IMG/VR virus record: IMGVR_UViG_3300033489_000003 | Location: 32,001 to 96,000 of that record | Reading direction: 5' to 3' (one strand) | Length of the DNA stretch: 64,000 nt | DNA from: a virus | Part shown: piece by piece, positions 1 through 64,000 of the stretch | Position numbering within the stretch: position 1 is the first letter of the stretch | Layout: each line of letters begins with the position of its first letter | Position numbers and translations under genes: made by a program | The notes under the pieces: model-generated | The model's database searches: none | The model's input: the letters and a program-made list of their open reading frames with translations, nothing else | What the model was told of the DNA's origin: nothing

Positions 1-1
1 C

Positions 2-805
2 GAAGACGCGGTAGACGGGCTTCTCGCCGTCACGCACATCGCACCCGGTACCAACGGGCAGTTTCTCGGCACCGTCGGTGGCGTCACTACGTGGACCGCG
101 GTCCCGATCGGCTCCATTACGCCGGGCGCTGCCAACACGGTCCTGACGACCAACGCGGGCGCGACGGCAACGGCTTGGACGCTAGCGGTCAATGCGAACA
201 TCGATCCGGCGGCGGCGATTGCCGTCACGAAGCTCGCGCCCGGTGGGCTCAATTACACGCTCATCACCGACGGTACCGGCACGATCGTCTGGTCGCCGGG
301 TGTGCCTGGCACGGGTACGCTGCTAGGCGACGTCACGGGCCCGCTCGCCACCAACGTCGTCGAGCGCATCCACGGCACCACCGTCCCCGCGGGCGGCGCT
401 CTCCTGGTCGGCCAATCGCTCCGCGCGACCGGTCTCGCCGCGTCCGCGTGGGGCGCCGTCGACCTATCCAACTCGAACGCCGTCATCAACGCCCTTCCGC
501 TCGCCAACATCGCGCAGGGCGGCGCCGTCCTCAACGACGTCATGCGGTGGAACGGTGGCGTGTGGGACCCGGAGCCGATTGGCAACCTGCTGCCGCCGAG
601 TGCGACCGCGGTGCAGATCGTGGCCGATATGCCGGCGCTCGAGCTGCTCCTCGTGACACCACTCGCCGATCGGATCCTCTGCATCGTGCAAACGCCAACA
701 CGTCTCTACTGGCTCGACAAGGGCGCTACGCCAGCGGCTAGCGGCGACGACGAACTTCCGCCCGCCAACGGTGGCGGCGCGTGGCGCTTCAAGGAGGCGG
801 CGTAG
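2..805 (+). CDS. Tail fibre-like structural protein (5'-truncated by window edge)
   Basis: Frame is open from base 2 (EDAVDGLLAVTHIAPG...) to TAG at 805; G/A/T-rich low-complexity sequence; first gene of a coupled + strand run. Confidence 0.6.
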   Translation, partial: EDAVDGLLAVTHIAPGTNGQFLGTVGGVTTWTAVPIGSITPGAANTVLTTNAGATATAWTLAVNANIDPAAAIAVTKLAPGGLNYTLITDGTGTIVWSPGVPGTGTLLGDVTGPLATNVVERIHGTTVPAGGALLVGQSLRATGLAASAWGAVDLSNSNAVINALPLANIAQGGAVLNDVMRWNGGVWDPEPIGNLLPPSATAVQIVADMPALELLLVTPLADRILCIVQTPTRLYWLDKGATPAASGDDELPPANGGGAWRFKEAA

Positions 806-2067
806 TGAGCATCACGGAGCGGATGGCCGCCATCCACATTGATTCAGCTGCGGCCAACAACCGCGGCGACGGCGCGACGGCGGGCACGGCGTGGCGAGAC
901 GCAGAAGAGCTTACGCGGCGACTCGGTCGCGGGACGGCATGGTTTCGTCAGCCCACCACGATCACCTATCACGGTAACACCATTGATCCAGACGCGGCGC
1001 GCTTCGACGCCGTCATCGGAAACAATTCGAATCTAACACTTCAAGGCGTTGCAAGTGTTGTGGCATCAGGAACGCTTACGAATTTCACAGCGTTTAACCG
1101 AACGCCTGGATCCGAAGCGCTCAACCTCGTTGAGGCGACAGGACTCTCAGGAGGGTTCGCCGCACACGCCGGCCGATACATGCGCATAAGCGGAGGAGCC
1201 CGCGCCGGTAATGGCTGGTGGATTCACGAATCATTCGGCACTTCCGCGTCAATCTCCACACCTGGCACCATTCCGTTTCCTTTCATTTCTACTGGGTTCA
1301 CGCGAGCGACCCCGCAAGCAGGCGACCCGTTCGAGATCGTAACCTATCCGGTCGTGCATTGTGCTGATTGGCGTTTCGGCTCAGGCGATAACCAAGTTGT
1401 ATTCGGTGGAGCCGGGTTCAACCAAGTCAACGTTCAGGACATCGAACTGGACTTCGGTGGCGAGAATACAGGTTTGCAGCATGATACTGGCAGCGCAATC
1501 TCTTCCACCGTCACTGGCGTCTTCTTTAGGAGATGCAACATTTGGACGCCGTCAATCTTCGCTGGCTCAGGGTTCACTCAATTCTACCAGTGCAATTTCC
1601 GCGGTAACACGGTTGTCCTCTCTGGACTACTCGTACGGTTCGTCGCTTGTCGCCACAAGGACAACACAGCGTCGCTGGCGGTCCGCGGAGGTAGTAACGC
1701 AGTATTAGACTTCGACGACCTCTTCGACGCGAGCGCCATCTTTTGTGTCGACCGTGGAAGTGTTGTCGTTGGGACCGCTTGTATCTTCAATCGCGGCGCC
1801 GATCGTGTCGTGCTGATCGATCCTGGATGCCAAGTGTGGCTCACGCAAGTGTCCACAGAGATACCGGCGCTATGGGGCACCAACAACCCAACGCACGGCG
1901 TAACGGTGGGTGCTGGCGCTAGACTCATAGTGGATGCTGGCTCGTCCGTGACGGTGAACAAGACGCTTGGCGCCGGAAGGGAGATGCTCGTCGGCGGTCA
2001 GGACGTTCTATACAGTCAGATCAACGGGTCGATCACTAACAACGGTGCAACGGTGGCGTTCTTATGA
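805..2067 (+). CDS. Tail spike/beta-helix-like protein
   Basis: GTG overlaps the previous TAG, RBS AAGGAGG; N-terminal 'GDGATAGTAWRD' motif; repetitive beta-strand pattern. Confidence 0.55.
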   Translation: MSITERMAAIHIDSAAANNRGDGATAGTAWRDAEELTRRLGRGTAWFRQPTTITYHGNTIDPDAARFDAVIGNNSNLTLQGVASVVASGTLTNFTAFNRTPGSEALNLVEATGLSGGFAAHAGRYMRISGGARAGNGWWIHESFGTSASISTPGTIPFPFISTGFTRATPQAGDPFEIVTYPVVHCADWRFGSGDNQVVFGGAGFNQVNVQDIELDFGGENTGLQHDTGSAISSTVTGVFFRRCNIWTPSIFAGSGFTQFYQCNFRGNTVVLSGLLVRFVACRHKDNTASLAVRGGSNAVLDFDDLFDASAIFCVDRGSVVVGTACIFNRGADRVVLIDPGCQVWLTQVSTEIPALWGTNNPTHGVTVGAGARLIVDAGSSVTVNKTLGAGREMLVGGQDVLYSQINGSITNNGATVAFL

Positions 2068-3764
2068 GCAACAACGCCATCTACGGCTTCGCGAGCACGC
2101 CTAGCGGTACAGCTCCGACTGGAGCTATTGCGTCCAATGCGACGGCCGGAATAGCCTACGTCGGGCAAGGCGGCCTTTGGGTCCCGTTGTTGACCACGAC
2201 GGCAGGCGGCACCGTTACGCTCGCAGGCGACGTCTCCGGCGTAAGCAGCGGCAACGTCGTAGAAAAGCTAACGGGGCTCGCTGGCATCGTAACGCTGGTC
2301 GGCACAACGATCAAACCCGCAACGGTCGTTGGTACTGGGTCAGGCGCGGTCTTCGCGGCCGGAGACAGCAGCGGCGATGTTGGTGGTCTTCTAAAGCTCT
2401 ACGGGGGCGGCGGTGTCACGCCTGGAAGCGTCGATATCAAGTCGAGTTCGACATCCGGCGGGCTCTTCATCGATTCGACCAGGCTTTTGGCGAGCGTGGC
2501 GGAGCTGCGATCCACGGTTTCGTTTACCGTCAAGCCAGAAGACGCCACGGGGACTGGGCTAGGGCTACTCGTTGCTGCCGGTGACGGCACCGTAACGGGA
2601 GGTCTACTCAAGCTCTACGGAGGGGGTGGCCCGGCATCCGGATCGGTCGCCATTCAAGCGTCTTCCAGTGAAGGCGGCGTGAACGTGACGGCGGCATCGG
2701 TCACCGTCACGTTGCCGCTGTTGCAGTTCGGGTCGTCGGTATCGGCTCCGGTCATCGGGCAGGCCACGATCGCCGGTACGCCAAGCGCGCTGACGGTTCA
2801 GGCGCAGAGCAGCTCGACCACCAAGGGCGGCAACCTATCGCTTGTCACCGGCGCTGGCGCCGGCGGCAGTCACGGTGACATGCTGTTCACCACCGGCGGC
2901 CGGCCAGTCGTAACGTTCTTCGACGCATCGAACCCGATCGTTCACGTTTACTCACCAACTTTTCGCTTTGATGAGTCGACATCTTCGCCTGTCATCTCGC
3001 ATCAAGGTCGCACGGGCGACATCGCTTGCACGGATCTTCGGATCAAGTCGCAGGCGCCGTTCGCTAGCGCGGCCAGCAACAAGCTTCCCGGAAATCTGAT
3101 CTACGAAGTTCCGGCGCCAGCGGCGGGTGGCGACCCGCCCGGCTACCACAGCTTCCTCGTTTCCGACGTTGAGTACGTCAACATCACGACGGCGCAGGTA
3201 ACGCTCAACACTGCGGTGGTGTTCACCCGCTCATTTTTGGCTGGTGGCAGCCGAACAATCTACTGCGACATAGCGGGGGCTGGGCTCAACGGCAACAACT
3301 TCAACTTCGAGGGGCAGCAGGGCGGAGCCGGCACCACCAACGGCGGCGACGTCCACATCAGCGGCGGGCCGGCTTCGGGCGCCGGAATACCTGGCGGTGT
3401 GGTGCTGGAACTCGGCGGCGTCGCAATGGTGCAGCTATCGCAGTTCAACAGCCAGAATGTGCTAGGGCTGTTGGCGGGTGGGGTTTCTGCTGCCAACGTG
3501 CCGGCCGATACCGCCGCCAGTTGCATCTTCGTTGGCGATTGCTCGGTTGCTAGCATCGGCGCCGGGTTTCCTGTCGGTGGCTTCGTCATGTATTCCGACG
3601 ACGGGCGCCCTGGATTCAAGACGGCATTCGGAGCCGGCGCCGTGGGCGAGCGGATGTTCACGTTCGACGGCGAGATGACGGTAGCCGGCGGCGCGCTCGA
3701 CAGATACTTCGTCGTCTACATCGACGGCACGCGTTACAAGTTTCCCGTTCACCTCGACTCATAG
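2064..3764 (+). CDS. Gly-rich tail fibre protein
   Basis: ATGA overlap; 566 aa G/S/T-rich; internal duplicated 'AAGD....GGLLKLYGGGG...GSV.I' module. Confidence 0.65.
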   Translation: MSNNAIYGFASTPSGTAPTGAIASNATAGIAYVGQGGLWVPLLTTTAGGTVTLAGDVSGVSSGNVVEKLTGLAGIVTLVGTTIKPATVVGTGSGAVFAAGDSSGDVGGLLKLYGGGGVTPGSVDIKSSSTSGGLFIDSTRLLASVAELRSTVSFTVKPEDATGTGLGLLVAAGDGTVTGGLLKLYGGGGPASGSVAIQASSSEGGVNVTAASVTVTLPLLQFGSSVSAPVIGQATIAGTPSALTVQAQSSSTTKGGNLSLVTGAGAGGSHGDMLFTTGGRPVVTFFDASNPIVHVYSPTFRFDESTSSPVISHQGRTGDIACTDLRIKSQAPFASAASNKLPGNLIYEVPAPAAGGDPPGYHSFLVSDVEYVNITTAQVTLNTAVVFTRSFLAGGSRTIYCDIAGAGLNGNNFNFEGQQGGAGTTNGGDVHISGGPASGAGIPGGVVLELGGVAMVQLSQFNSQNVLGLLAGGVSAANVPADTAASCIFVGDCSVASIGAGFPVGGFVMYSDDGRPGFKTAFGAGAVGERMFTFDGEMTVAGGALDRYFVVYIDGTRYKFPVHLDS

Positions 3765-3830
3765 CGAGTGAGCAGCAGATCCGCGCGAAAGCGCAAACGG
3801 CTTGGCATTTCCAAGCAAGAGGACAGTCAC

Positions 3831-4283
3831 ATGCAATCGTTCCCGTACGTTCCCGATGTTCAACTCACCAACGTGAACCGCACGCCCGCGCTCGACGCGG
3901 ATGGCAAGCCTGTACAGCCGATGACGCACCTTCAGTTTCTGATCGGACGCCTTTCGGACACTGGCCTTACGCAGGGAATGGAGCCCATCAAGGCGTCGCG
4001 GTTCGCGATCAAGCTCTACGACGAGATTGAGGCGCAAGCAGATGTTGCCAAGGCGCGAGGCCACTGGGTGTTCGAGGACGACCGCGCCAATGCGCTCAAG
4101 AGAATCATTCTGAGCCCCACCGTGGGCCCCACCGGCGGCGGATACATTCCGCAGATCCTGCACTGCCTGCTGCCGTTCCTTGAGTCGGCCGAGCAGATGA
4201 AGCCGTGGAAGGACGCCGCTGTTGAGGCGAAGATTCAGAACGGCGCCGAGAAGGCGCTGCCGGAAGTCGCGCAGGCATCGTAA
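3831..4283 (+). CDS. Hypothetical protein (possible fibre chaperone)
   Basis: RBS GAGGA before ATG 3831; follows the fibre gene. Confidence 0.45.
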   Translation: MQSFPYVPDVQLTNVNRTPALDADGKPVQPMTHLQFLIGRLSDTGLTQGMEPIKASRFAIKLYDEIEAQADVAKARGHWVFEDDRANALKRIILSPTVGPTGGGYIPQILHCLLPFLESAEQMKPWKDAAVEAKIQNGAEKALPEVAQAS

Positions 4284-4285
4284 CG

Positions 4286-5284
4286 ATGCGACTTGGTCTT
4301 TCGCTCGACATTGAGTCGTCTGGACTGGCGCGAGCCAATCATGGCAACCCGCTCTACTACGCGGCGCAGTACGGCCTGAAGCTCTTGCTGCGCGCCGACA
4401 AGGGGATTCAGTACGGCCCAACGCTGCGTACCGGCGGAACGACACCGCCCGCGTGGACGATCAGCGGCACTGCCACTCGCCAGGTTGGTTTGCGCGGCAG
4501 AATAGCGTCTGTGGCAGGAGGCACAGGACTAGGTCAGGCCACTTACGATTGGAGCGAGGACAACGGTACGACGTACATCCCAGCGAATTCGGGACTCGTC
4601 ACCGCGGCTGGCCCGACGGCGCTCGGCACGACGGGGCTCTCGGTATCGATGGCCGTCGGCCCTTACAATATCAACAACACGTGGGACATCACAGTCGCGC
4701 AATGGAACGACCAGAGCGGCGCTGGCAATAACGTTGCCCAGGTAACGGCGTCCGCGCAGCCGCTGTTTATTCTAAATGGTCACAACGGCCGACCCGCGCT
4801 TCGTTTCGACGGCACCGATGACAGCTTGCTCAAAGCTGGCGTCGACATGTTCGGCAGCGGTGCATATTCGTGGGTAGTAGCGGCTAAACTGAACTCCGCG
4901 GTTGCGTTAAAAATATTGTTCGGAAACGCCGGCACGGTCGGCGGCGGTAACTACTATTACGTCACGGCGGCCGGGGCCGCGAGAGGCGTTGGGCACCCTG
5001 GCGCATTTGCCGCGACAGACGGGGCGCCTACCACAAACTGGGAGAAGGTGACATTAAGGCGGGCGGCGGCGGCGGCGCCGACGCTTCGCATCGACGGCGC
5101 TAACCAGGCTCTATCTGGCACAACCACAACTCTTGTCGCTCCCACAGGGCCGGTAATCCACATCGGATCCGGCCCTTCCGGGACGTTTCCGCAGCCGTGC
5201 GACGTCTCCGATATCGTAGCCTACGCGGGCGCGTTGCCAGACAGTGTCGCGACGGCACTGGAGGCAGGATTGGAAGGCTTCTAA
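4286..5284 (+). CDS. LamG/concanavalin-like domain virion protein
   Basis: 'VAQWNDQSGAGNN...QP...NGRPALRFDGTDD' is typical of phage LamG-type proteins. Confidence 0.65.
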   Translation: MRLGLSLDIESSGLARANHGNPLYYAAQYGLKLLLRADKGIQYGPTLRTGGTTPPAWTISGTATRQVGLRGRIASVAGGTGLGQATYDWSEDNGTTYIPANSGLVTAAGPTALGTTGLSVSMAVGPYNINNTWDITVAQWNDQSGAGNNVAQVTASAQPLFILNGHNGRPALRFDGTDDSLLKAGVDMFGSGAYSWVVAAKLNSAVALKILFGNAGTVGGGNYYYVTAAGAARGVGHPGAFAATDGAPTTNWEKVTLRRAAAAAPTLRIDGANQALSGTTTTLVAPTGPVIHIGSGPSGTFPQPCDVSDIVAYAGALPDSVATALEAGLEGF

Positions 5285-5577
5285 TGGCCCACGTTGTGTT
5301 CCCCGCCCAGTCTCTAGCTGACGCATTCAGCGCCGCGATCGATGCCGATTTCGGCTATCCGCTCCATAACATTGGCGCGGTTGGCGACTCTACGCCTATC
5401 GGGCTTACGACCCGTTACGCCGCGACGCTGAAGCACCGCACGCTGACCCTTTGGGCTTACCCTTACGATCCCGTCATCGCCGGTAAGTCAGGCCGCGTGC
5501 CTCCGGGCCGAGCGCCGGAAACGATCGATGCAACATGGAACGACGCCACGCCGAACTTGGTTTCCACGAAAACGTAG
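5284..5577 (+). CDS. Hypothetical protein
   Basis: TAATG coupling to the previous gene. Confidence 0.5.
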   Translation: MAHVVFPAQSLADAFSAAIDADFGYPLHNIGAVGDSTPIGLTTRYAATLKHRTLTLWAYPYDPVIAGKSGRVPPGRAPETIDATWNDATPNLVSTKT

Positions 5578-5586
5578 TGGACTTGA

Positions 5587-6201
5587 ATGCCGAAGTCATA
5601 CGACGATCCGGGGGAAGGTGACCCGGTCGACCTTGCGCGCATGGCGCGTGAGGCGAAGGAACGCGCGGCAGAGAAAGCAGCGCGGCGCAGCCATCCTGGC
5701 TTTGAACAGAGCACGCCACCGCCGCGCCAAGAGTGGCCGCCTAAACCACTTGAAGGCGGAGGCGGCTACTCGAGTCCTCCTCCTCCTCCGCGTTCCTATC
5801 GCCCAACGTGGCGCGATCGTCACGCGCGCGGGTGGGGGACAACCAAGGAGATCGGCGGCGGCATCATGTTCGTCGGCGGAATCGTAGTCGCGGTCGTCCT
5901 GTGGGTGAACAGCCGCGCTTCGAAAGAAGACATCGCGAGCCTGACGCACCGCATGGACCCGGTGTGCCTGCCGCCAGAGAGCGACGGTAAGAAGCCGCTA
6001 CCACCATCGCTTACGGAGCGACTCGACGATCTCAAGTCGTCGATCAAAGCTGTCGATTCCAAAGTTTCCGATCCGCAGAACCTTCTGAACAAGCGACTTG
6101 ACCGTCTCGACGAGATTCTGATGTCGATGCACGGTTCGAATACGAAGACGCCAGCGCCGCCGGTATTTGGGCCTACGGCAAAGGCAAAAGGGAGACCGTA
6201 G
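5587..6201 (+). CDS. Single-TM coiled-coil membrane protein
   Basis: TM segment IGGGIMFVGGIVVAVVLWV followed by heptad repeats. Confidence 0.55.
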   Translation: MPKSYDDPGEGDPVDLARMAREAKERAAEKAARRSHPGFEQSTPPPRQEWPPKPLEGGGGYSSPPPPPRSYRPTWRDRHARGWGTTKEIGGGIMFVGGIVVAVVLWVNSRASKEDIASLTHRMDPVCLPPESDGKKPLPPSLTERLDDLKSSIKAVDSKVSDPQNLLNKRLDRLDEILMSMHGSNTKTPAPPVFGPTAKAKGRP

Positions 6202-6287
6202 AACGTGGGTGGGGATAGCAAAGACGGTGCTGATACGCCGTCGTAGCAACGCAACAACGGCGCGTGCCGTAGAAGTGACCCGCTCAG

Positions 6288-6770
6288 ATGAATGACCGCA
6301 ACAACACCATTCCGCCTCCGCCCAACCCAGACCGCGAACGCGACACCGACAGGCCCAATGGTTCAGAGCATGCTGCATCGAATGGCGACAGCGTCCGCAT
6401 TGAGGGCGTCCGCATATCGGAGCAGGTCGCGCTTCGACTGGATGTGTTCGATCAAAACCTGAAGGCTCTTCGGGAGGAGTTCGAACGACTCAACAAGCTA
6501 GACGAACTGCACGCGCTGCTTACCAGCGTTCAGGTCGATACGGATTCGGACCGAAAGGTCACGGTGCTGGATGTGCTCTTGGAGATGAACGCGAAGCTTG
6601 TCGCCGTCAAGGCAAACTCGGAAGTAACGCTCGAGCGTCTCAAGCAGTACGTGAACGAAGTCATCCGCGTTCACGACGACAACAAGCGCATAGAGCTAGA
6701 GCTTGCCGAGCATTCCTTGAAGCTCGCGAAGATCGAATCGAAGTTACCGCCGGCCGTGCACAAGCACTGA
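6288..6770 (+). CDS. Coiled-coil hypothetical protein
   Basis: Leu/Glu heptads. Confidence 0.5.
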   Translation: MNDRNNTIPPPPNPDRERDTDRPNGSEHAASNGDSVRIEGVRISEQVALRLDVFDQNLKALREEFERLNKLDELHALLTSVQVDTDSDRKVTVLDVLLEMNAKLVAVKANSEVTLERLKQYVNEVIRVHDDNKRIELELAEHSLKLAKIESKLPPAVHKH

Positions 6771-6790
6771 CGGTCAAAGGGGACAGACCA

Positions 6791-7093
6791 ATGGATCAAC
6801 TCGTCGCGACCCATTGGTGGGTGATGCCTCTTTACCTGTTCGTGTGGAGCTTTGTGCGGCTGCTGAAGGATGACCACGCCGTGCGGTGGTTTCCGTTGCG
6901 GCTCGCGCCCAAGTACCGCGTTTGGGCCGCGCTCGGCATCGGACTCATCGGCGCCGGCATCGACTGGATCGCGTCGACGAACCCGTGGCTCCAAGCGTTC
7001 CTCGGCGGCTCCGCCGCATCTTGCGCGGCCGTCACGACGCAAGCGCTAATTCTCAGCATCACGGGCGGGCGCGAGCTGGGCGAGGCCGTGTGA
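6791..7093 (+). CDS. Holin-like membrane protein
   Basis: 100 aa with about three hydrophobic segments; late-region context. Confidence 0.45.
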   Translation: MDQLVATHWWVMPLYLFVWSFVRLLKDDHAVRWFPLRLAPKYRVWAALGIGLIGAGIDWIASTNPWLQAFLGGSAASCAAVTTQALILSITGGRELGEAV

Positions 7094-7551
7094 ATCGCCC
7101 CACCTACTTTCACGGCGGGCATCCTGGGCTGAAGATCGGCGAGTTCCTGCTGCCATCGGTCGAGACGGGCGTCCGCGGGCTTGACGACTGGTCGGGCTCC
7201 GCCTCCGAAACGATCGGCCGGTTCGTCTACGTCACGACCAACATGCCGGCGGCTCGCCTGTATGCCGCCATGTACCCAGGCAAGAACGGCGGGACCGTCT
7301 ACGAGGTGTTGCCGGAGGGTGAGATCGTCCTGGATAAGGACTGCGATCTAGCTGGCATCTCCTTCTCTTGCCCGAAGGCGCTCATCATCGCCGAGCACAA
7401 GATTTCGTACGCCGCGGTGCAGTGGTTAAGGTCGTCGATGATGCGCGCGTCGTCTGCCATGATGCGATTGGCCGCGATGGCGGAAGTGGCAGCCGAGATT
7501 CACGCGAGCGAGACCACGGCGGCGCCGGGTACTGACGCCGAACCAAAATGA
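7090..7551 (+). CDS. Arr-like (rifampin ADP-ribosyltransferase family) ART
   Basis: GTGA overlap; motifs YFHGG..LKIGEFLLP, VYVTT...A..YA, GTVYEVLPEG resemble the H-Y ART fold of Arr. Confidence 0.65.
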   Translation: MNRPTYFHGGHPGLKIGEFLLPSVETGVRGLDDWSGSASETIGRFVYVTTNMPAARLYAAMYPGKNGGTVYEVLPEGEIVLDKDCDLAGISFSCPKALIIAEHKISYAAVQWLRSSMMRASSAMMRLAAMAEVAAEIHASETTAAPGTDAEPK

Positions 7552-7799
7552 CCGACCAGAAGCGGCCACCCTATCGGCCCACCTTGACGACCGACGAAGA
7601 AGAGCGCGATCTCGCGTGGGCGACGGAGCCGGACGCCGAGTGGCGCCACAGCGTCACGTGGCAGCTCTATCGGATTAGCGATCTACTGCACAGACTCACG
7701 ACAATGCGCACCGCTGGCGCGTTCGCGATAGCGATGAGCGTACTTTTCCTGGGGGCATTCTGCGGCGAACTCGTTTGGAGACTTTCCGCGCACCACTGA
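7548..7799 (+). CDS. Small membrane protein
   Basis: ATGA overlap; C-terminal TM segment. Confidence 0.5.
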   Translation: MTDQKRPPYRPTLTTDEEERDLAWATEPDAEWRHSVTWQLYRISDLLHRLTTMRTAGAFAIAMSVLFLGAFCGELVWRLSAHH

Positions 7800-7814
7800 T
7801 CGGAGTTGTTAAAG

Positions 7815-8462
7815 ATGAAACGAATCACAATGGCGCTGCCGCTGGCAGCCGCATCGGTACTGGCTTGCTCGCAGGTTTGGGCCGGAGATACGGCTCCCAC
7901 TGGGGAGCTGCATAACGACCTAGGATCGAAGCACTTGGCCGTCATGCTAGCGGCCGTGCTTCTTCCCGTGCTGGTGAAGTTCTTTGGTAACGAAACGGTC
8001 AAGCTGCCGTATTGGGCCGCGAAACTGCGTGTGGCCGCCGTCATCGTTCTTGGCGCACTCGCGACAGTGGCGGACCAGGTTCAAAACGGCGGTGACTTTT
8101 GGGGCGCCGTCACGGCCGCGCTCATCACGACGGCGCCAGCGCTTCTGATCGAGCTACTGCAAAAGTTCGGCGGTGGCGGAGAAGTCGTAGGGCAGACGGC
8201 GAAGAGCGTAAGGCCGCCGATGTTTCCGCCGGCCTTGATGCTGGTGTTGGCGATTGGAGTGATGGGATGCGCGGCGAAGCCGTACATCTGCCCAATCATC
8301 GAGACGGCTGGAGAGTTGTGCAATTTTTTGGTTGTTCGTCTGCCTGACGGGTCGACGGAACAGGTGCCAAAGTCGGCCGTGATCGGCATGGCGATGAGCG
8401 CGCGCGCGGCAAGATTCGAAGCTGCAAAAGCTGGCGCCTCCGACGCTGGCGCCGACCGATGA
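7815..8462 (+). CDS. Multi-TM membrane protein (holin/spanin-like)
   Basis: Signal-like N-terminus, 3-4 TM segments, internal lipobox-like 'GVMGC'. Confidence 0.45.
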   Translation: MKRITMALPLAAASVLACSQVWAGDTAPTGELHNDLGSKHLAVMLAAVLLPVLVKFFGNETVKLPYWAAKLRVAAVIVLGALATVADQVQNGGDFWGAVTAALITTAPALLIELLQKFGGGGEVVGQTAKSVRPPMFPPALMLVLAIGVMGCAAKPYICPIIETAGELCNFLVVRLPDGSTEQVPKSAVIGMAMSARAARFEAAKAGASDAGADR

Positions 8463-8806
8463 GGCTTCGGCTTCTCGTCGTCGCGCTCGTGCTCGTAGCG
8501 TGCAGCAAGCCGACGCCTACGCCAAATCCTGGCCCGGCGCCGCCGTTGCCGCCGCTGCACCCGCCGACCATGGCTTCGTGCGACAACGCGCAAGAGAGGC
8601 TAGCGCTGCTCGATTGTAGACGCGAAGACGGCTCGCCGTGGGCCAGGACGCCTGCGGGCGCACCGTTCGCGGATGCGTGCAAGCGAGCGCTCGCAGATGG
8701 TCGTTCGTGGGGAAGTAATTGCATCGCGCGCATGGCGTCGTGCTCGGAGCTCGATTGCGCGTTCCGTAGCCAGTGCTGCGGGACAGCCGACGGCGGTGCC
8801 GAATGA
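8459..8806 (+). CDS. Cys/Pro-rich lipoprotein (o-spanin-like)
   Basis: Lipobox LVAC, Pro-rich linker, multiple Cys. Confidence 0.55.
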   Translation: MRLRLLVVALVLVACSKPTPTPNPGPAPPLPPLHPPTMASCDNAQERLALLDCRREDGSPWARTPAGAPFADACKRALADGRSWGSNCIARMASCSELDCAFRSQCCGTADGGAE

Positions 8807-9645
8807 CGTTCCTCACGGGCGCACATCCTGACCGCCAAGAGTCGCGCGACCGCGACCGAGTCGACTTCAACTACGCTGCGACCAGCGTACCATCTGCGCT
8901 CGAGACTGAGTCAGACTTCATTCAGCCGATCCGGTGGATCCGAGCGCAGCCAAAGTTCCCCGACTGCGTCGGACAGACGTTCGCCGAGATCGTCGACGCG
9001 CTCGGCTACGATGGCAACCTGCCTGAACCTACGTGGGCGTCCGGCGTGTCGATCTGGCGCGACGCTCGCCGCCGGCAAGGGCTCATCGAGGCAATCGAAA
9101 TCGGGACGCGGCTCGAGTACGCGGTCGACAGCCTCGTGCTGCGCGGCTGGGATCCCTACCGCGAAGGCGAAGACTACGACGATATAGAGGCCGGCAAGGG
9201 CGCCGCGCCAGCTGGCGACGATCTCGCTGACGAGATGTTCGCGGACGACAAGCGGCTTGCAAAGGACATCAAGCGGTACCGCATCCTTGGACTCGGGTCG
9301 GGCGTGCTCGACCAGGTCGACGAAGCACTACGGCGCGGTTGGGGCGTCGGCGTAGGAACCGGGCTATCGGATCTATTCCTGAACTACCAACAGCGAACGC
9401 CAGATCAGCCGGAGCACGTTCTTGGGCTCGACTTCATCGGTGGCACCGAGAACGGTCACGCTCAACGAGTTGCTGGACGCGGCACGTACAACGGACGGCG
9501 CAAGTATCTGCTGCAAAATAGCTGGACCGAAAGCTTCGCCGGATGCCATGCGCCCGACGGCGGCTGGCTTCCTGGATGCGTTTGGGCAGACGAGGCCGTG
9601 ATTGTCGGAGCGCACGACGTGCACGTGCTCGAGATTCGCGTCTGA
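8803..9645 (+). CDS. Papain-like (C1) cysteine peptidase
   Basis: Q..DCVG (catalytic Cys), GHAQ (His), LLQNSW (Asn). Confidence 0.8.
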   Translation: MTFLTGAHPDRQESRDRDRVDFNYAATSVPSALETESDFIQPIRWIRAQPKFPDCVGQTFAEIVDALGYDGNLPEPTWASGVSIWRDARRRQGLIEAIEIGTRLEYAVDSLVLRGWDPYREGEDYDDIEAGKGAAPAGDDLADEMFADDKRLAKDIKRYRILGLGSGVLDQVDEALRRGWGVGVGTGLSDLFLNYQQRTPDQPEHVLGLDFIGGTENGHAQRVAGRGTYNGRRKYLLQNSWTESFAGCHAPDGGWLPGCVWADEAVIVGAHDVHVLEIRV

Positions 9646-9660
9646 AGGGGGAGTACCACC

Positions 9661-9845
9661 ATGTCGATCATAGGTATCATTCTCATCATCATCGTCGTTG
9701 GCGTCTTGCTCTACTTGGTCAACTCCGTCATTCGAAGGTCAAGGTGGTGCTGCAAGTCGTCGTGATTCTCGTCTTGCTCATATGGCTGCTTCAGGTGTTC
9801 GGGCTGCTCGGCGGGTCCACGTTCGGGACCGTCCGCGTGCGTTGA
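9661..9845 (+). pseudogene. Frameshifted small two-TM membrane protein (Thivi_2564-like)
   Basis: MSIIGIILIIIVVGVLLYLVNSVI in one frame; KVKVVLQVVVILVLLIWLLQVFGLLG continues in another frame from about 9733. Confidence 0.6.
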
Positions 9846-10039
9846 GACAGCGCCGCAAGCCCGGCACCGGCTGCGTGACGAAGCGCGGGCCGCGGCGCTG
9901 GGTAGCGTTTGAGCCGAGGCACGGCGGACACGCGGCGCGGCAGGTTCGCATAGCAACACGCCGGACGAGGCGCGCGGCTACGGCGGCGCTTGAAGCGTGG
10001 CTGAATCGGCGCGGTCGGATCGTGACGCGATCCTCATAG
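9842..10039 (+). CDS. Stand-alone integrase arm-type DNA-binding domain
   Basis: TTGA overlap; RRKPGTGCVTKRG.RRWVA...T...A..ALE.W pattern. Confidence 0.4.
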   Translation: MRQRRKPGTGCVTKRGPRRWVAFEPRHGGHAARQVRIATRRTRRAATAALEAWLNRRGRIVTRSS

Positions 10040-10119
10040 TTTCAATACGCATTTCACGTAGACGCATCGACCTCGGGGGAGGCCACTGAGTTGTCCGCAA
10101 CAGGTACAGGAGAAGTTCC

Positions 10120-10809
10120 ATGAGTGCATTGTCAACGGCGTTCGTAACGAACCTGCTGAACCACTATTTCCAGAACGCCGACCATGCGAATATCGGTGAT
10201 GCTGCCGGGATCCAGAACAGCACGGCGGCGGGCAGCTTTTACCCCGCACTGCATTCTGCGGATCCAGGAGACGCCGGCTCTCAGAACACGAGCGAGATCA
10301 CGTACACTGGGTACGCGCGTCCAGCGATCGCGCGAAGCGCAGGCGGATTCTCTACGTCTGGCAAAACCGTAAGCCCTGTCGCTGAAATCAGCTTCGGCAA
10401 GCGCACGGACGTAGGGTCTACGACCGCATTCTTTTGGTCGATCGGCACGGACGTGTCGGGCGCTGGTAACCTGATTCTTCGCGGCGGCATCGGTCCTGCT
10501 CCAACGCCGTTCACTGCTGCGATAAGCGATACCGTGACGTCGAACGCGCACGGCATGATCGTCGATGACCGCGTCGTATTCTGGCAGTACGAGGCGGGCT
10601 CTCTGCCAACCGGCATAACGGAGGGCACGGTCTACTGGATCAAGACGGCGCCAGACGCCAACACGTTCACGGTGTCGACCACGCAGGGCGGCGCGACGCT
10701 CGACATCACGGCAGTCGGAAACGGAACGGTGCAGCGCATCACGCCCATCACGATCACGCAGAACGTTCGGCCTGTGCTCGAGACCGGCACGACGATTCGG
10801 TTGCAGTAG
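10120..10809 (+). CDS. Phage tail fibre-associated protein
   Basis: RBS AGGAGA; 'LLNHYF...ALHSADPG...EITYTGYAR' plus an FCCH-like 'HG...DRVVF...LPTGI..GTVYWI...NTFTVS' insert. Confidence 0.65.
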   Translation: MSALSTAFVTNLLNHYFQNADHANIGDAAGIQNSTAAGSFYPALHSADPGDAGSQNTSEITYTGYARPAIARSAGGFSTSGKTVSPVAEISFGKRTDVGSTTAFFWSIGTDVSGAGNLILRGGIGPAPTPFTAAISDTVTSNAHGMIVDDRVVFWQYEAGSLPTGITEGTVYWIKTAPDANTFTVSTTQGGATLDITAVGNGTVQRITPITITQNVRPVLETGTTIRLQ

Positions 10810-10811
10810 TC

Positions 10812-11663
10812 GTGCTTCTCCTTGCTAGCACGAGCGACCTGCTCCGCGTCACCACAGGCCAGGCCGTATCTTCGGTCCACGTGCACGCGTCGTGGGTCGA
10901 CATGCTCGCCGCAGCCGTCACGCCTGGCCGGACCAACACGCCCCCGATCACCACGGCCACGACGACGACCGTCGTCGCATCGCCAGCCGCAAGCACGTTC
11001 CGCACCGTCAAGACGCTCACCGTCCGGAACACGCACGCGTCATCGTCCGTCGACGTGACGGTAGTGCACACCGACGGCACGAACGCGATGGAGCTAGTCA
11101 AAGCGACGCTTTCGGCTGGCGACTCTCTCCACTACGACGAGCACAACGGCTTCACCGTGCGGGACAACCGCGGCCGCGTCATCATGCGGAGCGACGGCTT
11201 CGTGGCGGCAGCCGTTCAGTCGCTCAACACGGTCATTCTGGCGTCCGACGTCACCAATAACAACGCCGTCGCGAACACGATCGCGAACGTGACGGGGCTA
11301 GCCTTTCCGACGTCACCGAACGAGACCTACTGGTTCGAGTTCGTCATCGCCTACACTTCCGCCGCAACGACGACCGGCTCCCGTTGGTCGATCACCGGGC
11401 CGTCGTCGCCATCGCTGCTCCACTATCGCAGCGAATACACGCTCGCTGCGACGACGACGAGCCTGAACTCAGCGACTGCATATGACATTCCAGCCGCGTG
11501 CAATGCGACCAGTCTAACCGCCGGCAACATCGCGACGCTCTGGGGCATCATCCGAACCGCTGGCACTGGCGGCGACGTGACGGCGCGATTCGCGTCGGAG
11601 GTCGCCTCGAGCGCCATCGTCGCCAAGGCCGGCTCGGCTTGCCGTTGGATGCGCACGCTCTAA
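10812..11663 (+). CDS. Virion structural protein
   Basis: Thr/Ala-rich beta protein coupled within the tail cluster. Confidence 0.5.
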   Translation: MLLLASTSDLLRVTTGQAVSSVHVHASWVDMLAAAVTPGRTNTPPITTATTTTVVASPAASTFRTVKTLTVRNTHASSSVDVTVVHTDGTNAMELVKATLSAGDSLHYDEHNGFTVRDNRGRVIMRSDGFVAAAVQSLNTVILASDVTNNNAVANTIANVTGLAFPTSPNETYWFEFVIAYTSAATTTGSRWSITGPSSPSLLHYRSEYTLAATTTSLNSATAYDIPAACNATSLTAGNIATLWGIIRTAGTGGDVTARFASEVASSAIVAKAGSACRWMRTL

Positions 11664-11664
11664 C

Positions 11665-13350
11665 ATGGCTCGCCCCGGCGCATTCGACCGGCTGCTCGTT
11701 GCCGACGAGTGGTTCGACGAAGATGCCACGCCAGACTTCGCCGCTGAGTTCGCCGAGGCCGGCGGTGGCGAGGACGAGACCGTCATCGATGAGCCGGCGA
11801 CCGCGAATGCCGCGGCGACAGCTGACGGCGTCGCGCAAGCGGCCGTTTCAATCCCGGTCGAGGCCGGTTGCGAATCTGCCGCGGCCGGAGTCGCGCAAGC
11901 GGCTCAATCGGTGGCGGCCGTATCGGCCGGCGATGCGGAAGCGACAGCGGCGCCACGCGTCGACAATTCGGTAGCGTCCGAAGCTGCCGTAGCCTCCCAA
12001 GCGCTCGGAACTGGGCAGGCGGTAAGTTCGGCGGCGCCAACAACGTCGGCGGTGAGTTTCGTGGCCACGCTCGGCGGCGCCGATGTACCTGTTACGGTTG
12101 CAGCCGTTGCGGCGACGGCGGCCACGTCGTCTTGGCTGCTCGATCTGCCGCAGTCCGGCGCCGCGAGCTCCATCGCCTCCGCTTCGGCGGCGGAGCGCGC
12201 AGACGTCTCGGTGGCGGTGGCGGCTTCGGCCGAGTCTACATCCTCCGCGGATGGCACGGCGAACGCCAGCGCGGCCCCACAGACGGGCGGCGCGGCGTCG
12301 GCGTTCGGGTCAGGCGCCCAAGACCTTACGGCGGCACCGGCGGCCGTCTCGGCGTCTGGAGCGGCAGGCGCCGGGGCTCTACTTGTACCAGGCATCGGCG
12401 AGGCCGCGGCGGCTTCGCATGCGGCCGGCGCTGGCGCATCTACCTACGCATCGTCGCCAGCACTATCGGCGGCGTCGAGCACATCCGCCGACCATACCGC
12501 GCACGCTTACGTTTATGGATCTGCGGCTGGCGCCGAGAGCTCCGCATACGCGCAGGGGTCGGCGGTCAGGTCAGAATCGCCAAGCGTTGGCGGAGTAGCG
12601 ACCGCAACGGCGGCGCCGACTGGCGTTGCATCGTCTGCCGCTGAGGCAATCTGTCAGGCCAGCGGAGCGTCGTCGGCCCGCGCGGACGAGTACGCTGCGC
12701 CTGTTCTGCATGCTGCCTCGACGGCAAGTGCGGATTCCACTTCTAACCTTACGGCGGCGCCGGTAAACGGATCCACTTCGTCCGCGCACGCGATGGCAGC
12801 TCTAGCGCTGCCGATTGCGCCGGCCGCGGTAGGACCAAGCGCAGCTTACGGCACCAGTCTCGTCGAGCTCGTCGTCGCGCTCGACGCGCTATCGGTCCTG
12901 TCCGCCGAAGCCGTTGGCGGGGCATACGTAAGCCCAGCGCCCGAAATGTTCTCGGCAGCGCTCGCGTTCGCTGCTGCCGAGGGACTAGCGGACGTGCCCG
13001 GCGCGGCACACGCCACGTCCTCCGCGTTCGCGATCGGGAGATCCGACTCGTATCTGCCTTACGCGAGCGCTCCAGCCGCGCGCCGCATGACAGTGCACCG
13101 AGAGCGCCGCCAGTCCGCCGTCTTGGCTGAAGAGCGATCGACGGCGGCTACGGCCGAATACCGCACGGCTTCTGTCGCGGCAGAAATTCGAAGCGTCGTC
13201 GCGCTCGCCACAACGGGCATACGTATAGAAGTGCCAGCAGAGCGGCGCCGCGTCGTCGTTGCAACTGAACCGAGACGCACAGATGTGCCGCGAGAACCGC
13301 GCCGCTATAGCGTGTCGCGCGAACGGAGAAGCATCCAGGTGTCTCCATGA
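11665..13350 (+). CDS. Ala-rich tail-associated protein
   Basis: 561 aa Ala/Ser-rich; C-terminal 'V.AE.R' repeats. Confidence 0.55.
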   Translation: MARPGAFDRLLVADEWFDEDATPDFAAEFAEAGGGEDETVIDEPATANAAATADGVAQAAVSIPVEAGCESAAAGVAQAAQSVAAVSAGDAEATAAPRVDNSVASEAAVASQALGTGQAVSSAAPTTSAVSFVATLGGADVPVTVAAVAATAATSSWLLDLPQSGAASSIASASAAERADVSVAVAASAESTSSADGTANASAAPQTGGAASAFGSGAQDLTAAPAAVSASGAAGAGALLVPGIGEAAAASHAAGAGASTYASSPALSAASSTSADHTAHAYVYGSAAGAESSAYAQGSAVRSESPSVGGVATATAAPTGVASSAAEAICQASGASSARADEYAAPVLHAASTASADSTSNLTAAPVNGSTSSAHAMAALALPIAPAAVGPSAAYGTSLVELVVALDALSVLSAEAVGGAYVSPAPEMFSAALAFAAAEGLADVPGAAHATSSAFAIGRSDSYLPYASAPAARRMTVHRERRQSAVLAEERSTAATAEYRTASVAAEIRSVVALATTGIRIEVPAERRRVVVATEPRRTDVPREPRRYSVSRERRSIQVSP

Positions 13351-13628
13351 TCGGCAACTTCGGCAAAGACCCAGACGCTACCCTAGACTACACGATCGAC
13401 TGGTCGGCGTGGCTCGCTACCGGCGAAACTATCGTCATATCGACGTGGGCGATCGCCCCGTCAGGACCGACGAACACCGGCGAAAGCTTCAGCGCGAGCG
13501 CCGCCACGATATGGCTGTCTGGCGGGACCGTTGGCAAGAAATACAGGATCACGAATTCGATCACTACGTCGTCCGTGCCGCCACGCGTCGACAACCGGTC
13601 GTTTCAGATTGCAGTAGAGGATAGATGA
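13347..13628 (+). CDS. Phage fibre-tail adaptor-like protein
   Basis: 'KDPDATLDYTIDWSAWL..GETI...WLSGGT.G..Y.ITN.ITT' signature. Confidence 0.7.
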   Translation: MIGNFGKDPDATLDYTIDWSAWLATGETIVISTWAIAPSGPTNTGESFSASAATIWLSGGTVGKKYRITNSITTSSVPPRVDNRSFQIAVEDR

Positions 13629-14428
13629 CCACACCAAGAACTCTACGCGCAGGCATGCTAGGCGACGACGTTGCGGATTGGCAGCTGCAACTAGGAATCT
13701 TCCCGACGGGTCGCTTCGACCTCAACACCGAGACGATGACGAAGATGTGGCAGAGCGCGCACGGCTTGATGCCGGACGGGTACGTCGGTCCGCTCACGCG
13801 AGCGAAGATGGCCTCGACCGCGACGGTTCCGCCGCGGCCTGTGTCGCCACCGATCATGACGGCAAAGCCGGCTGAGTTCATCGCGGCAAAGAACTTCACG
13901 CGCGGCCGATACGGTACGCAGCCATCCGTGATCGTGATCCATTCAATGGAATCACAAGAAAAGCCGAACACCGCGCGCAACGTGGCGCTTTGGTTCGCTG
14001 GCGCGACGGCGCCGCAAGCCTCTGCTCACTTCAACGTAGATGCCGACGAGATTGTCCAGTGTGTCAATACTACCGACATGGCCTGGGGAGCACCTGGGGC
14101 GAATCGACAAGGCATCCACATCGAGCACGCTGGGCGCGCTTCGCAGACCGCGGAGCAATGGGCGGACGCGTACTCCGATGCGATGCTGCGCCGCTCCGCC
14201 GTGCTGGTCGCGGACCTGTGCCGCCGCCACGGCATCGCGATCAAGCGGATCGGGCCTGAGGAATTGAAGTCAGGCGCGCGTGGGATTTGTGGCCACGACA
14301 CAGTGTCGAAGGCATTCCCAGTAAAGGGCGGTCACACAGACCCTGGCCCCAACTTCGATTGGGCCAGATACATCGACCTCGTCATGACCGCCGATGGCAT
14401 GGGCGAGAAGCCCAACGTGGGCGCGTGA
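13625..14428 (+). CDS. Endolysin: PG-binding domain + N-acetylmuramoyl-L-alanine amidase
   Basis: 'WQ..HGLMPDGYVGPLT' PG-binding; IVIHS, SAHF, IHIEH, ICGH..., HTDPG Zn-amidase motifs. Confidence 0.9.
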   Translation: MTTPRTLRAGMLGDDVADWQLQLGIFPTGRFDLNTETMTKMWQSAHGLMPDGYVGPLTRAKMASTATVPPRPVSPPIMTAKPAEFIAAKNFTRGRYGTQPSVIVIHSMESQEKPNTARNVALWFAGATAPQASAHFNVDADEIVQCVNTTDMAWGAPGANRQGIHIEHAGRASQTAEQWADAYSDAMLRRSAVLVADLCRRHGIAIKRIGPEELKSGARGICGHDTVSKAFPVKGGHTDPGPNFDWARYIDLVMTADGMGEKPNVGA

Positions 14429-14433
14429 CGCAA

Positions 14434-14640
14434 ATGACCATGGCTGTACGCGCTGAACTCTCGCTCGAGATGCGAGTCAAAGTTCTTGAGGCTGACGTGA
14501 CGCTGCTCGTCAACTACGTCCGGGAACTCGCCAAGGAACGCGTGTCGCCAGAGACGCGAAAACGCATAGAGGACGAGTACGAGCAGTGCCGCTGCGAACT
14601 CGCGGATCTGATCGCGTCTCAGCCGAGCGGCAGCGTCTGA
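14434..14640 (+). CDS. Small hypothetical protein
   Basis: Short ORF after the endolysin. Confidence 0.4.
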   Translation: MTMAVRAELSLEMRVKVLEADVTLLVNYVRELAKERVSPETRKRIEDEYEQCRCELADLIASQPSGSV

Positions 14641-14715
14641 ATCACCGCGCCGCATAGGCGCTCCGTAAGCAAAAGCGTTTCACCACCGTGGGGGGATGGA
14701 TGGAGCCTGGCCCCC

Positions 14716-15516
14716 ATGAGAACAATTCTATTTGTCGTGTGCGCGTTGTTCCTTTTCGGTTGCTCTGGTGCCGACGTGGAAAGCGTCGAGTCAACGCAAT
14801 CACCGCTCGTCACCTACAGGACCGCGGTCAACGGATGGACCAATCTGCCGGCGGCCTCGCAGTACTACTGCCACACGACCAGCATGCGGGCGACTGGCGG
14901 TCACGCCGGAGCCGTGGTCTTTAACGGTGGCCTTGGCCAGATGGTCCCGGCGGCTGGCGCGGCGTTCGGCGGAGACACGAGCGCCATCGCGGCTATCCCG
15001 TACAACACCGCGCTCGGCACCTCGACCCAGGATGTGCAATGCGACTCGTGGTCGAACTTTCATGGATCGGGCGGGGCAATCGCCGGTCGTTACTGGCTAA
15101 GTTGGTCTGGCACCGGCATGCTGTCTGCGGTATCGGGCAGCATTGGGGCTTACTACCAGGACTCGGTGTGCGGACTATCGGGAGCGTGGAGCATGTCCCA
15201 TGCGTCCGAGAAGACCGACATCGACGTAACGAGCAACCAATGGCTCTACACGCTGAACGCCACGGGCTTTCGAGAGCTATCGGCACAGACGACTTGCGCG
15301 TGGCTCGGGCGTCCGCTCTACGGGCAGGAATGGATCACCGCGACCACTGCCTCATCGCCGTTCAGCAGCTACAGTTCGGCGAGCGGCGTGTGTTTGGTCA
15401 TGGCGATAACGGGCAATTTGGATGATGGGTCAGTATCGATCATCGGCGGATCGCAGATGCGGCTAGAAATCACCGGACAGGTCACCGGTGCAAAGGCCAT
15501 GTGCTTTCCGAAGTGA
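14716..15516 (+). CDS. Cys-rich secreted lipoprotein (paralogue of 25912-26763)
   Basis: Lipobox LFGC; C...I.GNLDD motif. Confidence 0.7.
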   Translation: MRTILFVVCALFLFGCSGADVESVESTQSPLVTYRTAVNGWTNLPAASQYYCHTTSMRATGGHAGAVVFNGGLGQMVPAAGAAFGGDTSAIAAIPYNTALGTSTQDVQCDSWSNFHGSGGAIAGRYWLSWSGTGMLSAVSGSIGAYYQDSVCGLSGAWSMSHASEKTDIDVTSNQWLYTLNATGFRELSAQTTCAWLGRPLYGQEWITATTASSPFSSYSSASGVCLVMAITGNLDDGSVSIIGGSQMRLEITGQVTGAKAMCFPK

Positions 15517-15749
15517 TTGATCCACCTGAACCCGGAAGCCTGCTCGAACATCTCTGCGGCCAGGTCACTCTCGAAAGCTGCGTCGCGTGCGAGAACGTCG
15601 CCGCTCAAGGTGAGGTCTGCGAACTGTGCCAAGGCGCCGGCATGACGACGGTCGAGCGTAACGACAAGTGGCGCGTTGCGCACGGCATGACGCCTCAACG
15701 TGGTCCACTTCCGCCAATGGCCGACCCGCCGACGATACCGCCTAAGTAA
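15513..15749 (+). CDS. Small Zn-finger protein
   Basis: GTGA overlap; CxxC...CxxC. Confidence 0.45.
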   Translation: MIDPPEPGSLLEHLCGQVTLESCVACENVAAQGEVCELCQGAGMTTVERNDKWRVAHGMTPQRGPLPPMADPPTIPPK

Positions 15750-15781
15750 CGGTTCCAAGAATCCGCAACAACGCATCATCC

Positions 15782-15835
15782 GCCGTCCACTGCGCCGGTC
15801 CGACTCCTATCGGCCTGCGCAGGGGACGGCTTTTT
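15782..15835 (+). terminator. Intrinsic terminator ending the late operon
   Basis: Long stem GCCGTCC-A-CTGCGC...GCGCAG-G-GGACGGC followed by TTTTT. Confidence 0.75.
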
Positions 15836-15905
15836 GCGTTTGTTCCCAAAGATCGATCTCACAACGGCTCGCTCGACTCGAATGTGATCGTGAGGCCGTG
15901 ACTGG

Positions 15906-16109
15906 TTACGGCAACCCGCACCACAGCGCGTCGATTCCGCGCCGCACAACCTCCGAGCGCGAGCACCCCCACTTTTGGGCCAGCACTCCGATCAGGATCG
16001 CGACCGTGGGGTGCAGCGAAAACGACGCGACGACCGTCTTACCTTCCGCGCGCCGCTTCTCCTGCGTCCACGTTTCGCCGTGGCTGGCCTTTTTGCTACG
16101 CTTCTTCAC
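15906..16109 (-). CDS. Ribbon-helix-helix (CopG-like) regulator
   Basis: VVASFSL...LAQKWGCSRSEVVRRGI; RBS GGAGGA. Confidence 0.65.
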   Translation of the reverse strand: MKKRSKKASHGETWTQEKRRAEGKTVVASFSLHPTVAILIGVLAQKWGCSRSEVVRRGIDALWCGLP

Positions 16110-16185
16110 GGTCGATCCTCCTATCAGGGTTGGCCCACGGCCCCGGGAGGTGTCTGCCTCGCCGGGGCCACCTCGTGGGGACGAT

Positions 16186-16419
16186 TTACTCGGCTGCCCA
16201 GCGCGCCGTTACATCGGCCTCGCCAGCGGCCGCCGCCCAATCCGATCGGCGGGACCAAGTGCCGCCAAGCACTGCGTGCAACAGGTCGCGCACCTCGCCG
16301 TCGTCGGCGTCACCAGGCTGCGAGACGAGAGCCTCCTTGCCGTCCACCTTCGCCTCGATGCCGTCGCCGAGGTAGGTCCACTCACCAACCACGTCACCCG
16401 CCTTTGCCGCGGTGGTCAT
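16186..16419 (-). CDS. Hypothetical protein
   Basis: ATGA-coupled small ORF. Confidence 0.45.
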   Translation of the reverse strand: MTTAAKAGDVVGEWTYLGDGIEAKVDGKEALVSQPGDADDGEVRDLLHAVLGGTWSRRSDWAAAAGEADVTARWAAE

Positions 16420-16676
16420 AGCGCCACCGTCGTCCCCGCCGGGAACACCAGCGTGGAGCACCCGAGACCGAGGGCGAGCGTCGAAATCTGCCCGCGGATG
16501 CGGAGCCGGTCGGCCTCGGACACCCATCGGCCCTCCCACTGAGAGGCCTCCGACTCACTGAGCAGGTACCGGCCGGCCGATCGCGCCGCAGCGGCATCGG
16601 TCAGCCGCGCGACCTCCGTACGACTCGCCTGGCCGAGTAGTTCGACTTGCTCGCTGCCGTGATTGTATTTGCTCAT
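16416..16676 (-). CDS. Hypothetical protein
   Basis: RBS AAGGAGAG before ATG at 16676. Confidence 0.5.
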   Translation of the reverse strand: MSKYNHGSEQVELLGQASRTEVARLTDAAAARSAGRYLLSESEASQWEGRWVSEADRLRIRGQISTLALGLGCSTLVFPAGTTVAL

Positions 16677-16722
16677 CTGCCTATCTCTCCTTGGAGGCGG
16701 TGTCTGCCGCCTCACAACACTC

Positions 16723-16750
16723 AAGATATCACCGCTATTAGCGGTGTCAA
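16723..16750 (-). promoter_or_regulatory. Sigma70-type promoter with a palindromic operator
   Basis: TTGACA-16 nt-TATCTT; perfect inverted repeat CACCGCTA-T-TAGCGGTG at 16730-16746. Confidence 0.65.
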
Positions 16751-16977
16751 GACTGTTGTGTCGATTATTCGTAAGTGCTTGAAACCACATGATATTACTC
16801 AGCGCCAGCTGGCGCCGTGACGATCGCTTCGGCCGCGTCCTCGACGCTCGCGATCGGTCCATCTGTGCCCCCTTGCTGACCACGCTAGCGCCGTGTTCGT
16901 GCGCTCGTCTACCCCTCACGGCGTAGCGATACTGTGGCGTAATCGCCGCTACCCAAACGTACTTACCGCCGGGACTT

Positions 16978-17202
16978 TCAGCCGCCTTCGCCTTCGGGTG
17001 AGGGCGGCTTTTTTGCGTTTGGTGCTTCGAGTGCTGCGCGCATCATGTCGGCGGCGCCGGCTTGGCCAACGGCCTCGACGTTTCGGATCCACTGCGCGAT
17101 CGCCGTTCGGAAGCGCTCGGTTTCTTCGCGGAGACTGTCGATCTCCGCGCGCAAGTGCGCCGGCCCTTTGCGAAACATCGCGTACCATTCCTCGTCGTTC
17201 AT
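16978..17202 (-). CDS. Small coiled-coil protein
   Basis: ATGA-coupled; last gene of the cas-containing run. Confidence 0.45.
   Translation of the reverse strand: MNDEEWYAMFRKGPAHLRAEIDSLREETERFRTAIAQWIRNVEAVGQAGAADMMRAALEAPNAKKPPSPEGEGG
16980..17014 (+). terminator. Intrinsic terminator (+ strand)
   Basis: AGCCGCCTTCGCC-TTCG-GGTGAGGGCGGCT-TTTTT. Confidence 0.75.
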
Positions 17203-17396
17203 TGTTCGGCCTCGTTCTCCGCGCACGCTTTCGGTTTGAGCCGTCGGCCACCAGCTATTTGGTTGAATCGCTTTAGCAGGTCGAGCCGCTTGAATTCGAG
17301 ATGAACGTTTTGATTGCGAAACGCCTTGAACCGAAACAGCGGAGTCTCCCCACGTCCTTCCCTTCCGCTCTGACCGATCGCCGTCTCCACCGCCAC
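17199..17396 (-). pseudogene. C-terminal fragment of a DUF4942-type protein
   Basis: GETPLFRFKAFRNQNVHLEFKRLDLLKRFNQIAGG resembles the DUF4942 C-terminus; no N-terminal part present. Confidence 0.45.
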
Positions 17397-17432
17397 TCGA
17401 CGCCGTCGTGAGACGCCGCCATTGCGCCAGAA

Positions 17433-18152
17433 TTACCGCAACCGACGCAGCTCGACCGCGTAGTATCGCCGTTCCCACTCCGCCCGCCCATGTCCGTCGC
17501 CGCGCCGCCCGCCTAGCGAAGCAACGCGAATGCGCGTCGCGTCTAGCTGCCCACCGAGCGAGCACGCGTAGGCCGGATGGATCGGCAGGTCGTGCTCGAC
17601 GAGATACGCGAACACGTCGAGCCCGGACCACCACCCGATGGGCGCGCACGTGGACGCGCTGGACTCGCCGTATGCGCGCATCCGCGCCTTGCGTTGCCCG
17701 CTCTCGTCGGCGCGTACGCCGCTCACGTGAGCAGCGCCGAAGCGTTGCGCCGCTTCAGCGAAGCCACGCTCAAGCGTGCCCGTAGCATGCCAGCCGTCTT
17801 CGTCGCGGATGCACTGGCTCACGATCTCGTGATAGTTTGAGCTCGGGTACGTTTGAAAAAAAGCGTCTCGCACGAGCGAGCAATCAGGGTTGCAGATAGG
17901 CTCAACGCGGATCCAAACGACAGGCACCTCCGCCGCAAGCCCGGACACCATGTGAGCGATCACGACCGAGTCCTTCCCCCAACTGACACCCGCGTAGCAT
18001 CGCGTCCTAGCTACGAATTCGGCGACAGCCGCGCGCGCCCTATCTACGTGACGACGGTAGAGCGACAACGACGCGTGGGCTCGCGCTGTCCTCTCAACTA
18101 TCTCCCACGCCGCAAGGTCATCTGGCGTGTGCCGCGGTGACGCAATCAGCAC
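17433..18152 (-). CDS. CysH/PAPS-reductase-like protein of a type IV-B locus
   Basis: PP-loop VSWGKDS; GVRADES..R; PIGWW...DVFAYL....LPIHPAY. Confidence 0.85.
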   Translation of the reverse strand: MLIASPRHTPDDLAAWEIVERTARAHASLSLYRRHVDRARAAVAEFVARTRCYAGVSWGKDSVVIAHMVSGLAAEVPVVWIRVEPICNPDCSLVRDAFFQTYPSSNYHEIVSQCIRDEDGWHATGTLERGFAEAAQRFGAAHVSGVRADESGQRKARMRAYGESSASTCAPIGWWSGLDVFAYLVEHDLPIHPAYACSLGGQLDATRIRVASLGGRRGDGHGRAEWERRYYAVELRRLR

Positions 18153-18613
18153 GGTCGCCACGCACCGAAAACGCTCTCGGCTAGCCTTTCGTGTTTGCGC
18201 CATTCGCCAAACCCAAACCGCTGCATCTCGTCCCACGTGGCAGATCGTGTCCAGCCTGTGTGAAGTCGATGGGCGGCGACAACGGCGCCTGTCCTATGCG
18301 ACCCTTTCCAACAATGCACGAGCGTTCCACGCACAAGAAGCGATAGCACGTTGAGCGCTGGTAATCCCAGATGCTCATCGATCGGAAATCGAACGTACTC
18401 AACGCCAAGCTTTGCGTAGGTGCTTGAGGCCAGCAGTTGGCGAGGATTGTCTCTGAGGTCGACGACGCGACGGATTGCGTTATGAGTCAATGCCAGCTTC
18501 AATTCTCCGGCGGAATACTTTCCGGATCGGAACAGCCCGCGGTCGAATTCTGCGAACCTGCGCAAGCTCGTCAGCCCGGCACCGCGCAAAGCTGCTCTCG
18601 CGAATGCATCCAA
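18146..18613 (-). CDS. Cys-dependent (CX5R) tyrosine/dual-specificity phosphatase
   Basis: LFRSG, VVDLR, LVHCWKGSHRTG; start uncertain. Confidence 0.85.
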   Translation of the reverse strand: MDAFARAALRGAGLTSLRRFAEFDRGLFRSGKYSAGELKLALTHNAIRRVVDLRDNPRQLLASSTYAKLGVEYVRFPIDEHLGLPALNVLSLLVRGTLVHCWKGSHRTGAVVAAHRLHTGWTRSATWDEMQRFGFGEWRKHERLAESVFGAWRPC

Positions 18614-19218
18614 TACGGAAACGTGATCGTTGCATACGCGAGCGGAGGATCCTCTAAACCTGGCCAGTCCGCCGGCAACGCGCGCAGTGGCTTACCATCT
18701 CGGACGACTGGAAACCCGTCTCCCCACGACTCATACGGGTCCACGGCCCACTCGCGAACCCTTCCGCGCCCGGTTGAACGCTTGTGCCCAAGGTAGCGAA
18801 CGAGAGTGAGCAGATCGCGAATGGCGTCAGCGTCACCCATGGCGAACCACTCAACCTCGTCGCGCTCTGCCCACGCTACTTCGCTCGGCAAGCGGTACGA
18901 CTTCGTTGGCCCTGCCGATAACAGAATCCGTCTGAACTTCGTTGCGCCCATTGCCTGCGCTTCGGCAAGCGGGAACTTGCGGTTGACGTATCGCAGCTCG
19001 TGCTGGTCGAATTTAGGCGTAGCGAACGAGCACAGGTGAAACCTACCGCAGGGCTCCTTCGTAACCGGGATCTCGATGTCGGCGAGTTCGCCGAATCCTG
19101 GCGGTGGCAGTTGATCGCGCTGTGCCACGGCCCACGCGAGCAGACCATCTAGGCGTAACGACCCGTCCCGTAGCGAGATGGGGCCATCTAGCCGCGCCGT
19201 GATTCGAAGCGGAGTCAC
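18571..19218 (-). CDS. csf3: Type IV CRISPR Cas5-family subunit
   Basis: PLRITARL...LDGLLA...GPTKSYRLP...GD...IRDLL....LGHKRSTGRGRV..W. Confidence 0.85.
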   Translation of the reverse strand: MTPLRITARLDGPISLRDGSLRLDGLLAWAVAQRDQLPPPGFGELADIEIPVTKEPCGRFHLCSFATPKFDQHELRYVNRKFPLAEAQAMGATKFRRILLSAGPTKSYRLPSEVAWAERDEVEWFAMGDADAIRDLLTLVRYLGHKRSTGRGRVREWAVDPYESWGDGFPVVRDGKPLRALPADWPGLEDPPLAYATITFPYWMHSREQLCAVPG

Positions 19219-20198
19219 GCATTCACCGTAGCGAGAAACTCTTTGATGCGCGCCGCCCTGGCTTGAACGTGCGACCTGAACATGGTCCCAGTCTTCGCGG
19301 CAAGATCCGTCGTGTCCATGGGGTGTAGCCTATCAGCCGGCGCACTTACGGCAACGCCCTTGGCCATAATGGCGCGGAGTAGCCCATGCCCTGTTCCTCG
19401 CTTTCCGCCGACGCGCGCGTTGGCAAGCATTGCTGCCACCGTAGTGGAGAAAACGTCGACATCGAGATCGTTGTAGAGCGTGGCCTCGACTCCCCAAGAG
19501 AAAAGCGAGCCTGACGCGACGCGTTCGAACGTGCGGGGCAACATCGTACTCTTCGTTGCCTCCCGCGCCGTTGCGATGTCGGTATCGTGCGCGGCTTCGC
19601 TCTGCAAGAGTCGGTTCTCCGCATCGGAAGCGGCGCCAGCAGATAGGAGCTTACGCTTGCCTGGGTCGAGCGTTGGGTCCATGCGCACGCGCTGCTCTAG
19701 TTCCATGTGCGCGCGTGACGTGTCGAACTGACCTACGTGATCAACGATCCACTTTGGCAAAAGGTGCTTTGACTCCGCGCAAACCAGCAACGCGTCCTCC
19801 ACGACGAGTCGCCCAGGGATGACGCGATTGCCTGCGCACCCGCCCAGCAGCGACAGGGACGGCACGAGATCACACATCTCTCGATAGGTGTCGAGTTTGA
19901 TGGTGCTGGCGTCACCACGTCCAGTGATCATTCCGCCAGCAAAGAGAAGGCGGAGAGCGGCCTCCGACAGCGACGGGTCGGCCAGCAGCCCAGCGGCGTC
20001 GAGAAACGCGTACGCGATGGCCTCACGGCAAGCGTGGCGCATCGTGTCCGACGTCACGCACGCCACTTGCGCCCACGCACCATCAGGCATGCGGATCTTG
20101 CGACGGAACGCGACGGCGCTGTTCCCGTGCACTTCAGAGTGGTGCGCTATTGGCGTTGCCGCCTCCAGCAAAAACTCAAACCGTTTGATCTCGTGCAT
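19215..20198 (-). CDS. csf2: Type IV CRISPR Cas7-family backbone
   Basis: TPIAH, DTMRH, LLFAGG, LSLLGG, G-rich loop VGGKRGTGHG. Confidence 0.88.
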   Translation of the reverse strand: MHEIKRFEFLLEAATPIAHHSEVHGNSAVAFRRKIRMPDGAWAQVACVTSDTMRHACREAIAYAFLDAAGLLADPSLSEAALRLLFAGGMITGRGDASTIKLDTYREMCDLVPSLSLLGGCAGNRVIPGRLVVEDALLVCAESKHLLPKWIVDHVGQFDTSRAHMELEQRVRMDPTLDPGKRKLLSAGAASDAENRLLQSEAAHDTDIATAREATKSTMLPRTFERVASGSLFSWGVEATLYNDLDVDVFSTTVAAMLANARVGGKRGTGHGLLRAIMAKGVAVSAPADRLHPMDTTDLAAKTGTMFRSHVQARAARIKEFLATVNA

Positions 20199-20559
20199 CT
20201 CTAGCCTCCTTACGTTCTTCGGCAATCTTTCTAGTCAAAACCAACAGGAACGCGTATTCCCGCTCGATAAGGTCCAGCCACTCACTTGCGCACCCGCGCT
20301 CGTGCACGAGGTGCGTCAGTTGGAGTAATGATGTCGAATAGCGAACACTGGGCGCCGACAGTTGGAGCTGTCTTGCGATCATCGTCGCCCACTCCTCCGG
20401 ACCCGACGACATCCGCGCCGCCGCTCTCATTCTGTCCTGCAACTGCTCCCAATGTTTCAGCACGTTCACGTGCGGCGTCGACAGGTATGCCGCTCGGATC
20501 TCGAGCAGCACGTCTACCGTCGCGCTTCGGAGTTGCTCCTTCACCTTTTCTTCTATCAC
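20176..20559 (-). CDS. cas11: Cas11-like small subunit
   Basis: GTG with RBS GGAGG; helical 127 aa with HWEQL..RMRAA; lies between csf1 and csf2. Confidence 0.7.
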   Translation of the reverse strand: MIEEKVKEQLRSATVDVLLEIRAAYLSTPHVNVLKHWEQLQDRMRAAARMSSGPEEWATMIARQLQLSAPSVRYSTSLLQLTHLVHERGCASEWLDLIEREYAFLLVLTRKIAEERKEARDARDQTV

Positions 20560-21289
20560 GCTGAGCCTCCTTCTTTGCGGCCCGCGCCGCCTTCTCTTCT
20601 TCCATTCGTTTGGCGACCGTTTCTTCATCTCGTTGCGCCAGCCATAGCGCGAGCGCGAACCACGGCGAGCGGCGCTTGTCCGACCAGTTCTCCTCGAAAC
20701 GGCGAATCTCTTCGGCGCACCGTTGGTATGAGCCCTGTCCGTACTCACCGCGCTCCACTTCTTCTTTCGTCGCGCCAGCCGTAAGCAACGTCGTCATTCG
20801 ATCGACAAGCGTCCACCCGGACGCATGATCGATCGGAATCGTTACGAGCGTCTCCTCGAACATGATGGCGCCTCGCCGTGTATTTGGCGGGTTCACTGGC
20901 GTCCAAGGAATCACGTGTTTTTGGCCGCTGTCAGCAATAGCTGCGAACCACGGCCCCTCTTTCGGCGCACGCAGCCACGCGCGCATCTCCGGCTTGTTTC
21001 CCTTGTTGAACTTGAGCACGCATCGATCATCTACGAGCCACGAATACATGCGCATCGTATCCGGCGGTCGGCCGGCCATCACGTGGACGCATGAAGCGCA
21101 AACATGTGCGCTGGACGGCGACCGAACGCGTGACTGACCGACGAACGTACTGCCTAGCCACCGCTCCACCGGAACACCGAACACGCTCGATCCGGCGCAG
21201 ACCCAGCAATGTTCAGCGGCATGCTCTACAGCGTCGGCGACCTTCGCCCCGCCGAGACGGTCGCTCAAAAGTTGAGAGGCCATCATCAC
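20282..21289 (-). CDS. csf1: Type IV large subunit
   Basis: CWVC...F....P.S..VC.SC Zn finger; P..PWFAAIADSGQKHV.P..PVN. Confidence 0.8.
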   Translation of the reverse strand: MMMASQLLSDRLGGAKVADAVEHAAEHCWVCAGSSVFGVPVERWLGSTFVGQSRVRSPSSAHVCASCVHVMAGRPPDTMRMYSWLVDDRCVLKFNKGNKPEMRAWLRAPKEGPWFAAIADSGQKHVIPWTPVNPPNTRRGAIMFEETLVTIPIDHASGWTLVDRMTTLLTAGATKEEVERGEYGQGSYQRCAEEIRRFEENWSDKRRSPWFALALWLAQRDEETVAKRMEEEKAARAAKKEAQRDRRKGEGATPKRDGRRAARDPSGIPVDAARERAETLGAVAGQNESGGADVVGSGGVGDDDRKTAPTVGAQCSLFDIITPTDAPRARARVRK

Positions 21290-22230
21290 AGCATCATGTC
21301 CGTTATTATGACACGACCGCACCCGAATGCCGTTCTGCCTCCGAATCCAATCCTAGCCGCCGCCTCGAGCAGCCACCGCGAAACCGCGTTCACCTCAAGC
21401 ACGAGCGATCCGCTCCACCCACGCACGGGCCCATACTTACCACCGAATGGTATCGTTTCCGGATGCGTGTCCTGTGACACGATCTCAACGCAGATCCTCT
21501 TGGCGACATAGCGCGCCCACTCCTCTGACGGGGCGAGTCGTCGAACGAACTCAACACCGATCGCGCTTGCTATGTTGACGGCGCCAGGTCGAACGCATTC
21601 CGACGCACCACCGCCCGAGCGAATGACGATCGGAGTGATGGCGTCGAGCCGAACCAGCTGCCGCCCGCGCCTTTGGATCGCAGGTGATCGAAAGCGCCAC
21701 GCCGGTCCAAACGTTAGCGTAGTCGGCCGGTCGAACAACGGAACGTGTACCGACTTTCCTGCTAGCTTCATTCCTTCCTGTCTGAACCAGTGTACTCCCC
21801 ATCCGGATCCATGCGGGACGAGAGAGAAGTTTGGAATACGCGGCACGTGGCCGGCGCCGAGTACAGCCGTAAGCGCGCCATGAAGAGCGGGCGAGTTTCT
21901 TAGTTCGATGGGCCAACGCGGCAACGGTGAATAGTGCACCGTCATGGCGCATCCCGGAAGGTGGACATGGTATGGAGGAGCGCCGGCAAGCCAATGGTTT
22001 TGGCGCGTGCAGTTTCTGTTCCTCCTCGCCCACGCTTCGCACCGAAGCCTTACGGCAAGCGTTTCGCCAATCGGTCGGCGTCGCTCTCTAGTCTGTTCGC
22101 GAGCGCTGTCTAGCGTGCGTTTGCGTTTGCTCCTACAGGCTTCAGAGCACGTCGCCGCGTTCGCGCACAGTTTCCGGAACGTTGACCCGCATTGAACGCA
22201 CCAAGCTTGCCTTATTGAGGACAACGGCAT
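21286..22230 (-). CDS. cas6: Cas6-family RAMP endoribonuclease with N-terminal Zn finger
   Basis: C-terminal G-loop IGFGGRTAFGCGRV; ITPIVIR; N-terminal CVQC...CSEAC. Confidence 0.75.
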   Translation of the reverse strand: MPLSSIRQAWCVQCGSTFRKLCANAATCSEACRSKRKRTLDSAREQTRERRRPIGETLAVRLRCEAWARRNRNCTRQNHWLAGAPPYHVHLPGCAMTVHYSPLPRWPIELRNSPALHGALTAVLGAGHVPRIPNFSLVPHGSGWGVHWFRQEGMKLAGKSVHVPLFDRPTTLTFGPAWRFRSPAIQRRGRQLVRLDAITPIVIRSGGGASECVRPGAVNIASAIGVEFVRRLAPSEEWARYVAKRICVEIVSQDTHPETIPFGGKYGPVRGWSGSLVLEVNAVSRWLLEAAARIGFGGRTAFGCGRVIITDMML

Positions 22231-22232
22231 TG

Positions 22233-22544
22233 CTACTCTCTCCTCCTGTAACGCTCAACACATCTAACGCAGCTCGGCACGTTGGCGCTCGTCACCGTGT
22301 GCGCCGGCTTGCTGCAAAAATAGCATTCGAAGATTCCACGCTGCTTACGTGTGCCGTCGAGTTGTTCGCCAGTCTCCGGCTTGCGCCGCGGCGTCGCAGC
22401 TTGCTGCGTGATTGACACCGGTTCGTTGGCGTTATCCCAAACGAGCATGCCCACCGGAAACATCACCCCGACCTCCCGCATGTCGGACACCGCGCGATCA
22501 ATCCCATCAGCCGCGCGTGCGTTTTGCACGGAACGCGCGGTTGC
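22233..22544 (-). pseudogene. 3' part of a gene apparently split by the TnpB element
   Basis: Frame is open exactly from the element right-end junction (ATARSVQNARA...); C-terminal CxxC..CxxC. Confidence 0.45.
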
Positions 22545-23751
22545 GTGACAACTCCTTCACGAAGCATTGTCTGCCTCGCTACGGCTTCTCGGTTCAACGA
22601 GGCGCTTACAGCTCGCCCCTCCCCGATCGCGGTGCCCCCGCGATTGTACGTTCTTGGCAGCGTTGACGTCGCGGTCCAGTACGAGTCCGCAATGCGGACA
22701 GTCGTGGACGCGAACGCTTAGGCTCTTGCGAACCGTAGCGCCGCAACCGCTGCATTCTTGTGATGTGCCGCGTGGTTCCACCTTGATGAACTCGCGTCCG
22801 GCGCTTTCAGCCTTGTACGCGAGAATCCTGATGAATTGTGCCCATCCGGCGTCGTGAACTTGTTTGGCTAGGCGCATCTGCGCCAAACCTTTGATGCTGA
22901 GATTTTCGACGGCGACCGAATCGAAACGGGCGACGATGCCGCGCGCCGCCTTGTGGTGGAAGTCGAGCCGAGCTCGCCTGACGCGGTCGTGTTGCTTCGC
23001 TAGCAACACAACCGCTTTGCGACGCCGACGCGAACCGCGTTTGCGGCGAGTGACCTTACGGTCAGCCGTTTTGAGCAATTGTAACGCGGACTCGTAGCGC
23101 CTTGGATTCTCAACAGTCTCGCCGGTGCTCAGAGCGGCGAAAGTGGTGACGCCAACGTCGATGCCAACGCTGGCGCCTGTTGCCGTTAGATGTTCGACGC
23201 GGACGTTGTCGCACACGAAAGTCACATACCAGTGGCCGTCTCCGGCGAGCGTGACGCGGACTTGCTTGACCGTGCCTACGATCGGGCGATGCAGCTTAAC
23301 CTTGACCTTGCCGATGCAAGACAGTTCCACCTTGGTTCCGCCAGCAACAAGGCGAGCGCCGTTGCGATTTATCGCGTCACGGAACGTGAAAGTGCGGTAG
23401 CGCCCACGCCCCTTGAACCGTGGAAACCCAGGAGTCTCGCCGGCCTTGCAGCGACGGAAGAACGCACGGTAGGCGCGGTCGAGACGCGTGATAGCGTCCT
23501 GGAGCAGGTGGACGTGAATGCCAGTGTACTCTGGCCGTACAACGCGAACTTCCTTCAGCTCAAGCTGCTGTTGGTACTCGGAAATGGATCGCCCCTGCTT
23601 CTTGTAAGCGTCTCTTCGCTCCTGTAGAGCAGCGTTGTATAGTTCACACAGTAGGCGCATCGTTTCTCGCAAGCGCGCCTCTTGGGCCCGCGTAGGATAG
23701 ATACGATAGCGATAGGCGCGGATCACAGCGCCATCCTTGACTCTACTCATT
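22545..23751 (-). mobile_element. IS200/IS605-family (IS1341-like) tnpB-only element
   Basis: Right end ...GAAGCC...hairpin CGAGGCA-GACAA-TGCTTCG...GGAGTTGTCAC; no tnpA; left boundary inferred. Confidence 0.65.
22557..23750 (-). CDS. tnpB: RNA-guided endonuclease TnpB
   Basis: AYRYRIYPT; RuvC GIDVG / VAVENL / DRDVNAA (D-E-D intact); TSQECSGC..CPHC. Confidence 0.95.
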   Translation of the reverse strand: MSRVKDGAVIRAYRYRIYPTRAQEARLRETMRLLCELYNAALQERRDAYKKQGRSISEYQQQLELKEVRVVRPEYTGIHVHLLQDAITRLDRAYRAFFRRCKAGETPGFPRFKGRGRYRTFTFRDAINRNGARLVAGGTKVELSCIGKVKVKLHRPIVGTVKQVRVTLAGDGHWYVTFVCDNVRVEHLTATGASVGIDVGVTTFAALSTGETVENPRRYESALQLLKTADRKVTRRKRGSRRRRKAVVLLAKQHDRVRRARLDFHHKAARGIVARFDSVAVENLSIKGLAQMRLAKQVHDAGWAQFIRILAYKAESAGREFIKVEPRGTSQECSGCGATVRKSLSVRVHDCPHCGLVLDRDVNAAKNVQSRGHRDRGGASCKRLVEPRSRSEADNAS

Positions 23752-23862
23752 TAGCCACCGCCGCACCTTCTCGCCCGGCACGTCGGACTTGCAGCGGTCG
23801 GCTTCGCGGCCTAGGCGCAGCCAGTAGCGTGGTCCGAAGTGGGAGGCGAAGGCGGCGGTCAT
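23743..23862 (-). pseudogene. 5' part of the gene interrupted by the TnpB element
   Basis: ATGA-coupled ORF MTAAFASH...VRRWL that stops 9 nt into the putative left end. Confidence 0.4.
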
Positions 23863-24031
23863 AGGAAACAATCACACGGTGTGGATGCGCCGCACTCCGG
23901 ACAGGCATCTACCTCACAGCATGCGCGTAGAACTTTTTTGCGTCGCGCCTGTCGCCGCTCGAACCATTGGTTGGCCAGCGTGCCGACAAGGCCGACGGCG
24001 GACATTGCGACGGTCACGAACAGCACTGCGG

Positions 24032-24547
24032 TCATGCTGGTCTGCCGCGGTAGAGCGACACCGGTGAGTCGTACCCGGGACGAGAAGGGTGCAGAGGCGA
24101 GCCCGCTCGCGTCACTCCGATGCACATCGGTTTCTTTCCTGTCGCCGCGAGAACCTTCATCACTGCGATGTCGCGATCGCGGTAAAGACCGATGTCTCCC
24201 CAGCCGACGAAGACGTCCATGCAACGCTCGGCCATCGCCAAGATGTGAGCATCATTGTCAGGCCCGATCGGGTCGTCAGCCGCATACATGCCTGCCGGAT
24301 CGGTCGAGATGAACGCGAACAGATTGGCGAGTGACAGCGCGCCGTAGCCCCAGCGCTTCGCGAAACCTATGAGCTTGCGGCAAGTCGCGTCGTTCACGTC
24401 CGCCGTGGCGATCGACGGGTTCGCGCAGATGGCCAGCAGCCGCGGACCTGCCGCCCATCGTTCGCGGTGGAGTTCGTACCGATAGCGACCGCATGGCGAT
24501 AAGACGGCGCTGCCGCGCTCGAGACCGGGTAGGACGGCGGTGGTCAC
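24032..24547 (-). CDS. DUF1643 family protein
   Basis: SPCGRYRYEL.R.W...NPS.A....DAT...NLFA..ST.P...GP.ND...P.HPS. Confidence 0.85.
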   Translation of the reverse strand: MTTAVLPGLERGSAVLSPCGRYRYELHRERWAAGPRLLAICANPSIATADVNDATCRKLIGFAKRWGYGALSLANLFAFISTDPAGMYAADDPIGPDNDAHILAMAERCMDVFVGWGDIGLYRDRDIAVMKVLAATGKKPMCIGVTRAGSPLHPSRPGYDSPVSLYRGRPA

Positions 24548-24854
24548 AGCGCGTTTCCGGTCCTTCGCTCAGCTTCGACGCAGCAGTCGAAAAAAAGATC
24601 AACGTCACGCACTCCGCATTTCTTTAGCTCGCGCGCAGCGGCGGCAAAACAGACGCGATGCGCCTTATGTACATCACCGCCCTTCTCAAAGCCCAAGGCG
24701 CCAACCATGCACGCCAACTCGGCGGTAATGCGGGCCGATCGGTAAACGTCCAGTGCGCGCTGGAATAGTTTGTCTTTCAACATCACCGCTGCTTCTTTTG
24801 TAGTGGCCGGGGGCAACCGGACGCGTCGCAGACTCTTTGGACTAAATTTCTTGA

Positions 24855-25370
24855 TCATTCGCTCGCGCTTCCTTTCGCGCCTTCGGCTATCCACGTCGTG
24901 ATGAGCCTCATTTCTTCCTCCTGCCAATAGGGTGAACCCTTGGGCATCCGGTTGGATCCGAATTGTCCGCGAAGCGCTTGCACGATCGCCGACTCGTCGG
25001 GCTTGCCAGGAACGATGATGCGAGTACCGGTAGAGCCGCCGCCTTGGCGGAGCTCGCCCAGCGTGGTCACGTCAAAGCCAGACAGCGCCGTTCCTGTCGA
25101 ATTGGTCACTCCGCGAAGGTGACACGGCGCGCAGCCGCGTCCGACTCCCATGGCGGTCGCCTGGTCCTTTGTTCGCATGATGATGGGCCGGATATCCAGC
25201 GCGAAGCTCACGGTCCCCGGTGGCTCATCGTCGTCGCCATCCACGGCGTCCTCCGCCGCGCCAGCGTCACCAACGTCAACCGGCTCAACGTAGAGCCGGC
25301 CCACGTTGGGGTCGAGTTCGGAGCAGCCCACCATCACGATCGCGATCACTGCGATTCTTGAGCTTTTCAT
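24855..25370 (-). CDS. Lipoprotein with a c-type cytochrome domain
   Basis: Lipobox MVGC; CAPCH haem motif; GG..G..IVPGKPDES...MP...WI.EGA. Confidence 0.8.
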   Translation of the reverse strand: MKSSRIAVIAIVMVGCSELDPNVGRLYVEPVDVGDAGAAEDAVDGDDDEPPGTVSFALDIRPIIMRTKDQATAMGVGRGCAPCHLRGVTNSTGTALSGFDVTTLGELRQGGGSTGTRIIVPGKPDESAIVQALRGQFGSNRMPKGSPYWQEEEMRLITTWIAEGAKGSASE

Positions 25371-25897
25371 GGCGTCACCGTTTCACATCCCGCCGGCCGC
25401 GTCGACGGGCATCCGTAGCCATTGCGGCACGCCTCCGCGATGTCCTCGCTCGTCAGGCAGTTGAGCGACGCGTCGCTGCCCTTTGGCGCCATGATGGCGC
25501 GCTCGTCACTCACGTGCTCAAGCCCCATCGCGTGACCGAGCTCGTGCGCGAACACGATTCGAAGCGGGTCGCCGTGGAGCTTGTCCATCAGAATCACGAT
25601 CTTCGTCGGCTCGAGCGGGCTGTGTACGCGTGCCGCCACGCCCGTCGTGTGGTCTCGGAAGTAACGGTCGATGTTGCTGGCGCCGCGCGAGTTGCTTCGG
25701 ATGATCATGTTTCGGTCGCTGGCAACGTCGGAGAACCCGATGCCGAAGATGAGATCGCGGTGCAGCCCGGTCGGCGCCCACAGAGCAGCGCCGACGCGGA
25801 TCTGCTCTGCTTCTTCTGGCGTGAATCGTTGATCAACATAATACAACTCTCCAAAACACGCCGTGCATAGCACCGACAGCAACGCCGCGCTCGACAT
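25367..25897 (-). CDS. Matrixin-family (M10-like) metalloprotease lipoprotein
   Basis: HELGHAMGLEH and Met-turn AIMAP; N-terminal lipobox-like Cys. Confidence 0.85.
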   Translation of the reverse strand: MSSAALLSVLCTACFGELYYVDQRFTPEEAEQIRVGAALWAPTGLHRDLIFGIGFSDVASDRNMIIRSNSRGASNIDRYFRDHTTGVAARVHSPLEPTKIVILMDKLHGDPLRIVFAHELGHAMGLEHVSDERAIMAPKGSDASLNCLTSEDIAEACRNGYGCPSTRPAGCETVTP

Positions 25898-25911
25898 GCG
25901 CGTCGCGCTGC

Positions 25912-26763
25912 TTACGGGAACTGCGCGCACGACATCTCTGCGTACGGGATTGTGTCGTTGTCGTTGTACGCCGTGACCGATAGCCACCAGCTTCCTTGCG
26001 CGGCGTAAATCTGCACCAAGGCATCGTCCAGGTTGCCCTGGAGCAGCGTAAGACCGCAAAACGTACGGGCCGTGCTAGGGCCTCTCGTCGTTTGACCAGG
26101 TCCAGCAGAAAAGACGCGCCAAATGTTGAACGGGCGGTTCGGGTGCAAACACTTGACCCATGCGGCGAGCGCTGGCGTACCGAACGCGCGCAGCTTCCAC
26201 ATGTTCACGACAGGATCGATGGATACGTACTCAAGCGTGGTTTCATCGTCCCCGCCGGCCGACATGCCACTTACGCCGGTTATCCAGCAGAAATTGTCAG
26301 GGTACGAAAACAGGTCGATCTGCTGATCTACATGACCCGAGCCGGCACCCTGCGGCCAATAGAGCTGGAAAGGATTCGTGTCTGACGAGCCGAATGCTCC
26401 AGCGGGTAGCGAGTAATTGGAGAACGACTCGCAACGTGCGCCAGCCCGTGCGAATTCACCTCCGCCATATCCGCCCTGCGGGGAAGCGACGAAGTTGCCC
26501 GGCAACACAAGCCACGTCGCACCGCTCTTCGCTACACCGTTCGGCCAATTCGCCGACCCTGCATGCGCAAGCGATGCCTGAAAATATGTCGGCCGACAGA
26601 ATCTCAGAGGAGCGGCCGGAATCGACCCGTAGCCATTCGTGGTCGCGTAGTCGATCGTCAACCCTTGCGCCTGCTCATCTGGCGCTTGGTTTAGCGTCGC
26701 CTCAGGCGCGTTACCGCACGCGGCGAGCAGGGTGACCATCAACAACATCAGACTTCGTTTCAT
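25912..26763 (-). CDS. Cys-rich secreted lipoprotein (paralogue of 14716-15516)
   Basis: Lipobox LAAC; FC..T..QGNLDD motif. Confidence 0.7.
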   Translation of the reverse strand: MKRSLMLLMVTLLAACGNAPEATLNQAPDEQAQGLTIDYATTNGYGSIPAAPLRFCRPTYFQASLAHAGSANWPNGVAKSGATWLVLPGNFVASPQGGYGGGEFARAGARCESFSNYSLPAGAFGSSDTNPFQLYWPQGAGSGHVDQQIDLFSYPDNFCWITGVSGMSAGGDDETTLEYVSIDPVVNMWKLRAFGTPALAAWVKCLHPNRPFNIWRVFSAGPGQTTRGPSTARTFCGLTLLQGNLDDALVQIYAAQGSWWLSVTAYNDNDTIPYAEMSCAQFP

Positions 26764-27127
26764 GATTGGTTTGCTTCCTTCTCCCCGCCCTTAGAACTTC
26801 CACCGAGCGCAGCCAGACAGTGCTCACATGTCGGCCGCATCTTGGCGCTGCCCCACCGAAGCGTGACGTACATGCCGCACGCGGTCGGATCGCACGTCGC
26901 GTCCGCCGACGGCTTGCGGCCGTCCTTCGTCGCGCACCAGCGGTCGCGAGACTGCACGCACCAGACGTCATCCGCATTCATCGCCGCGACGATGCGCTTC
27001 GCGAGCCGCAACATCTTCGGCGTGTCGCCCCACATCTTCGCCACCGGCTCATCGTTGAGGCGGATCGAGATGCTTCCGTAGCGGCCACCTGGCAGATGGT
27101 GGTTGACGGTCCATTGCTTGGGCTTGC

Positions 27128-27412
27128 TCATCGTGCGCCTCCGTCTCGGAGTTCGAAGACGCACCCGCAGCCGTCGTAGACGCGATAGATGGCAGACGAT
27201 GCGCCGCGCTCTCGGCAGCGAGAGACGCAGCCGGCCATGGCGCCGTCTTGGTAACTAGGGCCGGGGTTGCAGCCGGCGAGGAGTAGCGAGGCGCCGCTAG
27301 CCAACACGAATTGGCTTGTTTTGCGCCATTTCACCAGTGCAAAGGCGCGTAGTATCTCACTTATTCTTTGGCACGCAGACTCCAAGGGTGTGCTTTCCCG
27401 CGCAAGCTTCAT
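27128..27412 (-). CDS. Small Cys-rich lipoprotein-like protein
   Basis: LLLAGC followed by Cys-rich tail. Confidence 0.45.
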   Translation of the reverse strand: MKLARESTPLESACQRISEILRAFALVKWRKTSQFVLASGASLLLAGCNPGPSYQDGAMAGCVSRCRERGASSAIYRVYDGCGCVFELRDGGAR

Positions 27413-28878
27413 AGCCGCTCATCTCCCGCGATCTCTTCAGCCGATCGCCATTCTACCACCGGATCGCGATCTCGCTCGATTCGTACCGCGTGCGCTAGCT
27501 CATGAAGCGCCGCGCGCTGCACCTGTCGGTCGGCCCTTTTCCAAATCGTCTTGATGTTCTCGATCCGCAAGAGCGCCTCACGCCGAAGACCTGCGTTCTC
27601 GAGCGGCGACGGCCTGGCTTGCTGAGCCGCCTTCGACTCCAACCGCGTCCGCGCCTCGTCGACCTTGGCCAAGGATGCGACCAGCTCAGCCTTGGTCATT
27701 CCCGCGTCTGAGAACGCCTCCAGGAATCGCTCGCGCTTCTTCTGGAGTCTGACCCGCTCCGCCACGAAGTCGACCGTCTTAGCCGGCTTCTGTGGCTCTG
27801 GCCCACGGCCCAACTCGTCGCGCAGTTCCACAAGCCGAGCCAGCGTCATGTCAGCCACCAATGGGTCGAAGTGTTTGACCTGCATGTAGTGGGACCCTGG
27901 GCAGGCGCGATGGCACCGGTAATAGTAAGTGTAGTTCTTGGCGCCAGTGTAGAAGCCGCCGCCGTAGGATGCGCCAAGCCTTGCTCCGCATCTTCCGCAC
28001 CGCCCGATCTCACGAAGCAGCCAGTCCTTGGTGCGGGACCCCGCCTGCGGCGCCGCACCGACGAGGCGCCGAGAATCAAGAGCTGCCTGCGCGCGCGCGA
28101 AGACATCCGCGTCGATGAGCGGCTCGTGCATGCCCTTGATCCAAACGCCGCGCGTATCTTTCGTCTCGCCGAGGTAGATGCGGTGACGCAGCGTCTTGTT
28201 GACGAGCTTCTTGTCCCAGCCACGATGACGATAGGTCTTCGTGAGGTGGTCGAGAATCGTCCCGATGGCCGCGCCGCGGATGCACATCCGGTACATCTCG
28301 CGAACGATCGCTGCGCCATCGGCGTCGACGATGAGCACGTTGTGTTCGAGTCGAGAGACGCCCTTGCGCGGCGGACGCACGTAGCCGATCGGCGCGAGTC
28401 CGTCGATGTAGTAGCCGCGATCTCGCAGCAGACGTCTCGTTCCAACCGTCCGCTCTTTGATGCGCTTGTGTTCTTCCCTGGCGACGAGCACTCGAACGCC
28501 GAGCATCGTGTCACCGTCTCGGGTCGACGGGTCGCACCTGTCGCCGACGGCGTAGAACGAGACGCCAGCCTCAAGCAATCTTCTGATGCTGCCGTATGTG
28601 AACTCTGGATCGCGCGACCACCGGTCGAGCTTGTCGCACACGACGAGGTCGCCCTTGCGCGCCTCTTTGAGCAGAAGCTGGATCTGCTCTCGCTTTTCGA
28701 TCCGCTCGTAGACTGCGCTCTCGGCTTCAACATAGAACCGCGTTACCTTTAGGCCGCGTGCTTTCGCGTACGCCGAGATGGCGTCTTGCTGATCTTGGAG
28801 TGACGTTCCCCTTGCTTGATCTTCGCTGGAAACTCTCGCGTAGCCGAATACTCGGCCGACTGTTCCGGCTCCGGACAT
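27409..28878 (-). CDS. Large serine recombinase (integrase)
   Basis: YARVSS catalytic Ser; KLDRWSR; recombinase domain P.GY...HEPLID; Zn ribbon CGRCG..YYRC; coiled coil. Confidence 0.92.
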   Translation of the reverse strand: MSGAGTVGRVFGYARVSSEDQARGTSLQDQQDAISAYAKARGLKVTRFYVEAESAVYERIEKREQIQLLLKEARKGDLVVCDKLDRWSRDPEFTYGSIRRLLEAGVSFYAVGDRCDPSTRDGDTMLGVRVLVAREEHKRIKERTVGTRRLLRDRGYYIDGLAPIGYVRPPRKGVSRLEHNVLIVDADGAAIVREMYRMCIRGAAIGTILDHLTKTYRHRGWDKKLVNKTLRHRIYLGETKDTRGVWIKGMHEPLIDADVFARAQAALDSRRLVGAAPQAGSRTKDWLLREIGRCGRCGARLGASYGGGFYTGAKNYTYYYRCHRACPGSHYMQVKHFDPLVADMTLARLVELRDELGRGPEPQKPAKTVDFVAERVRLQKKRERFLEAFSDAGMTKAELVASLAKVDEARTRLESKAAQQARPSPLENAGLRREALLRIENIKTIWKRADRQVQRAALHELAHAVRIERDRDPVVEWRSAEEIAGDERL

Positions 28879-29367
28879 GCGAGGAGCGGTAACAGCATCG
28901 CGGCGAGTCGGTCAAAGCCGTTCGACATGATGAACTCCTATTCTTTCTCCACACTTGCGCGCATGTTCCGGCTTGCGTCGGACGGATGTTCAGCGAACGA
29001 CATCTGGCGCCGCCTTTCTCAAGTAGTTCCTCGACGTGACCACCCTGAATCCGTCCGCAAACTCAACTAACGCGCTGTTGAGCGCGCCTCGCACGACGAC
29101 GCGACATCTCTGCCCGAAACGCTCGGCCAGCCTAGTGCGCACGCGCCACACGCGGTCGTATTGGTCAACGCGCATCGCGCTTCTCCAAGAGCCGGTGGAG
29201 GATTATCTCCCCGATGGGTTTCACGCCGCTCTCGCTGCGTATTCCGCTCAGCGCCGCTTCGAGTTTCGCGGCCCAGTCAACCGCCGCTTCCTTCTCCGCC
29301 CGCACGGCGTCTAGCTCGGCGAGGAGCGCGAACCTGTCGGCCTGCGTAAACTCAGAACGCGGCTTCT

Positions 29368-29506
29368 TGTGGGAAGCGGGCAGGACTCGAACCTGCGACC
29401 CAAAGATCCGGTAACGATTCTCGGCCGGCCCGTCACCGGGCAAAGATGTGAGAACCGATATCCCTTGCGGGAATTCTTTTGCTCTACCGACTGAGCTACC
29501 GCTTCC
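29368..29506 (-). ncRNA. tRNA-scaffold RNA 2 with a Y-like module replacing the anticodon loop
   Basis: Acceptor GGAAGCGG/CCGCTTCC, D arm GCTC-AGTCGGTA-GAGC, anticodon stem AAAGA/TCTTT enclosing a large structured insert, T arm GCAGG-TTCGAGT-CCTGC. Confidence 0.8.
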
Positions 29507-29519
29507 AAAAAACGAACAG

Positions 29520-29580
29520 CGCGGATAAAGAGGCAGCAGACCGATTTCTATTAGCGAGAACAGTCTGCCTGCGACCCGCG
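29520..29580 (-). ncRNA. Minimal Y-RNA-like RNA B
   Basis: CGCGG-GTCG-CAG-GCAGACTG...CGGTCTGC...CTTTAT-CCGCG two-stem fold. Confidence 0.65.
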
Positions 29581-29581
29581 T

Positions 29582-29706
29582 CGGGGATCCGTCCCGGAAT
29601 CGAACCGGGATATCTACCTTAAATGGGTAACGGTCACTCAGCGGCCCGCGAACGGGCAAAGTACGACTGACCGGTTTTAGCGTCCTGCCTTTAGACGAAC
29701 GGATCC
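29582..29706 (-). ncRNA. tRNA-scaffold RNA 1 with a Y-like module in the anticodon arm
   Basis: Acceptor GGATCCGT/ACGGATCC, D arm GTC-TAAAGGCAG-GAC, T arm CCCGG-TTCGATT-CCGGG; insert CTTTGCCCG-TTCG-CGGGCCG. Confidence 0.8.
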
Positions 29707-29710
29707 ATAA

Positions 29711-29770
29711 GAGCGAATAAGGAGCGCTACCGGAGTCATCCCAAAGATAACCGGTAACTTCGACTCGCTC
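29711..29770 (-). ncRNA. Minimal Y-RNA-like RNA A
   Basis: GAGCGA-GTCG-AAG-TTACCGG-TTATC...CCGGTAG...CCTTAT-TCGCTC. Confidence 0.65.
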
Positions 29771-29776
29771 AACACA

Positions 29777-29805
29777 CATATTCCCCATTCCTTTCGAATT
29801 GTCAA
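29777..29805 (-). promoter_or_regulatory. Promoter for the RNA array
   Basis: Perfect TTGACA just after the Ro60 stop; weak -10 (GAATAT) about 7 nt before RNA A. Confidence 0.5.
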
Positions 29806-29808
29806 TAG

Positions 29809-31497
29809 TCAGTTTCGAGCAAAGTCGGCCATGAGGGCCGGCGCCGCAGAATCGAATCCTACGAAGTCCAACATTCCGGCATCGTTGGGATCGGCGATCG
29901 TGAACTCCGTTGCTGTCATGCCAACTACGGCTAGTTTGGCTGGTCGGCTGAGCTTCTCCCGGTACGCGCGGAGCGCCTGGAATGGATGAATCGTCCCTGC
30001 CCAAGTTTCGTTGTCCGTGTAGACCTGGAACATGTCGACCTCGATATCGGAGCCGGCTGCGTAGAGCATGGGCAATGCGCAATCGGTTCCGCCCATGGGC
30101 AGCTTTGCTATCGCGCGGATGACGTCGTCGAGGCGCTGCTTGGGGCTGATATCGATCGGCGTGAAACCCGGCGCTCCGCCGCCATGCATGCCACCGTACC
30201 CGCGTCCGTTCATCGGTGCCGTAAACCCGAATATGTGCCAGTTTTTCTCTGTGCGAGCAGTCACCATTGCCATCGCTGCGCTGGCCACGCGCGGCGTGAG
30301 ACCAGGGCAGCCAGCGATTGCGCCGCTTTCCATAGACCCTGAGACATCAAGGCCGATCAGGATGTTCTTGCCCGTCGGCTCCACCGCCTGAAACGCCAGG
30401 TAGAACGCTTCGTCGAGCGCGTCGACAATCTCCCGCGCTGGAGCCCAGGTGAGCTTGCCCTTATCCCCGTGGCCTTGCTGATAGACGCGCAGCGCCGACA
30501 GGAGCGCGATCGGGTGAACGCGCGCCTTCTTGATCCTGTCGGCGTCGGCGATCATGCCGGCCGCCAGCTTGACGTGCTCGCCCATCGGCTTGAAGAGCCC
30601 GACTGCCGTCATCTTCGCGAGGTTGCGGACCAGCGCCGTCTGCGGCATCTCTTCGAGCAGCGCTTCCCACACGTCCACCGAGTTCTTGTGCTCTGTCGGG
30701 ATCATCTCGTGGGTGAATCGATGTTGCCGGATGAGCTTCGCGGTCGTCTTCGGATCCGGCGACGCCTTGAGCTCATCGTACGCGGCGAGAAGTGCTGGCA
30801 ACGCTTCCAGCCTGCTCGGGTACTGGACTGCGCGCTCTTCCTTTCCGGCCATGCGCTTCATGCCGCGCTCGCCCATCGGGGCGCCTACGCACCAACGGAA
30901 CGCGGCGTCATGCTGCGGCGTGGGCGCCTTCGGATGCGATAGACGCAGCACGTCACGATGGGCCCAACCGTAGCGCTGTTGATACTTGAGCAGCTGCTGA
31001 GCGAGCCTGTCGGGCTCCTTCGCGGTGTACCACCGAGCAACCGCCGAGCGCAGACCTCGCCCCCACTTGCGGAAGTTCTCCACGTCACGAACGAAGTGGA
31101 ACAGGTGGGTGCCGATGCGGCAGACTTTCGGGAGAGCAGCAAGCGCAATAGCCCTTGTTTCCGGCCTGCTATCAGCGGCCGCCATCGCGAGCGCGAAGAT
31201 CGCCGGGTCGTTCTTGGGCGCGCGACCGGCGTCGGAAATCTCGACGATCCGAGCGACCGTGCGCGCCCCGTCTTCTGCGAGGCAGTCGAGGACGACTTGC
31301 GCGTTGTCGCGCGTGAGCGCCCGCTCAGAGGCGTAGTAGGTCCCGCCGTCAGCGCCCAAGATGAGCCAGCGATCAAGCCGCGCCCACTTGTCGAGCGTGA
31401 ACGCGAAGCCCCCAGCGGAGTTCTTCTTCTGGTCGCTCCGCGCAGACTCCGACTGCGGCGTCTTCAGCGTGGAAAAGTGTTGCCCATAGTTCGACAT
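29809..31497 (-). CDS. rsr: Ro60/TROVE-domain RNA-binding protein
   Basis: NSAGGF.F, RWLILG..GGTYY, KYQQR.GW.HRDVLRLSHP; vWA MIDAS DVSGSM, GGTDCALPM, TDNETWAG. Confidence 0.95.
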   Translation of the reverse strand: MSNYGQHFSTLKTPQSESARSDQKKNSAGGFAFTLDKWARLDRWLILGADGGTYYASERALTRDNAQVVLDCLAEDGARTVARIVEISDAGRAPKNDPAIFALAMAAADSRPETRAIALAALPKVCRIGTHLFHFVRDVENFRKWGRGLRSAVARWYTAKEPDRLAQQLLKYQQRYGWAHRDVLRLSHPKAPTPQHDAAFRWCVGAPMGERGMKRMAGKEERAVQYPSRLEALPALLAAYDELKASPDPKTTAKLIRQHRFTHEMIPTEHKNSVDVWEALLEEMPQTALVRNLAKMTAVGLFKPMGEHVKLAAGMIADADRIKKARVHPIALLSALRVYQQGHGDKGKLTWAPAREIVDALDEAFYLAFQAVEPTGKNILIGLDVSGSMESGAIAGCPGLTPRVASAAMAMVTARTEKNWHIFGFTAPMNGRGYGGMHGGGAPGFTPIDISPKQRLDDVIRAIAKLPMGGTDCALPMLYAAGSDIEVDMFQVYTDNETWAGTIHPFQALRAYREKLSRPAKLAVVGMTATEFTIADPNDAGMLDFVGFDSAAPALMADFARN

Positions 31498-32851
31498 GTA
31501 GATGCTCCTATCTTCCGTTGCGTCAGCCTTCTGTACTCCCAAACCACCCAACGCCCAACCTCTTCGCCCACTCGCCAGCGGTCCGCGTCACGACGTCCGC
31601 GCCATCCTGGTCAATCTGCGCGATGTCACCGTCCTCGTCACACCACATCCCAAGCTCCTCCTCGTCCGGCCACTGCCGCCACAGCGCGTCGTCCGTCTCG
31701 TCGTAGTTGTCTCGGCATTCGCCCGTCTGCTCGAACAGCGCCGTCCACGCGTCCGCGACGTCGGCCGCGACGACGAGATCGCAGTCGGAGAACTCGAAGA
31801 CGTGGAGGGGGGTCATCGGCCTTCCAGCTTGTCGAGGTCAACGTGTCCGCCTGTCGCAGCAAACAAAGCATCGGTTAGAGTACGCACGCGCGCTTCGGCG
31901 GCTTCAACGCTCTTGAGCAGTTCATCTATGCGCTCTCGCTGGTCCATCGTCTGGTCAAGGAGCGCCTCATTGCATGCATGTGTCCTCGCCTGCGTTGCCT
32001 CCGCCTCGGCCAGCTTCGCCTCGGCGATAGCCGTTCGATTCTCCCGTTCGCATACCGCCTTCTGGTACCACTCCTCTTGCTCGGCCAGCTTCGCGCGCAA
32101 CTCACCCAGCTCGGCCACCAATTCGCGATTGCGCTCTTCCCAGTGCCGGGCGCATCCAGGCGGCGTGGCGCAAACTAAATCCTGGCAGCAGTCCATCTTC
32201 GAGCGCAGCTCGTCTCGCTCCGATTCGACCTCGTCGAACAGGCGGACCATGTCGTTCGCTTGCGTGCGCACCGTTTCTAGTTGTGCTCGCAGCTCTTCAA
32301 TGGTTCTCGACTGAACCGACCGAATCACCCCATCAACGTTCTCCAAGCCTTCGGCGATACGGTTGATGCTCTGCGTGGCAGGGTGAAATACGCGCGCCTC
32401 GGATTCCTTGAGCGCTTCGCGCAGCTCGTCTCGCTCGGCAATTAGCTTCGCAAACTGCGCGTCGGAGGCAAGGTCGCTGGCAATTGCGTCGTCACGCTCC
32501 ACGGTCAGGTCGTCCACCATGCGAATCAGCCCGCCGAGAATGTTCCCAGCCACGGCATGGCCGGAGGCGTGACGACTGCGCGCGACGGTGAGAATCTTCT
32601 CGTCTTGACCTCCGTCCTGAGGCTCAGACACGACCACCGTTCCGCGGCCGTCGCACCGCGGGCACGTCGTTCGCTCGTCCCACACAGACGGTTCTGGTGC
32701 CGACGAAGCGAGCACAGTGACGTCCAGCGGACCCGCTTGCTCAACGCGTCGCTGGAATCGCGCGCCTGGCACTTCGGGCGGTGACTCAGCTGGCTTGAAC
32801 ACGCCAACGCCGCACGCTCGACTAATGTGCAATTCGCCGCATAGGCTACAC

Positions 32852-33125
32852 TTACTCTTCGGCATCGGATGGACCTTTCAGCTCGTCCAGGCGTTTCCAA
32901 ACGCGCGGCGTCATGCCCGTGTAGCTCTCGTCGCAGTTGAGGCAACGTACGAACGGCATTGGATACGTGCAGTCACGCCGCCCACACTCCGTGCAAAGCA
33001 TCGGCGGGTCAAGGCGCTCAAACAACCAAAACGCCGCCCTGGCGAGCTGCATTCGAATGTGCATTCCGCGCCCGGTGCAGCATGCAAACACTGATTGATT
33101 ACTCTTCGGCATCGGATGGACCTTT
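32852..33125. repeat. 27-bp direct repeat at gene junctions
   Basis: TTACTCTTCGGCATCGGATGGACCTTT at 32852-32878 and 33099-33125. Confidence 0.9.
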
Positions 33126-33788
33126 AGGTTGCAACCTGGCGAGACGAACGGTCGCGCGCCGGCAACCCCAAATAAACTCCCAGACCCCAATGGCAATCAG
33201 AGCAACCCATGCGTCGTGCTCACTCACGTTCCACCGCCTTTCCGCGCATCGCGCAGCGTCTTATGCCCGGCGACTGGACCTTTCATTCCTGGCATTGTGG
33301 GCAAAAGTCAGCGCCGCCCGTTTCAAGAGCAACGTCCATGTCCCAACCATCGTCTTCCGCTAGATCGACGGCACCATACTCTGTATAAGAGCCCGGCCCG
33401 CGGAGACCGCATCTGTCGCATACAACGTGGTACGGGTAGTCCCACTTAATGCTCACGTTCCCTTGCCTTCCAGCGCATCGCGCGCAACCATAAGCACGTC
33501 GTCTCGGTTCAAGAGCGACCCGCGAATGTAGGCGTTTGCGCCAGCGAGAGCTTCCCGGAGCCGCGCGTTCTCTCGCACAACGAAGCCTTGTCTATCCTGC
33601 TCGAGGTTCGCCTTGACTTCGGCCTGAGCGCGCTCCTCTTTCTCGTAGGTCAGTTGTTGTTGGAGCCGCGCGTTCTCGGCACGGAGTTCGCCGATCGTGT
33701 TGGCGTAGCTCTTCAGCAGAACCTGGTCAACGCGCCATTCCTGGTGCTTCTTCTCCAGCGCCGATTGGAGGTCGGCCACGTCTGTTAG

Positions 33789-34366
33789 CTCACTTCCCAT
33801 CGTCGTTCTCCTCTTTCCGGTCGCAGCAAAACTCGTAAGGCGCCTCGGCGCACGGCCGACACACGGCTCTGCCGCATATTGGACAGCAGCCGACGATATC
33901 GCCGTCCTTCCACTTGCCGCAAATGGCACAGCGTGCACTGTTGAGCGCTCTGCTCACGTTCCCTCGCCCAGCGCATCGCGCGCCATGTCCTCCAGCCGCT
34001 TAAACGCCTCCGTCGATCGAGGCCCCACGTCGATGTCACCCGTGACAACGCCGTAAGCCGCCGCGCTCCAATCTTTTGCAGCCTCCCGGAGTCGCACATT
34101 TTCGGCAAGCAACGGCGCTAGATCTGTCGTAGGGCCATGCGGGCCGTAACAATCGACGAGGCGTTTCAGTCTACGGACCTCGGTCTCGGCCGCGTCTAGT
34201 CGTTGCTGTCTATCGTCAAGGCGAATCTTCGCGTCAGCCTCAATATCCCGAAGCCGCTCGTTCTCTGCGCGGAGCTTGGTTAGCTCGTCGTATGTCTCGC
34301 AGACTTTACGAAGCTCTTCTGTGGTCAGGTCGTTCTTTGACTCACTTCCCATCGTCGTTCTCCTCT
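33789..34366. repeat. 26-bp direct repeat covering RBS and start codon
   Basis: CTCACTTCCCATCGTCGTTCTCCTCT at 33789-33814 and 34341-34366. Confidence 0.9.
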
Positions 34367-35774
34367 ATCGCGGCACGGAGGTTAGCCGCAGCCAGCGGCG
34401 ACAGCACCTCGAGGTGCTTCGCTTCCAGCTTCATCGCCTCAAGCAGCTTGCAATTGCGGGAGCGGAGCCGTTCACAGTGACTCGCGAAGAACTCCGACGA
34501 GTAAAGTTTTGGGTACGGAAGAGCTTGACTAAGCATGTCATCTTGGATTTGGTCAGCACTCATCGGCTTCTCCGCGTTCATCGTCTCCGCTCCTTCCACC
34601 ACACGTCGTATTCTTTTGACGCCCAATTGAGCATCTGTCTCCAGCTCTTCCAGACTCTCTCCAGCTTCCACCGCAGCAGCCCGACCAGCACGGCGTCTGC
34701 TTCGGTGTGGCTGATCAGCGCAGATTCTCCGCGGCCGGCTTGAATGAATACGGCTTCGCCGGAGCCGTCGTTATCCAGCGCCGAATCGGTCACCGTCACG
34801 CCTTCATCTTGCAGGTAGATCATTTCCCGCTCCGCCTTCTTGCCCACCAAAGCAACGCCTGAACGCCGATGTTGGCGCCGATCAGAAAGCCGATTAGTGC
34901 TCCGCTCCAGTACGCCGCCACCATCACACCGCCTCCTTGCAGAACGCGCAACGCATGCCGTCGCCGTCCCCTTCGACGTACGTGCCGTGGCAGTCCGTGC
35001 GGCCGGTCGGCGAAACGCATCGCGGCGGCTCGTCGTTAGCGATTAGATCGTAGATGGCGCCACCCGGGCAGGTCGGGCAAGTCTCTCCATCGTCCGCGAT
35101 GACGGAGTGGCATCTGGCGCAGTGGGAGACGTACATGGTCATCGTTTTCTCCTCAGCGCTTTCGGTTTCCACAACTCAGCCCAGAAGCGTTCGCGCAGGT
35201 GCGCTAGTTGTTCTTCCGCGTCGGCGTCGGCGTAAGTTCCGATTAGCTTCTCCATCCGTAGTAAATGTGCCGCAACGAACTCAGCTGCGTACTTGCGACC
35301 GTACGCAGTGGCCTTGACGCGTATGGCGTAGTCGTCCGGATGCTCTCCCGGATTGCGTTTCACCGCGGCCCCGCTTTCTGCGCCTCAACGGGCGACAGCT
35401 GTGGTCGAAGCGATTCACCACCGCCGTCGCGCCGCGACCCCCAAAACGGACCTGGGCCGCCGACGTACGCGCAATACCCGCCGGGCCGGCAAACTTCATC
35501 CTCCGCGCAGCAACCGCCGCTTGGGCATTGGTGATAGATTCGGCCGCAAGGCAGACCTGGCTCCGCGACGATTGGCGTCGGGCGGCTCCAGGACGCGTCG
35601 CACCCGCCTCCAACCGCCAGCGCCAGCGCCGCAGCGCCAAGGACGCAGATCGCGACACGCAGCGCCGCGGCGACGCCGAGCGGGCTCATTCCCGCACCAT
35701 CGACGCATCGTCGCTGAGATACTCAATGCAGCTGACGACGCCGAGCGCGCACGCGACGGCGACCACGATCGTTG

Positions 35775-35975
35775 CTAGGAGGATTCGAACTTCGGGGGAT
35801 GGCATGATGATGTTGCCTTTCGGCGGAGTTGGTCGATGGCGAAGGTGGAGGACGTCATGCGGCACGGCTCCGCTTGACTGACACTGTGAAGGTTCGTGAT
35901 TGGCCGCCTGTTGGCTTTCTGGAGGTAGAAAGCGTCGAGCGGCTCGTCAAATTTGCACTTAGTACATGTTTTCAA
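35775..35975 (-). pseudogene. HNH-type N-terminal Zn-finger remnant
   Basis: MKTCTKCK...PLDAFY followed by no nuclease motif. Confidence 0.4.
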
Positions 35976-36391
35976 AACGGAATTTCATCCTCTCCGCCAA
36001 CGTCGCCTAGGCCTTCGTCCGCCAGCTCCTGCCGTTTCGCTTGCGGCTTCGGCTTCGACTGTCCGCCTCCACCTTGCGCGCCGTCTTTCTTGCCGCCTCC
36101 GCCGAGTTCGATGTCCTCCGCACGCATATCGAGAGATGACTTCTGCTCTCCCTTCGACTCGTACGATCGGACCCACATCTGGCCACGCACCACGACGTAA
36201 GCGCCCTTCGTCAGGTACTGCGCCAGCTTCTCGCCGCGGTCGCCCCACATAGATACGTTGACCCAGTCGGTTACCTTTTCCTTGTTGCGGTAGGCGCTCG
36301 ACGCGATCGAGAACGACGTGACAACGGTGTTGCCGACCTCTTTGGTCTCGGCGTCGCGTCCGAGATGGCCAGATACAGTTGATGAGATCAT
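35972..36391 (-). CDS. ssb: Single-stranded DNA-binding protein
   Basis: GHLGRDAE, W.NVSMWG, YLTKG..V.V.G, acidic tail EDEIPF. Confidence 0.92.
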   Translation of the reverse strand: MISSTVSGHLGRDAETKEVGNTVVTSFSIASSAYRNKEKVTDWVNVSMWGDRGEKLAQYLTKGAYVVVRGQMWVRSYESKGEQKSSLDMRAEDIELGGGGKKDGAQGGGGQSKPKPQAKRQELADEGLGDVGGEDEIPF

Positions 36392-37410
36392 TCGATGTCC
36401 GCCCGGTCTTCTGACTCTGCGCCACCGTTGGCAGCTGTAGCATCGTCGATGCGTTTGCTTGCCTCGTCTGCCGCTGTCTTTAGCCTCGCCTTGTCGTCTT
36501 TGCTTGCGCCGGCCCAGATGGCTCGCCTTTCTTCCTCGAGAACGCGGAGCGTTGCCGCATCCGAGCACGCTTCGTACTGCGCGAGCAGTTTCGAGATGTC
36601 GACTGGCTGGCGCTTTTCGCCTGGGCCGCCAGCTGCCCATTTCGCCAGCGCCTCGCCGATGTCCTCGCTCAACTGGGCCGGCTCTTTGAAGAGATGCCGG
36701 AACTGCTGCGGTATTTTCATCATCATCTGCTCGCCAGCGTATTCTGATTTCCACGTCGGGAAGCCGTTCGCGCCCGGCATGAGAAGGCACTTCAGAACCA
36801 TCTCGTACACGAACTCCTCGCCCGCGATTGGCATCATGCCTAGAGCTTCAGGATCCTTGCCTGGTTTGATTTTGAGCTTCTCCTTTGCGCGCCAGCAAAA
36901 GATGAAGTTGCAATCCATCTGAAGCACGGCGTTGATGAGGCGGCGGCGCTTTTTCTTCGGCTCGCTCCACGCCGACATCTGTGCTTTCGACTCGGACACG
37001 CCCCACAGTTTGGCCAGACGCTTGGTCTCGGATGCGTGTTCTTCCAATACGCCACCCACCGACTCGTGCTCATGACTCATCGAGTCGACGATGATGATCT
37101 TCGCTCCCTTCTTAGCGCAGTGCTCGATGGCCTCCAGGTAATCGAGCGGCGAGAATGGTGCGCCGAAAGGGACGTGTGTGAACTTGAAAGTCTCCGGCGG
37201 CTTCGCTGTTGTGCCAGGAGATGGCGCGTAGTGCAGTGATCGCCGCGCCTCGGTGTCGATCACGAAGATGTCGCCGCCGGTGACGCGTTGAATGCCGGTG
37301 CCAAGGCGCAACGCGCTCATGGTTTTGCCTGTTCCGGACGGGCCTATGAGGCCGAGCAACAGGGGTGTTTTTTCTCTTATTGCCGGCGAATCAACGAATG
37401 TTCGTGACAT
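36388..37410 (-). CDS. AAA ATPase (Sak4-like recombination protein)
   Basis: GPSGTGKT, VIDTE, IIVDSMSHE; lies between the exonuclease and ssb. Confidence 0.8.
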   Translation of the reverse strand: MSRTFVDSPAIREKTPLLLGLIGPSGTGKTMSALRLGTGIQRVTGGDIFVIDTEARRSLHYAPSPGTTAKPPETFKFTHVPFGAPFSPLDYLEAIEHCAKKGAKIIIVDSMSHEHESVGGVLEEHASETKRLAKLWGVSESKAQMSAWSEPKKKRRRLINAVLQMDCNFIFCWRAKEKLKIKPGKDPEALGMMPIAGEEFVYEMVLKCLLMPGANGFPTWKSEYAGEQMMMKIPQQFRHLFKEPAQLSEDIGEALAKWAAGGPGEKRQPVDISKLLAQYEACSDAATLRVLEEERRAIWAGASKDDKARLKTAADEASKRIDDATAANGGAESEDRADIE

Positions 37411-37448
37411 GGCCTTTTCTCCAATCGGTTGCGTTGTGAAAGACGGAG

Positions 37449-38303
37449 CTACGCCGCAGCGTCACTCCCAAGTTCCAGCGCCATCGCCCACGGCGGCGCT
37501 TCGATCTCGATTATTCTGTCGGCGTACCCGCGCCACTTTCCAGAAGTCATGCAGAAGTTCCACGACTCGACCGCGCGATCCCACTTGCTCTGCCCGAGCT
37601 GTCGCATCGACCCACTCGGTCGCACCGGCGTAATGCAGTACGGCGGTTCAATCTCACAGAACAGGAAGACGAAGTCCGTGCGGCCGGCAAGATTCGGAAC
37701 GAGCTTCCCGAGCGCACTCGTGTATGCCGCCCACTGCACGTCATATCCATAGTCGATCATGTGCCGCTGGCAGACCTTCGGATTTGCCGACCGGATCGTT
37801 TTGACGTCGTAGATAGTTCCGCGATCGACGATGAGATGGTCCATCATCCCGCGGCACAGCACCTCGGCGCCGAATTGCGTCTTTTCTTCCCACGCGACCG
37901 CCACCTCAGAAGCTCCGTCGAACTTGACCCCGAGGTCGTCTAGCTGATCGCGCAACGCTTCCACGACCGTTTCGGCACCGTCGATGTCACCGCGCAGCAC
38001 CGGCACCTTGCCAATGAGATGCGCCGCGTCCCTGGCTTCGCGTGCCACCTTCGTCTTGAAGTCCTCCGCTTCGACGATCACGAGCCCCTTGCCGCATCCG
38101 AGCAAAAGCTCATGGATGAGCGACCCGGAATCGAGTGAGCGCGAATGCCGCGACGATGCGCCGCCGAGTTTCGGATGCGCGAGCCACGCATGCTTCGGTG
38201 ATGCCGAGATCAGCATGTTGGCGATGCTTGAACTGAGCGACGGAGTAGGCAGCGGGTCGGCGTGGTACTCCGCCGCTGTGCAGTTGAGAATGCGCGCGGT
38301 CAC
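37449..38303 (-). CDS. RecE/DUF3799-like PD-(D/E)XK exonuclease
   Basis: EYHAD...LSSS...SP, GSLIH..LL, RGMMD, DVKT, YGYDVQWAAY. Confidence 0.85.
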   Translation of the reverse strand: MTARILNCTAAEYHADPLPTPSLSSSIANMLISASPKHAWLAHPKLGGASSRHSRSLDSGSLIHELLLGCGKGLVIVEAEDFKTKVAREARDAAHLIGKVPVLRGDIDGAETVVEALRDQLDDLGVKFDGASEVAVAWEEKTQFGAEVLCRGMMDHLIVDRGTIYDVKTIRSANPKVCQRHMIDYGYDVQWAAYTSALGKLVPNLAGRTDFVFLFCEIEPPYCITPVRPSGSMRQLGQSKWDRAVESWNFCMTSGKWRGYADRIIEIEAPPWAMALELGSDAAA

Positions 38304-41300
38304 AGCTCCACCTCCGCAACCGGACTCGCCGACTCCACGAGCTCCACGCTGAACGAGCGCCCCTCGCGTCCGGTCAATTGATCCAGTTCCGCCTTCCGCA
38401 GCGGCAGCGTGAAACACCTGCCGTCGTACTCCATGAAGGCGCGGCCGTTTTTGATCTCAATCAAAGTTGCTTGGACGGTGATCACTTGGATGCCTCCAGC
38501 TCGATCTCGCTAAGCCTGTCTTGCCAGGTAAACCGATCGCCTTCATCAAACGTCACTAGCGCTTCGATCTCGATAAATCCGGCCGCGGCTAGGAGCTTGT
38601 TCGTCGCCTCTGGCTCATACGGAAACTCCGCCACCCACGCATCGTATTCCTCGGCCGTGCCGCGTGGCGTTCTCATGACACGGTTCACCCTGCCACGTTG
38701 CCACTCCCAGCCGACATCGACGGCGGGAACGCCGAAGATTCGCCGCGCCGCCTCTTCCTTCCTAGCCTCCCACGCTTCCAGCTCCGCACGGAGCGGCGGT
38801 AGATGTCGCAGCAGCAGCGCCTTCAGTTCCGCCACCGTCATCTTCTCAGGATGAGAGAACCACCGTTCGCTGTAATCGGAATACGATCCGCTGGTGAATC
38901 GATATAGGTTCACGATGCCGCGATCTCCTCGTTTATCCTGTCCGAAAGCTCAAGCACCGCGTCCAACCTGTTGCAAAGCATCGCCTGCCGGTGCTGCGCC
39001 ACGAGCGCCTTCTGTAGCGCGCGCTCCGCGATGTCGTCGGCCCCGTTGACCATCGTCGCTTCGCTGAGACGCTTGACGACGTAGCGGAGTCGAAGCAGCT
39101 CGCGGCGCGCGTCTAGCAGCTTCAGCGCGAACTCTTGGTCGGACGGCGGGCGGGTGGTCATGGTAGTACCAGGGTCGCTTTGGTTTGCAGGACGGCGGCG
39201 TGAAACTGCCTAATGGCGCCGCGAAAGTCCTCCATTTGAACAATCGCAAGCCGCACCTTCTTGCGCTGGCGTTGCAGGCGGCGGCGCTTGTGACGCATCA
39301 AAACGCCACGTCGTCCTGCGTCTCAGCCTTGAGCGCAGATGCCTTCTTGGGGGTCTCGTCCTTCGACGCATCCGGCAGGCCAATCGCCCGCCCGGTCCAC
39401 TGCGACGCTTCCTCTATCTGGTCACGCGGAAACGCCTTAAGCAAGAACTTGGCAGCTATGGCGCCGTCGCCAGCGGTCGCTACGTACTCGTCGTACGTCT
39501 TTACGATGCGCCGCATTGCGGCGTCTCGGTCGCGGCAACGGCGCCAATCGGTCCACATGTCGACAAGCGCCTCCTCCTGTGCCCGGACCGCCTTATCGTG
39601 CTCCTCGCGGCGCTTGTCGTTAGACGCCGAGATCTCCGCAGCGCGCTTCACGGTCGTCAGAACTGCGCTGCTCTCTTCCTCGGATCGAAGCTTCTGCGCG
39701 CTGACCGTCGCGTCTTTGCCAAACGCCTTCGCTGACTCGATCGGCGTGCGTCCGCCGTGGTAGTTGGTTTCGACGATCACAGGATCGAGCGCCAAGAACT
39801 TCATGGCGTCTTCCGAAGAGCGGAAGGCGATGTCGAGCTTGTGCCAGGTGTCGCGGCTGACGCGGTAGAACGAAAGCGATGGCTCCGGTACTTCCGGCAC
39901 GGCTTCGAGCTCCAACGTCGACGTGCGGAGAACGCCTTTAGCCATCAGCTCGTACTCGGCGAACCGATCGACCTGTTCTTGCGTGAGTGCCGCGCGCTCT
40001 TCTTCGGGCAGCTCCCAGTAGTCTTTCGTGTTCATTGTCCCTCAGCCCCTTCCTGCGGTCCATCGCTGTCCCGCTCCAACACGACGGCGCCAGCCCTGAC
40101 CTTTGCTTCCGCCGCGATCAATGCATCGACCACAATCCGCCGGTCATTCTCGTCGGCGGTGCCACGCATCCAGCGTTCGACCGCGGCATCCGCCTCAGCG
40201 TCCGAGTACATGCGCAGCCGCGTCTCGTGCACCAGCAGCGACACGATCGACCCGTCTTTCTTCTTCCCCTTTCCACCAATCATCCGCAACATCTCATCCT
40301 CCTATTTGCAAACGTGCTCCCGATACCGCGCCCACCCTTCGTGAAACCGCTCTTCGTACTTTGCTGCCATCGGTTGTCGGTGCCGGTCCAGTTCCAGCAC
40401 GTACGCGCCGTCATCGGCCGCCGCCCAGTCGAGCCGAATCGCCTTCTCGTCCGTGCCGATCACGATGCACGTCGCCACGCCGCAACATTTTCCGTTGCAG
40501 TACGAGCGCCCAAACGACGTATGGGGCAGGACTGGCGGCGGCGGCTTGATGTCGGGAACGTTCGCGTAGTACGACGCGCGGTCGCCGCCACCGCCGGGCA
40601 GATCGGCCCATTCGCCGGGGAAGTATTGGCGTTGGCTGGTCATCCGGTTCACCAGTCCTGGCACATTGCCTCGCCCTTTTCGGCGAGCGCTGCGCGGTTC
40701 GACCGCATCCAATCGAAGTCTTTGCGGCGACCGACGACGCTAAGCGATTCGCCTCCGACGTAGAGCGTAAAGGCTTTCCAATAGCGGCCACCCGCCGCCT
40801 TGAGTTTCTCGCGCATCGTCACCGCAGCTCGCTCCGCCGACAGCGCGTTCGACGCGCAGACCTGCGCGGGCGTGTACGGTCCGAGTCGGTCGGCCTTCAA
40901 TTGAAACAGCCCGAATGCCGTCGGTCTGCCATGCTTGTCGGAATCGCATTCGCGTCTGCGCGAGACCGGGTCTACCCTCGGGCACTGGCAAGTCTCGATC
41001 TCGTGGCGAAAGTTAGATTCCCACTTAGCATTTGCTACCATCGCGAAACCCAAGGGGAGCTCGTCTTCCTCTATGGCGTTGTCGATGTCGATCGCGTACC
41101 GCGCCACCGTCTCGTTCGGCAGGTTCGGCGCTGACCACGCGATGGCGGCTGCGATGATGTGGGCCGAGCTCATGTGTGAGTCTCCTTCAATGCGTCGATC
41201 AACCGACATTCAAGTTCGGTTAGTTCGTCAGCTTCAATAACTGTCAACTTCGCCGACTCGCGCTCTGCCCAGAAGCCCATGACGCCACGCGCCGCCTCTG

Positions 41301-44300
41301 CGAGTTCACTGTGTGAGGCGCGAAGTCGGTCGACCTCGACCAGAAGCGCAGCGCGGTGGCGACCGGCGACGGTATCCATGCGGCCTCGCGCCCATTCGGC
41401 GGCGTCGAGACGAATAAGATTCAGTTCTGCGGCCTTCATCGCCCACCTCGCGCGAACGCGATCCGCGCCAGGATGCACAAGTATCCCTCCCACTCCGTCG
41501 CCGCATCCAACGTGATGCCAGCCGCCTCAGCGAGTGCGCCATGCCCGTCGGGTAGCCGCACGCCAATCACGTCGTCGCCGTTATGAACGACGACGCATTC
41601 CGCGAAGATGGCGCCTCCGCTCTTCGACGGGAGCTCGATTCTGACGGCAGTGCGATCGGCTTCGGAGTGCGCCCGGTGGATCTCATCCGCGCGCCGCAAG
41701 ATGCTATCGGTGATGTGCCTGGGAACTAGGCGTCGAGCCGCTACAACGTCCGGCGTACCGAGCGATGAGCGCGCGATCAGGTCGTCGATCTCGTCCAATT
41801 CATGGATGATCATTTGCCCTCGGCTTTCGCAATCAACACGTCGATGCTGTGCAGTCGCTTGACGATGCGCGCCAGCGCCTCGGTTGAGATGTTGCGGTCG
41901 TAGTCGGCGATAAAGTCGCGCGCGGCCTTGAGTTCGGCGAGCACGCTCGACGCGTAGGCGAAGAGCCTGGCCTCGTCGTCCGAGAAGATGGCCAGGCGTT
42001 CGTCGTCATAGGAAATCATCGGTCGCTCCTGTGCTTGGGGCAGTAGTCACGAACCAATTCTTGCCCGATGACATCGCCCACCCTTGGCGGCGCCGAATAT
42101 CCGGCCACCTGCCATCCCATCTCTCTGGCGTAGCGCATTGCCTCATCCTGAGATGGCGCGGTCGGCGTGTGGCCCCCACAATCGCGCTGATCGCACCGAA
42201 GCTGCAACACTCTCGATTCAATGCTTGCGATGCTCATGTGCAGTTGACCTCTTTCAACGCGTCTCGCAGTGCTTGCTGTGCGAGCTCAACCCGCTTAAGT
42301 TTCCAGTCAGCCCAACCGCCGCGCTTCGCTTCGATGAGCGTCGCGTCGATCACTCCTTGCGCAAGTTCGCAGGCGCGCTTCAGGAGCTCGACGTGACGCT
42401 CCAGCCGCCGGACCTGCGCCCACGCTTCCTTGTCATCGGGTGACCAGTTGTTGGGTCTCATAACTGCCACCACCTTTCCCGCGACAGTTCTGCCGAATGC
42501 AGGTTGCCAAGGCAGCAAACACGCGCTCGCTTTTCGCCATGAGCCCGACAAAAATCCACCTCGAATTGCGCGGCCTCACGACTGTCGTACAGGTTGCCAG
42601 TGGTATCGATGTCGCCGTCGCAAATACAGACAGCGTAGACCTTCTGTTTAGCGGCAAGCCGATACTGCCATGTGATGATGTCGCTCGGCTTCATGGGCCC
42701 GGTCATCGCTTCCAACTTTCTTCCGCAATCTTGTCTTGTAATGTCAGCTTTGCTTCCAAGTCGCGCTCCCGCTTGCGCAGACGATCGACTTCGTTCAGAA
42801 GCATACGGGCCTTCCCGATGTCAGAAGCTGGCCCGCAGTAGTCCGGGTCGTGGACCCAGGACCGGAGTCGCTGCAAATCCTCCTCCGTCATCGGATCAGC
42901 GCGCTCATCAGTGCGCATTAGGCTCCACTCTTCACCGCAACCAGGGCACACGACTTCGTCGCCGACGCTAGCGCTCTCATGCGTCTGCGATTCGTCGCAA
43001 TGCGGACACCTGAGATCCTCGGCCGCCGCCAGTGGCGACGTCAGGACTTCCAGCTCCGACGCCTCTTGCGTAGTCACGATCAATAGAACGCGCCCGTCCT
43101 CAAGATCAATTCGTCCGCGATTCTTCACGTGTCCGCAGCAGCACGCGACCGTAGCGACACCGCCGGCATTGAGCGCGGCTACGATATGGTGGATGCAACG
43201 GTCGATGGACCGTACGCGCCCGCCAAGCGGCAGCTGCACGACGTCCGTGTAGGCGCCGAGTTCACCGCACATGGTGGCTCTCCCTGGGAAGTGCAGCGAT
43301 TGTTTCGCGCAGCGTAGCCGCTGCCTTTTCCAGCTCGGCGGCGTATTGGCACATTCGCTTCCGCCAAAACTCGACCGGCGACCCCTGGGCAACGGCGCGT
43401 TCACAGCGCGCCGCTTCGCGCCTTGCCGTGCGAACAACGGATTCGTAGCAGCGCTCGCTGAGAGAATCTTCAAGCTCAATGGTCATTCTGACCTCCGCTC
43501 CTTCGGCTTCAGCGCGCGGATTGCCGCGGCGTGCACGGCGCAAGCTTCCTCGCCGCCAGTGCCAGGGTGCCACTGCGATGCGTCGGCCTCGACCATCAGA
43601 GCGGCGAACTCTAGAGCGTGCCTAGAGCCGCGCTCGTACCAATGCCTGGCCATCGTATCCGCCGTGCCGCCGCAATTGATGCAGCGGTGCGTGCCGCCGA
43701 ATTTCTTCTCAGGATCGACAGCCTCGAACGTGTGTCGCTCGCAGCCGTCGAGCTTGCGGCCATTGGCTTTCACTTCTTCCCAAAGCCCGACCATCTCCTC
43801 GCGCGACATCACGACTTCACCTCGTCGGCGCACCTTACGTAGCGGACAACGCTAGCGTCACTCGGGACCGACGAGTGAACGCGTGTCGGTTCGTCTAACG
43901 ACACTTGCCACGGCCCGGAAGTGCGCGCGCTCATCGCGCGGCTCCCCGCGGCGGATCCTCGTCGTCGGCCGGCGCATCCATCTCCTGCCGTGCCGCTAGC
44001 TCTTCGACCGTCAGCAGCACAACCCGCTCCGTCGTCCCCATCCACGATGCGAGTTCCACAACGTCGAGATCGCCGGGCCGCGTCCACAGCGACGCCTTAC
44101 CGTCTTCGTCAATGTCGGCCGTGACCTGTAGCTCGCCGTCGTTGGCGCCGTAGAGCGTGACGGTTGCGACGCGATTCACGACTGCCTCCGCGGCATCGGC
44201 ATCGCAATCTCAGTCGCCAGTTGCCGCGCGTCCGATAGCACCGCGCGAGCCGTCGACGTGTCGCCGTGCTTGGCCGCCAGCGTGGCGTTGTGGATGCGTA

Positions 44301-45072
44301 GAGCTGTGGTGGAGTTGTACTCGCGGACGGTCTTGTTCTTCAGCATGGGTTCCCCTCGGTTTCGACTTTCGTTACGTGATGCGCGGACGTCGTCCGCTAG
44401 TTCAATGAGCAAGCTGCGCAGCGTGATCGCGACCAGCATGAGCAAGCACGCGCAAGCTGCCAGCGTGTTGACGGCGGCGCGGATGGCTAGGTCGCGGGGG
44501 TTCATCGCACCCTCTCGACGCTGACGACCATGCTGGACATGCCGACCTTGAGCACGTTGCCGACGCGCATCGCTTGGAGTTCGACTTCCGCTTGGCCGCC
44601 GCGGTCGAAGTGTTGTCCGCACGCTGCCAAGAAGACCGCCAGCGGAACTTCCGCCACCGTCTCAAGAGACGGCATTGTCCAGCGAACAACGGCGCTCATG
44701 CCGCCCTCACGGCCAGCGCGAACGTGCGCGGCGTGGTATGGCAATCTGCATTGCAGTTCACGAGCACCATCGCGGGCGCCTCGCCCGCCGCCAACGCCAT
44801 CCCGTCCTCGTTCGCCGGGACGCCGGTCGACGGGAGGAGCGCGCCGCAGTCGCAGGCGGTCGTTACGCCGGCGAGCGCTTGCGGGCCACGCGCAACTCGG
44901 CTCGGATCATGTTGCGAAATGCCATTCGCTTTTCCCGCAGCTTCGACACGGTCGACCAGACCTTGTCCGCCACCTTGTCCTCGTAGCTCTCGTCGCGCGC
45001 ATCGAAGTCCCGGGTGTTGGACAGCACGATCTTCGAATAGTCGTCCCAGAGTCTCGTCAGGTACTTCGGCAT
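38300..45072 (-). other. Cluster of small early genes
   Basis: Tightly coupled hypothetical ORFs starting with 44863-45072 (MPKYLTRL...). Confidence 0.5.
40649..41173 (-). CDS. Lytic transglycosylase (SLT)-like protein
   Basis: WESNF catalytic Glu; AFGLFQL; C-terminal Y.GG. Confidence 0.6.
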   Translation of the reverse strand: MSSAHIIAAAIAWSAPNLPNETVARYAIDIDNAIEEDELPLGFAMVANAKWESNFRHEIETCQCPRVDPVSRRRECDSDKHGRPTAFGLFQLKADRLGPYTPAQVCASNALSAERAAVTMREKLKAAGGRYWKAFTLYVGGESLSVVGRRKDFDWMRSNRAALAEKGEAMCQDW

Positions 45073-45100
45073 GGCTCCCGTCTCCGATGAACATGATCGG

Positions 45101-45143
45101 AGTCTACGGTCTATTAAGACCGGTGTCAATAAGACCGGTCTAA
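45101..45143 (-). promoter_or_regulatory. Early leftward promoter with tandem operators
   Basis: TTGACA-17 nt-TAGACT; TAAGACCGGT repeated at 45115 and 45130. Confidence 0.8.
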
Positions 45144-45611
45144 TTATTTTCTCATGAACCGTAACCCAGCGGGGCAAGGTCGGATTCCAGAGCGCGGCCC
45201 CGGCCTCCCTCTCGTTAGGGCATCCATTACCCAAGCCGGGACGGGCACCGCCGGTTCGACGCCGTCTTCGGCGCGATGCTCGAGAATCGGATCGGGCGCC
45301 GCAAGGGCGAATGCTAGCCGCAGCACATCCGCGCCGGAGTCTTTCAGATGTGTCGGCAGAGCGGACCTTGCAATCGCGGCAAACGCCACCAGCTCACCTA
45401 GGGCAGCGTCCGTCTTACGTACCGGCGGCAGGTCAATCCCGAGCGCGCGCGCAAGCGTGGTCGGTGAACACGGTGGGACGATGCGCGCGTTTACGTACAG
45501 CGACGCGACGATGCGCGCACGTCGGGCATTGCCGAACATGGGCGTCGCGGCCATCCAACGTCGGACGGCACCTTCTGTGAAGGTATTCCCCACCTCATTG
45601 ACTAATGTCAC
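45144..45611 (-). CDS. Hypothetical protein downstream of the repressor
   Basis: 'P...LARALGI' is reminiscent of the ImmA/IrrE N-terminus, but there is no HEXXH. Confidence 0.35.
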   Translation of the reverse strand: MTLVNEVGNTFTEGAVRRWMAATPMFGNARRARIVASLYVNARIVPPCSPTTLARALGIDLPPVRKTDAALGELVAFAAIARSALPTHLKDSGADVLRLAFALAAPDPILEHRAEDGVEPAVPVPAWVMDALTRGRPGPRSGIRPCPAGLRFMRK

Positions 45612-45762
45612 AGCCCGATGTCATCGTAAAGAAGTAGGAGCGACCTGGCCAGTCGATTCCTGCCGACGGGCAAAGTTTTACTGCGGATCGGTCGCATCCG
45701 ACCAAGCGGTTGCCCTGTCGTGTTTCGCTATCGGGCCAAACTGTCACGCTTCGCCAGCGTTA

Positions 45763-46362
45763 CTATTTGCTGCCCATCTTTGCGCTCGATGGTGAGTGTG
45801 GCGGGATCGTTGGTCGCAACAGCCGCTGCGCTTCGCGCCGCATCTCTTCTGTCGCGACTTGCTTCCACAGCCAGGCGACGATCGTAACGAACCGCGGCGT
45901 CACGTCTACTGGCACGCCGAACGCCGGCCAGTTGCGCGCGCCTGAGAAATCGATCGGCGTCAGCCCGCTGTCCGTCGACGCCGCGATTTCTGCGGCTTCC
46001 TTTTCTGAGACATCCCAACCGCGCAACTCACCAAACCGCAGCGCCTCGGTCGCGAGCTCCGGGTCGACAAGCCGAACGGTCTGTCGACGGAGAAGATCGT
46101 CCAGCGAAATCCGCCCGTCTAGGTAGTCGTTCAGCGCGAGCCTGTGCAGCTTCATTCCAGCAGCAAGACCACCGCGGATCTTCTCGGTCGTTGCCTGGTT
46201 GAGCCCCGTGCAGACCTTGTTGACGTCGTTGCGAGTCAAGCTGCGACCAGCTGCCACGGCCGCGAGCGCGACACTTTCTTGCGTCATGCCTAGTCGATCA
46301 AGAAGCGCCTGCACGCGAGCGGCACTTTCCGGTGGTTTCTTCAGCCCTTTTCGCCTGTCCAT
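45763..46362 (-). CDS. cI-like XRE HTH repressor
   Basis: RVQALLDRLGMTQESVA...RNDVNKVCTG; divergent from the cro-like gene. Confidence 0.75.
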   Translation of the reverse strand: MDRRKGLKKPPESAARVQALLDRLGMTQESVALAAVAAGRSLTRNDVNKVCTGLNQATTEKIRGGLAAGMKLHRLALNDYLDGRISLDDLLRRQTVRLVDPELATEALRFGELRGWDVSEKEAAEIAASTDSGLTPIDFSGARNWPAFGVPVDVTPRFVTIVAWLWKQVATEEMRREAQRLLRPTIPPHSPSSAKMGSK

Positions 46363-46430
46363 GAGCCCGACGCTAGCGCCTAACACACCGGTGTAAATGG
46401 GGGCTCGTGTGTCGAAATGCACCGGTCGGT

Positions 46431-46459
46431 TTGACACGGTCGATAAAGCGACATATAAA
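46431..46459 (+). promoter_or_regulatory. Rightward (cro) promoter
   Basis: TTGACA-17 nt-TATAAA; upstream ACCGGT palindromic cores at about 46388 and 46421. Confidence 0.75.
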
Positions 46460-46486
46460 GGTCCGGAGAGGAAGGGTCGCCGTCTG

Positions 46487-46774
46487 ATGGCCAAGACGAG
46501 AGAGATTTTCATCACAGGCGGCGCTGAGGATCTCCGTGCATGGCTCGACGCACGCGGACTCAGCATCACCAGATTCTGCGATGAGCACGACCTCGATCGC
46601 ATCGAGGTGCAGCGCCACCTGCGAGGCTTGCGCGATCGCGTCTCTGTCGACTTTGCGGTCTCGATAAGAGACGCGACGAAAGGGTCTGTCAAGGTCGAGC
46701 GCTGGGCGCACTCGGAGGAGGTCCGCCGGAAACTGTTTGAGAGGCGAAGCCGCACACGACGAAAGGCGGCCTGA
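46487..46774 (+). CDS. Cro-like HTH protein
   Basis: LRAWLDARGLS...G.RD.VS...A..I..AT.G.V....W. Confidence 0.75.
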   Translation: MAKTREIFITGGAEDLRAWLDARGLSITRFCDEHDLDRIEVQRHLRGLRDRVSVDFAVSIRDATKGSVKVERWAHSEEVRRKLFERRSRTRRKAA

Positions 46775-46777
46775 CAG

Positions 46778-47335
46778 ATGTCGTTCGCCTGGCCAGCACG
46801 CTCGTTCGCGATTCTCGAGGCTGCTCTCGAGTGGGAGCACAACGAGCCCCTGCTGGCGCTCGCGCATTTCGCGATCAACCGCGTCAACGTCGAGCGGTTC
46901 GAGTCGTACGTGCTGCGCGGACCGGGATGTTGGGAGTGGCAAGGGCGAAGATTGCCGGCCGGCTACGGGATTCTCCAGTTTGATCGACGCATCTACTACG
47001 CACATCGCTTTGCTTGGATGCGGCTGAATGGTCCAATCACCAGCGATATACAGGTCTGTCACAAATGCGACAACCCGCCATGCTGCCGGGACGATCATCA
47101 CTTTCTCGGTACGGCCACTGAAAACGCACAGGACTCCGCATCGAAGGGCCGACGAACTGGCGCGCGGCTGAGCGCTGAAGAGCGCCGGACCATCTGCGAT
47201 CTTAGCATCGGCGCCAACTCCTCTCGCCTTATCGAGATAGCTGCCGAGTTCGGTGTCTCGTACACGACGGTAGCGGCGTATGCGAAGGGCCGAAGAGATC
47301 CAACCATCAGGACCCGTGCCGGAGAAGCCGCATGA
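46778..47335 (+). CDS. HNH endonuclease with C-terminal HTH
   Basis: CWEWQG..GYG..AHRFAW..VCHKCDNPPC..H..LGT..EN. Confidence 0.9.
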   Translation: MSFAWPARSFAILEAALEWEHNEPLLALAHFAINRVNVERFESYVLRGPGCWEWQGRRLPAGYGILQFDRRIYYAHRFAWMRLNGPITSDIQVCHKCDNPPCCRDDHHFLGTATENAQDSASKGRRTGARLSAEERRTICDLSIGANSSRLIEIAAEFGVSYTTVAAYAKGRRDPTIRTRAGEAA

Positions 47336-47538
47336 CCCCCACCCTCCACCCGAAAGCCACCGCCCATGCGCACGCTGCGATGCCGGTACTACGAGCACGT
47401 CGACACAGTCCGGTGGTGCGGCTTCGTGGAGCCGCCGAGTCGGCTGTGGGTCGGCTTTCTTGGTCCAGACGGCAAGCTGCGGATCTTCTACCGGCGCGAC
47501 CGGGAGACGGGCGCGGTGCCGTTGGAGCTGCCGGCGAC

Positions 47539-47742
47539 CTAGCGCTTCTTGGGCGGCACGGACTTGGGCGGGGCGGGCTCGCGCTGCCACGCGACGGCGG
47601 CGCCGCACATGCCGGCTTCGGTCCGCTCGGTGCACGGTGGGTAGAGCTCGTTTTGCGCGAGCAAGATTCGGTTCGTGTGATTTCGGCTGCAAACGCAGCG
47701 ATAAACGCCGGTGTTCGGAACTGTCTCGCCGGTTGTTCCCAT
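47539..47742 (-). CDS. YjzC-like Zn-ribbon protein (antisense)
   Basis: TGETVPNTGVYRC.C...E.YPPC...C....W; RBS GGAGA. Confidence 0.5.
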   Translation of the reverse strand: MGTTGETVPNTGVYRCVCSRNHTNRILLAQNELYPPCTERTEAGMCGAAVAWQREPAPPKSVPPKKR

Positions 47743-48591
47743 TCTGATCTCCGTAAGCTGCCTTCTTTGGCAGGGTCGGCATGGTCGCCTGGGTCGCGGC
47801 GGACCGCAAGGGTGGGCCATGCGGCATAGCAGCGCCCCCGCCCGCCCGATCAGCCGCGTTGCGGAAACGGCCCGTCCGCCCGCAAGCGCCGCCCGCGTGC
47901 GTATTCCGCAGCTGAGACCGCTGCGCGGTCTCTCGATTGCGGAGCGGCACGAGGCGGAGCCGTTCGTGTGCCAGGCGTCGTGCGCGGAGAATGCGGATGC
48001 TGATTCGACCGTGCGCGTGCGGGTCGGGCCGCTGGAAGTCGTCGTGATGTTGTGCCGCTTGTGTGCGGCGAAGTTGCCGGCACGGCTCCGCGCTGTGCCG
48101 ATCAAGGAGCCCCGTTAGGTCATGCCCGCTGAGTCGTCGTCCACCAAAATCCCTACTGCACATCAGGTTCACAAGGGGGAACTTAGCCATCGCTTGTCTG
48201 TTCAGTCCACACTGAACGGACTTGGGTCACTTGCTCAAGGTACTGAACAGCGCCCCAAGCACATAGGGCTACGTCCGCATCCGTTGCCGCCGTCGCACGC
48301 GGTGTACGCGCCAACGGATCGCGACAGCACACGCGTGCTTCTGATGCCGAGCGGCAGGGTCGGCGTCATCTTCTCGCGCGACGCTGACGGCAATCGACCC
48401 ACGCAAAAGCTCGTCTCGTCGCTTGCGATTGCGGACACGATGGTGCGTGAGCACAAGGCGCGGAAGGTCATTGTCACGTTCGTCGCGTGGCTGGCGAACC
48501 TGATGCCGCGCGTAGGCGGCTCGTCGCCGCGCATCGATGTTGGCCGGTCTGGCATCAGGTCGAAACCGGGCGCGCGAAAGGCTGGCGCGCG

Positions 48592-50118
48592 ATGAGCGAC
48601 GAAAAGTACGGGGCGATGCGCGGCTTTCAGGAGTCGCTCTATTCGTTGGCTGTCGACATTGTCGACGGCAGACGTACTGAGCGAACCTTCGTTTTGAGCG
48701 CTACGCCTGGCGGCGGGAAGACGCGGGCCTATTCGATCTTTGCCCACGAACTGCTCGAGGCCGGCATTGTTCAGAAAGTTCTCATCGTTGTGCCGCGCGA
48801 CTCGCTTCGCTCGCAAGTGCGAGAGGGTTTTACGGATGGGCAATACCTTTTCCGCGCGATCATAGACGACCCGAAGCAAATCAAGTCTGGCCAGGAGAGC
48901 ATCCTTGCCCGTTCTGGATGGGTCACTACGTACCAAGCAATCGCCGCAGCGCCGAAGCGGTGGCAACGTCTTGTTGCGGACTTCAGGCTTCTTCTTGTTC
49001 TGGATGAAGGACATCACCTGTCCGAGCGCCCGACCGATGATCCCGAGATCGCGGAGGGCGCCGCTTGGTGGCAAAGCCTTAAACCGATCGCCGATGTGGC
49101 TGAAAAGATTTTAGTCGGCAGCGGCACGCTTTGGCGTGAGCGTGGCCAAAAGATTCCGTTGGTCCCGTACCGAGAAGACGGTTCTCTCGTTGCCGACGTG
49201 ACCTACACGCGACGAGAGGCGCTTGCTGAAAAGGCCATTCTGCCTATCAACTTCAAACGCATCGACGGCCGCGCGATCTACGCCTCCAAGGGCAACGTCA
49301 AAAACGTCACGCTGTCGAGCGCCAAGAAGTCGGAAAACGCGAAGGCTCTCAAGACGCTTCTTCTGTCGCCCAACTATCGCGACGACGTTCTGGGCAGGCT
49401 TTCCGAGTGGGCGACGTATCGCCGGACGACCTATCCGTCCCGCGCGATCGTTGTCACGCATAGTCAATCGGCGGCGCGGTCAATCGCCGACATTGTCGGC
49501 AAACAGCTAGGCGTCAAGGTAGCTCTTGCCATAAGCGATGATGCGGCCAGTAAACGCCATCTGAAGGCGTTTCGTCGAGACCGGGTTGGCGATGTTCTCG
49601 TTACGGTTGGCATGGCCCACGAAGGGCTGGACGTGCCGGATTGCACGCATCTCATCTGCTTGACCGATGTCCGTTCTCCTGGATGGCTAGAGCAGATGTT
49701 CGGACGCGTGACGCGCTTCGATCCTTCCTGCGGTCTTACGTGGGAGCAGCAATGCGCGTACATCTATGTGCCAGATGATCCGCCGATGCGTGCGGTCATA
49801 GATGGCCTATTGGCCGAACAGCATCTTGCTTGGGAGGAGATGGCGCGCGGCAAGCCGAAAGGCATTCGCGTTCACCCGTTGGCCACCTTCCGACCGCTTG
49901 AAGGGTCGGCTGGAGAGACGCGCTACTCGTCCGTTGACGGCAATTTCACCGATGAGCAGTCGCGGCTGATCATGCGCACGCTGAAGACGTGGCCAGAACT
50001 GGAAGTGCTCCCGTGGCACAAGGTGCTTGAGATTGGCACCCACACGGACTGGAACACGTTCAACGGACAAGGCCACGGCGGGGTCGGTTCGGCGGAGGCG
50101 ACTGGCGATGCGAGCTGA
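48592..50118 (+). CDS. SF2 DEAD/DEAH-box helicase
   Basis: TPGGGKT, DEGHH, SGT, EGLDVP, QMFGRVTR. Confidence 0.9.
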   Translation: MSDEKYGAMRGFQESLYSLAVDIVDGRRTERTFVLSATPGGGKTRAYSIFAHELLEAGIVQKVLIVVPRDSLRSQVREGFTDGQYLFRAIIDDPKQIKSGQESILARSGWVTTYQAIAAAPKRWQRLVADFRLLLVLDEGHHLSERPTDDPEIAEGAAWWQSLKPIADVAEKILVGSGTLWRERGQKIPLVPYREDGSLVADVTYTRREALAEKAILPINFKRIDGRAIYASKGNVKNVTLSSAKKSENAKALKTLLLSPNYRDDVLGRLSEWATYRRTTYPSRAIVVTHSQSAARSIADIVGKQLGVKVALAISDDAASKRHLKAFRRDRVGDVLVTVGMAHEGLDVPDCTHLICLTDVRSPGWLEQMFGRVTRFDPSCGLTWEQQCAYIYVPDDPPMRAVIDGLLAEQHLAWEEMARGKPKGIRVHPLATFRPLEGSAGETRYSSVDGNFTDEQSRLIMRTLKTWPELEVLPWHKVLEIGTHTDWNTFNGQGHGGVGSAEATGDAS

Positions 50119-50890
50119 TCCCGGCATAGGTCGCGAGTCCGCCCCGATCGGCTCGGTCGAGTGGGCGCAGAACGTCCGCCTGCACTTTCAAACCGCCATG
50201 AAGCGCTTGGAAGAGGCGCCAGAGCGGGTGCAGGCGTTCGTCGACCAGGTCATCCAACACCGAGCGTGGACGCTCATGAGCAAGCCAGATGGGTCGTTCT
50301 TTTCCACCTGGGATGAGTTCTGCGCGTTCCCGCAGCCGTACGGACTCGGTAAGCCGTGGGACGAGTTCAGGCCATTCCTAGAGGCGGCCAAGGGCAAGAA
50401 GGTGGTGCAACTGGGAACGGTGGCGGAAGACCGCCGTCGAATGAATGGGGCGAACCAGCACACAGGGGCCAAAGAGGATTCTCCGCCCGGTGCGGAGAAT
50501 GCAGACACGCCAGACGTAGACACGCGCCTCCGCGCCATCCTCCGTGCCCCCGAGCAGGTACGCGACCTCTACCGCGCCGACCTCATCGGGCAGAAGGAAG
50601 CGGCGAGGCTAGGGCCCAAGAATCCTACTCCGGAGGAATCGGCAAAGGTTACCGAGGTCGCGATCGCAGTGGCGGATGTGGTCAAGACGGCCCCTAAACC
50701 GGCGACGTCGCGCGCTAAGCGGGACATCCAGCGGCAGGTCAATAAGACGGTGCGCGAGATGACCGGGTCAGAGCCGGCCCCGGCCGAGCGACTCTTCCGC
50801 GAGCTCGTGAAACTTCATCCCGACGACCGACGGACATTCTTCGGTGCCGCGATTCAACGATTCTCGAACGAGATTGGATGGGCGCGATGA
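50108..50890 (+). CDS. Hypothetical protein coupled to the helicase
   Basis: Overlaps the helicase stop; W..F....PYGLG motif. Confidence 0.6.
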   Translation: MRADPGIGRESAPIGSVEWAQNVRLHFQTAMKRLEEAPERVQAFVDQVIQHRAWTLMSKPDGSFFSTWDEFCAFPQPYGLGKPWDEFRPFLEAAKGKKVVQLGTVAEDRRRMNGANQHTGAKEDSPPGAENADTPDVDTRLRAILRAPEQVRDLYRADLIGQKEAARLGPKNPTPEESAKVTEVAIAVADVVKTAPKPATSRAKRDIQRQVNKTVREMTGSEPAPAERLFRELVKLHPDDRRTFFGAAIQRFSNEIGWAR

Positions 50891-51038
50891 CGGTATTCTG
50901 TTTCGCTGCTTCCGGAAACGCACATGCACTCTCGCCGGGCGACCTTGCCGATAACGCATTAGCAAATCTACGGGCACAAGGGTTGGTGACCGAAAGCCGC
51001 GGCGCGGACAGCCAGCGCCAGAAGTCTGACGGAGGCGA

Positions 51039-52226
51039 GTGATGACGTTTCAAGTTGGCGATCGCGTACGGCTAAAACTGACCGGTGCTGTCGGAACGAT
51101 CCTAAGTCGCCCCACCATCGGCGGGCGCGTTGACTACGAGCAGGACTTCCGACCGTCGGCCGTATGGGAGACTGACGATACCGAGCTAGAGCCCCACGTT
51201 GACGTATTCCCGATCGCGGCGGACAAGGACCCGTGGCGGGAGAGCGAGCCGCGTGCCGAACGTGGCGCCAGCTACTGTGGATCCTTGGGGTCTTCTGTTG
51301 GCTACAACTCCGGCGGAGTTTGGGCCTGCACCCGCGCGCAACACAGCACCGGGCACCATGTCTCGCGTGATCTTGATGGCAACGTCAACGCCCGCTGGCC
51401 GCAAGCCGCGCCAGCCGAGAAGCGCGGCAACTGGAAGCGCGAGCCGCCGCCAGTCGGCGCCGTTGTCACCTACGGCAACGGCCTCAACGAGATTTTCGCT
51501 ACGGTGTTTCGTGTCGACGGCGACGCCATCCTTGCCCGCTTTTCGTCGGGCGTGGAGTGGGAGATCGAGCGCGCCGCCTGGGAACTCGGCAGCGTCAATT
51601 TGCGGACTGAGAAGCGCGGTCCGCGGGTCGGCGATGAGGTTGTTCTAGCCGAGCCTAAGCCGAACTCTGTCGGCCGAGTCGGTGAGCGCGGGGCCGTAGA
51701 CCGCCACGACGGCGACCACTTCCACGTGATGTTTGAGAGGTGGGGATCCACGCTGCATATGTCGGAGTTTGGAACTGTTGTCGTGCCCCCGGCCGAGTGG
51801 GATGCACGGCAGAAGCGCGACACGGAGCGTGCGCCGGCACTGAAGGTGTTCGATGGCGAATCTGGACAACGTCTCATCTCCGAACCGCCGCCGGAAGGTC
51901 GCTTCGACTTCATCAAAAACGGCGACGTCACCGGCACCTATCCGACGCCGAAGTGTCAGCCGACAACGCCGGAGTCGATCAAAGCCGCCGCTGATGCGCT
52001 GACGCGGCACCTCGAATCCGTGACGGTTCACCCGTCGGCTGTTGCCCGCAGTCTCTTCGAGCTCGACTTCGCCGAGCACGCGATTCGCGTCGGCGACGAC
52101 GGCCGCGGCGGCATCGGCAAGGCCGCAGTTCTCGAGCGCATGTGGTCGCGCGCGTCGGCGGAGACGCTGGCGGAGTACGGCTGGCGCGCGGCGATAGTTC
52201 TCAAGAGAGCGGGAGAGATTCAATGA
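51039..52226 (+). CDS. Hypothetical protein with SH3-like repeats
   Basis: Repeated 'VGD.V.L' modules; RBS GGAGG. Confidence 0.55.
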   Translation: MMTFQVGDRVRLKLTGAVGTILSRPTIGGRVDYEQDFRPSAVWETDDTELEPHVDVFPIAADKDPWRESEPRAERGASYCGSLGSSVGYNSGGVWACTRAQHSTGHHVSRDLDGNVNARWPQAAPAEKRGNWKREPPPVGAVVTYGNGLNEIFATVFRVDGDAILARFSSGVEWEIERAAWELGSVNLRTEKRGPRVGDEVVLAEPKPNSVGRVGERGAVDRHDGDHFHVMFERWGSTLHMSEFGTVVVPPAEWDARQKRDTERAPALKVFDGESGQRLISEPPPEGRFDFIKNGDVTGTYPTPKCQPTTPESIKAAADALTRHLESVTVHPSAVARSLFELDFAEHAIRVGDDGRGGIGKAAVLERMWSRASAETLAEYGWRAAIVLKRAGEIQ

Positions 52227-53533
52227 ACGACAACGCCAAGCTGACGTATTCGCTCCTCGGCTTCTACCTCGCGGGTGCGCTGTCGATGCTCATCCCGACG
52301 CCGTTGAACTTCGTTGCCGGCGGCGTCGCTGGCTTGGTTGCGTACGCGCTATCGGCGAGGTTAGCGGCATGACGCTCCTCACCCTCACCCTCGAAGCCGG
52401 CGACATCGTCTCCGCGTCCGCGCTCGACGCCGCTGCGCCGGTCGTTGCGGTTGCGGGGCTCGCCATCTTCATCGTGCTGGCGGTGCTGGAGATGCGGGAA
52501 ATGCCGCGGGGAAGGAGGCGGTTGTGAAGGTCTTTATCTGGGAAGAGTGCGACTACGTCAGCGACCGCTACCACGACGACGGCGGTCTTACGGTTGTCGC
52601 GCGTGGTCTGGAAGCCGCTAGAAGGCTCATTGCGGAGACGTGCCCAAAGAAGTGCGCGGCACTAACCGCTGACCCGACGCTGGAACTCGACGTCGTCGAC
52701 CCGGGAGAAGAGCGGATCTTCGTATTCAGAAACGCAGGGTGCTGCTGATGAAACGCGCCCTCATCATCCTCTGCGTCCTCTTCCTCGCGTGCGACCGCGC
52801 CGACGAGCTCCTGGCGTCCGCCGTCCTGGAGGCGCTTGCGGAGCCGGCGGTGCCGCACAGTGACCACGCAGCCGACTGTGCGCGGGGCGAGGCGCGCATG
52901 CTGTCGCCGGATGTGCAGGCTACCGTTGACTGCCGGCATATCGACGCAGGAAGGCGGGCGCGATGAAGTCCGAAAAAACATGCGTGCACTTTCGCGGCAT
53001 CCAGCACGATACCTGTCTGGCGGGCGTCGTCGTGCGCTCGGTGCGCGTGGTGCCGGAGAAAGGCCCGTATCGCTTGCCCTGCTTGCCGGTGATCGGCGGC
53101 GGCGACATTCCGAACAATTGCGAGCAACGCCGCTATCCCACGGCGGAAGAGGTCGCTGCGGACCACGCGATGTGGGAGCGCGCCTTCGCCGCGTTCGCCG
53201 CTGGCAAGTCGCCATGTTGTGACGCTCCGCTCGAGTCTCGCGGGACAGCCAGGTTCTGCTCCAAATGCCGTGAGTTCGTTGGTCGCGAGTGCGGCGCCGA
53301 AGACATTGGAGACGGCGCCAAATGAAATCTCACAAGCCACGCGCCATCAATCGCGACTTCGTCGCCATGCAGGCGAAGACGTCGAAGGGCAAGCGCGTCG
53401 GCGAGTCGTTCGTGCGTCCGCTGTTGCCGGGTGAGACGAAGCGGACGGCGGGCACGCTGTTCGCCGAATCGATCTTGAATCAGCCAGACGGCACGCCGTG
53501 GCCAATCCCGAAGCCGATTCGACGGAGGAGCGC

Positions 53534-54262
53534 GTGAAACGCGACACCGTGTCTTCTGGCGCCGTCCTTGCGGCGCTGCGCAACGGACCGTTTCGGGAGC
53601 CGCTTAGAAAGCGATGCCGCACAGACAGGCCCTTTGGTTCAAGGCGCGGACAGCACTTCATAGTTCGCGACCGTGCGGATCAATTCCGCAGTGGAAAATT
53701 AATTCCAGTCAACGTCGGATTTAGGTGCGAATGGTGCGCATGCACCGTCGAGTTAAACCGATCGATCCGATCGCACGGAGAGCCGCGCTTCTGTTCCAAC
53801 ATTTGTAATCGATTGGCTGCTTGGCAGACATCAGAAAAGCAACAAGCGTGCGCCATGCGCGGCAAGGTCAACCCACAGTGGAAAGGGGACCATGCGTCGG
53901 CGCAGGCCGGGAGAGAGCGCGCGAGATCTATCTATCGACGGGTCGGCCCTTGCGACCGGTGCGGCAGGTCGCCTGCCGAGCGGCACCACAGCGACGGTAA
54001 CACGCTCAATAATGAGCCTCGCAACGTTGACCTTCTATGCCGTCGCTGTCACATGCAAGAGGACGGTAGAGCTTCTGCGTTTATGGCGGCGCGGTCCTTT
54101 TCCGGACAACGTCGGGGCCGTCTAACGGAAGACGACGCGAGGCGCATTCGTGAACGCGTAGCGACCGGTGCCACGCGGCGTTCGATGGCGGCCGAATACG
54201 GCGTGAGCGCGACAACAATCAGGCGCGTTGTTAGACGCGAGAGTTTTGGTTGGGTCTCATGA
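53534..54262 (+). CDS. HNH endonuclease fused to a copy of the next gene's N-terminus
   Basis: FCSNIC, NPQWKG, CDRCG..ERHHSDGN..NN...N...LCRRCH, C-terminal HTH. Confidence 0.85.
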   Translation: MKRDTVSSGAVLAALRNGPFREPLRKRCRTDRPFGSRRGQHFIVRDRADQFRSGKLIPVNVGFRCEWCACTVELNRSIRSHGEPRFCSNICNRLAAWQTSEKQQACAMRGKVNPQWKGDHASAQAGRERARSIYRRVGPCDRCGRSPAERHHSDGNTLNNEPRNVDLLCRRCHMQEDGRASAFMAARSFSGQRRGRLTEDDARRIRERVATGATRRSMAAEYGVSATTIRRVVRRESFGWVS

Positions 54263-55095
54263 AGGAGCGGAAGTACACATCCAGCAACGTGTTGGCCAGT
54301 CTCCGCGCTGGCCCGTTTCGAGAACCGGCTCACGCGTTCTTGTACGAAGTGCGCAACGGCACCGGTTACAGCCGCAAGGTAACGAGGTCAGCGGACGCCA
54401 TCGTAGTGTCGTGCTGGCCGTCGCGTGGGATTTGGATCGCCGGCATCGAGGTCAAGGTGTCGCGCCAGGACTGGAAGAACGAACTCGACCAGCCAGAGAA
54501 AGCCGCAGAAATTCTGAAGTGGTGTGACTTTTGGTGGGTCGCCGCCCCGGCTGGCGTTGTGGAACTTGCCGAAGTTCCGCAAACGTGGGGCGCGTTCGAG
54601 GCGCCAGGTCCACGCGGTAGTGTAAAGATGCTCCGCGAGGCGCCGCGGCTGACGCCGGAGCCGTGGGATCGCTTGTTCGTTGCGAGCATGCTGCGCAATG
54701 CGGCAGCGACGCAAGAGGCCGCTAGGCTCGCAGGTCGCGACGAAGCGCACCAGAAAGCGCGCGAAGAGTTCGGCGTCGATGCAATCGAGAAGATGCGCGG
54801 CGAATTGGTGGAAGCACAGCGCGAGCGCGACCGCTTCGAGCAACAGCTCACATACAAGACGAATGACTACGACAACCTCATCCGCAATGTGCTCGCATTT
54901 GAGATTGAGGCAGGCTTGCCGGCGCAATCGGTCGCGATCAGGTCCCGCGGGTGGGATCGGACGAATACGGTAGGCGCGCAATTTAAAGCCGCACAGCTAC
55001 TCGCTGAGCGCCCGCCCGGACAGCTCGCGAAACACTTCCGCGATGTCGCAGACGCCCTCGACGCTGTCGCTCATGCCACGAAGGTTGCCTCATGA
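54259..55095 (+). CDS. MmcB-like PD-(D/E)XK nuclease-domain protein
   Basis: EVRNGTG...ADAI...WPSRG....IEVKVSRQDW..EL..PEK. Confidence 0.75.
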   Translation: MKERKYTSSNVLASLRAGPFREPAHAFLYEVRNGTGYSRKVTRSADAIVVSCWPSRGIWIAGIEVKVSRQDWKNELDQPEKAAEILKWCDFWWVAAPAGVVELAEVPQTWGAFEAPGPRGSVKMLREAPRLTPEPWDRLFVASMLRNAAATQEAARLAGRDEAHQKAREEFGVDAIEKMRGELVEAQRERDRFEQQLTYKTNDYDNLIRNVLAFEIEAGLPAQSVAIRSRGWDRTNTVGAQFKAAQLLAERPPGQLAKHFRDVADALDAVAHATKVAS

Positions 55096-56672
55096 CGGCC
55101 CGCACGGTCTTCGGGTACTCTGTCGACGCCTCGGCGATCGATTGGTACGGGCGCTGCTCGACCAGAGAAGCTGCCATCGCTGAAGCACCGGTTTTTCTGG
55201 AACTCTGCCCGGGTGATGTTTTCTATGTTTGTCGCGGCGAATACGCGTCCCCGTCCGACCACGTGCCGAGCGCCTTCCACCTGAAGGACTGGATCGTCAC
55301 GGCGATGGAAGAGTCGCTCGACGATCGCAACAGCATGGATGACCAGGGATTCGACGTGAAGGAAGGCGCGTTCGAAGAACTCGAGGCGTATCTGAAAACG
55401 TGGTCGGAGAAGAATCTGTCGGCAAGAAAATGGTTGCTGCAAGGGGAGCCCGAAAGAATCCAATTTGGAAGTGGTGTCAACGGTATTGCGGCGGGGATTG
55501 AAAAGGAGAGCGCGTGATGTTCTACGTTGAGTGTCTTCTAATCGCCGCAGCAGGCGTATCCGGATACTTCGTCGGCTGGGTCCTTACGCGCGAGCAGGGC
55601 AAGCAAAATGCGATGCGGCTGTGTGCCTTGCAGCATCGTCTAGACCTCGCACTCGAGAAAGCGGCGCGACGCGTATCGCTGCCGCCGGCCCCCGCGGCGT
55701 TGGCGCTCGACGCCACCATCGCGTACCAGATCGCGCAACGCGAGGCCGCGCAGCGAGTGCCGGCCGAGATGGTGTTCCTAAGCCTCAGCACGGAGATTTC
55801 GCAGCCGATATTCGGCGATTTCCCGCGGCTCATTGACGACAATGACGTGCTGGTTATTCGGCACGATTGGGGGAAAAACTAGGATGAAACTCACCGTAAA
55901 CGTCAAGCTAACGCCCGCCGAACTGGCAGCCGCGTTCTGCGAACTGGACGATGAGGCGCAGGCGCAGTTCTTCATCGACGCCGCTCGCATTGCTGAGACG
56001 TGGGGCGGCGCCGGGCCGGCGATGCAGTGGTTCACGGTCGGCAGGCATCTAAAAACGTGCGCGTGTTCGACGTACGAAGCGCGCGCGATGGTGCGCGAGA
56101 TAGCTGACGCGATCGAAATGGAGACCGCATGATCCGCACCGTAACCGCCATCCCGCTCGCGATCGCCGCTGGCGTCGTCACGTTCGTCGGCGTCCTGCGG
56201 CTCGCGCGGCAGGAGATGAAGAGAGAGCGGCTCGCGGCACCGCCAATCACTCTCACGCCGCATGAGCACCGCACTGTTTTGCAATACAGGGGTCGCAAAT
56301 TCCTCCAGCGTTTTCTGGTGAAGCGATGACGAAGCGTAAGCCGTTCCATAGTTGGAGACTACTCGCGCAGTCTGGGTCACGCCGGTGGGCGATCGACACG
56401 GACGACAAGGAGGGTATCGAAGGGCTACTACCGCCGCTGCCGCCCTTTGATGAACTCGTCATCCGAGACGCGCCAGCCGTCCACCTTGAGCGCATGGACA
56501 CGCGGCACCTGCACATCCAGATCGGCGACGTGACGCTGTCGGCATGGGTCGACCGCGCTGGCAAAACTCGCCTCCGTCTCATCGATGGCAAGTTCGTCCC
56601 TCGGACCTGGGACATCGTGCCGCTGGACGATGGTGAGCTCGTGCGTGGCGTGCGGAGTAAGCGGGGCAAGCG

Positions 56673-56951
56673 ATGAAGACCTGTTCCAAGTGCCACGACG
56701 CAAAGCCGCTCGCGTGCTTCGGCCTTCAGTCCACGTCCGCATGCGGGAGACGCGCCGCGTGCCGCCTCTGCGAAGCGGAGCGGATGCGCGGATACAGAGC
56801 CAGCGGCGCTGGCGTGAACGCCAAAGGCACGGGCGGGCTGTCGCATCGCGAGATCGCGCGGCGGCTTGGGATGAGTAAATCGAGAATCCAACAACTCGAG
56901 GCGTCGGCCATGCGCAAGCTGCGGGCGGCGCTCGCGGAGGGCTGGAGATGA
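56673..56951 (+). CDS. Zn finger + sigma70 region 4 protein
   Basis: CSKC...CRLC; LSHREIARRLGMSKSRIQQLEASAMRKLR. Confidence 0.75.
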   Translation: MKTCSKCHDAKPLACFGLQSTSACGRRAACRLCEAERMRGYRASGAGVNAKGTGGLSHREIARRLGMSKSRIQQLEASAMRKLRAALAEGWR

Positions 56952-58789
56952 GCGCCAAGGAGATCGCGCAGGTCGTTGCAGGTGAGCGCAAATGGCATGT
57001 CGAGCAAGGCGATTGCCGCGATCTCCTCCGTCTCCTACAAGACAACTGCGTCGACGCCATCGTGATCGATCTGCCATACGAAATTGGATTCATGTCAGCG
57101 ACGTGGGACCGCACCGGCATCGCGTTCGATGTCGCGATGTGGAAAGAGGCGCTGCGCGTTCTCAAGCCAGGCGGTCACATTCTCTCGTTCGGCGGCACGC
57201 GCACCTATCACCGTATGGCGTGCGCGATTGAGGACGCCGGCGCTTGGTTTCGTGATCAAATTGATTGGTTATATGCACAAGGAATGCCGAAAGGACAGAA
57301 TGTCAATAAGTTTGCCTACGGCGTCTGTCGTTGTGAAGAGGTATCCCAACACGACGTGTCGCGTGTGCGGTCGTCCGACGTACAAACGTCCTTACCAGTT
57401 GGCGATGGGGAAGGGTCTGTACTGTTCGAGGGGCTGCCGGAACAAGGCCCATCCACAGAAGGGGAGGTGCCCGCCGCGTCCTTACATGCGTGGAGCCCTC
57501 AACCCGGCATGGAAGGGTGGCGTGACGATTCGGAAGGCCCACGGGAACTACAAGGGCGGTCGCTACGTGCGGTGTCCGCCGGAACTGCTGACGATGGCGC
57601 GCCCGGACAAGTATATAGCGGAGCATCGACTGGTGATGGCGCGGTTGGTGGGCAGACCCTTGACGAGCGTCGAGGTAGTTCACCACGAAAACCACGACTC
57701 CCACGACAACGCGCCAAAGAACCTAGAACTTTGGCCAGACAACAGGAGTCACAAGCTAGCGGAGCATGGCCGATTTGTGGAAGGTGCGGCCAACCTCGTC
57801 TTGCCACGGGTCTTGGCACTGGTCTGAAGCCATCTCATGAGCCGATCGCCATGGCGATGAAGCCGCTCGACGGCACATTCGAGCACAACGTCCGCAAGTG
57901 GGGAACGGGCGCGATCAATGTTGACGCGTGTCGAGTTGGAACCATTGGTGGCACCCATAAATTTGATGCACCAAAAGACTCATCAGTTGGTGTTTTTGGC
58001 GACGGGCTAAATGGTGGCGGAGGTAAGGGGAGAGAAATAGATGCCGGCCGCTGGCCCGCAAATCTCATCCTCTCGCACGCAGAAGGCTGCCAGCGCGTCG
58101 GTGTCCGCAAAGTCAAAGTCGCGCCGCCGTGGAACGATAACCGGCCACCTTCGCTCTTCACTGGCGCGGAGACGTCACCGGTGCACCACACGGACGGCGA
58201 CGGATTCGAGACGGTGGACGACTACCGCTGCGTCGAAGGGTGCCCAGTGGGGATGTTGGATGGGCAGAGCGGGGTGAGCGGACCAAGCGGTCGCCCTAAC
58301 AGTTACGGCAATGTGTACCGCAATACCGGGTTCGGTGATTTTGGTCACAGCGAGTACCACAACCTGCATCTAGACTCAGGCGGCGCCTCTCGCTACTTCA
58401 CCACGTTCCCCTACGAGCCGTTCTTTTACGAGCCGAAAGCGTCGCAGGCAGAACGGGAGCGCGGCTGCGAGTGGATGGACGAGGAAGTCGTCGACGACGG
58501 GCGTCACACGCCGAACGACACGCCCTACCAGCGCGGCAAGAAGAAGCGGAAGAACACGCACACGACGGTGAAGCCCGTCGGCGTGATCCGCTGGTGCACG
58601 CGTCTCGTGTGCCGTCGCGGCGGCCTCGTGCTCGACATGACATGCGGGAGCGGTACCGGTGGGATCGCGGCGCTCGCCGAGGGCTGTCGCTGGATCGGTT
58701 TTGAGCTCAAGCCGAAGCACGTTGAAATCGCCATCGCGCGAATCATCGGCGACGCGCCGCTGCTTAACACGATCGGAGCCGTCCGATGA
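56948..58789 (+). CDS. N6/N4 DNA methyltransferase with a large insertion
   Basis: GDC, DLPY (variant of DPPY), RVLKPGG, LKPSHEPI, GRWPAN, H.TVKP, DMTCGSGT. Confidence 0.88.
   Translation: MSAKEIAQVVAGERKWHVEQGDCRDLLRLLQDNCVDAIVIDLPYEIGFMSATWDRTGIAFDVAMWKEALRVLKPGGHILSFGGTRTYHRMACAIEDAGAWFRDQIDWLYAQGMPKGQNVNKFAYGVCRCEEVSQHDVSRVRSSDVQTSLPVGDGEGSVLFEGLPEQGPSTEGEVPAASLHAWSPQPGMEGWRDDSEGPRELQGRSLRAVSAGTADDGAPGQVYSGASTGDGAVGGQTLDERRGSSPRKPRLPRQRAKEPRTLARQQESQASGAWPICGRCGQPRLATGLGTGLKPSHEPIAMAMKPLDGTFEHNVRKWGTGAINVDACRVGTIGGTHKFDAPKDSSVGVFGDGLNGGGGKGREIDAGRWPANLILSHAEGCQRVGVRKVKVAPPWNDNRPPSLFTGAETSPVHHTDGDGFETVDDYRCVEGCPVGMLDGQSGVSGPSGRPNSYGNVYRNTGFGDFGHSEYHNLHLDSGGASRYFTTFPYEPFFYEPKASQAERERGCEWMDEEVVDDGRHTPNDTPYQRGKKKRKNTHTTVKPVGVIRWCTRLVCRRGGLVLDMTCGSGTGGIAALAEGCRWIGFELKPKHVEIAIARIIGDAPLLNTIGAVR
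57333..57827 (+). CDS. HNH endonuclease nested in the +1 frame inside the methyltransferase
   Basis: CRVCG..YCSRGC, NPAWKGG, YIAEHRLVMA..VGRPL...EVVHHEN....DN...NLEL; alternative start 57300. Confidence 0.88.
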   Translation: MKRYPNTTCRVCGRPTYKRPYQLAMGKGLYCSRGCRNKAHPQKGRCPPRPYMRGALNPAWKGGVTIRKAHGNYKGGRYVRCPPELLTMARPDKYIAEHRLVMARLVGRPLTSVEVVHHENHDSHDNAPKNLELWPDNRSHKLAEHGRFVEGAANLVLPRVLALV

Positions 58790-59460
58790 TCCACCCGGTC
58801 CGCTGCCTCCAGCGCCACCAATCGACTTATTTGAGCGACGTCATCAATCGAGACGGCAGCATCTCGCACTTGTGCGGAGACTGTCAGCGCGAGGCAAGCG
58901 ACCAGCTCGTTTTGGTCAACCTCGTCCGTCTGCTTTTTAAGAGGTCGAGCGAGCTGACGGCGGATGAGCGGAAGGAGAGTGGGACGTGAGAACAGCGCCC
59001 CCTTGTCCGCCGCACGTCATTGACGCGATCAATTCCGCGATGAAAGACGCATATATCGCAGGGCTCAAGGACGGGTTAGCGGTTGCCGAGAACATTCGTG
59101 GCTGGCTCACTAGAGAGCCTGACACCAACAGGCAAGCCGAGGCCCGAGCGTGGGCGGACGCGGCAATTGAGCGAGCGAAGAAAAGAGTGTTGCTATGAGG
59201 GATCGCTGGAAAGACACCAGTTCCTGGAGCCAGCGCGACCCGTCGGATCTTCGCGTCCCAAAGGAGTGGACTCTTCGCACGGCCAACGTCCGAATCGTCG
59301 TGCACCATCACATGGATTACGAGCCCGACCGGTGGTTCTGCTCCGCGTATCCGTTGTTCGACATGCAAGGTCTGATGGCTGGCGACGCTGAGGCGGCCAA
59401 GGCTGAGGCTGTGGAGCTCGTTGGACAGTGGTTGCGGACGGCGCTGAGGGGGCTGGAGAC

Positions 59461-59880
59461 ATGATCGTTCTTGTTACAGGAGGTCGTGACTTCGCCGACG
59501 AAGCGCTGCTGTATGCGACGCTCGACCGCGTCCACGCGGAGACGCCCATCCTTGCCGTCATCCACGGCGGATGCCACGAGCGCGGCAAGTCGGAGTTCTG
59601 TGGTGCCGATGGGCTGGCTGACGATTGGGCGAAGAGCCGCGGCGTGCGCGTTGAGCCGTATCCGGTCAGCGATGAGGAAGGGGAGCGAAAGGGGAAGCGT
59701 GCGGGGCCTGAGCGAAACGGCTTCTGCGTTGGTCGCCTGGCCACGCTGGCTGGGTCGCTGGGCGCCGAGAAGCTGTGCGTGGCGTTTCCCACGGGCGGAC
59801 CTGGCACGCGCGACTGCATGCGGCAGGCGCGCGGCGCGCGGGTTGAGGTTGTTGTGATTGAGGGCGGTGAGCATGCTTAG
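59461..59880 (+). CDS. DUF2493/YspA-related SLOG family protein
   Basis: VLVTGGRDF, IHGG..GAD.LA..WA, AGPERN, VAFP.GG.GT. Confidence 0.85.
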   Translation: MIVLVTGGRDFADEALLYATLDRVHAETPILAVIHGGCHERGKSEFCGADGLADDWAKSRGVRVEPYPVSDEEGERKGKRAGPERNGFCVGRLATLAGSLGAEKLCVAFPTGGPGTRDCMRQARGARVEVVVIEGGEHA

Positions 59881-60364
59881 CTTCCGCATCGACGGAGAGA
59901 GGCTGTTGCACGACAACCGTTATACCGATAGGAGCGACGCTGGTTTCCGTGCCTACATCAGTTCAATCGCGTACTGTTGCGAGTTCAGTCTTTGGGACTG
60001 CCTTGTAACTAGGGACGCGACGTGGATGTTCAGTAGGCCGGAATGCCTTGAAGCTGTCGAAGAGGAACTATTTCGTGCCCGATTGTGGGTAGTGGACGGC
60101 CGCACGCTGCAAGTCTTTGGCAAAGGCAAATTGTTCGAGCTCGTAGCGAGAGAGCCAATCTCAAAGGCTCTGCGAGCAAAAGTGGTTGCTCGCGACGGGC
60201 TACTGTGCGGTATCTGCGGTGGCGACGTCGAGTACAATGATGTTCACCTCGACCACGTCAGACCTGTGCTGCTTGGCGGACCTACAGTCGCGTCGAATCT
60301 GCGCGTGACTCATTCTCAGTGCAACTTGCGACGCCCGAAGCGGCCGGAGGAATTTATCCAATGA
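59873..60364 (+). CDS. HNH endonuclease with an initiator-like N-terminus
   Basis: RDG..CGICG..HLDHV.P...GG....NLR..HSQCN. Confidence 0.85.
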   Translation: MLSFRIDGERLLHDNRYTDRSDAGFRAYISSIAYCCEFSLWDCLVTRDATWMFSRPECLEAVEEELFRARLWVVDGRTLQVFGKGKLFELVAREPISKALRAKVVARDGLLCGICGGDVEYNDVHLDHVRPVLLGGPTVASNLRVTHSQCNLRRPKRPEEFIQ

Positions 60365-61185
60365 CTTCGTCCAACTTCGACTCCAGTGCTCGCGACCACG
60401 CCAAGTGCCAGAAGGCAGGCAACGAGGCTGCCGCGTTCTGGATGTGGTCGATCCAGTGGTCACGCAAGAATGGCACGCACGGCTTTCTCGAAGAGGGCTC
60501 GCTTCACACGATTCCGCCGACCCACATCAAGCCTGCGCTCGCCAAGAAGCTTGCTGATGCTTGCGTTGGCGCCGTAGTCAAGAAGGGCGGCGTCGGCCTC
60601 CTGGAGCGCGTCGAAGGCGGCTACCAGATCCACGACTTCGTCGAATGGTACCAGCCCGACGACGAGGAGGCGGCGAAGGAGAGGGCGCGCGTCCGTATGC
60701 GAGATGTTCGCGCGAACGATCGCGCACACAAACAACGAACGTTAGACGAACTACATGGTCACGTTGGCGATGCGTTTGCTGATGGTTCGCGTTCTCGCGC
60801 GGCCGCGGGCGGGATCTCCCCTCTGGTTCTTTCTGGATCTGATCCGGATCCTACCGGAGATCCAGATGGATCCAGTAACCGCGCGAGGGGTGGGCGGGGG
60901 TCTCGGTTGCCGGCTGGGTGGGCGCCGACCGACGTTGACCGGGCGTTCGCGGCGAAGCGCGGTTGGGGTGACGAGCGCATCGCCGATGAGGCGACGCACT
61001 TCGCGGCGCACCACACGGCCAAAGGGACCGCGTCCAAAAGCTGGGCTGCGTCGTGGATGACTTGGGTCATGCAGAGCCGTCGGTGGGAGCGCGGGAACGG
61101 CACACCACGCAGCGGCGTCCAGCGCGCCGTCCAACCGGCCCCGCTCCCCATCTCCGACGACGACGCCCCGACGGTGGTCCGATGA
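60361..61185 (+). CDS. Phage replication initiator
   Basis: N-terminal 'W...WS....G' and 'GGYQIHDF..W'; C-terminal 'RLP.GW.P...F..H......W.ASW.TW'; precedes the DnaC-like gene. Confidence 0.7.
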   Translation: MTSSNFDSSARDHAKCQKAGNEAAAFWMWSIQWSRKNGTHGFLEEGSLHTIPPTHIKPALAKKLADACVGAVVKKGGVGLLERVEGGYQIHDFVEWYQPDDEEAAKERARVRMRDVRANDRAHKQRTLDELHGHVGDAFADGSRSRAAAGGISPLVLSGSDPDPTGDPDGSSNRARGGRGSRLPAGWAPTDVDRAFAAKRGWGDERIADEATHFAAHHTAKGTASKSWAASWMTWVMQSRRWERGNGTPRSGVQRAVQPAPLPISDDDAPTVVR

Positions 61186-61919
61186 TGTCCAGGTTCGACG
61201 AGATCGCGCGCAAGGCCGGTCTAATCGCCAAGCTGCCGGCTGTTCCTGCTCGCCGCCGGTTCACGTGCGGACGCTGCGAGCGCGAGCTGTCGGCCAACGT
61301 CTGCGTGTGCGACGAGTGCGCGCAGGCCGAGCGGTACGAGCGCCGCGGGTTCGAGCTCAACCGTGCCAGAGAATCGATCCCTAGCCGGTTCCGGTGGTCC
61401 CGACTTACCGCGCCAGAGCTCGCCAAACGGCTCAAGGCGACGCCGAAGGTTATCCGGGCGGCTTGGACTGCCATTGGCGGCGCAAACCCCACCGTGACGA
61501 TCGTGGGCCAATCAGGGACCGGTAAGACGTCGCTCGCCGTGGCGATGCTGGCCGAGGTCATCGAAGCCGGCGCGGCGATGTCGTGCGACATGAAGACGCT
61601 AGAGCGGGCTCGGTTCGCTCACTTCGCCGACGCGCCGCAGCTCGCGATCTCGCGCAAAGAGCACAAGCTTGGTGCCGACGCTCCAGGTGAAGTGCTGCGC
61701 GCTCGACGCGCCAGCGTGCTGGTGCTCGACGAAGTCGGCAAGGAAGGCCGCGGAGAACTCGACGTCGCCAAGATCATTCACGAGCGCGAGGCTGCTTGCG
61801 CATTGACGATTGTGACAACGTGGCTAGATGAAGCTGGCATCTTAGCGGCATACGACGGTGGGCTGGCCCGTCGACTCTTTCGCAAGTCGATCCTGTTCGA
61901 ACTCGGAGGCGCGAAGTGA
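61182..61919 (+). CDS. DnaC/IstB-like AAA+ helicase loader
   Basis: IPSRF, GQSGTGKT, LVLDEVG, TIVTT. Confidence 0.85.
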   Translation: MMSRFDEIARKAGLIAKLPAVPARRRFTCGRCERELSANVCVCDECAQAERYERRGFELNRARESIPSRFRWSRLTAPELAKRLKATPKVIRAAWTAIGGANPTVTIVGQSGTGKTSLAVAMLAEVIEAGAAMSCDMKTLERARFAHFADAPQLAISRKEHKLGADAPGEVLRARRASVLVLDEVGKEGRGELDVAKIIHEREAACALTIVTTWLDEAGILAAYDGGLARRLFRKSILFELGGAK

Positions 61920-62154
61920 TCACGAAAGAACTGGCGGATCGCGGCAAGGAATACGGCTTGTCGCCGGCCATGACGGAAGAACTCTTCTGGGCATTCCGGC
62001 ACGCGAAGAACGGCGTTCCAGTGCACACGCACGCGGTCGGTCGTGAGCGCCGGACAGTGGAGGCGCTGGATCGCCGCCGCCTCTTGCGTTGGAAGCGATC
62101 CGGCGGGCGCGTGCTCAGCGCCAAAGGCCGACGTCTCGCCGAAAGGATGTTCGC

Positions 62155-62484
62155 GTGACGGCCGCTCCCAAACTCAAGCCATGCGTCGGCGTCTGCGGCC
62201 GAGTGCTGGCGCTCTCCGAGTTCCGACGCGACCCGTCGCACCATGACGGCCATGCCGACTACTGTCGCGACTGCGCGCCAATCCGTCACCTCATCGCGAT
62301 GCGGCTGGACGATGCCGAGGAACTGTCGCCGCAAGAGCTCACGCCCGCGATGACGTTCGAGGAGATCGGCGAAGAGTTGGGACTCACGCGTCAGCGCGTG
62401 CAGCAGATCGAGGCTACGGCGCTGCGGAAGCTACGAAACAACGCGTTCGCGATGGCGGCCATACGGAGGTTGTTGGAAGCATGA
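62155..62484 (+). CDS. Zn finger + sigma70 region 4 protein
   Basis: CVGVC...YCRDC; MTFEEIGEELGLTRQRVQQIEATALRKLR. Confidence 0.8.
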   Translation: MTAAPKLKPCVGVCGRVLALSEFRRDPSHHDGHADYCRDCAPIRHLIAMRLDDAEELSPQELTPAMTFEEIGEELGLTRQRVQQIEATALRKLRNNAFAMAAIRRLLEA

Positions 62485-62804
62485 CACCGCAAGAGATTAT
62501 CGAACGACTCCCGCCATTCGCTCGGTTGCTTCTCGACAAGGCTGCCGACGTGTACGGGGTCGCGCCCGAACTCATCGTCGGACATTGCCGGCTCAAGCCG
62601 ATCGCGTTGGCGCGGCACGCCTGGTGGGCCGCACTCTACGGACTATTCCCGCATTGGTCGTTCCCGTATATCGGCGCGCTCACTGGGCACGATCACACGT
62701 CCGTTATGTACGGGCGAGCCGAGTATCTGAAGCGCGGCCGACAGCCACTCATGCTCAGCGCGCCGGCGCCAATCGTCGTCGCCATCGAGGAGAAAGTCGC
62801 ATGA
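62481..62804 (+). CDS. DnaA C-terminal-like HTH protein
   Basis: A...YGV....I.G..R...IA.ARH...SFP.IG...DHTSVMYG. Confidence 0.8.
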   Translation: MTPQEIIERLPPFARLLLDKAADVYGVAPELIVGHCRLKPIALARHAWWAALYGLFPHWSFPYIGALTGHDHTSVMYGRAEYLKRGRQPLMLSAPAPIVVAIEEKVA

Positions 62805-63778
62805 CCACAATCGAAATCATCCTGACGGTGGCGCTGGTCGTCATCGCGATAGCGGACCTGCTGACGCACCAGCGAGCGGACGCTCGGCTCAACGACGCGG
62901 AGCGAGACATCGCGAAGCTCGACGCCGTTGGGCTCAAGCTCACGGTGGATCTCGACAAGCTAGCGGCCCGCATCCCGCCGGTTAAGGCGCGCAAGCCGCG
63001 GAGCGAGTCGGGGCCGATCAAGCGATCCGACGCGCCGATACCGTTCGTTCCCACGAATCCGAACGCGCCGTTCGTCGTTGACCTGTCGACGCCGCTGGCG
63101 GAGCCGGCGCGCGTCAGTGCGCCAGATAGACCCGCGAGCGTAGCGGTCGGAGCGTCGTCGTTCCGCGGGACGCCGAAGAAGCCGGAAGGCGATGGCGGAG
63201 GAGATGCGGCGTGATGGAATACGGATACGGCTGCTTCTTCGACTCGGCATCTCTGCCGTGGGCGATGTTTCACGAGCGCGACGACGCGATCGCCTACGCG
63301 AAAGCCGAAGTGGCGAAGCGGTTGGCAACCGGATTTTACCGATACTGCCAAATGCATGTTCACTTCAAGGACCACGACAAGCCGTGGGAGAAGACTGCGG
63401 TTTGGGATTCTGACGATTGGGCGCGGGACACGCCGGCAGTCGTCTCCTACCAGCCGAAGCAACTCGAGCCGCTTGAAGAGCCGTCGGAGTTCGAGCGCGG
63501 GCTGGCGGACGTTGGCAGGGTTGACGACGGGAAGGGATGTGGAGAATGACTGATCGCGTTCTGCACTGCTGGAAAGACCGCAAAGAAGCCACCGAAGAGA
63601 CCTACGAGTCGGAGCACGGTGCCGGCTCGTTCTTCGGTTCCGACGCGTGGGTCAACACGTGGCATGACGACTGGAAGAACGGCACGTGCATGCTTGAAGC
63701 TGGGCACGATGGGCCGCACGACTTCACGGATGACGACGACATCGGCGTGTCGTTCGTTGCGCAAGAGGATCAAACGTC

Positions 63779-64000
63779 ATGACCGCCGCAATCCTTTCCA
63801 AAATCCAAACGGACGCCTTCGCGTGGCAGCTCAAGAACTTCGGCAAGCCAGACGGTCTGCTCATGATTGCGGGCATGACCGAGGAATTTGGCGAGGCCCA
63901 GGAGCACGTGGCGGACACGGAAAGGTTCATTGACGGCGTGTCGGATTGCGCCATTTACTGCATGCAGCTCTGTTCGGTGTGCGGATGGGACATCGGAGAA
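63779..64000 (+). CDS. MazG-like nucleotide pyrophosphohydrolase (3'-truncated)
   Basis: W...NFG...GMTEEFGE...DGVSDCAIY. Confidence 0.65.
   Translation, partial: MTAAILSKIQTDAFAWQLKNFGKPDGLLMIAGMTEEFGEAQEHVADTERFIDGVSDCAIYCMQLCSVCGWDIGE

Follow-up and report, generated by a model that had tools for sequence, protein, structure and literature searches.

A phage-borne variant of CRISPR-Cas subtype IV-B with Cas6, a phosphatase and a Csf1 tail resembling a clamp-docking peptide

A Cas gene cluster was analysed in a 64,000-nucleotide stretch of viral DNA (the window; positions 32,001 to 96,000 of IMG/VR record IMGVR_UViG_3300033489_000003). The whole record (104,643 bp) is a complete-looking 104.6-kb genome of a tailed, temperate soil phage, identified by matches to terminase, major head, tail sheath, baseplate and serine integrase. 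At 17433-22230 on the minus strand lie cas6, csf1, cas11, csf2, csf3, a CX5R phosphatase gene and a cysH-like gene (Table 1). All seven ORFs were found intact and tightly coupled, in agreement with the original prediction of a translationally coupled seven-gene operon. The cas6 stop (TGA, 21288-21286) overlaps the csf1 starts (GTG 21289 and ATG 21286), cas11 is read in a different frame within the 3' portion of csf1 (278 nt of overlap), a 23-nt overlap joins cas11 to csf2 and a 4-nt overlap csf2 to csf3, and the phosphatase stop overlaps a GTG of cysH. The phosphatase gene may start at TTG 18613 or at a later codon, and the true start of the cysH-like gene is likely GTG 18161 or 18152. The first inventory was right about the seven genes and missed two neighbours, a Zn-ribbon ORF coupled to cas6 and a nearby upstream TnpB element. 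The Zn-ribbon ORF, whose limits can also be given as 22463..22233, has no homologue found among the related loci and resembles the 3' portion of a gene that the TnpB element has interrupted; TnpB itself is probably not part of the CRISPR system.

Table 1. Features of the operon and its upstream neighbours (window coordinates)
Feature	Position	Strand	Evidence and remarks
cysH-like (CasCysH), PAPS-reductase / ATP-PPase fold	17433..18236	-	PF01507, 1.1e-9; P-loop SWGKDS
CX5R PTP-fold phosphatase	18146..18613	-	PF03162, 1.2e-6; motif HCWKGSHRTG
csf3 (Cas5), 215 aa	18571..19218	-	TIGR03116, 3.6e-15
csf2 (Cas7 backbone), 327 aa	19215..20198	-	TIGR03115, 1.6e-6, below curated cut-off
cas11 (small subunit), 127 aa	20176..20559	-	GTG 20559 start behind AAGGAGG site
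csf1 (small Cas8-like subunit)	20282..21289	-	TIGR03114, 1.3e-13
ZnF-Cas6	21286..22230	-	N-terminal Zn-ribbon and Arg-rich helices (~aa 1-70), then Cas6 double-RAMP
Small Zn-ribbon ORF	22233..22544	-	stop 2 nt before cas6 ATG, coupled to cas6
TnpB (IS200/IS605-type RNA-guided nuclease)	22557..23750	-	insertion neighbouring the operon, just upstream

HMM and structure searches backed the families proposed for cas6, csf1, csf2, csf3, the phosphatase and the cysH-like gene with profile or fold matches. Csf1, which has four invariant cysteines (C39, C42, C75 and C78), and Csf3 both score under the equivalog cut-offs, and are therefore divergent members of their families. The helical 127-aa ORF of the probable cas11 is conserved and occupies the expected place in all loci, and the best PDB match of its profile was the IV-B Cas11 (7jhy_h), weakly at E=0.046. 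A profile of 26 Csf2 sequences matched IV-B first (7jhy, 7.4e-14), followed by IV-C (2e-8) and IV-A (1.4e-4). Csf2 is ~25% identical to that of actinobacterial plasmid IV-B, and in a quick tree rooted at the midpoint its clade stood apart from the IV-B of Skermania phage SPI1, Rhodococcus and Rhodovastum. By profile, Csf2 is placed nearest IV-B, ahead of IV-C and IV-A. The presence of Cas6 departs from the usual, not strict, lack of this gene in IV-B; since the literature allows rare exceptions (PMC7038947), it marks a variant and not exclusion from the subtype. With Csf2 nearest IV-B, with Csf1, Csf3 and the CysH-like protein in place and no array, the module is array-less and IV-B-like with an extra Cas6 and phosphatase, as predicted. 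These results indicated that the locus is a variant of subtype IV-B, belonging to a deep phage-borne clade.

The set csf1-cas11-csf2-csf3-cysH is common to 33 viral loci, 13 MAG loci and 80 of 118 metagenome loci. The clade counts more than 120 phage- and metagenome-borne loci, with relatives in more than 100 phage contigs, and over these loci the module is kept at 45-75% identity with invariant catalytic-type and zinc residues. The accessory enzymes vary over this constant core, with two cysH lineages and the phosphatase. A CysH-like gene is near-universal in the clade. In the window copy no Cys occurs in the last 40 residues, so it is without the C-terminal catalytic Cys motif of PAPS reductases. 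The phosphatase adjoins the lineage-A cysH in five loci and two gene orders, and homologues stand beside cysH in L182, L143, L034 and G002.

The last ~90 residues of Csf1 form a low-complexity tail encoded in the second frame of cas11, and the same nucleotides translate in the Cas11 frame as a Ser-rich stretch. In ~37 of 44 loci the csf1 frame, with an unchanged offset, continues without a stop for 224-374 nt of cas11, and for most loci this extension is about 225-310 nt; such out-of-frame overprinting is an unusual and well-conserved instance of gene overlap within a CRISPR operon. A peptide of the QL[SD]LF type is present near the end of this exposed, disordered tail. The family consensus is QLxLF; Csf1 of the window ends in QCSLF, which departs from it at position 2. 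Q325 and L328 of Csf1 are invariant across 22 sequences, matching the zinc ligands in conservation. Of the 66 metagenome loci that have csf1, 55 encode the peptide Q-x-x-[LIM]-[FWP], against a chance rate that we roughly estimate at ~3% per tail. It is absent from loci in which csf1 and cas11 have a short overlap (L002, L006, the L010 group and L034). A Cas11 of Rhodovastum plasmid IV-B ends in QLELF. Bacterial beta-clamp-binding proteins, reportedly described by Dalrymple et al. in 2001, have the consensus QL[SD]LF, with QLGLF of Pol II and QLNLF of UmuC as examples, or the Hda-type motif QLxLPL (QLSLPL in Hda). The Csf1 peptide matches this published consensus and the Hda-type motif. As in those proteins, the short Q-L-x-L-F peptide of Csf1 lies close to the C-terminus, in a disordered tail; the window copy differs in reading QCSLF. 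The tail resembles a beta-clamp docking motif, and Csf1 is a candidate clamp ligand. Prediction of a Csf1-beta clamp complex gave weak support, and our literature search found no paper connecting a CRISPR effector with the clamp.

By sequence, the first gene of the operon matched Pfam Cas6 weakly (E=0.006). Its AF2 model (pLDDT 84, pTM 0.75) was subjected to Foldseek analysis. Among the matches listed (to E ~1e-3), the best-ranked were almost all Cas6 or Cas6e, most with probability 1.00; the best was 6fjw (2.9e-8), and the type IV Cas6 6njy was matched at 3e-7. The C-terminal G-rich loop (GFGGRTAFGCGR), G-x-G-x5-G-x-G-R, is invariant in the alignment of members, and His117 is kept in all full-length members. 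This residue, in helix 1, is presumably placed like the conserved His of catalytic Cas6 proteins. A close homologue in L115 is annotated as Cas6 by NCBI. The RAMP nature of this protein, on which the original prediction depended, is supported by the double ferredoxin-like fold of Cas6 type in the model, and its role is predicted to be that of an endoribonuclease.

A survey of cas6 co-occurrence was conducted, and the HMM of the window-type Cas6 matched 23 of 41 unique viral and MAG loci. The Cas6-bearing loci are scattered over the Csf2 tree, which forces at least six changes, and the position of cas6 varies: it may precede csf1, lie between csf3 and cysH, or follow cysH. Other loci carry other Cas6 genes instead: Cas6e in L032/G031 and L170 (TIGR01907, 55.5 bits, above cut-off), a Cas6e-like gene in L015/G014 (PF08798, 3e-8) and Cas6/Cmx6 in L034/G033 (TIGR02807, 113.8 bits, above cut-off). 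Of these, the genomes G014 and G033 are complete, with repeats at their termini, and neither contains an array. About one-third of the well-covered loci have no recognisable Cas6, so Cas6 is dispensable, and in two relatives (G002 and G004) it is frameshifted or contains in-frame stops. These results showed that Cas6 acquisition in the clade is recurrent and non-orthologous, from at least three families, and that Cas6 is a swappable part.

No CRISPR array was found in the window, as predicted for its 64 kb, nor in the whole 104,643-bp record, and no Cas1 or CasDinG (cas_csf4) was detected in the 104.6 kb by profile search; the only helicase-like ORF seen lies 26 kb from the operon. No repeat pair of at least 20 nt at CRISPR spacing occurs anywhere in the 104.6 kb, and 23 of 24 related genomes scanned whole contain no array or repeat. 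True arrays are rare in the clade, found in two loci (L004 and L134), and such members use their own guides; neither of their repeats has a match within this phage genome. The operon flanks gave no repeat, the 230 nt that follow cysH form less stable folds than their shuffled versions (z +2.1), and no non-coding conservation was found with the closest relative, L115. Near the left end of the genome (positions 2060-2510) is an unexplained (GGYNN)n pentamer array. The original argument that Cas6 implies a defined hairpin substrate gained support indirectly on one side, since Cas6 occurs widely and has given way to Cas6e or Cas6/Cmx6 in complete genomes that lack arrays; on the other, the flank, repeat and folding searches identified no RNA substrate.

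The function of IV-B and the RNA that it loads have been in question since the subtype was defined, and the function was called unclear in a paper of September 2026 (PMC13676074). The clade gives three handles that can be tested at the bench. Cas6 has been repeatedly swapped in array-less phages, which argues for a specific RNA supplied in trans as the cargo; the conserved clamp-type peptide of Csf1 would suggest that the complex acts at the replication fork; and the phosphatase travels with one CysH-like lineage, which narrows the chemistry. In the mechanism that we propose, and to which we give an even chance, the locus is a working IV-B member. Cas6 would cut a repeat-type hairpin RNA not encoded by the phage, most plausibly host pre-crRNA, and Csf2, Cas11, Csf3 and Csf1 would assemble on the product. 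At replication forks, the Csf1 tail would tether the complex to the beta sliding clamp of the host. The CysH-like enzyme, assisted by the phosphatase, may have the bound nucleic acid or a nucleotide as its substrate. The phage would benefit by reusing host guides against competing elements or by removing guides from host defence. A bolder form, in which a Cas6 matched to the host repeat cuts host pre-crRNA, the complex loads the product and rides the clamp by way of the QLxLF tail of Csf1, and the CysH-like enzyme and phosphatase chemically mark or block DNA or RNA matched by host spacers, is distinctly unlikely as it stands; if true, host immune memory would be turned to phage use, for example in the exclusion of rival phages or plasmids.

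It is somewhat unlikely that the machine works without guides. In that reading Csf2 and Cas11 would coat heterogeneous RNA, Cas6 would be a structural cap or occasional add-on, and the true activity would be the modification of nucleic acid or nucleotides by the CysH-like enzyme and the phosphatase, perhaps at forks. The RNA in the solved Mycobacterium IV-B complex was heterogeneous and not the co-expressed crRNA (Zhou et al., PMC7937560), arrays and repeats are lacking here and in nearly all related genomes, many loci have no Cas6, and accessory enzymes change while the core stays. However, repeated swaps to the canonical, repeat-specific Cas6e and Cmx6 are hard to explain without sequence-specific RNA processing, the catalytic-type His and the G-rich loop are conserved, and two relatives carry real arrays. 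An anti-CRISPR sponge, in which Cas6 and the Csf proteins withhold host crRNAs from Cascade or Csm with no downstream targeting, would fit the type I-derived Cas6 genes in array-less phages and the inverse correlation between IV-B and host CRISPR systems reported by Pinilla-Redondo et al. (PMC7038947). We regard it as improbable: it leaves the CysH-like gene, the phosphatase and the conserved clamp-like tail unexplained, and the same authors considered an Acr of such complexity unlikely. Quite improbable, too, is a guide that the phage itself encodes outside any array, in the form of a lone repeat unit or of a structured transcript from another part of the genome, for which the inverted repeat copies directly upstream of csf1 in L134 (besides its array), the two-repeat mini-array of Fuxiviridae IV-B (PMC10541130) and the pentamer array could be cited; against it are the lack of CRISPR-spaced repeat pairs and of L004- or L134-type repeats in this genome, and the pentamer array does not accompany csf loci in relatives. 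That the operon is a decaying remnant without function, as the adjoining TnpB insertion and the broken cas6 genes of two relatives might suggest, is highly improbable given seven intact, coupled ORFs and the conservation of the module and its invariant residues throughout the clade.

Among known systems, the proposed working IV-B member is most readily compared with the plasmid complex of Mycobacterium sp. JS623 (PDB 7JHY; PMC7937560, PMC8175902). Both have the five-gene core, with a probable Cas11 in the window, and an adjacent cysH-like gene, and are carried by mobile elements without array, adaptation genes, helicase or nuclease, and the Csf2 and Cas11 profiles match 7JHY chains first; the window locus differs in its Cas6, PTP phosphatase, 278-nt csf1-cas11 overlap and QLxLF-type Csf1 end. 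In Skermania phage SPI1 and Rhodovastum, unlike here, csf1 and cas11 barely overlap or are separate. The suggested novelty of the variant stands in part. Pinilla-Redondo et al. 2020 (PMC7038947) listed 12 IV-B loci with Cas6, which share the IV-B core plus Cas6 and may include members of this clade; here Cas6 is frequent throughout a set of phage loci and derives from three or more families. IV-B on phages is also known, e.g. in Fuxiviridae (PMC10541130), virus-borne as here but with a mini-array that this genome lacks, and a few relatives in our clade have arrays as well. IV-A has arrays and CasDinG and is without Cas11 and CysH, whereas loci of this clade combine a probable Cas11 with CysH and generally have no array. 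Those IV-A variants that have taken over Cas6e or Cas6f and cross-talk with I-E or I-F arrays of the host (PMC7038947; Benz et al. 2024, cited in PMC12669027) are likewise mobile type IV effectors with a type I-derived Cas6, a combination that implies the use of host-type repeats.

The window covers bases 32001-96000 of a 104,643-bp record, which comes from soil metagenomes and is rated complete by CheckV; no RNA data set was listed among the sequencing runs. The record encodes a large terminase, a major head protein, a tail sheath, baseplate hub and wedge proteins and a large serine integrase, a gene set that marks it as a temperate phage with a contractile tail. The original prediction was an array-less, translationally coupled cas6-csf1-cas11-csf2-csf3-phosphatase-cysH-like operon resembling type IV-B, and this was confirmed: the seven genes were identified by family matches, and they are coupled by GTGA- or ATGA-type start/stop overlaps. 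The absence of cas1, dinG and a CRISPR array, first noted for 64 kb, extends to the entire record, in which neither Cas1 nor CasDinG was found. No array, cognate or otherwise, was detected in the whole genome, either with Tandem Repeats Finder or in two scans of k-mer spacing, which can also catch two-repeat mini-arrays. Downstream, the plus strand carries a strong intrinsic terminator (a stem of 13 bp followed by TTTTTT) that separates the operon from convergent plus-strand genes, and a short coiled-coil-like ORF lies between cysH and this terminator.

Features of the operon, its surroundings and related loci (window positions unless another locus or genome is named)
Feature	Position	Strand	Evidence or remark
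cas6-like	22230..21286	minus	Pfam E=0.006; structure model
csf1	21289..20282	minus	TIGR03114, 1.3e-13
cas11	20559..20176	minus	overlaps csf1 in a different frame
csf1/cas11 overlap	20282-20559	minus	278 nt
csf2	20198..19215	minus	TIGR03115, 1.6e-6
csf3	19218..18571	minus	TIGR03116, 3.6e-15
CX5R phosphatase	18613..18146	minus	PF03162, 1.2e-6
cysH-like	18236/18161..17433	minus	PF01507, 1.1e-9; two possible starts
Coiled-coil-like ORF	17202..16981	minus	74 aa
Intrinsic terminator	16980-17009	plus
TnpB-only element	22545-23751
(GGYNN)n repeats	L128:2060-2510		genome bases of this phage, outside the window
Second TnpB	L002:1114-2226		one in-frame TGA
Phosphatase fusion	L034:13221-13913		directly 3' of cysH-like gene
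ORF and array	L004:12577-15016		665 aa, then 6-7 repeats
Repeats flanking operon	L134:2133-2292 and 6421-7423
Broken cas6 copies	G002:48748-49721; G004:8066-8839
Plasmid RHOApd Cas11	L133:4444-4914		ends ...EFQLELFEAA

A profile of 26 Csf2 sequences matched the IV-B Csf2 of 7JHY first among PDB entries (7.4e-14), followed by IV-C Cas7 (2e-8) and then IV-A Csf2 (1.4e-4), and the top match of the Cas11 profile was the 7JHY Cas11, at a weak value (0.046). Because of these profile matches, the CysH-like gene and the absence of a helicase, the operon is assigned to subtype IV-B. The window Csf2 is only about 25% identical to those of plasmid IV-B systems (Rhodococcus, Gordonia and Mycobacterium) and Skermania phage SPI1. 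In a quick maximum-likelihood tree with midpoint root, 41 unique viral and metagenome-assembled genome (MAG) Csf2 sequences split from the outgroup IV-B on a long, fully supported branch. Judged from Csf2, the operon is a distant branch of IV-B, and the earlier interpretation is borne out in part.

Megablast of the operon against phage and plasmid collections gave no match, and a viral contig scan with a single sequence found nothing, whereas alignment-seeded scans recovered the related loci. Csf2 homologues numbered more than 760. Related loci comprised 33 from IMG/VR, several of them from complete genomes with terminal repeats, 118 from metagenomes, of which 80 were kept, and 13 on MAG contigs. 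The taxonomic labels of these MAG contigs span many phyla, which suggests binned phage DNA. All loci share csf1-cas11-csf2-csf3, and nearly all have a cysH-like gene, which falls into either of two lineages. The locus is a member of a large unrecognised phage clade, a variant within known IV-B. Nucleotide similarity to the closest relative (L115; Csf2 74% identical) is confined to cas6 through the end of csf3, and that locus has the other cysH lineage without the phosphatase; therefore, the effector core and the accessory enzymes recombine as modules.

The Pfam match of Cas6 alone is marginal, and the protein was modelled with AlphaFold2 from an alignment of 15 homologues from related loci (pLDDT 84). 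The best-ranked Foldseek matches in the PDB, listed to E of about 1e-3, were Cas6 or Cas6e chains almost throughout, with 6fjw at the top (2.9e-8) and the type IV Cas6 6njy at 3e-7, which argues that the protein folds as a RAMP. His117 in helix 1 is kept in every full-length family member, a G-x-G-x5-G-x-G-R loop is invariant, and about half of the members, including the window copy, have an N-terminal Zn-ribbon and Arg-rich helices. This family occurs on metagenomic contigs only, and the L115 copy is annotated as Cas6 by NCBI.

Cas6 co-occurrence was surveyed across the clade. The HMM of the window-type Cas6 matched 23 of the 41 unique loci from viruses and MAGs, which are dispersed on the Csf2 tree so that at least six gains or losses are forced. 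The position of cas6 varies (5' of csf1, in the csf3/cysH gap or 3' of cysH), and in some loci scored as lacking the window-type protein these slots are occupied by a different Cas6 family: Cas6e in L032/G031 and L170 (TIGR01907, 55.5 bits, above cut-off; PF08798, 1e-21), a Cas6e-like gene in L015/G014 (PF08798, 3e-8) and Cas6/Cmx6 in L034/G033 (TIGR02807, 113.8 bits, above cut-off). G014 and G033 are complete genomes without arrays. I-E-type hairpin patterns matched once in each Cas6e-bearing genome, at chance level. One complete relative has a frameshift in its window-type cas6, and another has two in-frame TGA codons, which suggests that the gene is still being lost or that the sequences contain errors.

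In type I systems, Cas6e and Cmx6 process RNA in a repeat-specific manner. That array-less phage IV-B operons have recruited them is the strongest indication obtained here that the complexes would need processed, repeat-bearing RNA supplied from elsewhere, for which host arrays would be the obvious source. The earlier proposal that Cas6 implies a defined hairpin RNA substrate is favoured by this recruitment in complete genomes; against it, the operon flanks contain no meaningful repeats. The 230 nt downstream of cysH are unstructured, and an Rfam search of window positions 15-26 kb gave matches at chance level only. Elsewhere in the genome, a RAMP-like ORF and a partner gene are followed by GGYNN repeats with a 5-nt period that extend over about 450 nt; these repeats were rejected as a csf partner, since in relatives they do not accompany csf loci.

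In a search of 24 related genomes over their full length and of about 90 additional loci, real arrays were found in two, L004 and L134, with no recognisable Cas6 within the available sequence of either locus. In L134 the operon is bracketed: an array of six perfect 36-nt repeats stands 3' of cysH, and the same repeat recurs directly 5' of csf1 in two inverted copies that are slightly degenerate. The repeats of the L004 array, six or seven in number and 36 nt long, contain a GTGATC/GATCAC hairpin. Repeats and spacers of both arrays had no match in the present genome. The L004 array is preceded by a 665-aa ORF and comes directly after the IV-B cysH. This ORF had no Pfam or NCBIfam match and shows faint, co-linear TnpB/Cas12-like motifs (YRY..., LHRPLP, ALDIG) with the RuvC-II Glu apparently replaced; the similarity is fragmentary, and it was not assigned as a TnpB/Cas12-like protein. 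The arrangement recalls the pairing of IV-B with an inactivated Cas12b3 (PMC12669027).

In four more loci a phosphatase homologue stands beside the cysH lineage found in the window, in the order csf3-phosphatase-cysH in L182 (61% identical) and cysH-phosphatase in L143, L034/G033 and G002. In L034 the phosphatase domain is fused to a weak SpoU RNA 2'-O-methyltransferase-like region (E=0.0013). The recurrent pairing suggests that the phosphatase and the CysH-like enzyme share a pathway. On the other side of the operon, a 76-aa Zn-ribbon ORF ends 2 nt before cas6. It is apparently the 3' portion of a gene interrupted by a TnpB-only element, because the two halves on either side of the element join in frame. 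TnpB occurs in 2 of 34 related records, just upstream of cas6 both times (the second copy is 31% identical). It was rejected as a general functional partner on this low frequency and its gene-splitting position in the window, and its location is treated as an insertion hot spot or coincidence.

The csf1 frame runs out of frame far into cas11, and GC3 in the overlap favours the cas11 frame. In about 37 of 44 loci csf1 is open for 224-374 nt into cas11 (mostly about 225-310; 374 in one), always with the same frame offset, which rules out an assembly error. The overlap is kept across sequences diverged to 35-50% identity, and 80 codons would stay open by chance with a probability of about 0.04-0.07 per locus, as roughly estimated from base composition. 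The Csf1 tail is of low complexity and closes with a conserved peptide (QLSLF, QLGLF, QLDLF, QLALF, QGSLF or QxxLPG[FIL]; QCSLF in the window), found in 55 of the 66 csf1-bearing metagenome loci. Across 22 sequences Q325 and L328 never vary, which equals the conservation of the four Cys residues that serve as zinc ligands. The same nucleotides are read as a Ser-rich stretch in Cas11; over this stretch it is apparently the Csf1 frame that is under selection. The peptide fits the consensus by which bacterial proteins bind the beta clamp, QL[SD]LF, as well as the Hda-type QLxLPL. The phage genome encodes no DnaN, and none of the papers searched links a CRISPR effector with the clamp.

ESMFold2 was used to predict how the Csf1 tail (aa 285-346; alignment of 22 rows) would pair with the beta clamp of E. 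coli, which served as a substitute from a different host. The score was 0.60, compared with 0.01 for the best control; the runs agreed in at least 68% of contacts, with a partner pLDDT of about 41. Of 80 solved complexes, 58 attained the mark for a positive prediction, as did 2 of 110 mismatched pairs, and only 7 of those 80, plus both mismatches that passed, scored 0.60 or less. The pass may reflect likeness only, because clamp-peptide complexes have already been solved. The prediction lends weak support to docking of the tail on the clamp.

From these comparisons, we hypothesize a mechanism in which RNA would be supplied in trans for Cas6 processing, the Csf1 tail peptide would dock the complex on the clamp, and CysH/phosphatase chemistry would also take part. 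A similar peptide is found in a canonical plasmid IV-B system, that of Rhodovastum atsumiense plasmid RHOApd, where Cas11, not Csf1, ends in a clamp-binding-like QLELF, whereas in the phage clade the peptide is located at the C-terminus of Csf1.

Follow-up and report, generated by a model that had tools for sequence, protein, structure and literature searches.

The Type IV-B Locus

The 64,000-nucleotide stretch of DNA analyzed here (the window) corresponds to bases 32001–96000 of the virus record IMGVR_UViG_3300033489_000003, which spans 104,643 bp in IMG/VR and is rated complete by CheckV. The window has a G+C content of ~62%. A serine recombinase, a weak match to a virion protein, and a Ro60 gene mark the virus as a probable temperate phage. 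A tightly packed operon on the minus strand (17433–22230) contains, in order, a Cas6-like gene, csf1, cas11, csf2, csf3, a phosphatase gene, and a cysH-like gene, and a TnpB gene detected in Pfam and NCBIfam scans lies just upstream of the operon (22557–23750).

The effector genes, all on the minus strand, were assigned with PADLOC, and NCBIfam concurs with these assignments at lower scores. The csf1 gene (Cas8-like; 20282–21322) matches Csf1_0_IV (1.1e-29), with the Csf1 domain formed by residues 25–236 of the ORF, while the gene for the type IV small subunit, cas11 (20176–20748), matches Cas11_1_IV (4.4e-8) over residues 98–189. The start of cas11 is uncertain; its frame overlaps the tail of the csf1 ORF, and its product is 55% identical to the counterpart in a related locus (L003, described below). 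The csf2 gene (Cas7; 19215–20225) matches typeIV_Cas7 (3.9e-38), and csf3 (Cas5; 18571–19218) matches both Csf3_0_IV (1.1e-34) and the NCBIfam model TIGR03116 (3.6e-15). The operon begins with the Cas6-like gene (21286–22230; PADLOC Cas6, 2.9e-6), the product of which has an N-terminal Cys-rich/helical extension, and ends with the gene for CasCysH (17433–18152; PF01507, 1e-9), a 239-residue protein with a PAPS-reductase/CysD fold and the PP-loop SWGKDS (17967–17984). The GTG start of cysH at 18152 fits the N-terminal consensus, MLIxSxRH, derived from 30 homologues.

Judged by its gene content, the locus is assigned to type IV-B as defined in the literature (PMC7038947, PMC8175902), with two extra genes: csf1, csf2, csf3, cas11, and a cysH-like gene are present, and no CRISPR array was found across the 64-kb window. 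The definition also specifies that there is no Cas6, whereas a Cas6-fold gene opens this operon; Cas6 in type IV-B is a rare exception, with 12 instances described (PMC7038947). A search of the whole 104.6-kb virus record found no RtcB.

The Phosphatase Gene and Its Product

The phosphatase gene occupies positions 18146–18565 of the minus strand and encodes 139 residues. The longest ORF at this site is 18146–18613 (155 residues), and 18613 is merely the start of that longest ORF. The homologues share the N-terminus (M)RRF, which corresponds here to a TTG codon at 18565, 5 nt past the csf3 stop at 18571, so that csf3 is not overlapped. The database gene call for this protein (P0001, 147 residues) corresponds by codon count to a start at TTG 18589, giving a 19-nt overlap. 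At the other end, the phosphatase stop and the cysH start share 7 nt (GTGCTGA), an overlap taken as translational coupling of the phosphatase to cysH. The first-pass annotation had described the gene as overlapping both of its neighbors; the overlap with cysH holds, while that with csf3 disappears once the start supported by the homologues is used. Its description of a gene with an intact HCWKGSHRTG active site, located between csf3 and a cysH-like PP-loop gene, is borne out.

The catalytic P-loop, HCWKGSHRTG (CX5R-T), is encoded at 18287–18316 on the minus strand. The H, C, G, R, T, and G of this motif are invariant in an alignment of 30 family members, and the window phosphatase keeps all of the invariant and nearly invariant residues of the family, with no frameshift or stop. 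The Pfam match to PF03162 (Y_phosphatase2) exceeds the cut-off (28.6 bits against 27) over just 46 residues around the P-loop, making membership marginal, and other Pfam models of DSP-type phosphatases match below their cut-offs. Weak matches were also obtained to the PTP-NADK and Tc-R-P domains, which belong to nucleotide-centered conflict systems. An AlphaFold model built from an 11-sequence alignment has a DSP fold (pLDDT 88.7, pTM 0.84). The best Foldseek matches in the PDB are AtPFA-DSP1, At1g05000, TpbA, and Siw14 (E 1e-8 to 1e-6, TM ~0.65); there are 177 matches at E ≤ 0.001, and among the matches listed all are phosphatases of the PTP superfamily, mostly DSPs. When the family profile was compared with solved structures, TpbA ranked best (2e-14), followed by the PFA-DSPs (1e-8), and the Cys-type RNA 5′-phosphatases were marginal (1yn9, BVP, E 0.21; 1i9s, capping enzyme, E 0.48). 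A candidate for the general acid expected on a loop upstream of the P-loop is the conserved D/E of a "PIDE" segment, which is not invariant in the family and aligns with the "VDD" of TpbA. The N-terminus (MRRFAEF) appears to lack a signal peptide. Because of the Pfam match, the confident DSP model, the structure matches, and the invariant P-loop, the motif is judged to be real and to lie in a real gene under constraint. The intact motif and predicted fold further suggest that the product is a catalytically active Cys-based (CX5R) phosphatase, and this prediction forms part of the tentative explanation given below.

Distribution of the Phosphatase Family

Close relatives of the phosphatase are few. 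Among 5.8 billion proteins, 11 clusters (90% identity) match it. When 1.84 billion representatives were searched exhaustively with the family profile, ~17 clusters (50% identity) came out at E < 1e-24, each 117–172 residues long, beyond which scores drop to a large cloud of mostly longer, lower-scoring proteins. Close relatives were absent from 185,579 species genomes, GenBank phages, and PLSDB, and the GenBank phages gave no match at all. The PLSDB matches are Caballeronia DSPs that are just 31–32% identical, and the GTDB species genomes yielded one Planctomycetia protein (33% identical) and a fragment of 19 residues, both lacking csf neighbors. Neither PHROGs nor PADLOC has a family for the phosphatase. 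Taken together, the searches indicate a genuine but rare and small Cas-associated family that is tight and separate from other phosphatases.

Genomic Association with Type IV-B and SpoU

Seeding with the phosphatase alone gave five further independent loci, one on an IMG/VR virus and four on metagenome contigs, and all five have csf2, csf3, or cysH within ~2 kb. The first-pass annotation had named a complete lack of co-occurrence between the homologues and csf genes as counting against its reading; this is clearly not the case, as all eight independent loci with a phosphatase homologue are type IV-B operons. Each of the five seeded loci also contains a SpoU/TrmH-class methyltransferase gene (PF00588, ~130 residues, all three SpoU motifs) adjoining the phosphatase gene (PTP). 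The gene order is cas11-csf2-csf3-SpoU-PTP-cysH in L003, csf1-(cas11 candidate)-(endonuclease insert)-csf2-cysH-PTP-SpoU-csf3 in L002, csf2-PTP-SpoU-cysH in L005, csf2-cysH-PTP-SpoU in L006, and SpoU-like-PTP-(98 residues)-csf2 in L007. Thus the order varies between loci, and cysH, PTP, and SpoU are contiguous wherever cysH is visible. The solved relatives of the SpoU profile are the tRNA/rRNA 2′-O-methyltransferases TARBP1, TrmH, and TrmL. Enzymes of this class normally modify internal nucleotides of folded RNAs and not termini, a preference that was counted against the RNA-end reading.

The phosphatase and SpoU are also found as a single protein. Using the CasCysH profile, 62 further viral type IV-B loci were collected, and their six-frame ORFs were scanned with the phosphatase HMM. 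One ORF of L011 (7753–8511), directly after cysH, encodes an N-terminal phosphatase (HCFHGRDRTG; PF13350, 26.6 bits) followed by a C-terminal SpoU domain (28.6 bits). A SpoU-seeded scan revealed a second PTP::SpoU fusion in a virus from a different sample (L077, 5689–6378), again directly after cysH, and the two fusions align without gaps across 233 residues at 59% identity; hhalign relates the N-terminal half of the L077 protein to the phosphatase family with 98.4% probability. This SpoU-seeded scan recovered 11 loci, all 11 of them inside type IV-B operons. PADLOC has no family for SpoU or for the fusion, and no fused forms were found among the longer proteins of the protein database.

Counted by independent locus, SpoU occurs alone in seven, with a separate phosphatase in five, and as a fusion in two, while the phosphatase occurs alone in one, which is the window. 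No SpoU gene was found in the window or in the whole 104.6-kb record, making this the sole phosphatase locus that lacks one. In the family tree, the window phosphatase groups as sister of a supported clade, one member of which is the SpoU-linked protein of L003 (P0002), the only one in that clade with known context; this placement is read without a root, as the TpbA-like proteins added as outgroups (P0030, P0033, P0038) did not separate from the Cas-associated family. Because of this sister relationship, loss of SpoU in the window lineage is the parsimonious reading. When the window DNA was aligned with L003, no similarity could be detected across the csf3/PTP junction, so that a scar of a SpoU deletion could not be traced there.

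Four independent comparative lines (the exclusive type IV-B context, adjacency that persists despite gene shuffling, the Rosetta-stone fusion, and the coupling to cysH) suggest that the phosphatase works with type IV-B and most closely with SpoU. The phosphatase/CysH pair proposed earlier is better seen as a three-gene block, in which the closest partner of the phosphatase is SpoU (adjacent in five loci, fused in two). Most type IV-B loci have neither gene, the 62 viral loci being mostly plain csf1-cas11-csf2-csf3-cysH, and some type IV-B operons have SpoU but no phosphatase. Both genes are therefore best regarded as optional additions in a small minority of type IV-B loci, and the core function of type IV-B, to judge from the many loci with neither gene, does not need the phosphatase.

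The Partner Proteins CasCysH and Cas6-Like

CasCysH of this clade has at least 558 homologues, among them more than 120 clusters at 52–65% identity. GenBank phages and PLSDB contained no match to it at 1e-20. The closest solved relative of its profile is CysD (1zun, 5.5e-10), placing it nearer to this ATP sulfurylase subunit than to the PAPS reductases, which fits the published view of CasCysH as an ATP alpha-hydrolase and not a reductase (PMC8175902).

The Cas6-like protein was identified by fold search, as comparison of its profile with PDB sequences found nothing. For its AlphaFold model (pLDDT 81), the leading Foldseek matches listed are Cas6-family endoribonucleases (Cas6, Cse3), including the type IV Cas6 6njy, and an invariant His opens the first helix that follows strand 1. 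At least 10 related viral type IV-B loci carry this gene as well. Processing of Cas6-generated RNA ends had been among the roles suggested for the phosphatase; the Cas6-like gene is upheld at the level of fold, while ends produced by it stay conjectural in a window with no CRISPR array.

Proposed Role of the Phosphatase and Its Alternatives

It is proposed, at slightly less than even confidence, that the phosphatase is RNA-directed and removes a terminal or ribose phosphate, acting with SpoU and CasCysH on RNA handled by Csf. Type IV-B complexes assemble on RNA (PMC7937560), and the presence of a Cas6-fold gene in this clade also speaks for the proposal. The phosphatase would be an accessory enzyme dedicated to a type IV-B clade carried by viruses, encoded in a block with CasCysH and, at every other locus, SpoU, and its substrate would be RNA handled by the Csf ribonucleoprotein (Csf1/Cas11/Csf2/Csf3). 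The phosphate removed may be a 3′- or 2′-phosphate left by endonucleolytic (e.g., Cas6-like) cleavage, or a 5′-tri/diphosphate. SpoU would then 2′-O-methylate the dephosphorylated RNA, and CasCysH would subject it to AMP-dependent chemistry; in the window phage, where SpoU was presumably lost, the phosphatase would have CasCysH and the Csf complex as its only partners. We infer the substrate, the phosphate removed, and the order of the reactions from gene content and fold. SpoU-class enzymes methylate the ribose 2′-OH in RNA. Because of this activity, and because the complex assembles on RNA, the RNA-directed reading is the most economical. For the same reason, namely that the closest partner is an RNA 2′-O-methyltransferase adjacent or fused to the phosphatase, the comparative evidence favors the RNA option of the first-pass annotation over its other two suggestions, destruction of a signaling nucleotide and countering of host kinases.

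Several observations limit the confidence placed in the RNA-directed reading. The nearest characterized relatives are phosphatases of protein pTyr (TpbA) or of inositol pyrophosphates (PFA-DSP/Siw14), and SpoU is absent from the window. Cys-phosphatases are monoesterases or anhydride hydrolases, and they are not known to open 2′,3′-cyclic phosphodiesters, the usual Cas6 product, which also weighs on this reading. Cys-phosphatase folds do include RNA 5′-tri/diphosphatases (BVP, Mce1, PIR1/DUSP11).

An unlikely but substantive alternative is that the phosphatase serves CasCysH by acting on a small molecule, such as PAP/PAPS/APS, pyrophosphate, an NADP-type 2′-phosphate, or an adenylated by-product, thereby pulling the PP-loop reaction forward or destroying a signaling or toxic metabolite. 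The 7-nt coupling to cysH speaks for this reading, as does the proximity of the CasCysH profile to CysD, which makes an AMP-anhydride. The nearest structural relatives of the phosphatase, the PFA-DSPs including Siw14, cleave phosphoanhydrides, and the weak PTP-NADK and Tc-R-P matches point in the same direction. However, the partner to which the phosphatase is fused is SpoU and not CysH, and its P-loop is less basic than that of the PFA-DSPs (HCKRGKHRTG). Moreover, CasCysH does not need a phosphatase, because more than 120 close CasCysH clusters compare with 11 for the phosphatase and because 61 of the 62 CysH-seeded viral type IV-B loci are without any phosphatase domain. Less likely still is a protein phosphatase, specific for pTyr or pSer/pThr, that regulates a Csf subunit or reverses host kinase signaling against phage. 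Such a role would suit the generic DSP fold and the fact that the best solved-structure match, TpbA, is a protein tyrosine phosphatase, but a general anti-kinase factor is not expected solely in type IV-B operons or fused to an RNA methyltransferase, and no kinase gene was detected among the neighboring ORFs scanned against Pfam and NCBIfam.

The absence of SpoU from the record, together with its presence beside the L003 relative in the sister clade, raises the question of whether the phosphatase of the window phage is a leftover that has lost its partner and its role and is now drifting. This reading is very improbable given the intact family residues, the lack of any frameshift or stop, and the tight packing between csf3 and cysH with overlapping stop and start.

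The RNA-directed reading can also be extended to type IV-B as a whole, in a form that is doubtful but worth stating. Csf complexes might be RNA-guided or RNA-scaffolding machines for RNA modification and not interference complexes, with the filament holding or base-pairing RNA while CasCysH (through a CysD-like transfer of an adenylyl group, perhaps to a terminal phosphate), SpoU, and the Cys phosphatase modify it. The resulting repair-, protection-, or cap-like pathway could allow phages to shield or reprogram RNAs, for example tRNAs attacked by host nucleases.

Comparison with Known Systems

The locus resembles type IV-B systems with CasCysH, such as that on the Mycobacterium sp. JS623 plasmid (PMC7937560, PMC8175902, PMC7038947), in its csf1, cas11, csf2, csf3, and cysH-like PP-loop genes, in the absence of an array and adaptation genes, and in its location on a mobile element. 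It differs in having genes for a Cys phosphatase and a Cas6-fold protein, to which its relatives add SpoU, and in that this type IV-B clade is found on uncultured viruses. Full-text literature searches gave no paper connecting either a phosphatase or SpoU to type IV-B, and neither word occurs in the principal surveys and reviews of type IV. Among the papers searched, the only extra enzyme named is an ADP-ribosyltransferase, in a 2018 preprint on CRISPR-linked genes.

The phosphatase itself resembles PFA-DSP/Siw14/At1g05000 and TpbA (PF03162) in its DSP fold, its HCxxGxHRTG-type P-loop, and its size. In contrast to these enzymes, with which it shares 19–25% identity, it belongs to a separate, tight family in an entirely different genomic context. 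The P-loop in the window is without the extra lysines of the PFA-DSPs, having W and S where they have K and K, and the protein, judged from its N-terminus, apparently lacks the signal peptide expected of a periplasmic protein such as TpbA. The Cys-type RNA 5′-tri/diphosphatases (BVP 1yn9, the metazoan capping enzyme 1i9s, PIR1/DUSP11) share the CX5R fold and provide a precedent for polynucleotide chemistry, but the profile matches to them are marginal and none is among the top structural matches, so affinity to that subfamily was not found.

In the logic of its gene set, the type IV-B block is comparable to the bacterial Pnkp-Hen1 and Pnkp1-Rnl-Hen1 RNA repair systems, which combine an RNA-end phosphatase, a ribose 2′-O-methyltransferase, and an ATP-dependent adenylate-forming enzyme in operon-linked, physically associated proteins (PMC3675462, PMC4411300). 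The components are different: the phosphatase of Pnkp is a binuclear metallophosphoesterase, whereas the type IV-B set has a Cys phosphatase, a SPOUT methyltransferase, and a PP-loop ATPase, has no kinase, and is located inside a Cas effector operon. The methyltransferase Hen1 has a Rossmann fold, and the Pnkp-Hen1 ligase is a lysine nucleotidyltransferase. Searches of the scanned proteins against Pfam, NCBIfam, and the PDB gave only Cys-phosphatase, SPOUT, and PP-loop families, with no homology to Pnkp or Hen1.

What type IV-B and its signature CasCysH do has been an open question ever since this subtype was established (PMC7038947, PMC8175902, PMC11127173), and PMC11127173 continues to list the function of type IV-B as unknown; earlier speculation centered on DNA modification or anti-CRISPR roles. 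The phosphatase is a new accessory of a known system, type IV-B, and plausibly has a role in RNA modification. A phosphatase exclusive to type IV-B and located beside or fused to SpoU is comparative evidence that at least one type IV-B clade works by covalent RNA chemistry, and the question of type IV-B function thereby becomes one that can be assayed, through the end chemistry and 2′-O-methylation of Csf-bound RNA.

Architecture of the type IV-B operon

In the array-less type IV-B operon of the window, the gene at 21286–22230 (minus strand) encodes a protein that has a Cas6 fold and, at its N-terminus, a Cys-rich extension. No CRISPR repeat was found in the 64-kb window that holds this gene. 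A Cas6-fold gene is also present in at least ten of the related viral loci, where its place in the locus differs, and in one of these (L011, which carries a fusion of the phosphatase to a SpoU methyltransferase) it is apparently split between two ORFs. Past the Csf1 domain, the csf1 ORF of the window runs approximately 110 codons further as a charged, low-complexity tail, and this tail shares approximately 470 nt with the cas11 frame (20282–20748, minus strand). The csf1 and cas11 matches overlap likewise in L011 and other relatives. These could be true overlapping genes, or the starts or stops could be mis-set.

An intact TnpB gene (22557–23750, minus strand; NCBIfam guided_TnpB, 2e-88) is located immediately upstream of the Cas6-like gene, and no large ORF of the kind expected for a transposase was noticed beside it. 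At the other end, a strong terminator-like hairpin on the plus strand (16980–17009; 13 pairs and a T-run) lies just downstream of the minus-strand operon, after a minus-strand ORF of approximately 60 codons (about 17020–17202).

A Ro60 protein and a possible tRNA-like element

The same phage encodes a Ro60 protein (29809–31551, minus strand) with TROVE and Ro60 vWA domains (E values of 1e-48 to 1e-59). Adjoining this gene, 134 nt on the minus strand (29372–29505) match the Rfam tRNA model with 53 bits; ARAGORN called no tRNA there. This element could be a Y RNA that resembles a tRNA. Together with Ro60, it gives a second indication that the biology of the phage is RNA-centred.

Accessory genes and the virus-borne IV-B clade

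The accessory slot of the viral IV-B loci is variable in content. Situated either in the csf3–cysH interval or immediately 3' of cysH are genes for a second PAPS_reduct+DUF3440 protein (L032:5270–6445), a Dam-type DNA methyltransferase (L030:3346–4203), a YspA/SLOG protein (L019:7714–8103) and a cupin (L040:6493–6993). In L002, a related phosphatase-bearing IV-B operon, a homing-endonuclease-like ORF (5530–6342, plus strand; Vsr/DUF559, with a weak NUMOD3 match) is inserted at the cas11/csf2 junction.

The 62 IMG/VR contigs (L011–L072) constitute a sizeable clade of type IV-B systems carried on viruses. The PP-loop protein CasCysH of its members shares 30–57% identity with that of the window, but a search at 1e-20 gave no match in GenBank phages or PLSDB. 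Uncultured viruses appear to be the only known source of these IV-B systems.

What the first reader, a model, noticed from the sequence alone, without database searches (positions are those of the whole stretch)
29368..31497. Phage Ro60 followed by an alternating array of minimal Y RNAs and tRNA-Y chimeras
Seen: directly after the Ro60 stop there is a TTGACA promoter and four structured RNAs in the order A (29711-29770), tRNA-like 1 (29582-29706), B (29520-29580), tRNA-like 2 (29368-29506). All four share one module: stem-G(T/C)CG-nn-stem2-TT(A/C)...stem2'-CTT(T/A)-stem'. In A and B it is linear with paired ends. In the two tRNA-like RNAs it is circularly permuted, closed by a tetraloop (CTTTGCCCG-TTCG/GTGA-CGGGCCG...CGTTACC) and grafted into the anticodon arm of an otherwise normal tRNA with D arm, T arm and open acceptor ends. 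Known: bacterial Ro60 (Rsr) binds Y RNAs, and YrlA mimics tRNA with a loop-closed acceptor stem. Inference: this is the reverse topology. RNase P/3' processing of the tRNA scaffolds could release all four RNAs from one transcript, giving Ro60 RNPs with real tRNA ends that might act as decoys or tethers against tRNA-targeting defences. I cannot confirm that this arrangement is undescribed.
Basis: partly seen in the sequence, partly recalled or inferred. Interest (0 to 1): 0.92.

Follow-up and report, generated by a model that had tools for sequence, protein, structure and literature searches.

The report
Phage Ro60 with tRNA-shaped Y RNAs
A soil phage carries the RNA-surveillance protein Ro60 followed by four small RNA genes: two minimal Y RNAs alternating with two RNAs wired like real tRNAs that carry the presumed Ro60-docking helix as a closed hairpin. 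This wiring is widespread beside Ro60 genes, is missed by the existing Y-RNA model, and I could not find it in print.

Summary
Window 29809-31497(-) encodes Ro60 (TROVE + vWA_Ro60). It is followed on the same strand by mini-Y RNA A, tRNA-shaped T1, mini-Y B and tRNA-shaped T2.

All four share one module: a helix with G(U/C)CG and a bulged C, a second helix, then UUAYC. In A and B the module ends are open. In T1 and T2 a tetraloop closes it and the acceptor stem is open, which is the reverse of the known YrlA.

- My covariance model of the closed module finds 105 hits beside Ro60 genes in phage and metagenome loci, and 120 in bacterial genomes. All lie on the Ro60 strand.
- In five whole genomes (56.6 Mb) all 19 hits lie in the Ro60 locus.
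- 70 of 102 hits sit in a tRNA frame, against 1-8 at random positions.
- A relative (L029) has the same four-gene array, with 22 compensatory pair changes.

Rfam's YrlA model finds nothing here. I found no paper describing this wiring, but could not read Burroughs & Aravind 2016 (b7a-tRNA). This scan has already noted the same class about 40 times on other DNA.

Ro60 binding, expression, processing and any decoy role remain untested. The TTGACA promoter is weak and not conserved.

The parts
29809..31497 (-). Ro60 (TROVE + vWA) gene, 562 aa
   Evidence: Pfam TROVE 5.9e-48 and vWA_Ro60 1.9e-59. The closest proteins are Polyangiaceae/Sorangium TROVE proteins at 62-65% identity, and one metagenome protein at 81%.
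29800..29805 (-). TTGACA hexamer, a possible -35; weak
   Evidence: Read from the sequence. The best -10 candidate, GAATAT at 29778-29783, matches 3 of 6, and the scan calls no promoter. It is not conserved in L029.
29711..29770 (-). Mini-Y RNA A. The 5' and 3' ends pair, then G-U, U-A, bulged C, G-U. It carries the GUCGAAG motif, a second helix and UUAUC.
   Evidence: Fold z -3.96. The linear-module descriptor finds it. It aligns with 19 other mini-Y RNAs, where 13 of 16 pairs covary. L029 shows 3 compensatory changes. GUCGAAG fits GNCGAAN0-1G of Chen 2014.
29585..29706 (-). T1, a tRNA-order Y RNA. It has a 7-8 bp open acceptor stem, a D arm, the module hairpin, an anticodon-like arm (UUACC CAUUUAA GGUAG, with A at position 33), a T arm (CCCGG UUCGAUU CCGGG) and discriminator C.
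   Evidence: An alifold of 16 class members predicts 28 pairs, 24 of them with compensatory changes. Against L029 there are 10 compensatory changes.
29625..29675 (-). Closed Ro-type module of T1: CGGUCA.UCG ... CUUUGCCCG-UUCG-CGGGC[C]G ... UGA.UGACCG-UUACC
   Evidence: R1 66.6 bits; R2 56.4 bits.
29520..29580 (-). Mini-Y RNA B: CGCGG-GUCG-CAG, helix GCAGACUG/CGGUCUGC, UUCUC, and 3' CUUUAUCCGCG
   Evidence: Fold z -3.33; descriptor hit; member of alignment A7.
29372..29505 (-). T2, a tRNA-order Y RNA. It has acceptor GAAGCGG/CCGCUUC, a canonical D arm, anticodon stem AAAGA/UCUUU, and a loop replaced by the hairpin CCC-GCAA-GGG plus the module plus UUACC. Variable loop GGGUC and a T arm follow.
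   Evidence: Rfam tRNA 53.4 bits with a 65-nt insert. Against L029 there are 9 compensatory changes and 1 broken pair in 38. Class alifold.
29409..29459 (-). Closed Ro-type module of T2: CGGUUCUC ... CUUUGCCCG-GUGA-CGGGC[C]G ... GAGAAUCG-UUACC
   Evidence: R1 65.9 bits; R2 52.3 bits.

Best explanation
**What it is.** This is a Ro60 ribonucleoprotein cassette of a temperate soil phage. It was probably acquired from, or is shared with, Polyangia-type hosts. It consists of the Ro60 gene and four cognate Y RNAs on one strand.

**The shared module.** Each RNA carries the same presumed Ro60-docking module: a helix whose 5' strand reads G(U/C)CG with a bulged C, then a second helix, then UUAYC.
- In A and B the module is made by the RNA's own ends. 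These are classical minimal Y RNAs of the YrlB type.
- In T1 and T2 a tetraloop closes the docking helix, and the module hangs on the hinge of a complete tRNA body. The body's acceptor stem provides the RNA ends.

T1 and T2 are thus YrlA turned back into tRNA strand order.

**Likely maturation (inferred).** The array is transcribed with or just after Ro60. RNase P and the 3' tRNA-processing enzymes cut at T1 and T2. That both matures them, probably with CCA added, and frees A and B. Each RNA then binds the outer face of the Ro60 ring.

**Likely function (inferred).** The mini-Ys act mainly as gates. T1 and T2 present a tRNA elbow and acceptor end to a tRNA-binding partner, as tethers.

**Status of the steps.**
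- Shown: the anatomy, conservation, covariation and exclusive linkage to Ro60.
- Inferred: expression, processing, Ro60 binding and partner recruitment.
For: **Ro60 is intact.** Both domains are present.

**The module matches the known motif.** It matches the motif of Rsr-bound YrlA and YrlB, GNCGAAN0-1G followed later by YUAY (PMC4201824, section 6). A has GUCGAAG, and family members often have GCCGAAGG.

**Covariation.**
- Closed module (A3): 93.9% of cells paired, against 77% in shuffles and at most 49% when slid. All 9 outer pairs covary, while the inner GCCCG/CGGGC helix is conserved in sequence.
- Independent MAFFT/RNAalifold alignments recover the acceptor, D, module and T helices, 24 of 28 pairs compensatory.
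- For the mini-Y class, 13 of 16 pairs are compensatory.
- GUCG goes with CUUA and GCCG with CUUG in 19 of 20 mini-Y RNAs. My descriptor did not force this pair.

**Linkage to Ro60.**
- 105 R2 hits at E<0.01 in 170 phage and metagenome Ro60 loci, all co-oriented with Ro60.
- 120 hits in 80 bacterial Ro60 loci, all co-oriented.
- All 19 hits in five whole genomes (56.6 Mb) fall in the Ro60 locus.

**tRNA frame.** 70 of 102 hits sit in one, against 1-8 at random positions in the same loci.

**Same array in a relative.** L029 has the same Ro60-A-T1-B-T2 array. Of 92 pairs, 22 changed on both sides with pairing kept, 2 on one side, and 9 are broken.

**Alternation recurs.** Tight mini-Y/tRNA-order alternation is seen in L115, L039, L053 and L081.

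**Precedent for processing.** M. smegmatis YrlA is cut by RNase P and gets CCA in vivo while bound to Rsr (PMC4201824, section 8).
Against: - There are no RNA data: no listed sequencing run holding this DNA is RNA.
- Ro60 binding is inferred from a motif and from linkage only.
- B, T1 and T2 keep GNCG but not the AA of GNCGAAG.
- A loop-closed Ro helix has never been shown to bind Ro60.
- CCA is not encoded after T1 or T2.
- The promoter is weak and not conserved.
- A U-run after B could end some transcripts before T2.
- The phage has no RtcB, so the repair context of many bacterial rsr loci is missing.
Confidence: 0.78

Rival explanations
1. Anti-defence decoy. T1 and T2 are tRNA look-alikes with real tRNA ends. 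They would soak up or misdirect host anticodon nucleases or other tRNA-targeting defences, or bring Ro60 to damaged tRNAs. This does not exclude the best explanation. It is a more specific claim about function.
For: - The acceptor ends are open and the elbow is canonical.
- Many family members keep a canonical 7-nt anticodon loop: 19 of 58 have U33 and R37, against a shuffle mean of 0.66 and a maximum of 5.
- T1's loop CAUUUAA resembles a Lys(UUU) loop.
- Ro60 and Y RNAs sit beside RNA-repair genes in many bacteria (10.1101/312249, discussion).
Against: - Nothing in the window links the cassette to a defence or counter-defence gene, and there is no RtcB.
- T2 has no anticodon loop at all.
- T1 has A33. 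Its loop differs in size and sequence in the closest relative (8 nt, AUCUUCAA), so the supposed bait is not conserved.
- The same RNAs are chromosomal in many bacteria. That argues for a housekeeping or stress role rather than one specific to phages.
Confidence: 0.12
2. T1 and T2 are working decoding tRNAs. Either they function with an extra arm, or the insert is removed to give ordinary tRNAs.
For: - Rfam's tRNA model scores T2 at 53.4 bits.
- T2's two halves match ordinary tRNA genes in other soil metagenomes, where 15-21 nt anticodon arms stand in place of the insert.
- A subset of homologues keeps canonical anticodon loops.
Against: - ARAGORN finds no tRNA in the window.
- T2's loop is replaced by about 65 nt of conserved, covarying structure. 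There is no group I intron, and no bacterial splicing route is known for such an insert.
- T1 has A33, the only such case among 22 arms.
- In the wider family the apparent anticodons do not fit the tRNA bodies. The 'Ser' and 'Leu' ones lack a long variable arm, and the 'Cys' ones have C73, not U73. Reading these as mismatches rests on textbook tRNA identity rules.
- The insert is the most conserved part of the RNA, which is the opposite of an intron.
Confidence: 0.05
3. The RNAs are degenerate tRNA genes or attachment-site remnants next to the integrase, and the shared module is a chance resemblance.
For: A serine recombinase gene lies about 500 nt downstream of T2. Phages often carry tRNA fragments at attachment sites.
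Against: - Both RNAs are complete, with 7-bp acceptor stems.
- The whole array is conserved with compensatory changes in L029.
- Module hits are confined to Ro60 loci and to the Ro60 strand.
- Serine integrases do not typically use tRNA attachment sites (general knowledge).
Confidence: 0.02

Closest known systems
YrlA (Y RNA-like A; Rfam RF02553; Chen et al. 2014, PMC4201824; structure in Wang et al. 2018, 10.1101/312249)
   Same: It is encoded beside Ro60/rsr. It has the Ro-side motif GNCG(AA)G, then a helix, then YUAY, and a tRNA-like D/T elbow. It is also found in phages.
   Different: In YrlA the RNA ends form the Ro helix, the T arm comes before the D arm, and the 'acceptor' is a closed stem-loop. 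In T1 and T2 a tetraloop closes the Ro helix, D comes before T, and a 7-bp acceptor stem carries the ends. RF02553 gives no hit here even at E<=10.
[quoted passage not shown]
   Same: It is an Rsr-bound tRNA-like Y RNA with an open, CCA-ended acceptor stem made by tRNA-processing enzymes. A YrlB is processed from the same precursor.
   Different: That RNA becomes two pieces, with both the Ro helix and the acceptor open. T1 and T2 would be single chains.
YrlB, D. radiodurans Yrn2, and Thermus phage phiLo Yrl1/Yrl2 (PMC12135203)
   Same: These are short Y RNAs made of little more than the Ro-binding stem, encoded next to Ro60. The phiLo RNAs bind the phage Ro60 and form complexes with host PNPase.
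   Different: A and B are 60-61 nt and alternate with tRNA-shaped RNAs. Binding has not been tested here.
D. radiodurans Yrn1
   Same: Chen 2014 models it with D-like and T arms in tRNA order, and an anticodon-like arm between them.
   Different: In Yrn1 the Ro-binding helix takes the acceptor position and carries the ends. Here a true acceptor stem carries the ends and the Ro helix is internal.
b7a-tRNA (Band-7-associated tRNA-like RNA; Burroughs & Aravind 2016, as cited in 10.1101/312249)
   Same: [quoted passage not shown]
   Different: I could not read the paper. I therefore cannot say whether it has a Ro-type hairpin or overlaps this class. No Band-7 protein turned up among the 18 ORFs I scanned against Pfam or PHROGs, and the phage genome has no RtcB.
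tRNA-like punctuation of non-coding transcripts (MALAT1/mascRNA; mitochondrial tRNA punctuation)
   Same: tRNA-shaped elements recruit RNase P and RNase Z to cut neighbouring RNAs out of one precursor.
   Different: This is an analogy of mechanism only; the elements are not related.

Membership tests
Y RNA (Ro60-bound ncRNA, broad sense) | Encoded next to, and co-oriented with, a Ro60/TROVE gene | tested here: met
   The array starts 38 nt after the Ro60 stop on the same strand. Family-wide, all hits lie on the Ro60 strand, and genome-wide only at the Ro60 locus.
Y RNA (Ro60-bound ncRNA, broad sense) | Conserved helix with the Ro-contact motif (GGUCCGA in metazoa; GNCGAAN0-1G in bacteria) and a bulged nucleotide | tested here: met
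   A has GUCGAAG exactly. B, T1 and T2 keep GNCG (GUCGCAG, GCCGCUG, GCCGGCC). A bulged C is flanked by covarying pairs, U-A switching to C-G in 19 of 20. The inner helix is conserved.
Y RNA (Ro60-bound ncRNA, broad sense) | The Ro-binding stem is formed by the RNA's own 5' and 3' ends | tested here: not met
   Met for A and B. Not met for T1 and T2, where tetraloops UUCG and GUGA close the stem.
Y RNA (Ro60-bound ncRNA, broad sense) | Physically bound by Ro60 | not testable with these tools
   Needs immunoprecipitation or a gel-shift assay.
YrlA (RF02553) | Match to the curated covariance model | tested here: not met
   No RF02553 hit in 29200-29900 at E<=10. In nine related loci the only hit is 31 bits, against a gathering score of 69.
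YrlA (RF02553) | T arm 5' of the D arm, with a loop-closed acceptor-like stem between them | tested here: not met
   The D arm precedes the T arm, and the acceptor stem is open and carries the ends.
YrlA (RF02553) | tRNA-like D and T arms, and YUAY after the Ro-side strand | tested here: met
   D arm GUAGCUCAGUCGGUAGAGC, T loops UUCGAGU and UUCGAUU, and UUAC directly after the module in both T1 and T2.
tRNA (RF00005) | Cloverleaf with a 7-bp acceptor stem, D arm and T arm | tested here: met
   T2 scores 53.4 bits. The T1 frame was found by my script and by alifold.
tRNA (RF00005) | 5-bp anticodon stem with a 7-nt loop, U33 and purine 37 | tested here: not met
   T2 has a 65-nt insert in the loop. 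T1's loop is CAUUUAA, with A33. ARAGORN calls neither.
tRNA (RF00005) | Aminoacylation and decoding | not testable with these tools
   Needs acid gels, charging assays or ribosome association.
b7a-tRNA (Burroughs & Aravind 2016) | tRNA-like RNA linked to a Band-7/SPFH protein and RtcB | tested here: inconclusive
   The phage genome has no RtcB. No Band-7 protein turned up among the 18 window ORFs scanned against Pfam or PHROGs. The defining paper is not held, so the RNA's own features could not be compared.

The most novel reading that the evidence does not exclude
tRNA-order Y RNAs are a distinct, ancient class of Ro60 partner. They would be matured like tRNAs, with an RNase P cut at the 5' end and a CCA 3' end, and some might be charged or recognised by tRNA-specific enzymes. 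They would physically couple the Ro60 ring to the tRNA world, whether surveillance or repair of damaged tRNAs or, in phages, interference with tRNA-targeting defences. They could also be the evolutionary source of YrlA. Two adjacent tRNA-order genes, read from module to module, give exactly the YrlA strand order. That would replace the 'dimeric ordinary tRNA' origin model with a concrete intermediate.
Probability: 0.2. Interest if true: 0.8.

Novelty: new variant of a known kind. Interest (0 to 1): 0.62.

Why it matters
Bacterial Y RNAs are known as tRNA mimics with a closed acceptor stem, and what their tRNA-like half binds is still unknown.

A widespread natural form with the opposite wiring changes what partners are possible. 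It has real tRNA ends and an internal Ro60 handle. RNase P, RNase Z, the CCA-adding enzyme, perhaps synthetases or EF-Tu, and tRNA-targeting nucleases all become candidates.

It also gives a direct experimental handle. The class occurs in cultured bacteria such as Sorangium, Minicystis, Chondromyces and Desulfonema.

It bears on how YrlA arose from tRNA.

On the practical side, gene finders either miss these genes or report them as tRNAs with a large insert, and the Rfam YrlA model does not detect them. Ro60 loci therefore look as if they lack a Y RNA when they do not.

For this phage, it means that the only tRNA-like genes in a 104.6-kb genome are Ro60 partners, not decoders.

Tried and rejected
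I could not fetch the contigs of the closest Ro60 proteins (81% and 72% identity). I used the search for related loci instead.
- **Viral scan with the single Ro60 protein** gave one unrelated-looking locus.
- **blastn of the RNA array against phage records** found only generic tRNA pieces.
- **The 16-base pattern scan** gave 29 loci. About that number is expected by chance. Only L008, L010, L014 and L029 proved to be real relatives.
- **ARAGORN after cutting out the module** is uninformative, because shuffled controls gave as many calls. I replaced it with a strict anticodon-arm test with shuffles.
- **My first linear-module descriptor** was too strict and missed A and B. I loosened it.
- **Expression.** No RNA holder is listed among the public runs. 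Laying contigs of four soil runs gave no joined or spliced form of T1 or T2. It showed only ordinary tRNAs matching T2's two halves, and one ~95% relative of A and T1 without its pairing partners.
- **Literature.** Eight searches found no description of the tRNA-order form. Sim & Wolin 2018, Sim et al. 2020 and Burroughs & Aravind 2016 are not held.
- **Attachment-site remnant** was considered and rejected.
Full report
**What is there.** The window is part of a 104,643-bp virus record from a soil metagenome. CheckV rates it 100% complete.

The ORF at 29809-31497(-) is a full Ro60, matching Pfam TROVE at 5.9e-48 and vWA_Ro60 at 1.9e-59. Its nearest relatives are TROVE proteins of Polyangiaceae and Sorangium at 62-65% identity, with one metagenome protein at 81%. 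The best match in deposited phage genomes is only 48%.

A large serine recombinase lies about 500 nt downstream of the RNA array. The genome holds no RtcB and no ordinary tRNA.

**The four RNAs.** Reading the Ro60 strand, four elements follow the stop codon.

| Element | Coordinates | Fold z-score |
|---|---|---|
| A | 29711-29770 | -3.96 |
| T1 | 29585-29706 | -2.63 |
| B | 29520-29580 | -3.33 |
| T2 | 29372-29505 | -2.67 |

The spacers between them are 4, 5 and 14 nt.

A and B are hairpins closed by their own ends. Above the terminal stem come G-U, U-A, a bulged C and G-U. Then comes a second helix, then UUAUC in A or UUCUC in B.

A carries GUCGAAG. That is an exact match to GNCGAAN0-1G, the motif Chen et al. 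found at the 5' end of Rsr-bound YrlA and YrlB (PMC4201824, section 6).

T2 is a canonical tRNA body, scoring 53.4 bits with Rfam's tRNA model. Its anticodon stem AAAGA/UCUUU is kept. Its loop is replaced by a small GCAA hairpin, the module, and UUACC.

T1 has a 7-8 bp acceptor stem, a D arm, the module, a separate arm UUACC-CAUUUAA-GGUAG, a 4-nt variable loop and a T arm.

Only T2 has the module in the anticodon loop. T1 has it between the D arm and an anticodon-like arm.

**Is it more than chance?** I built a covariance model of the 51-nt closed module from T1 and T2 alone (R1). It found about 50 further sites in Ro60 loci fetched from metagenomes and IMG/VR, all on the Ro60 strand.

On the 46 best hits:
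- 93.9% of cells pair, against 77% in column shuffles and at most 49% when partners are slid.
- All nine pairs of the outer helix show double changes.
- The inner GCCCG/CGGGC helix is conserved in sequence, as expected of a protein-contacted site.

The rebuilt model R2 gave these results:
- 105 hits at E<0.01 in 170 phage and metagenome Ro60 loci.
- 120 hits at E<=0.001 in 80 Ro60 loci of bacterial genomes. These include Sorangium, Polyangium, Chondromyces, Minicystis, Kofleriaceae, Armatimonadota, Chloroflexota, Gemmatimonadota, Verrucomicrobiota and Desulfonema.
- Every hit in a Ro60-oriented locus is on the Ro60 strand.

Searching five whole genomes (56.6 Mb), all 19 hits fall inside the Ro60 locus. 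Only the 150 best first-look candidates per genome were scored there.

**The tRNA frame.**
- 70 of 102 hits lie between a D arm and a T arm closed by a 6-7 of 7 acceptor stem, giving RNAs of 100-160 nt. Random positions in the same loci give 1-8 of 102.
- MAFFT plus RNAalifold, not fitted to my model, recovers the acceptor, D, both module helices and the T stem for 16 T1-class RNAs. It predicts 28 pairs, 24 with compensatory changes.
- For 10 T2-class RNAs it recovers the acceptor, D, inner module and T stems.
- Cultured bacteria carry the same ~120-nt genes right beside Ro60.

**The closest relative.** IMG/VR contig L029 has a 544-aa ORF that I did not scan; by its position upstream of the array I take it to be Ro60. 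It is followed by the same A-T1-B-T2 array at 80% column identity.

I hand-defined 92 pairs in A, T1 and T2 and followed them into L029:
- 59 are unchanged.
- 22 changed on both sides and still pair.
- 2 changed on one side.
- 9 are broken, several of them at MAFFT indels.

The changes touch every helix, including T2's anticodon stem (A-U to U-A) and its GNRA hairpin (C-G to G-C). T1's anticodon-like loop is not conserved: 8 nt, AUCUUCAA, in L029.

**The mini-Y class.** A descriptor for the open module finds A and B. In Ro60 loci it finds 132 sites on the Ro60 strand against 3 on the other. The sites include 57-72-nt mini-Ys and 120-145-nt classical YrlA-order RNAs.

In an alignment of 20 mini-Ys, 13 of 16 predicted pairs covary. 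The pair that my descriptor did not force switches cleanly: GUCG goes with CUUA, and GCCG with CUUG, in 19 of 20. Some mini-Ys score just under threshold with Rfam's nematode sbRNA family, RF01656. From memory, sbRNAs are Y-RNA homologues; I did not check this in a paper.

Tight alternation of mini-Y and tRNA-order genes recurs in L115, L039, L053 and L081.

**Decoder or mimic?** In 22 of 58 clean frames a 5-bp/7-nt arm sits in the canonical anticodon register. Nineteen of these have U33 and R37, against a shuffle mean of 0.66 and a maximum of 5. So part of the family keeps an anticodon-loop shape.

The triplets are diverse, however, and do not fit the bodies. The 'Ser' and 'Leu' ones lack long variable arms, and the 'Cys' ones have C73. 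Reading these as mismatches uses textbook identity rules.

The window's T1 is the only A33 case, and T2 has no loop. I conclude these are mimics, not decoders.

Homologues also graft the module at different points: into the D-loop, at the 26/27 junction, into the anticodon loop, or in place of the whole arm.

**Promoter and processing.** TTGACA at 29800-29805 is a perfect -35. The best -10 is GAATAT, a 3-of-6 match. No promoter is called, and L029 has only 9 nt between the Ro60 stop and A'. Co-transcription with Ro60 is at least as likely.

Release by RNase P and 3' processing is inferred. It rests on the anatomy, the short spacers, and the M. smegmatis precedent. There, YrlA is cut by RNase P, gains CCA, and shares a precursor with YrlB (PMC4201824, section 8).

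[quoted passage not shown] Its authors speculated that some might be processed to look more like tRNA (10.1101/312249). T1 and T2 are the un-permuted counterpart encoded directly in DNA.

RF02553 does not detect them. Chen et al. discarded hits overlapping annotated tandem tRNA genes (PMC4201824, section 18), which may have hidden this class.

I found no description in eight literature searches. Three relevant papers are not held. One of them, Burroughs & Aravind 2016, predicts a tRNA-like 'b7a-tRNA' that is occasionally found beside Rsr.

This scan's own notebook holds about 40 earlier notes of the same class in at least 37 other genomes. I tested their shared claim independently here and agree with it.

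**Verdict.** The structural reading, the reverse topology of YrlA, is supported. The functional reading as a decoy is untested.

It is a new variant of a known kind. It is real, widespread and apparently unpublished, but it is not new to this scan.

Noticed in passing
window 22557-23750 (-): TnpB / IS605 OrfB-type ORF of 397 aa. It matches Cas12f1-like TNB, OrfB_IS605 and HTH_OrfB_IS605, and PHROG 506 transposase.
   Followed up: no
window 27409-28878 (-): Large serine recombinase (Resolvase, Recombinase and a sub-threshold Zn-ribbon match), about 500 nt downstream of T2. The phage is probably temperate.
   Followed up: no
window 29165-29404 (-): An open frame runs through the 3' part of T2 into a small, coiled-coil-looking ORF (…FTQADRFALLAELDAVRAEKEAAVDWAAKLEAAL…). 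No obvious start codon follows T2, so its true start is unclear.
   Followed up: partly
window 36388-38417 (-): An AAA_24 protein and an exonuclease VIII / PDDEXK (DUF3799) protein lie side by side. They look like a recombination module.
   Followed up: no
L197, L199 (Sorangium cellulosum So0157-2), L212 (Chondromyces apiculatus): In Polyangia the Ro60 gene sits inside arrays of dozens of same-strand tRNA genes. tRNA-order Y RNAs are interspersed and show up as 120-135-nt 'tRNA' hits.
   Followed up: partly
L100 2041-2173; L272 about 1650-1770: Here the Ro-type module is inserted in the D-loop rather than near the anticodon arm. Elsewhere it replaces the whole anticodon arm (L105 570-673, L081 1777-1885). 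The graft point is therefore not fixed across the family.
   Followed up: partly
L199 4450-4500; L200 4447-4496; L212 4767-4816: A closed module hairpin stands alone between two tRNA-like elements, flanked by a short extra stem. It may be a third, minimal closed form.
   Followed up: no
L081 1703-1773 and 2135-2203; L212 5911-5982; L002 1727-1861: Bacterial and phage mini-Y RNAs score just below threshold with Rfam RF01656, a nematode sbRNA family: 33.6-35.9 bits in the loci and 28.6 bits in L002, against a gathering score of 38. That sbRNAs are Y-RNA homologues is from memory, not checked here.
   Followed up: no
window 29379-29402 and 29479-29499: Contigs from other soil metagenomes match T2's two halves with ordinary 15-21-nt anticodon arms between them (Lys-UUU, Asn-GUU, Pro-UGG). 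T2's body is a generic bacterial tRNA scaffold.
   Followed up: partly

Follow-up and report, generated by a model that had tools for sequence, protein, structure and literature searches.

Homing endonuclease genes are thought to persist within other genes by means of introns or inteins, which are later spliced out. How can a complete HNH endonuclease gene lie within a DNA methyltransferase gene whose own reading frame continues across it without a single stop? This question is raised by a locus of the window, that is, the whole stretch of 64,000 nucleotides of viral DNA that we analysed. Our preferred answer, to which we assign a probability of about 0.8, is that the surface loop of a phage methyltransferase harbors a splice-free homing cassette with a hidden HNH gene, and that this cassette is read through in the host frame as a disordered loop with a cluster of cysteines.

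Anatomy of the two overlapping genes

The product of the host gene matched PF01555 well above the threshold of that family (E 8e-24, 85.2 bits, cut-off 26.7) and PHROG 67 with an E value of 3e-60. It has the motif order of the beta class (D-x-P-Y N-terminal, GSG C-terminal), with motif IV (DLPY) at the N-terminal end and motif I (GSGTG) at the C-terminal end, both intact. The AF2 model of the enzyme showed a core with pLDDT values above 90, and when it was used as a Foldseek query the top matches were CcrM (6pbd), M.RsrI and M.BceJIV. Three relatives of this methyltransferase (P0004, P0006 and P0007) were found to carry an insert of 250 aa near the N-terminus.

The second gene matched PHROG 20891 (E 8e-16) and, below the Pfam threshold, PF13392 (HNH_3; E 9.5e-5, 22.4 bits against a cut-off of 24.8), and its product contains all the residues that are invariant in its family. 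Modelled by AF2 in its own frame, this protein reached a mean pLDDT of 80.6, and values of 88-98 in the zinc finger and the HNH core. A wide structural search (VIA-align) with the model placed I-HmuI on top, with a Z score of 5.7, and among the other top matches of the core were further His-Me nucleases, including I-PpoI, McrA, the GVE2 HNH and colicin E9. Foldseek against the PDB gave nothing at E<=0.001 (I-HmuI appeared at rank 5, E 1.6), and a profile search with the HNH alignment among the sequences of solved structures returned nothing meaningful. From sequence and model, we predict that this ORF is an intact gene for a His-Me finger endonuclease, with His...Asn...His/Asn residues on a beta-beta-alpha core. 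The positions of both genes and of their elements are given in Table 1.

Table 1. Features of the overlapping methyltransferase (MTase) and HNH genes, in window coordinates.
Feature	Coordinates	Strand	Basis
Beta-class N6/N4 DNA methyltransferase ORF, 613 aa, no stop inside	56948..58789	+	ORF list
Shine-Dalgarno-like AAAGGA, within host Lys-Gly codons	57290..57295	+	4 nt 5' of ATG 57300; sequence and start survey
HNH homing-endonuclease ORF (predicted), 175 aa, frame +1 relative to MTase	57300..57827	+	ATG 57300, TGA 57825-57827
Cassette read in the MTase frame, residues 122-287	57311..57808	+	Alignment with insertion-free P0002, P0003 and P0005; loop census
Host-frame Cys pair 1, CRC (C127, C129)	57326..57334	+	Both Cys invariant in 26 aligned loci
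HNH N-terminal four-Cys zinc finger (C20, C23, C42, C46)	57357..57440	+	Invariant in 52 sequences; pLDDT 88-94
HNH catalytic core (H129, H132, N141, N148, H151)	57672..57755	+	Columns invariant or nearly so in 52 sequences; pLDDT 94-98
Host-frame Trp and Cys pair 2 (W274, C277, C280, P283), both frames constrained	57767..57796	+	Alignment and frozen synonymous sites
CGRC of Cys pair 2	57776..57787	+	Host frame

These data bear out the description in an earlier note, made from the letters of the DNA alone, of a methyltransferase frame that stays free of stops over about 500 nt (57300-57827), of an insert bracketed by CRC and CGRC and placed between GMPK..NV.K and G.GTGLKPSHEPI, and of a complete Zn-finger/HNH protein in the +1 frame; the coordinates of the brackets and of the flanking motifs hold in the host frame.

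The start of the HNH gene at the ATG is not certain, and the GTG at 57333, which corresponds to the position where the ORF of some relatives begins, is an alternative. In our survey of starts, most relatives had a Shine-Dalgarno sequence and an ATG of their own. In relatives with the host motif LRGExxCGC, the codons of this motif themselves double as a ribosome site resembling GGAGG and as the GTG at which the HNH gene begins. At the other end, the TGA stop is made of the host Leu-Lys codons of the invariant LKP motif; the HNH stop straddles these two codons in 38 of about 70 loci.

The replaced loop and the open host frame

The closest methyltransferase relatives of the window lack the insert. 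Three of these insertion-free enzymes (P0002, P0003 and P0005) aligned with the window methyltransferase at 64-72% identity overall, and the loop that comprises 184 aa in the window is 79 aa long in them. The idea of an insertion into a tolerant loop, as it was first put forward, is therefore right as to the additional stretch but not as to its being a pure insertion, since the cassette stands in for a native loop of about 65 residues that is conserved in the closest insertion-free relatives. The insert showed neither flanking direct repeats nor a target-site duplication. Its limits were taken from the protein alignment; a search of viral contigs with P0002 found only relatives of up to 46% identity over the full length, which are too distant to place the junctions exactly in the DNA.

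Translated in the host frame, the insert had no match in Pfam, and AF2 predicted it to be disordered (pLDDT 33-40) save for its two ends, residues 120-131 and 273-288, the only parts of it where the confidence rises (pLDDT about 64-70).

A host frame free of stops might be due to chance. The probability of an open frame was obtained by an exact dynamic-programming calculation over the synonymous codon choices, given the HNH protein and the codon usage. For the window, 5.4-6.3 stops were expected across the insert of about 500 nt and none was observed, with a probability of 0.0008-0.002; with five to six stops expected and a probability of about 0.001-0.002, chance does not account for the open frame. 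We extended this analysis to 77 distinct homologous loci, drawn from viral and genome hits and from the best 80 of 375 metagenomic relatives. The same layout was present in all relatives retrieved. The host frame (HNH+2) was stop-free in 76 of them, with 4 stops observed against 578 expected, whereas the other frame (HNH+1) contained 705 stops against 620 expected and was open in no locus. The median probability per locus was 2.6e-4; because the loci share ancestry these probabilities are not independent of one another, although identity among the HNH proteins is 47-64% and the HNH+1 frame behaves as expected. All four stops in the host frame belong to a single locus (L028), in which the methyltransferase has decayed to an N-terminal remnant. 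The GC content of the loci ranged from 0.30 to 0.71. Together, these statistics indicate that the methyltransferase frame is held open by selection and not by a high GC content. The proposal in the earlier note that dual coding keeps the host gene alive is thus supported, and the observation named there as contrary to it, stops in the methyltransferase frame of homologues, was encountered only where the methyltransferase is a remnant.

The distribution of the cassette was patchy, with nine changes between presence and absence on a methyltransferase tree of 48 tips, and the window methyltransferase was nested within an insertion-free clade (supports 0.90-1.0). This distribution, with nesting among empty alleles, is what is expected for a homing element, in agreement with the initial suspicion of a homing endonuclease. 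The carriers include the soil phage of the window, proteobacterial prophages (Cupriavidus and a Polaromonas MAG) and hundreds of metagenome loci. A search for sequencing runs containing the DNA of the window listed DNA runs from soil metagenomes, among them its probable source, and no RNA run.

The cysteine pairs at the ends of the loop

The flanking cysteines had been suggested to clasp the insert through zinc. Among the best methyltransferase homologues, both pairs were present in about 48 of 48 long inserts, and the paired motif occurred in none of the insertion-free loops. At the DNA level, 43 of 60 unique loci had both pairs, and the two pairs either occurred together or were both absent. 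In about 7 to 10 inserts the ends of the native loop are retained in place of the Cys pairs; the existence of such inserts implies that a clasp is not obligatory.

A more cautious interpretation would accept the read-through and dispense with the clasp. Pair 1 would then be a by-product of the HNH start, the TGT-G of the cysteine codon supplying a GTG behind a Shine-Dalgarno sequence encoded by RGE, and this overlap of RGE, ribosome site and GTG is indeed seen in several lineages. However, pair 1 lies upstream of the HNH ATG in 23 of the 26 loci with a clear ATG, and about 10 loci have an HNH-frame stop codon between this pair and the HNH ORF. In the 26 aligned loci, both the residues around pair 1 and the HNH frame at this place are unconserved, while the cysteines themselves are invariant. 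Pair 2, according to the same interpretation, would reflect a constraint on the C-terminal tail of the HNH protein or an unrelated function, for example a contact with DNA in the target-recognition region. In support of this idea, the tail motif GRFV.G of the HNH frame is conserved even where the host residues have changed. Nevertheless, HNH sites that are synonymous are frozen at pair 2, with TTT in 24 of 24 sequences, GGT in 24 of 24 and a T at the third position before the Trp codon in 21 of 24 (p 1e-7 to 6e-20), and such sites can serve the host frame only. The variants that function without cysteines, and a confidence of just about 64-70 at the Cys islands, are also in keeping with the absence of a clasp; the joint presence or absence of the pairs, and the fact that the segments holding them are the sole AF2 confidence islands of the insert, speak against it. 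On balance, we consider an explanation without a clasp rather unlikely.

The patterns of co-occurrence, invariance and frozen synonymous sites therefore indicate that the Cys pairs are a part of the cassette and are under selection in the host frame, and the CxC...CxxC cluster that they form at the ends of the loop probably binds zinc. Going one step further, we are slightly inclined to view the cassette as a self-sufficient substitute for introns and inteins, one that needs no splicing and encodes its own adaptor to the host frame. This adaptor would be a disordered linker that contains no stops and is held together at its ends by the four-Cys zinc clasp borne by the cassette. It would allow the cassette to replace surface loops of very different methyltransferases harmlessly, with the Shine-Dalgarno sequence, start and stop of the nuclease gene composed of codons of the host frame and of the invariant Leu-Lys codons of the target.

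Proposed mechanism, alternatives and related systems

We propose that a mobile HNH gene replaced the surface loop after the GMPK motif of a phage DNA methyltransferase. The methyltransferase frame, composed of position 3 of one HNH codon and positions 1-2 of the next, would be written without stops, and ribosomes starting at the methyltransferase ATG would read through it to produce one 613-aa enzyme, presumably active, with a disordered loop of about 166 residues. The ends of this loop may be joined by the CxC...CxxC cluster supplied by the cassette. Internal initiation, either at the ATG at 57300 behind AAAGGA or at the GTG at 57333, would yield the 175-aa nuclease, which might cut the insertion-free alleles of co-infecting phages, and repair would then copy the cassette in across the conserved flanks.

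Instead of being tolerated, the insert could be removed by an undescribed process of excision at the RNA or protein level, such as a Cys-dependent, non-Hint protein splicing with the flanking cysteines as catalytic residues. Removal at the protein level likewise demands an open frame, so that the stop statistics are compatible with it, and the conserved cysteines near both ends of the insert would fit. One relative (L003) even sits inside an intein-like element, with the HNH gene out of frame; this element showed weak matches to a RecA mini-intein (E about 2e-3), and Pfam detected no Hint domain there. RNA splicing, in contrast, needs no open frame, and the selection for one argues against a group I or group II intron; moreover, an Rfam search over positions 56000-59500 at E<=10 returned no intron, just three chance-level sRNA or snoRNA rows. 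As for protein splicing, no Hint domain was found in the insert by Pfam and AF2 predicted disorder; the HNH ORF takes up the whole insert, leaving no room for a Hint fold; and the junctions have no conserved Asn or Cys/Ser/Thr beyond those of the empty alleles. The Cys-free variants also weigh against catalytic cysteines. The earlier note, which had seen no intein terminus or intron core, is in line with these searches, and the authors of a study on mycobacteriophage methylases likewise report no splicing signature (PMC11855218). We regard excision as improbable.

We attach equally little probability to a methyltransferase inactivated by the insert, in which the frame would be kept open to some other end, for example to prevent premature termination and polar effects on the genes downstream, or to couple ribosome traffic to expression of the HNH gene. 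The gene does lie inside a tightly packed operon, and the ShiLan-type methylase has been described as non-essential (PMC11855218). However, the flanks of the insert-bearing alleles are strongly conserved and keep every catalytic motif, identity to one empty allele outside the insert is 72%, and polarity alone leaves the selection on the host-frame Cys and Trp unexplained. Furthermore, stops do appear where the methyltransferase has decayed (L028).

Finally, a programmed frameshift that fuses the methyltransferase N-terminus to the HNH protein as the functional nuclease is very improbable, since, even though the frames are +1 apart and that of the window HNH gene is open for 78 codons 5' of its ATG, this open stretch is not a conserved feature, a stop codon directly preceding the start in several relatives, and most relatives have a Shine-Dalgarno sequence and an ATG of their own.

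With read-through as the preferred reading, the locus may be compared with known arrangements. The free-standing HNH gene mobE reportedly splits nrdA of phage Aeh1, a case said to have been described by Friedrich et al. in 2007 as 'genes in pieces'. As in the window, an HNH homing gene would there reside in a coding gene without intron or intein and with the host function retained, but the host protein is said to be reassembled from two polypeptides, whereas the window has one continuous frame. I-HmuI of phage SPO1 (PDB 1u3e), the best structural match, modest in score, over 80 aligned residues, shares with the window HNH protein the HNH core and N-terminal DNA-binding elements; it differs in being encoded in a group I intron, and the sequence identity is 18%.

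The layout itself was published in 2025 for mycobacteriophage methylases, where a four-Cys clasp is not described (PMC11855218). In the ShiLan domain, an HNH gene is hidden out of frame in the DNA methylase of mycobacteriophages (ShiLan gp65, Mantra gp64 and Filuzino gp74; Gosselin et al. 2023, PMC9957025; Arsenault, Gosselin & Gogarten 2025, Genes 16:178, PMC11855218). Both systems have a host of family PF01555, homologous HNH proteins (35-38% identity, tblastn 1e-10 to 1e-14), a stop-free methylase frame, no intron or intein signature, a disordered or loop-like product in the host frame and a patchy distribution. The window element is of the same kind as the ShiLan domain, but it is not the same element. 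While the window cassette lies between GMPK and GTGLKP, the ShiLan domain lies about 15 residues downstream, after KPSYEPV..KP and with a duplicated flank; the host reads HNH+2 in the window and HNH+1 in ShiLan; and the start is probably internal and led by a Shine-Dalgarno sequence in the former but a leaderless GTG in the latter. In addition, the window cassette replaces a loop and carries the host-frame CxC...CxxC pairs, and its family is found outside the actinophages, which are the carriers of ShiLan. What is new here is the other site, the other frame offset, the non-actinophage lineage and the four-Cys cluster as a putative clasp. The same study reports an out-of-frame nuclease ORF in a stop-free insertion of another phage methylase, Pacc40 gp60 (PMC11855218); this nuclease is unrelated and less certain, and both the methylase family and the site are different.

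The hidden-HNH family would represent, at scale, a third way besides introns and inteins, with the element accommodated as a loop of the host protein. Gene callers annotate the methylase only, and hidden nucleases of this type are thus invisible in databases. Selection on two frames of one DNA makes these loci a natural data set for stop avoidance, frozen synonymous sites and shared signals. The four-Cys clasp, if true, would be a compact module for accommodating long foreign stretches in protein loops, of use in protein engineering.

A further parallel is found in the non-canonical inteins of actinobacteriophages, whose homing endonuclease is encoded in another frame or on the antisense strand (bioRxiv 10.1101/2025.01.02.630785). 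There, too, the ORF of the endonuclease overlaps a linker of the host frame in which stops have to be avoided, but a Hint domain, which the window element lacks, removes the linker, and the published out-of-frame case is EndoVII-like and not HNH. The relative L003, with this HNH gene out of frame inside an intein-like element, seems to combine both arrangements.

The nested nuclease and its host gene

The source virus record is 104.6 kb long, complete according to its CheckV rating, and was assembled from a soil metagenome. The nearest folds to the model of its methyltransferase (MTase) were CcrM, M.RsrI and M.BceJIV. As the end of the preceding gene overlaps the MTase start through ATGA, the MTase is probably translationally coupled within an operon. 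The free-standing HNH gene lying two genes 3' of the MTase is unrelated to the HNH nested inside it.

Features of the MTase region in the window
Feature	Coordinates	Strand	Matches or remarks
Small protein with a helix-turn-helix (sigma-70 region 4) and Cys pairs	56673-56951	+	PF04545 9e-9
Beta-class N6/N4 DNA methyltransferase, 613 aa	56948-58789	+	PF01555 8e-24; PHROG 67 3e-60
Nested HNH ORF, 175 aa	57300-57827	+	One base out of step inside the MTase ORF; PHROG 20891 8e-16
CRC (pair 1)	57326-57334		MTase frame
CGRC (pair 2)	57776-57787		MTase frame
Free-standing HNH endonuclease gene	59858-60364	+	PF01844 2.4e-7

An earlier note had described a complete HNH endonuclease in the +1 frame of a still-open MTase, bracketed by CRC and CGRC and devoid of an intron core, and these points were confirmed. 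The nested ORF comprises an N-terminal four-Cys zinc finger, the NPAWKGG motif (NPxWKGG) and the HNH core; it also matched PF13392 (9.5e-5), under Pfam's cut-off. Its AlphaFold model was confident (mean pLDDT 80.6, core 92-98), the homing endonuclease I-HmuI being the nearest structure (Z 5.7), ahead of other His-Me nucleases. An Rfam search found no intron; when the same DNA was translated in the MTase frame it gave no match in Pfam and a pLDDT of 33-40 (AF2).

Most relatives have an ATG 9-14 codons ahead of the first HNH Cys, often preceded by GGAG or GGT-rich sequence spelled in host codons. The window HNH lacks this ATG; its candidate starts are ATG 57300, four bases 3' of AAAGGA, and GTG 57333, built from the second host Cys codon. 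In some lineages codons near pair 1 double as the ribosome site and GTG start of the nuclease. In the related loci L005, L010, L011, L021 and L045 the HNH start region carries the host-frame motif L-R-G-E-x-x-C-G-C, where the Arg-Gly-Glu codons form a GGAGG-like ribosome-binding site and the Cys codon TGT plus G provides the HNH frame with a GTG start. A single stretch is thus used both by the host protein and for starting the nuclease.

Stop avoidance in the MTase frame

The open MTase frame across the HNH is not due to chance. Under an exact dynamic programming model that fixed the HNH protein and weighted synonymous codons by the codon usage of the locus itself, 5.4-6.3 stops were expected in the window, with a probability of an open frame of 0.0008-0.002. 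Searches with the HNH protein supplied the related loci: 9 on viral contigs or in genomes, among them a Cupriavidus scaffold and a Polaromonas MAG, plus the best 80 of 375 metagenomic relatives. Their HNH proteins were 47-64% identical to that of the window, and locus GC ranged from 0.30 to 0.71. All of these loci had the HNH nested in a PF01555-type MTase, and neither its position there nor its relative frame varied. The host frame was stop-free in 76 of 77 distinct loci, with 578 stops expected vs 4 observed, and the other forward frame was open in none (620 expected vs 705 observed). The dual coding proposed in the earlier note thus withstood the search for stops in homologues. All 4 stops fell in one locus, L028 (1100-1620). 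Of its MTase only an N-terminal remnant and, frameshifted, a vestige of the Cys-pair end survive, with the HNH ORF intact; this locus is a natural control, in which the open frame decays after loss of the methylase.

Column-wise conservation was compared in both frames across 26 loci. Conservation was confined to the host frame as far as 57300, and from 57302 to 57334 neither frame was conserved, the two host Cys excepted. The HNH frame dominated from 57335 to 57766, host-frame conservation being merely passive there, and both frames were constrained from 57767 to 57796. From 57806 onwards the host frame was dominant and the HNH tail drifted until a stop, which is written by the host's invariant Leu-Lys codons at a position common to 38 of ~70 loci.

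Loop replacement and the host-frame Cys pairs

The closest MTase relatives (P0002, P0003, P0005 and P0008; 58-72% identical to the window) share a GMPK-to-GLKP stretch of 79 residues that is conserved, vs 184 residues in the window MTase, where the native loop is wholly absent. Alignment with insertion-free MTases thus upheld the extra stretch but not a pure insertion: the native loop was replaced by the cassette, as expected from repair across the two conserved flanks. In a tree of MTase cores (48 tips, insert columns taken out), the window was sister to P0002 within a wholly insertion-free clade (supports 0.90-1.0), and insert presence changed state 9 times. The distribution of the insert is thus of a patchy, mobile kind. 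Three other close relatives (P0004, P0006 and P0007; 754-775 aa) contain a second insertion of ~250 aa directly after motif IV (D-L-P-Y-E-L), without a Pfam match and moderately conserved among the three; it could be a further read-through cassette.

In the 120 best MTase homologues, an insert of 180-205 residues (~48 proteins) always had an N-terminal CxC together with a C-terminal W..C..C, and no paired Cys motif was found in the insertion-free loops. Both pairs were present in 43 of 60 unique DNA loci; seven had neither and kept the native loop ends, and a third variant showed a different Cys arrangement. Of the 26 loci with an unambiguous HNH ATG, 23 had pair 1 upstream of that start. In some ten loci an HNH-frame stop cuts the pair off from the HNH ORF, so its conservation there can serve only the host protein. 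For pair 2, synonymous sites were compared in 24 loci picked on HNH-frame residues alone: the Phe codon was TTT in 24/24 vs 30/70 elsewhere (p 1e-7), the Gly codon GGT in 24/24 vs 44/341 elsewhere (p 6e-20), and the preceding codon ended in T in 21/24 (p 6e-16). These fixed sites are exactly those that the host frame requires for Cys, Cys and Trp. When the whole enzyme was modelled (AF2), the insert exceeded pLDDT 50 beyond a few residues only in the two Cys segments (120-131 and 273-288). The zinc clasp that the earlier note suggested for the two Cys pairs is supported, short of proof; such a clasp is unpublished and would probably bind zinc.

Relation to known arrangements

The same arrangement has already been described in mycobacteriophage methylases under the name ShiLan domain (Gosselin et al. 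2023, PMC9957025; Arsenault et al. 2025, PMC11855218). There too the HNH is out of frame, the methylase frame is free of stops, neither an intron nor an intein is present, and a loop is predicted. The 2025 report names zinc solely for the HNH's own fingers and contains no metagenome survey. Our tblastn matches included the ShiLan, Mantra and Filuzino genes, among others, at 35-38% identity, and their hidden-HNH layout was confirmed here. However, the ShiLan-type insertion lies after KPSYEPV..KP with a duplicated flank, its host frame is HNH+1 rather than HNH+2, and it lacks the host-frame Cys pairs. Together, the earlier note's interpretation of the overlap, a homing endonuclease that spares its host gene by dual coding, is supported; what is new is a large lineage that lies outside actinophages and occupies another site, with a probable zinc-binding clasp and with stop avoidance strongly proven by statistics. 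For the window cassette we infer read-through during translation, an active MTase, bound metal and a homing target.

Mycobacterium phage Mantra gp64 (L001:1422-3746) has, besides its ShiLan-type hidden HNH, a LAGLIDADG-type insertion that follows motif IV in frame, with no Hint domain visible; this insertion is what Gosselin et al. 2023 (PMC9957025) call the 'second homing endonuclease'. In an uncultured huge phage (LR756508, GC 0.41; L003:2250-4604), a homologous MTase is split just ahead of the GFPKS motif by an intein-like element with a Cys start, a ...GN|S end and weak RecA mini-intein matches (E ~2e-3). Midway it holds, out of frame, a relative of the window HNH (38-40% identical). The host frame has 230 open codons vs ~14-21 stops expected (P 1e-12 to 4e-8). 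The element appears to be an intein with its endonuclease in another frame; such inteins are described in a 2025 preprint (bioRxiv 10.1101/2025.01.02.630785), whose listed architectures include no MTase intein with an HNH out of frame. Finally, contig Ga0209223_10000270 (59,672 bp) carries the same cassette-bearing MTase twice, 29.4 kb apart and with identical ORF sizes (L054 and L055); it probably represents a circular genome that the assembly went round about twice.
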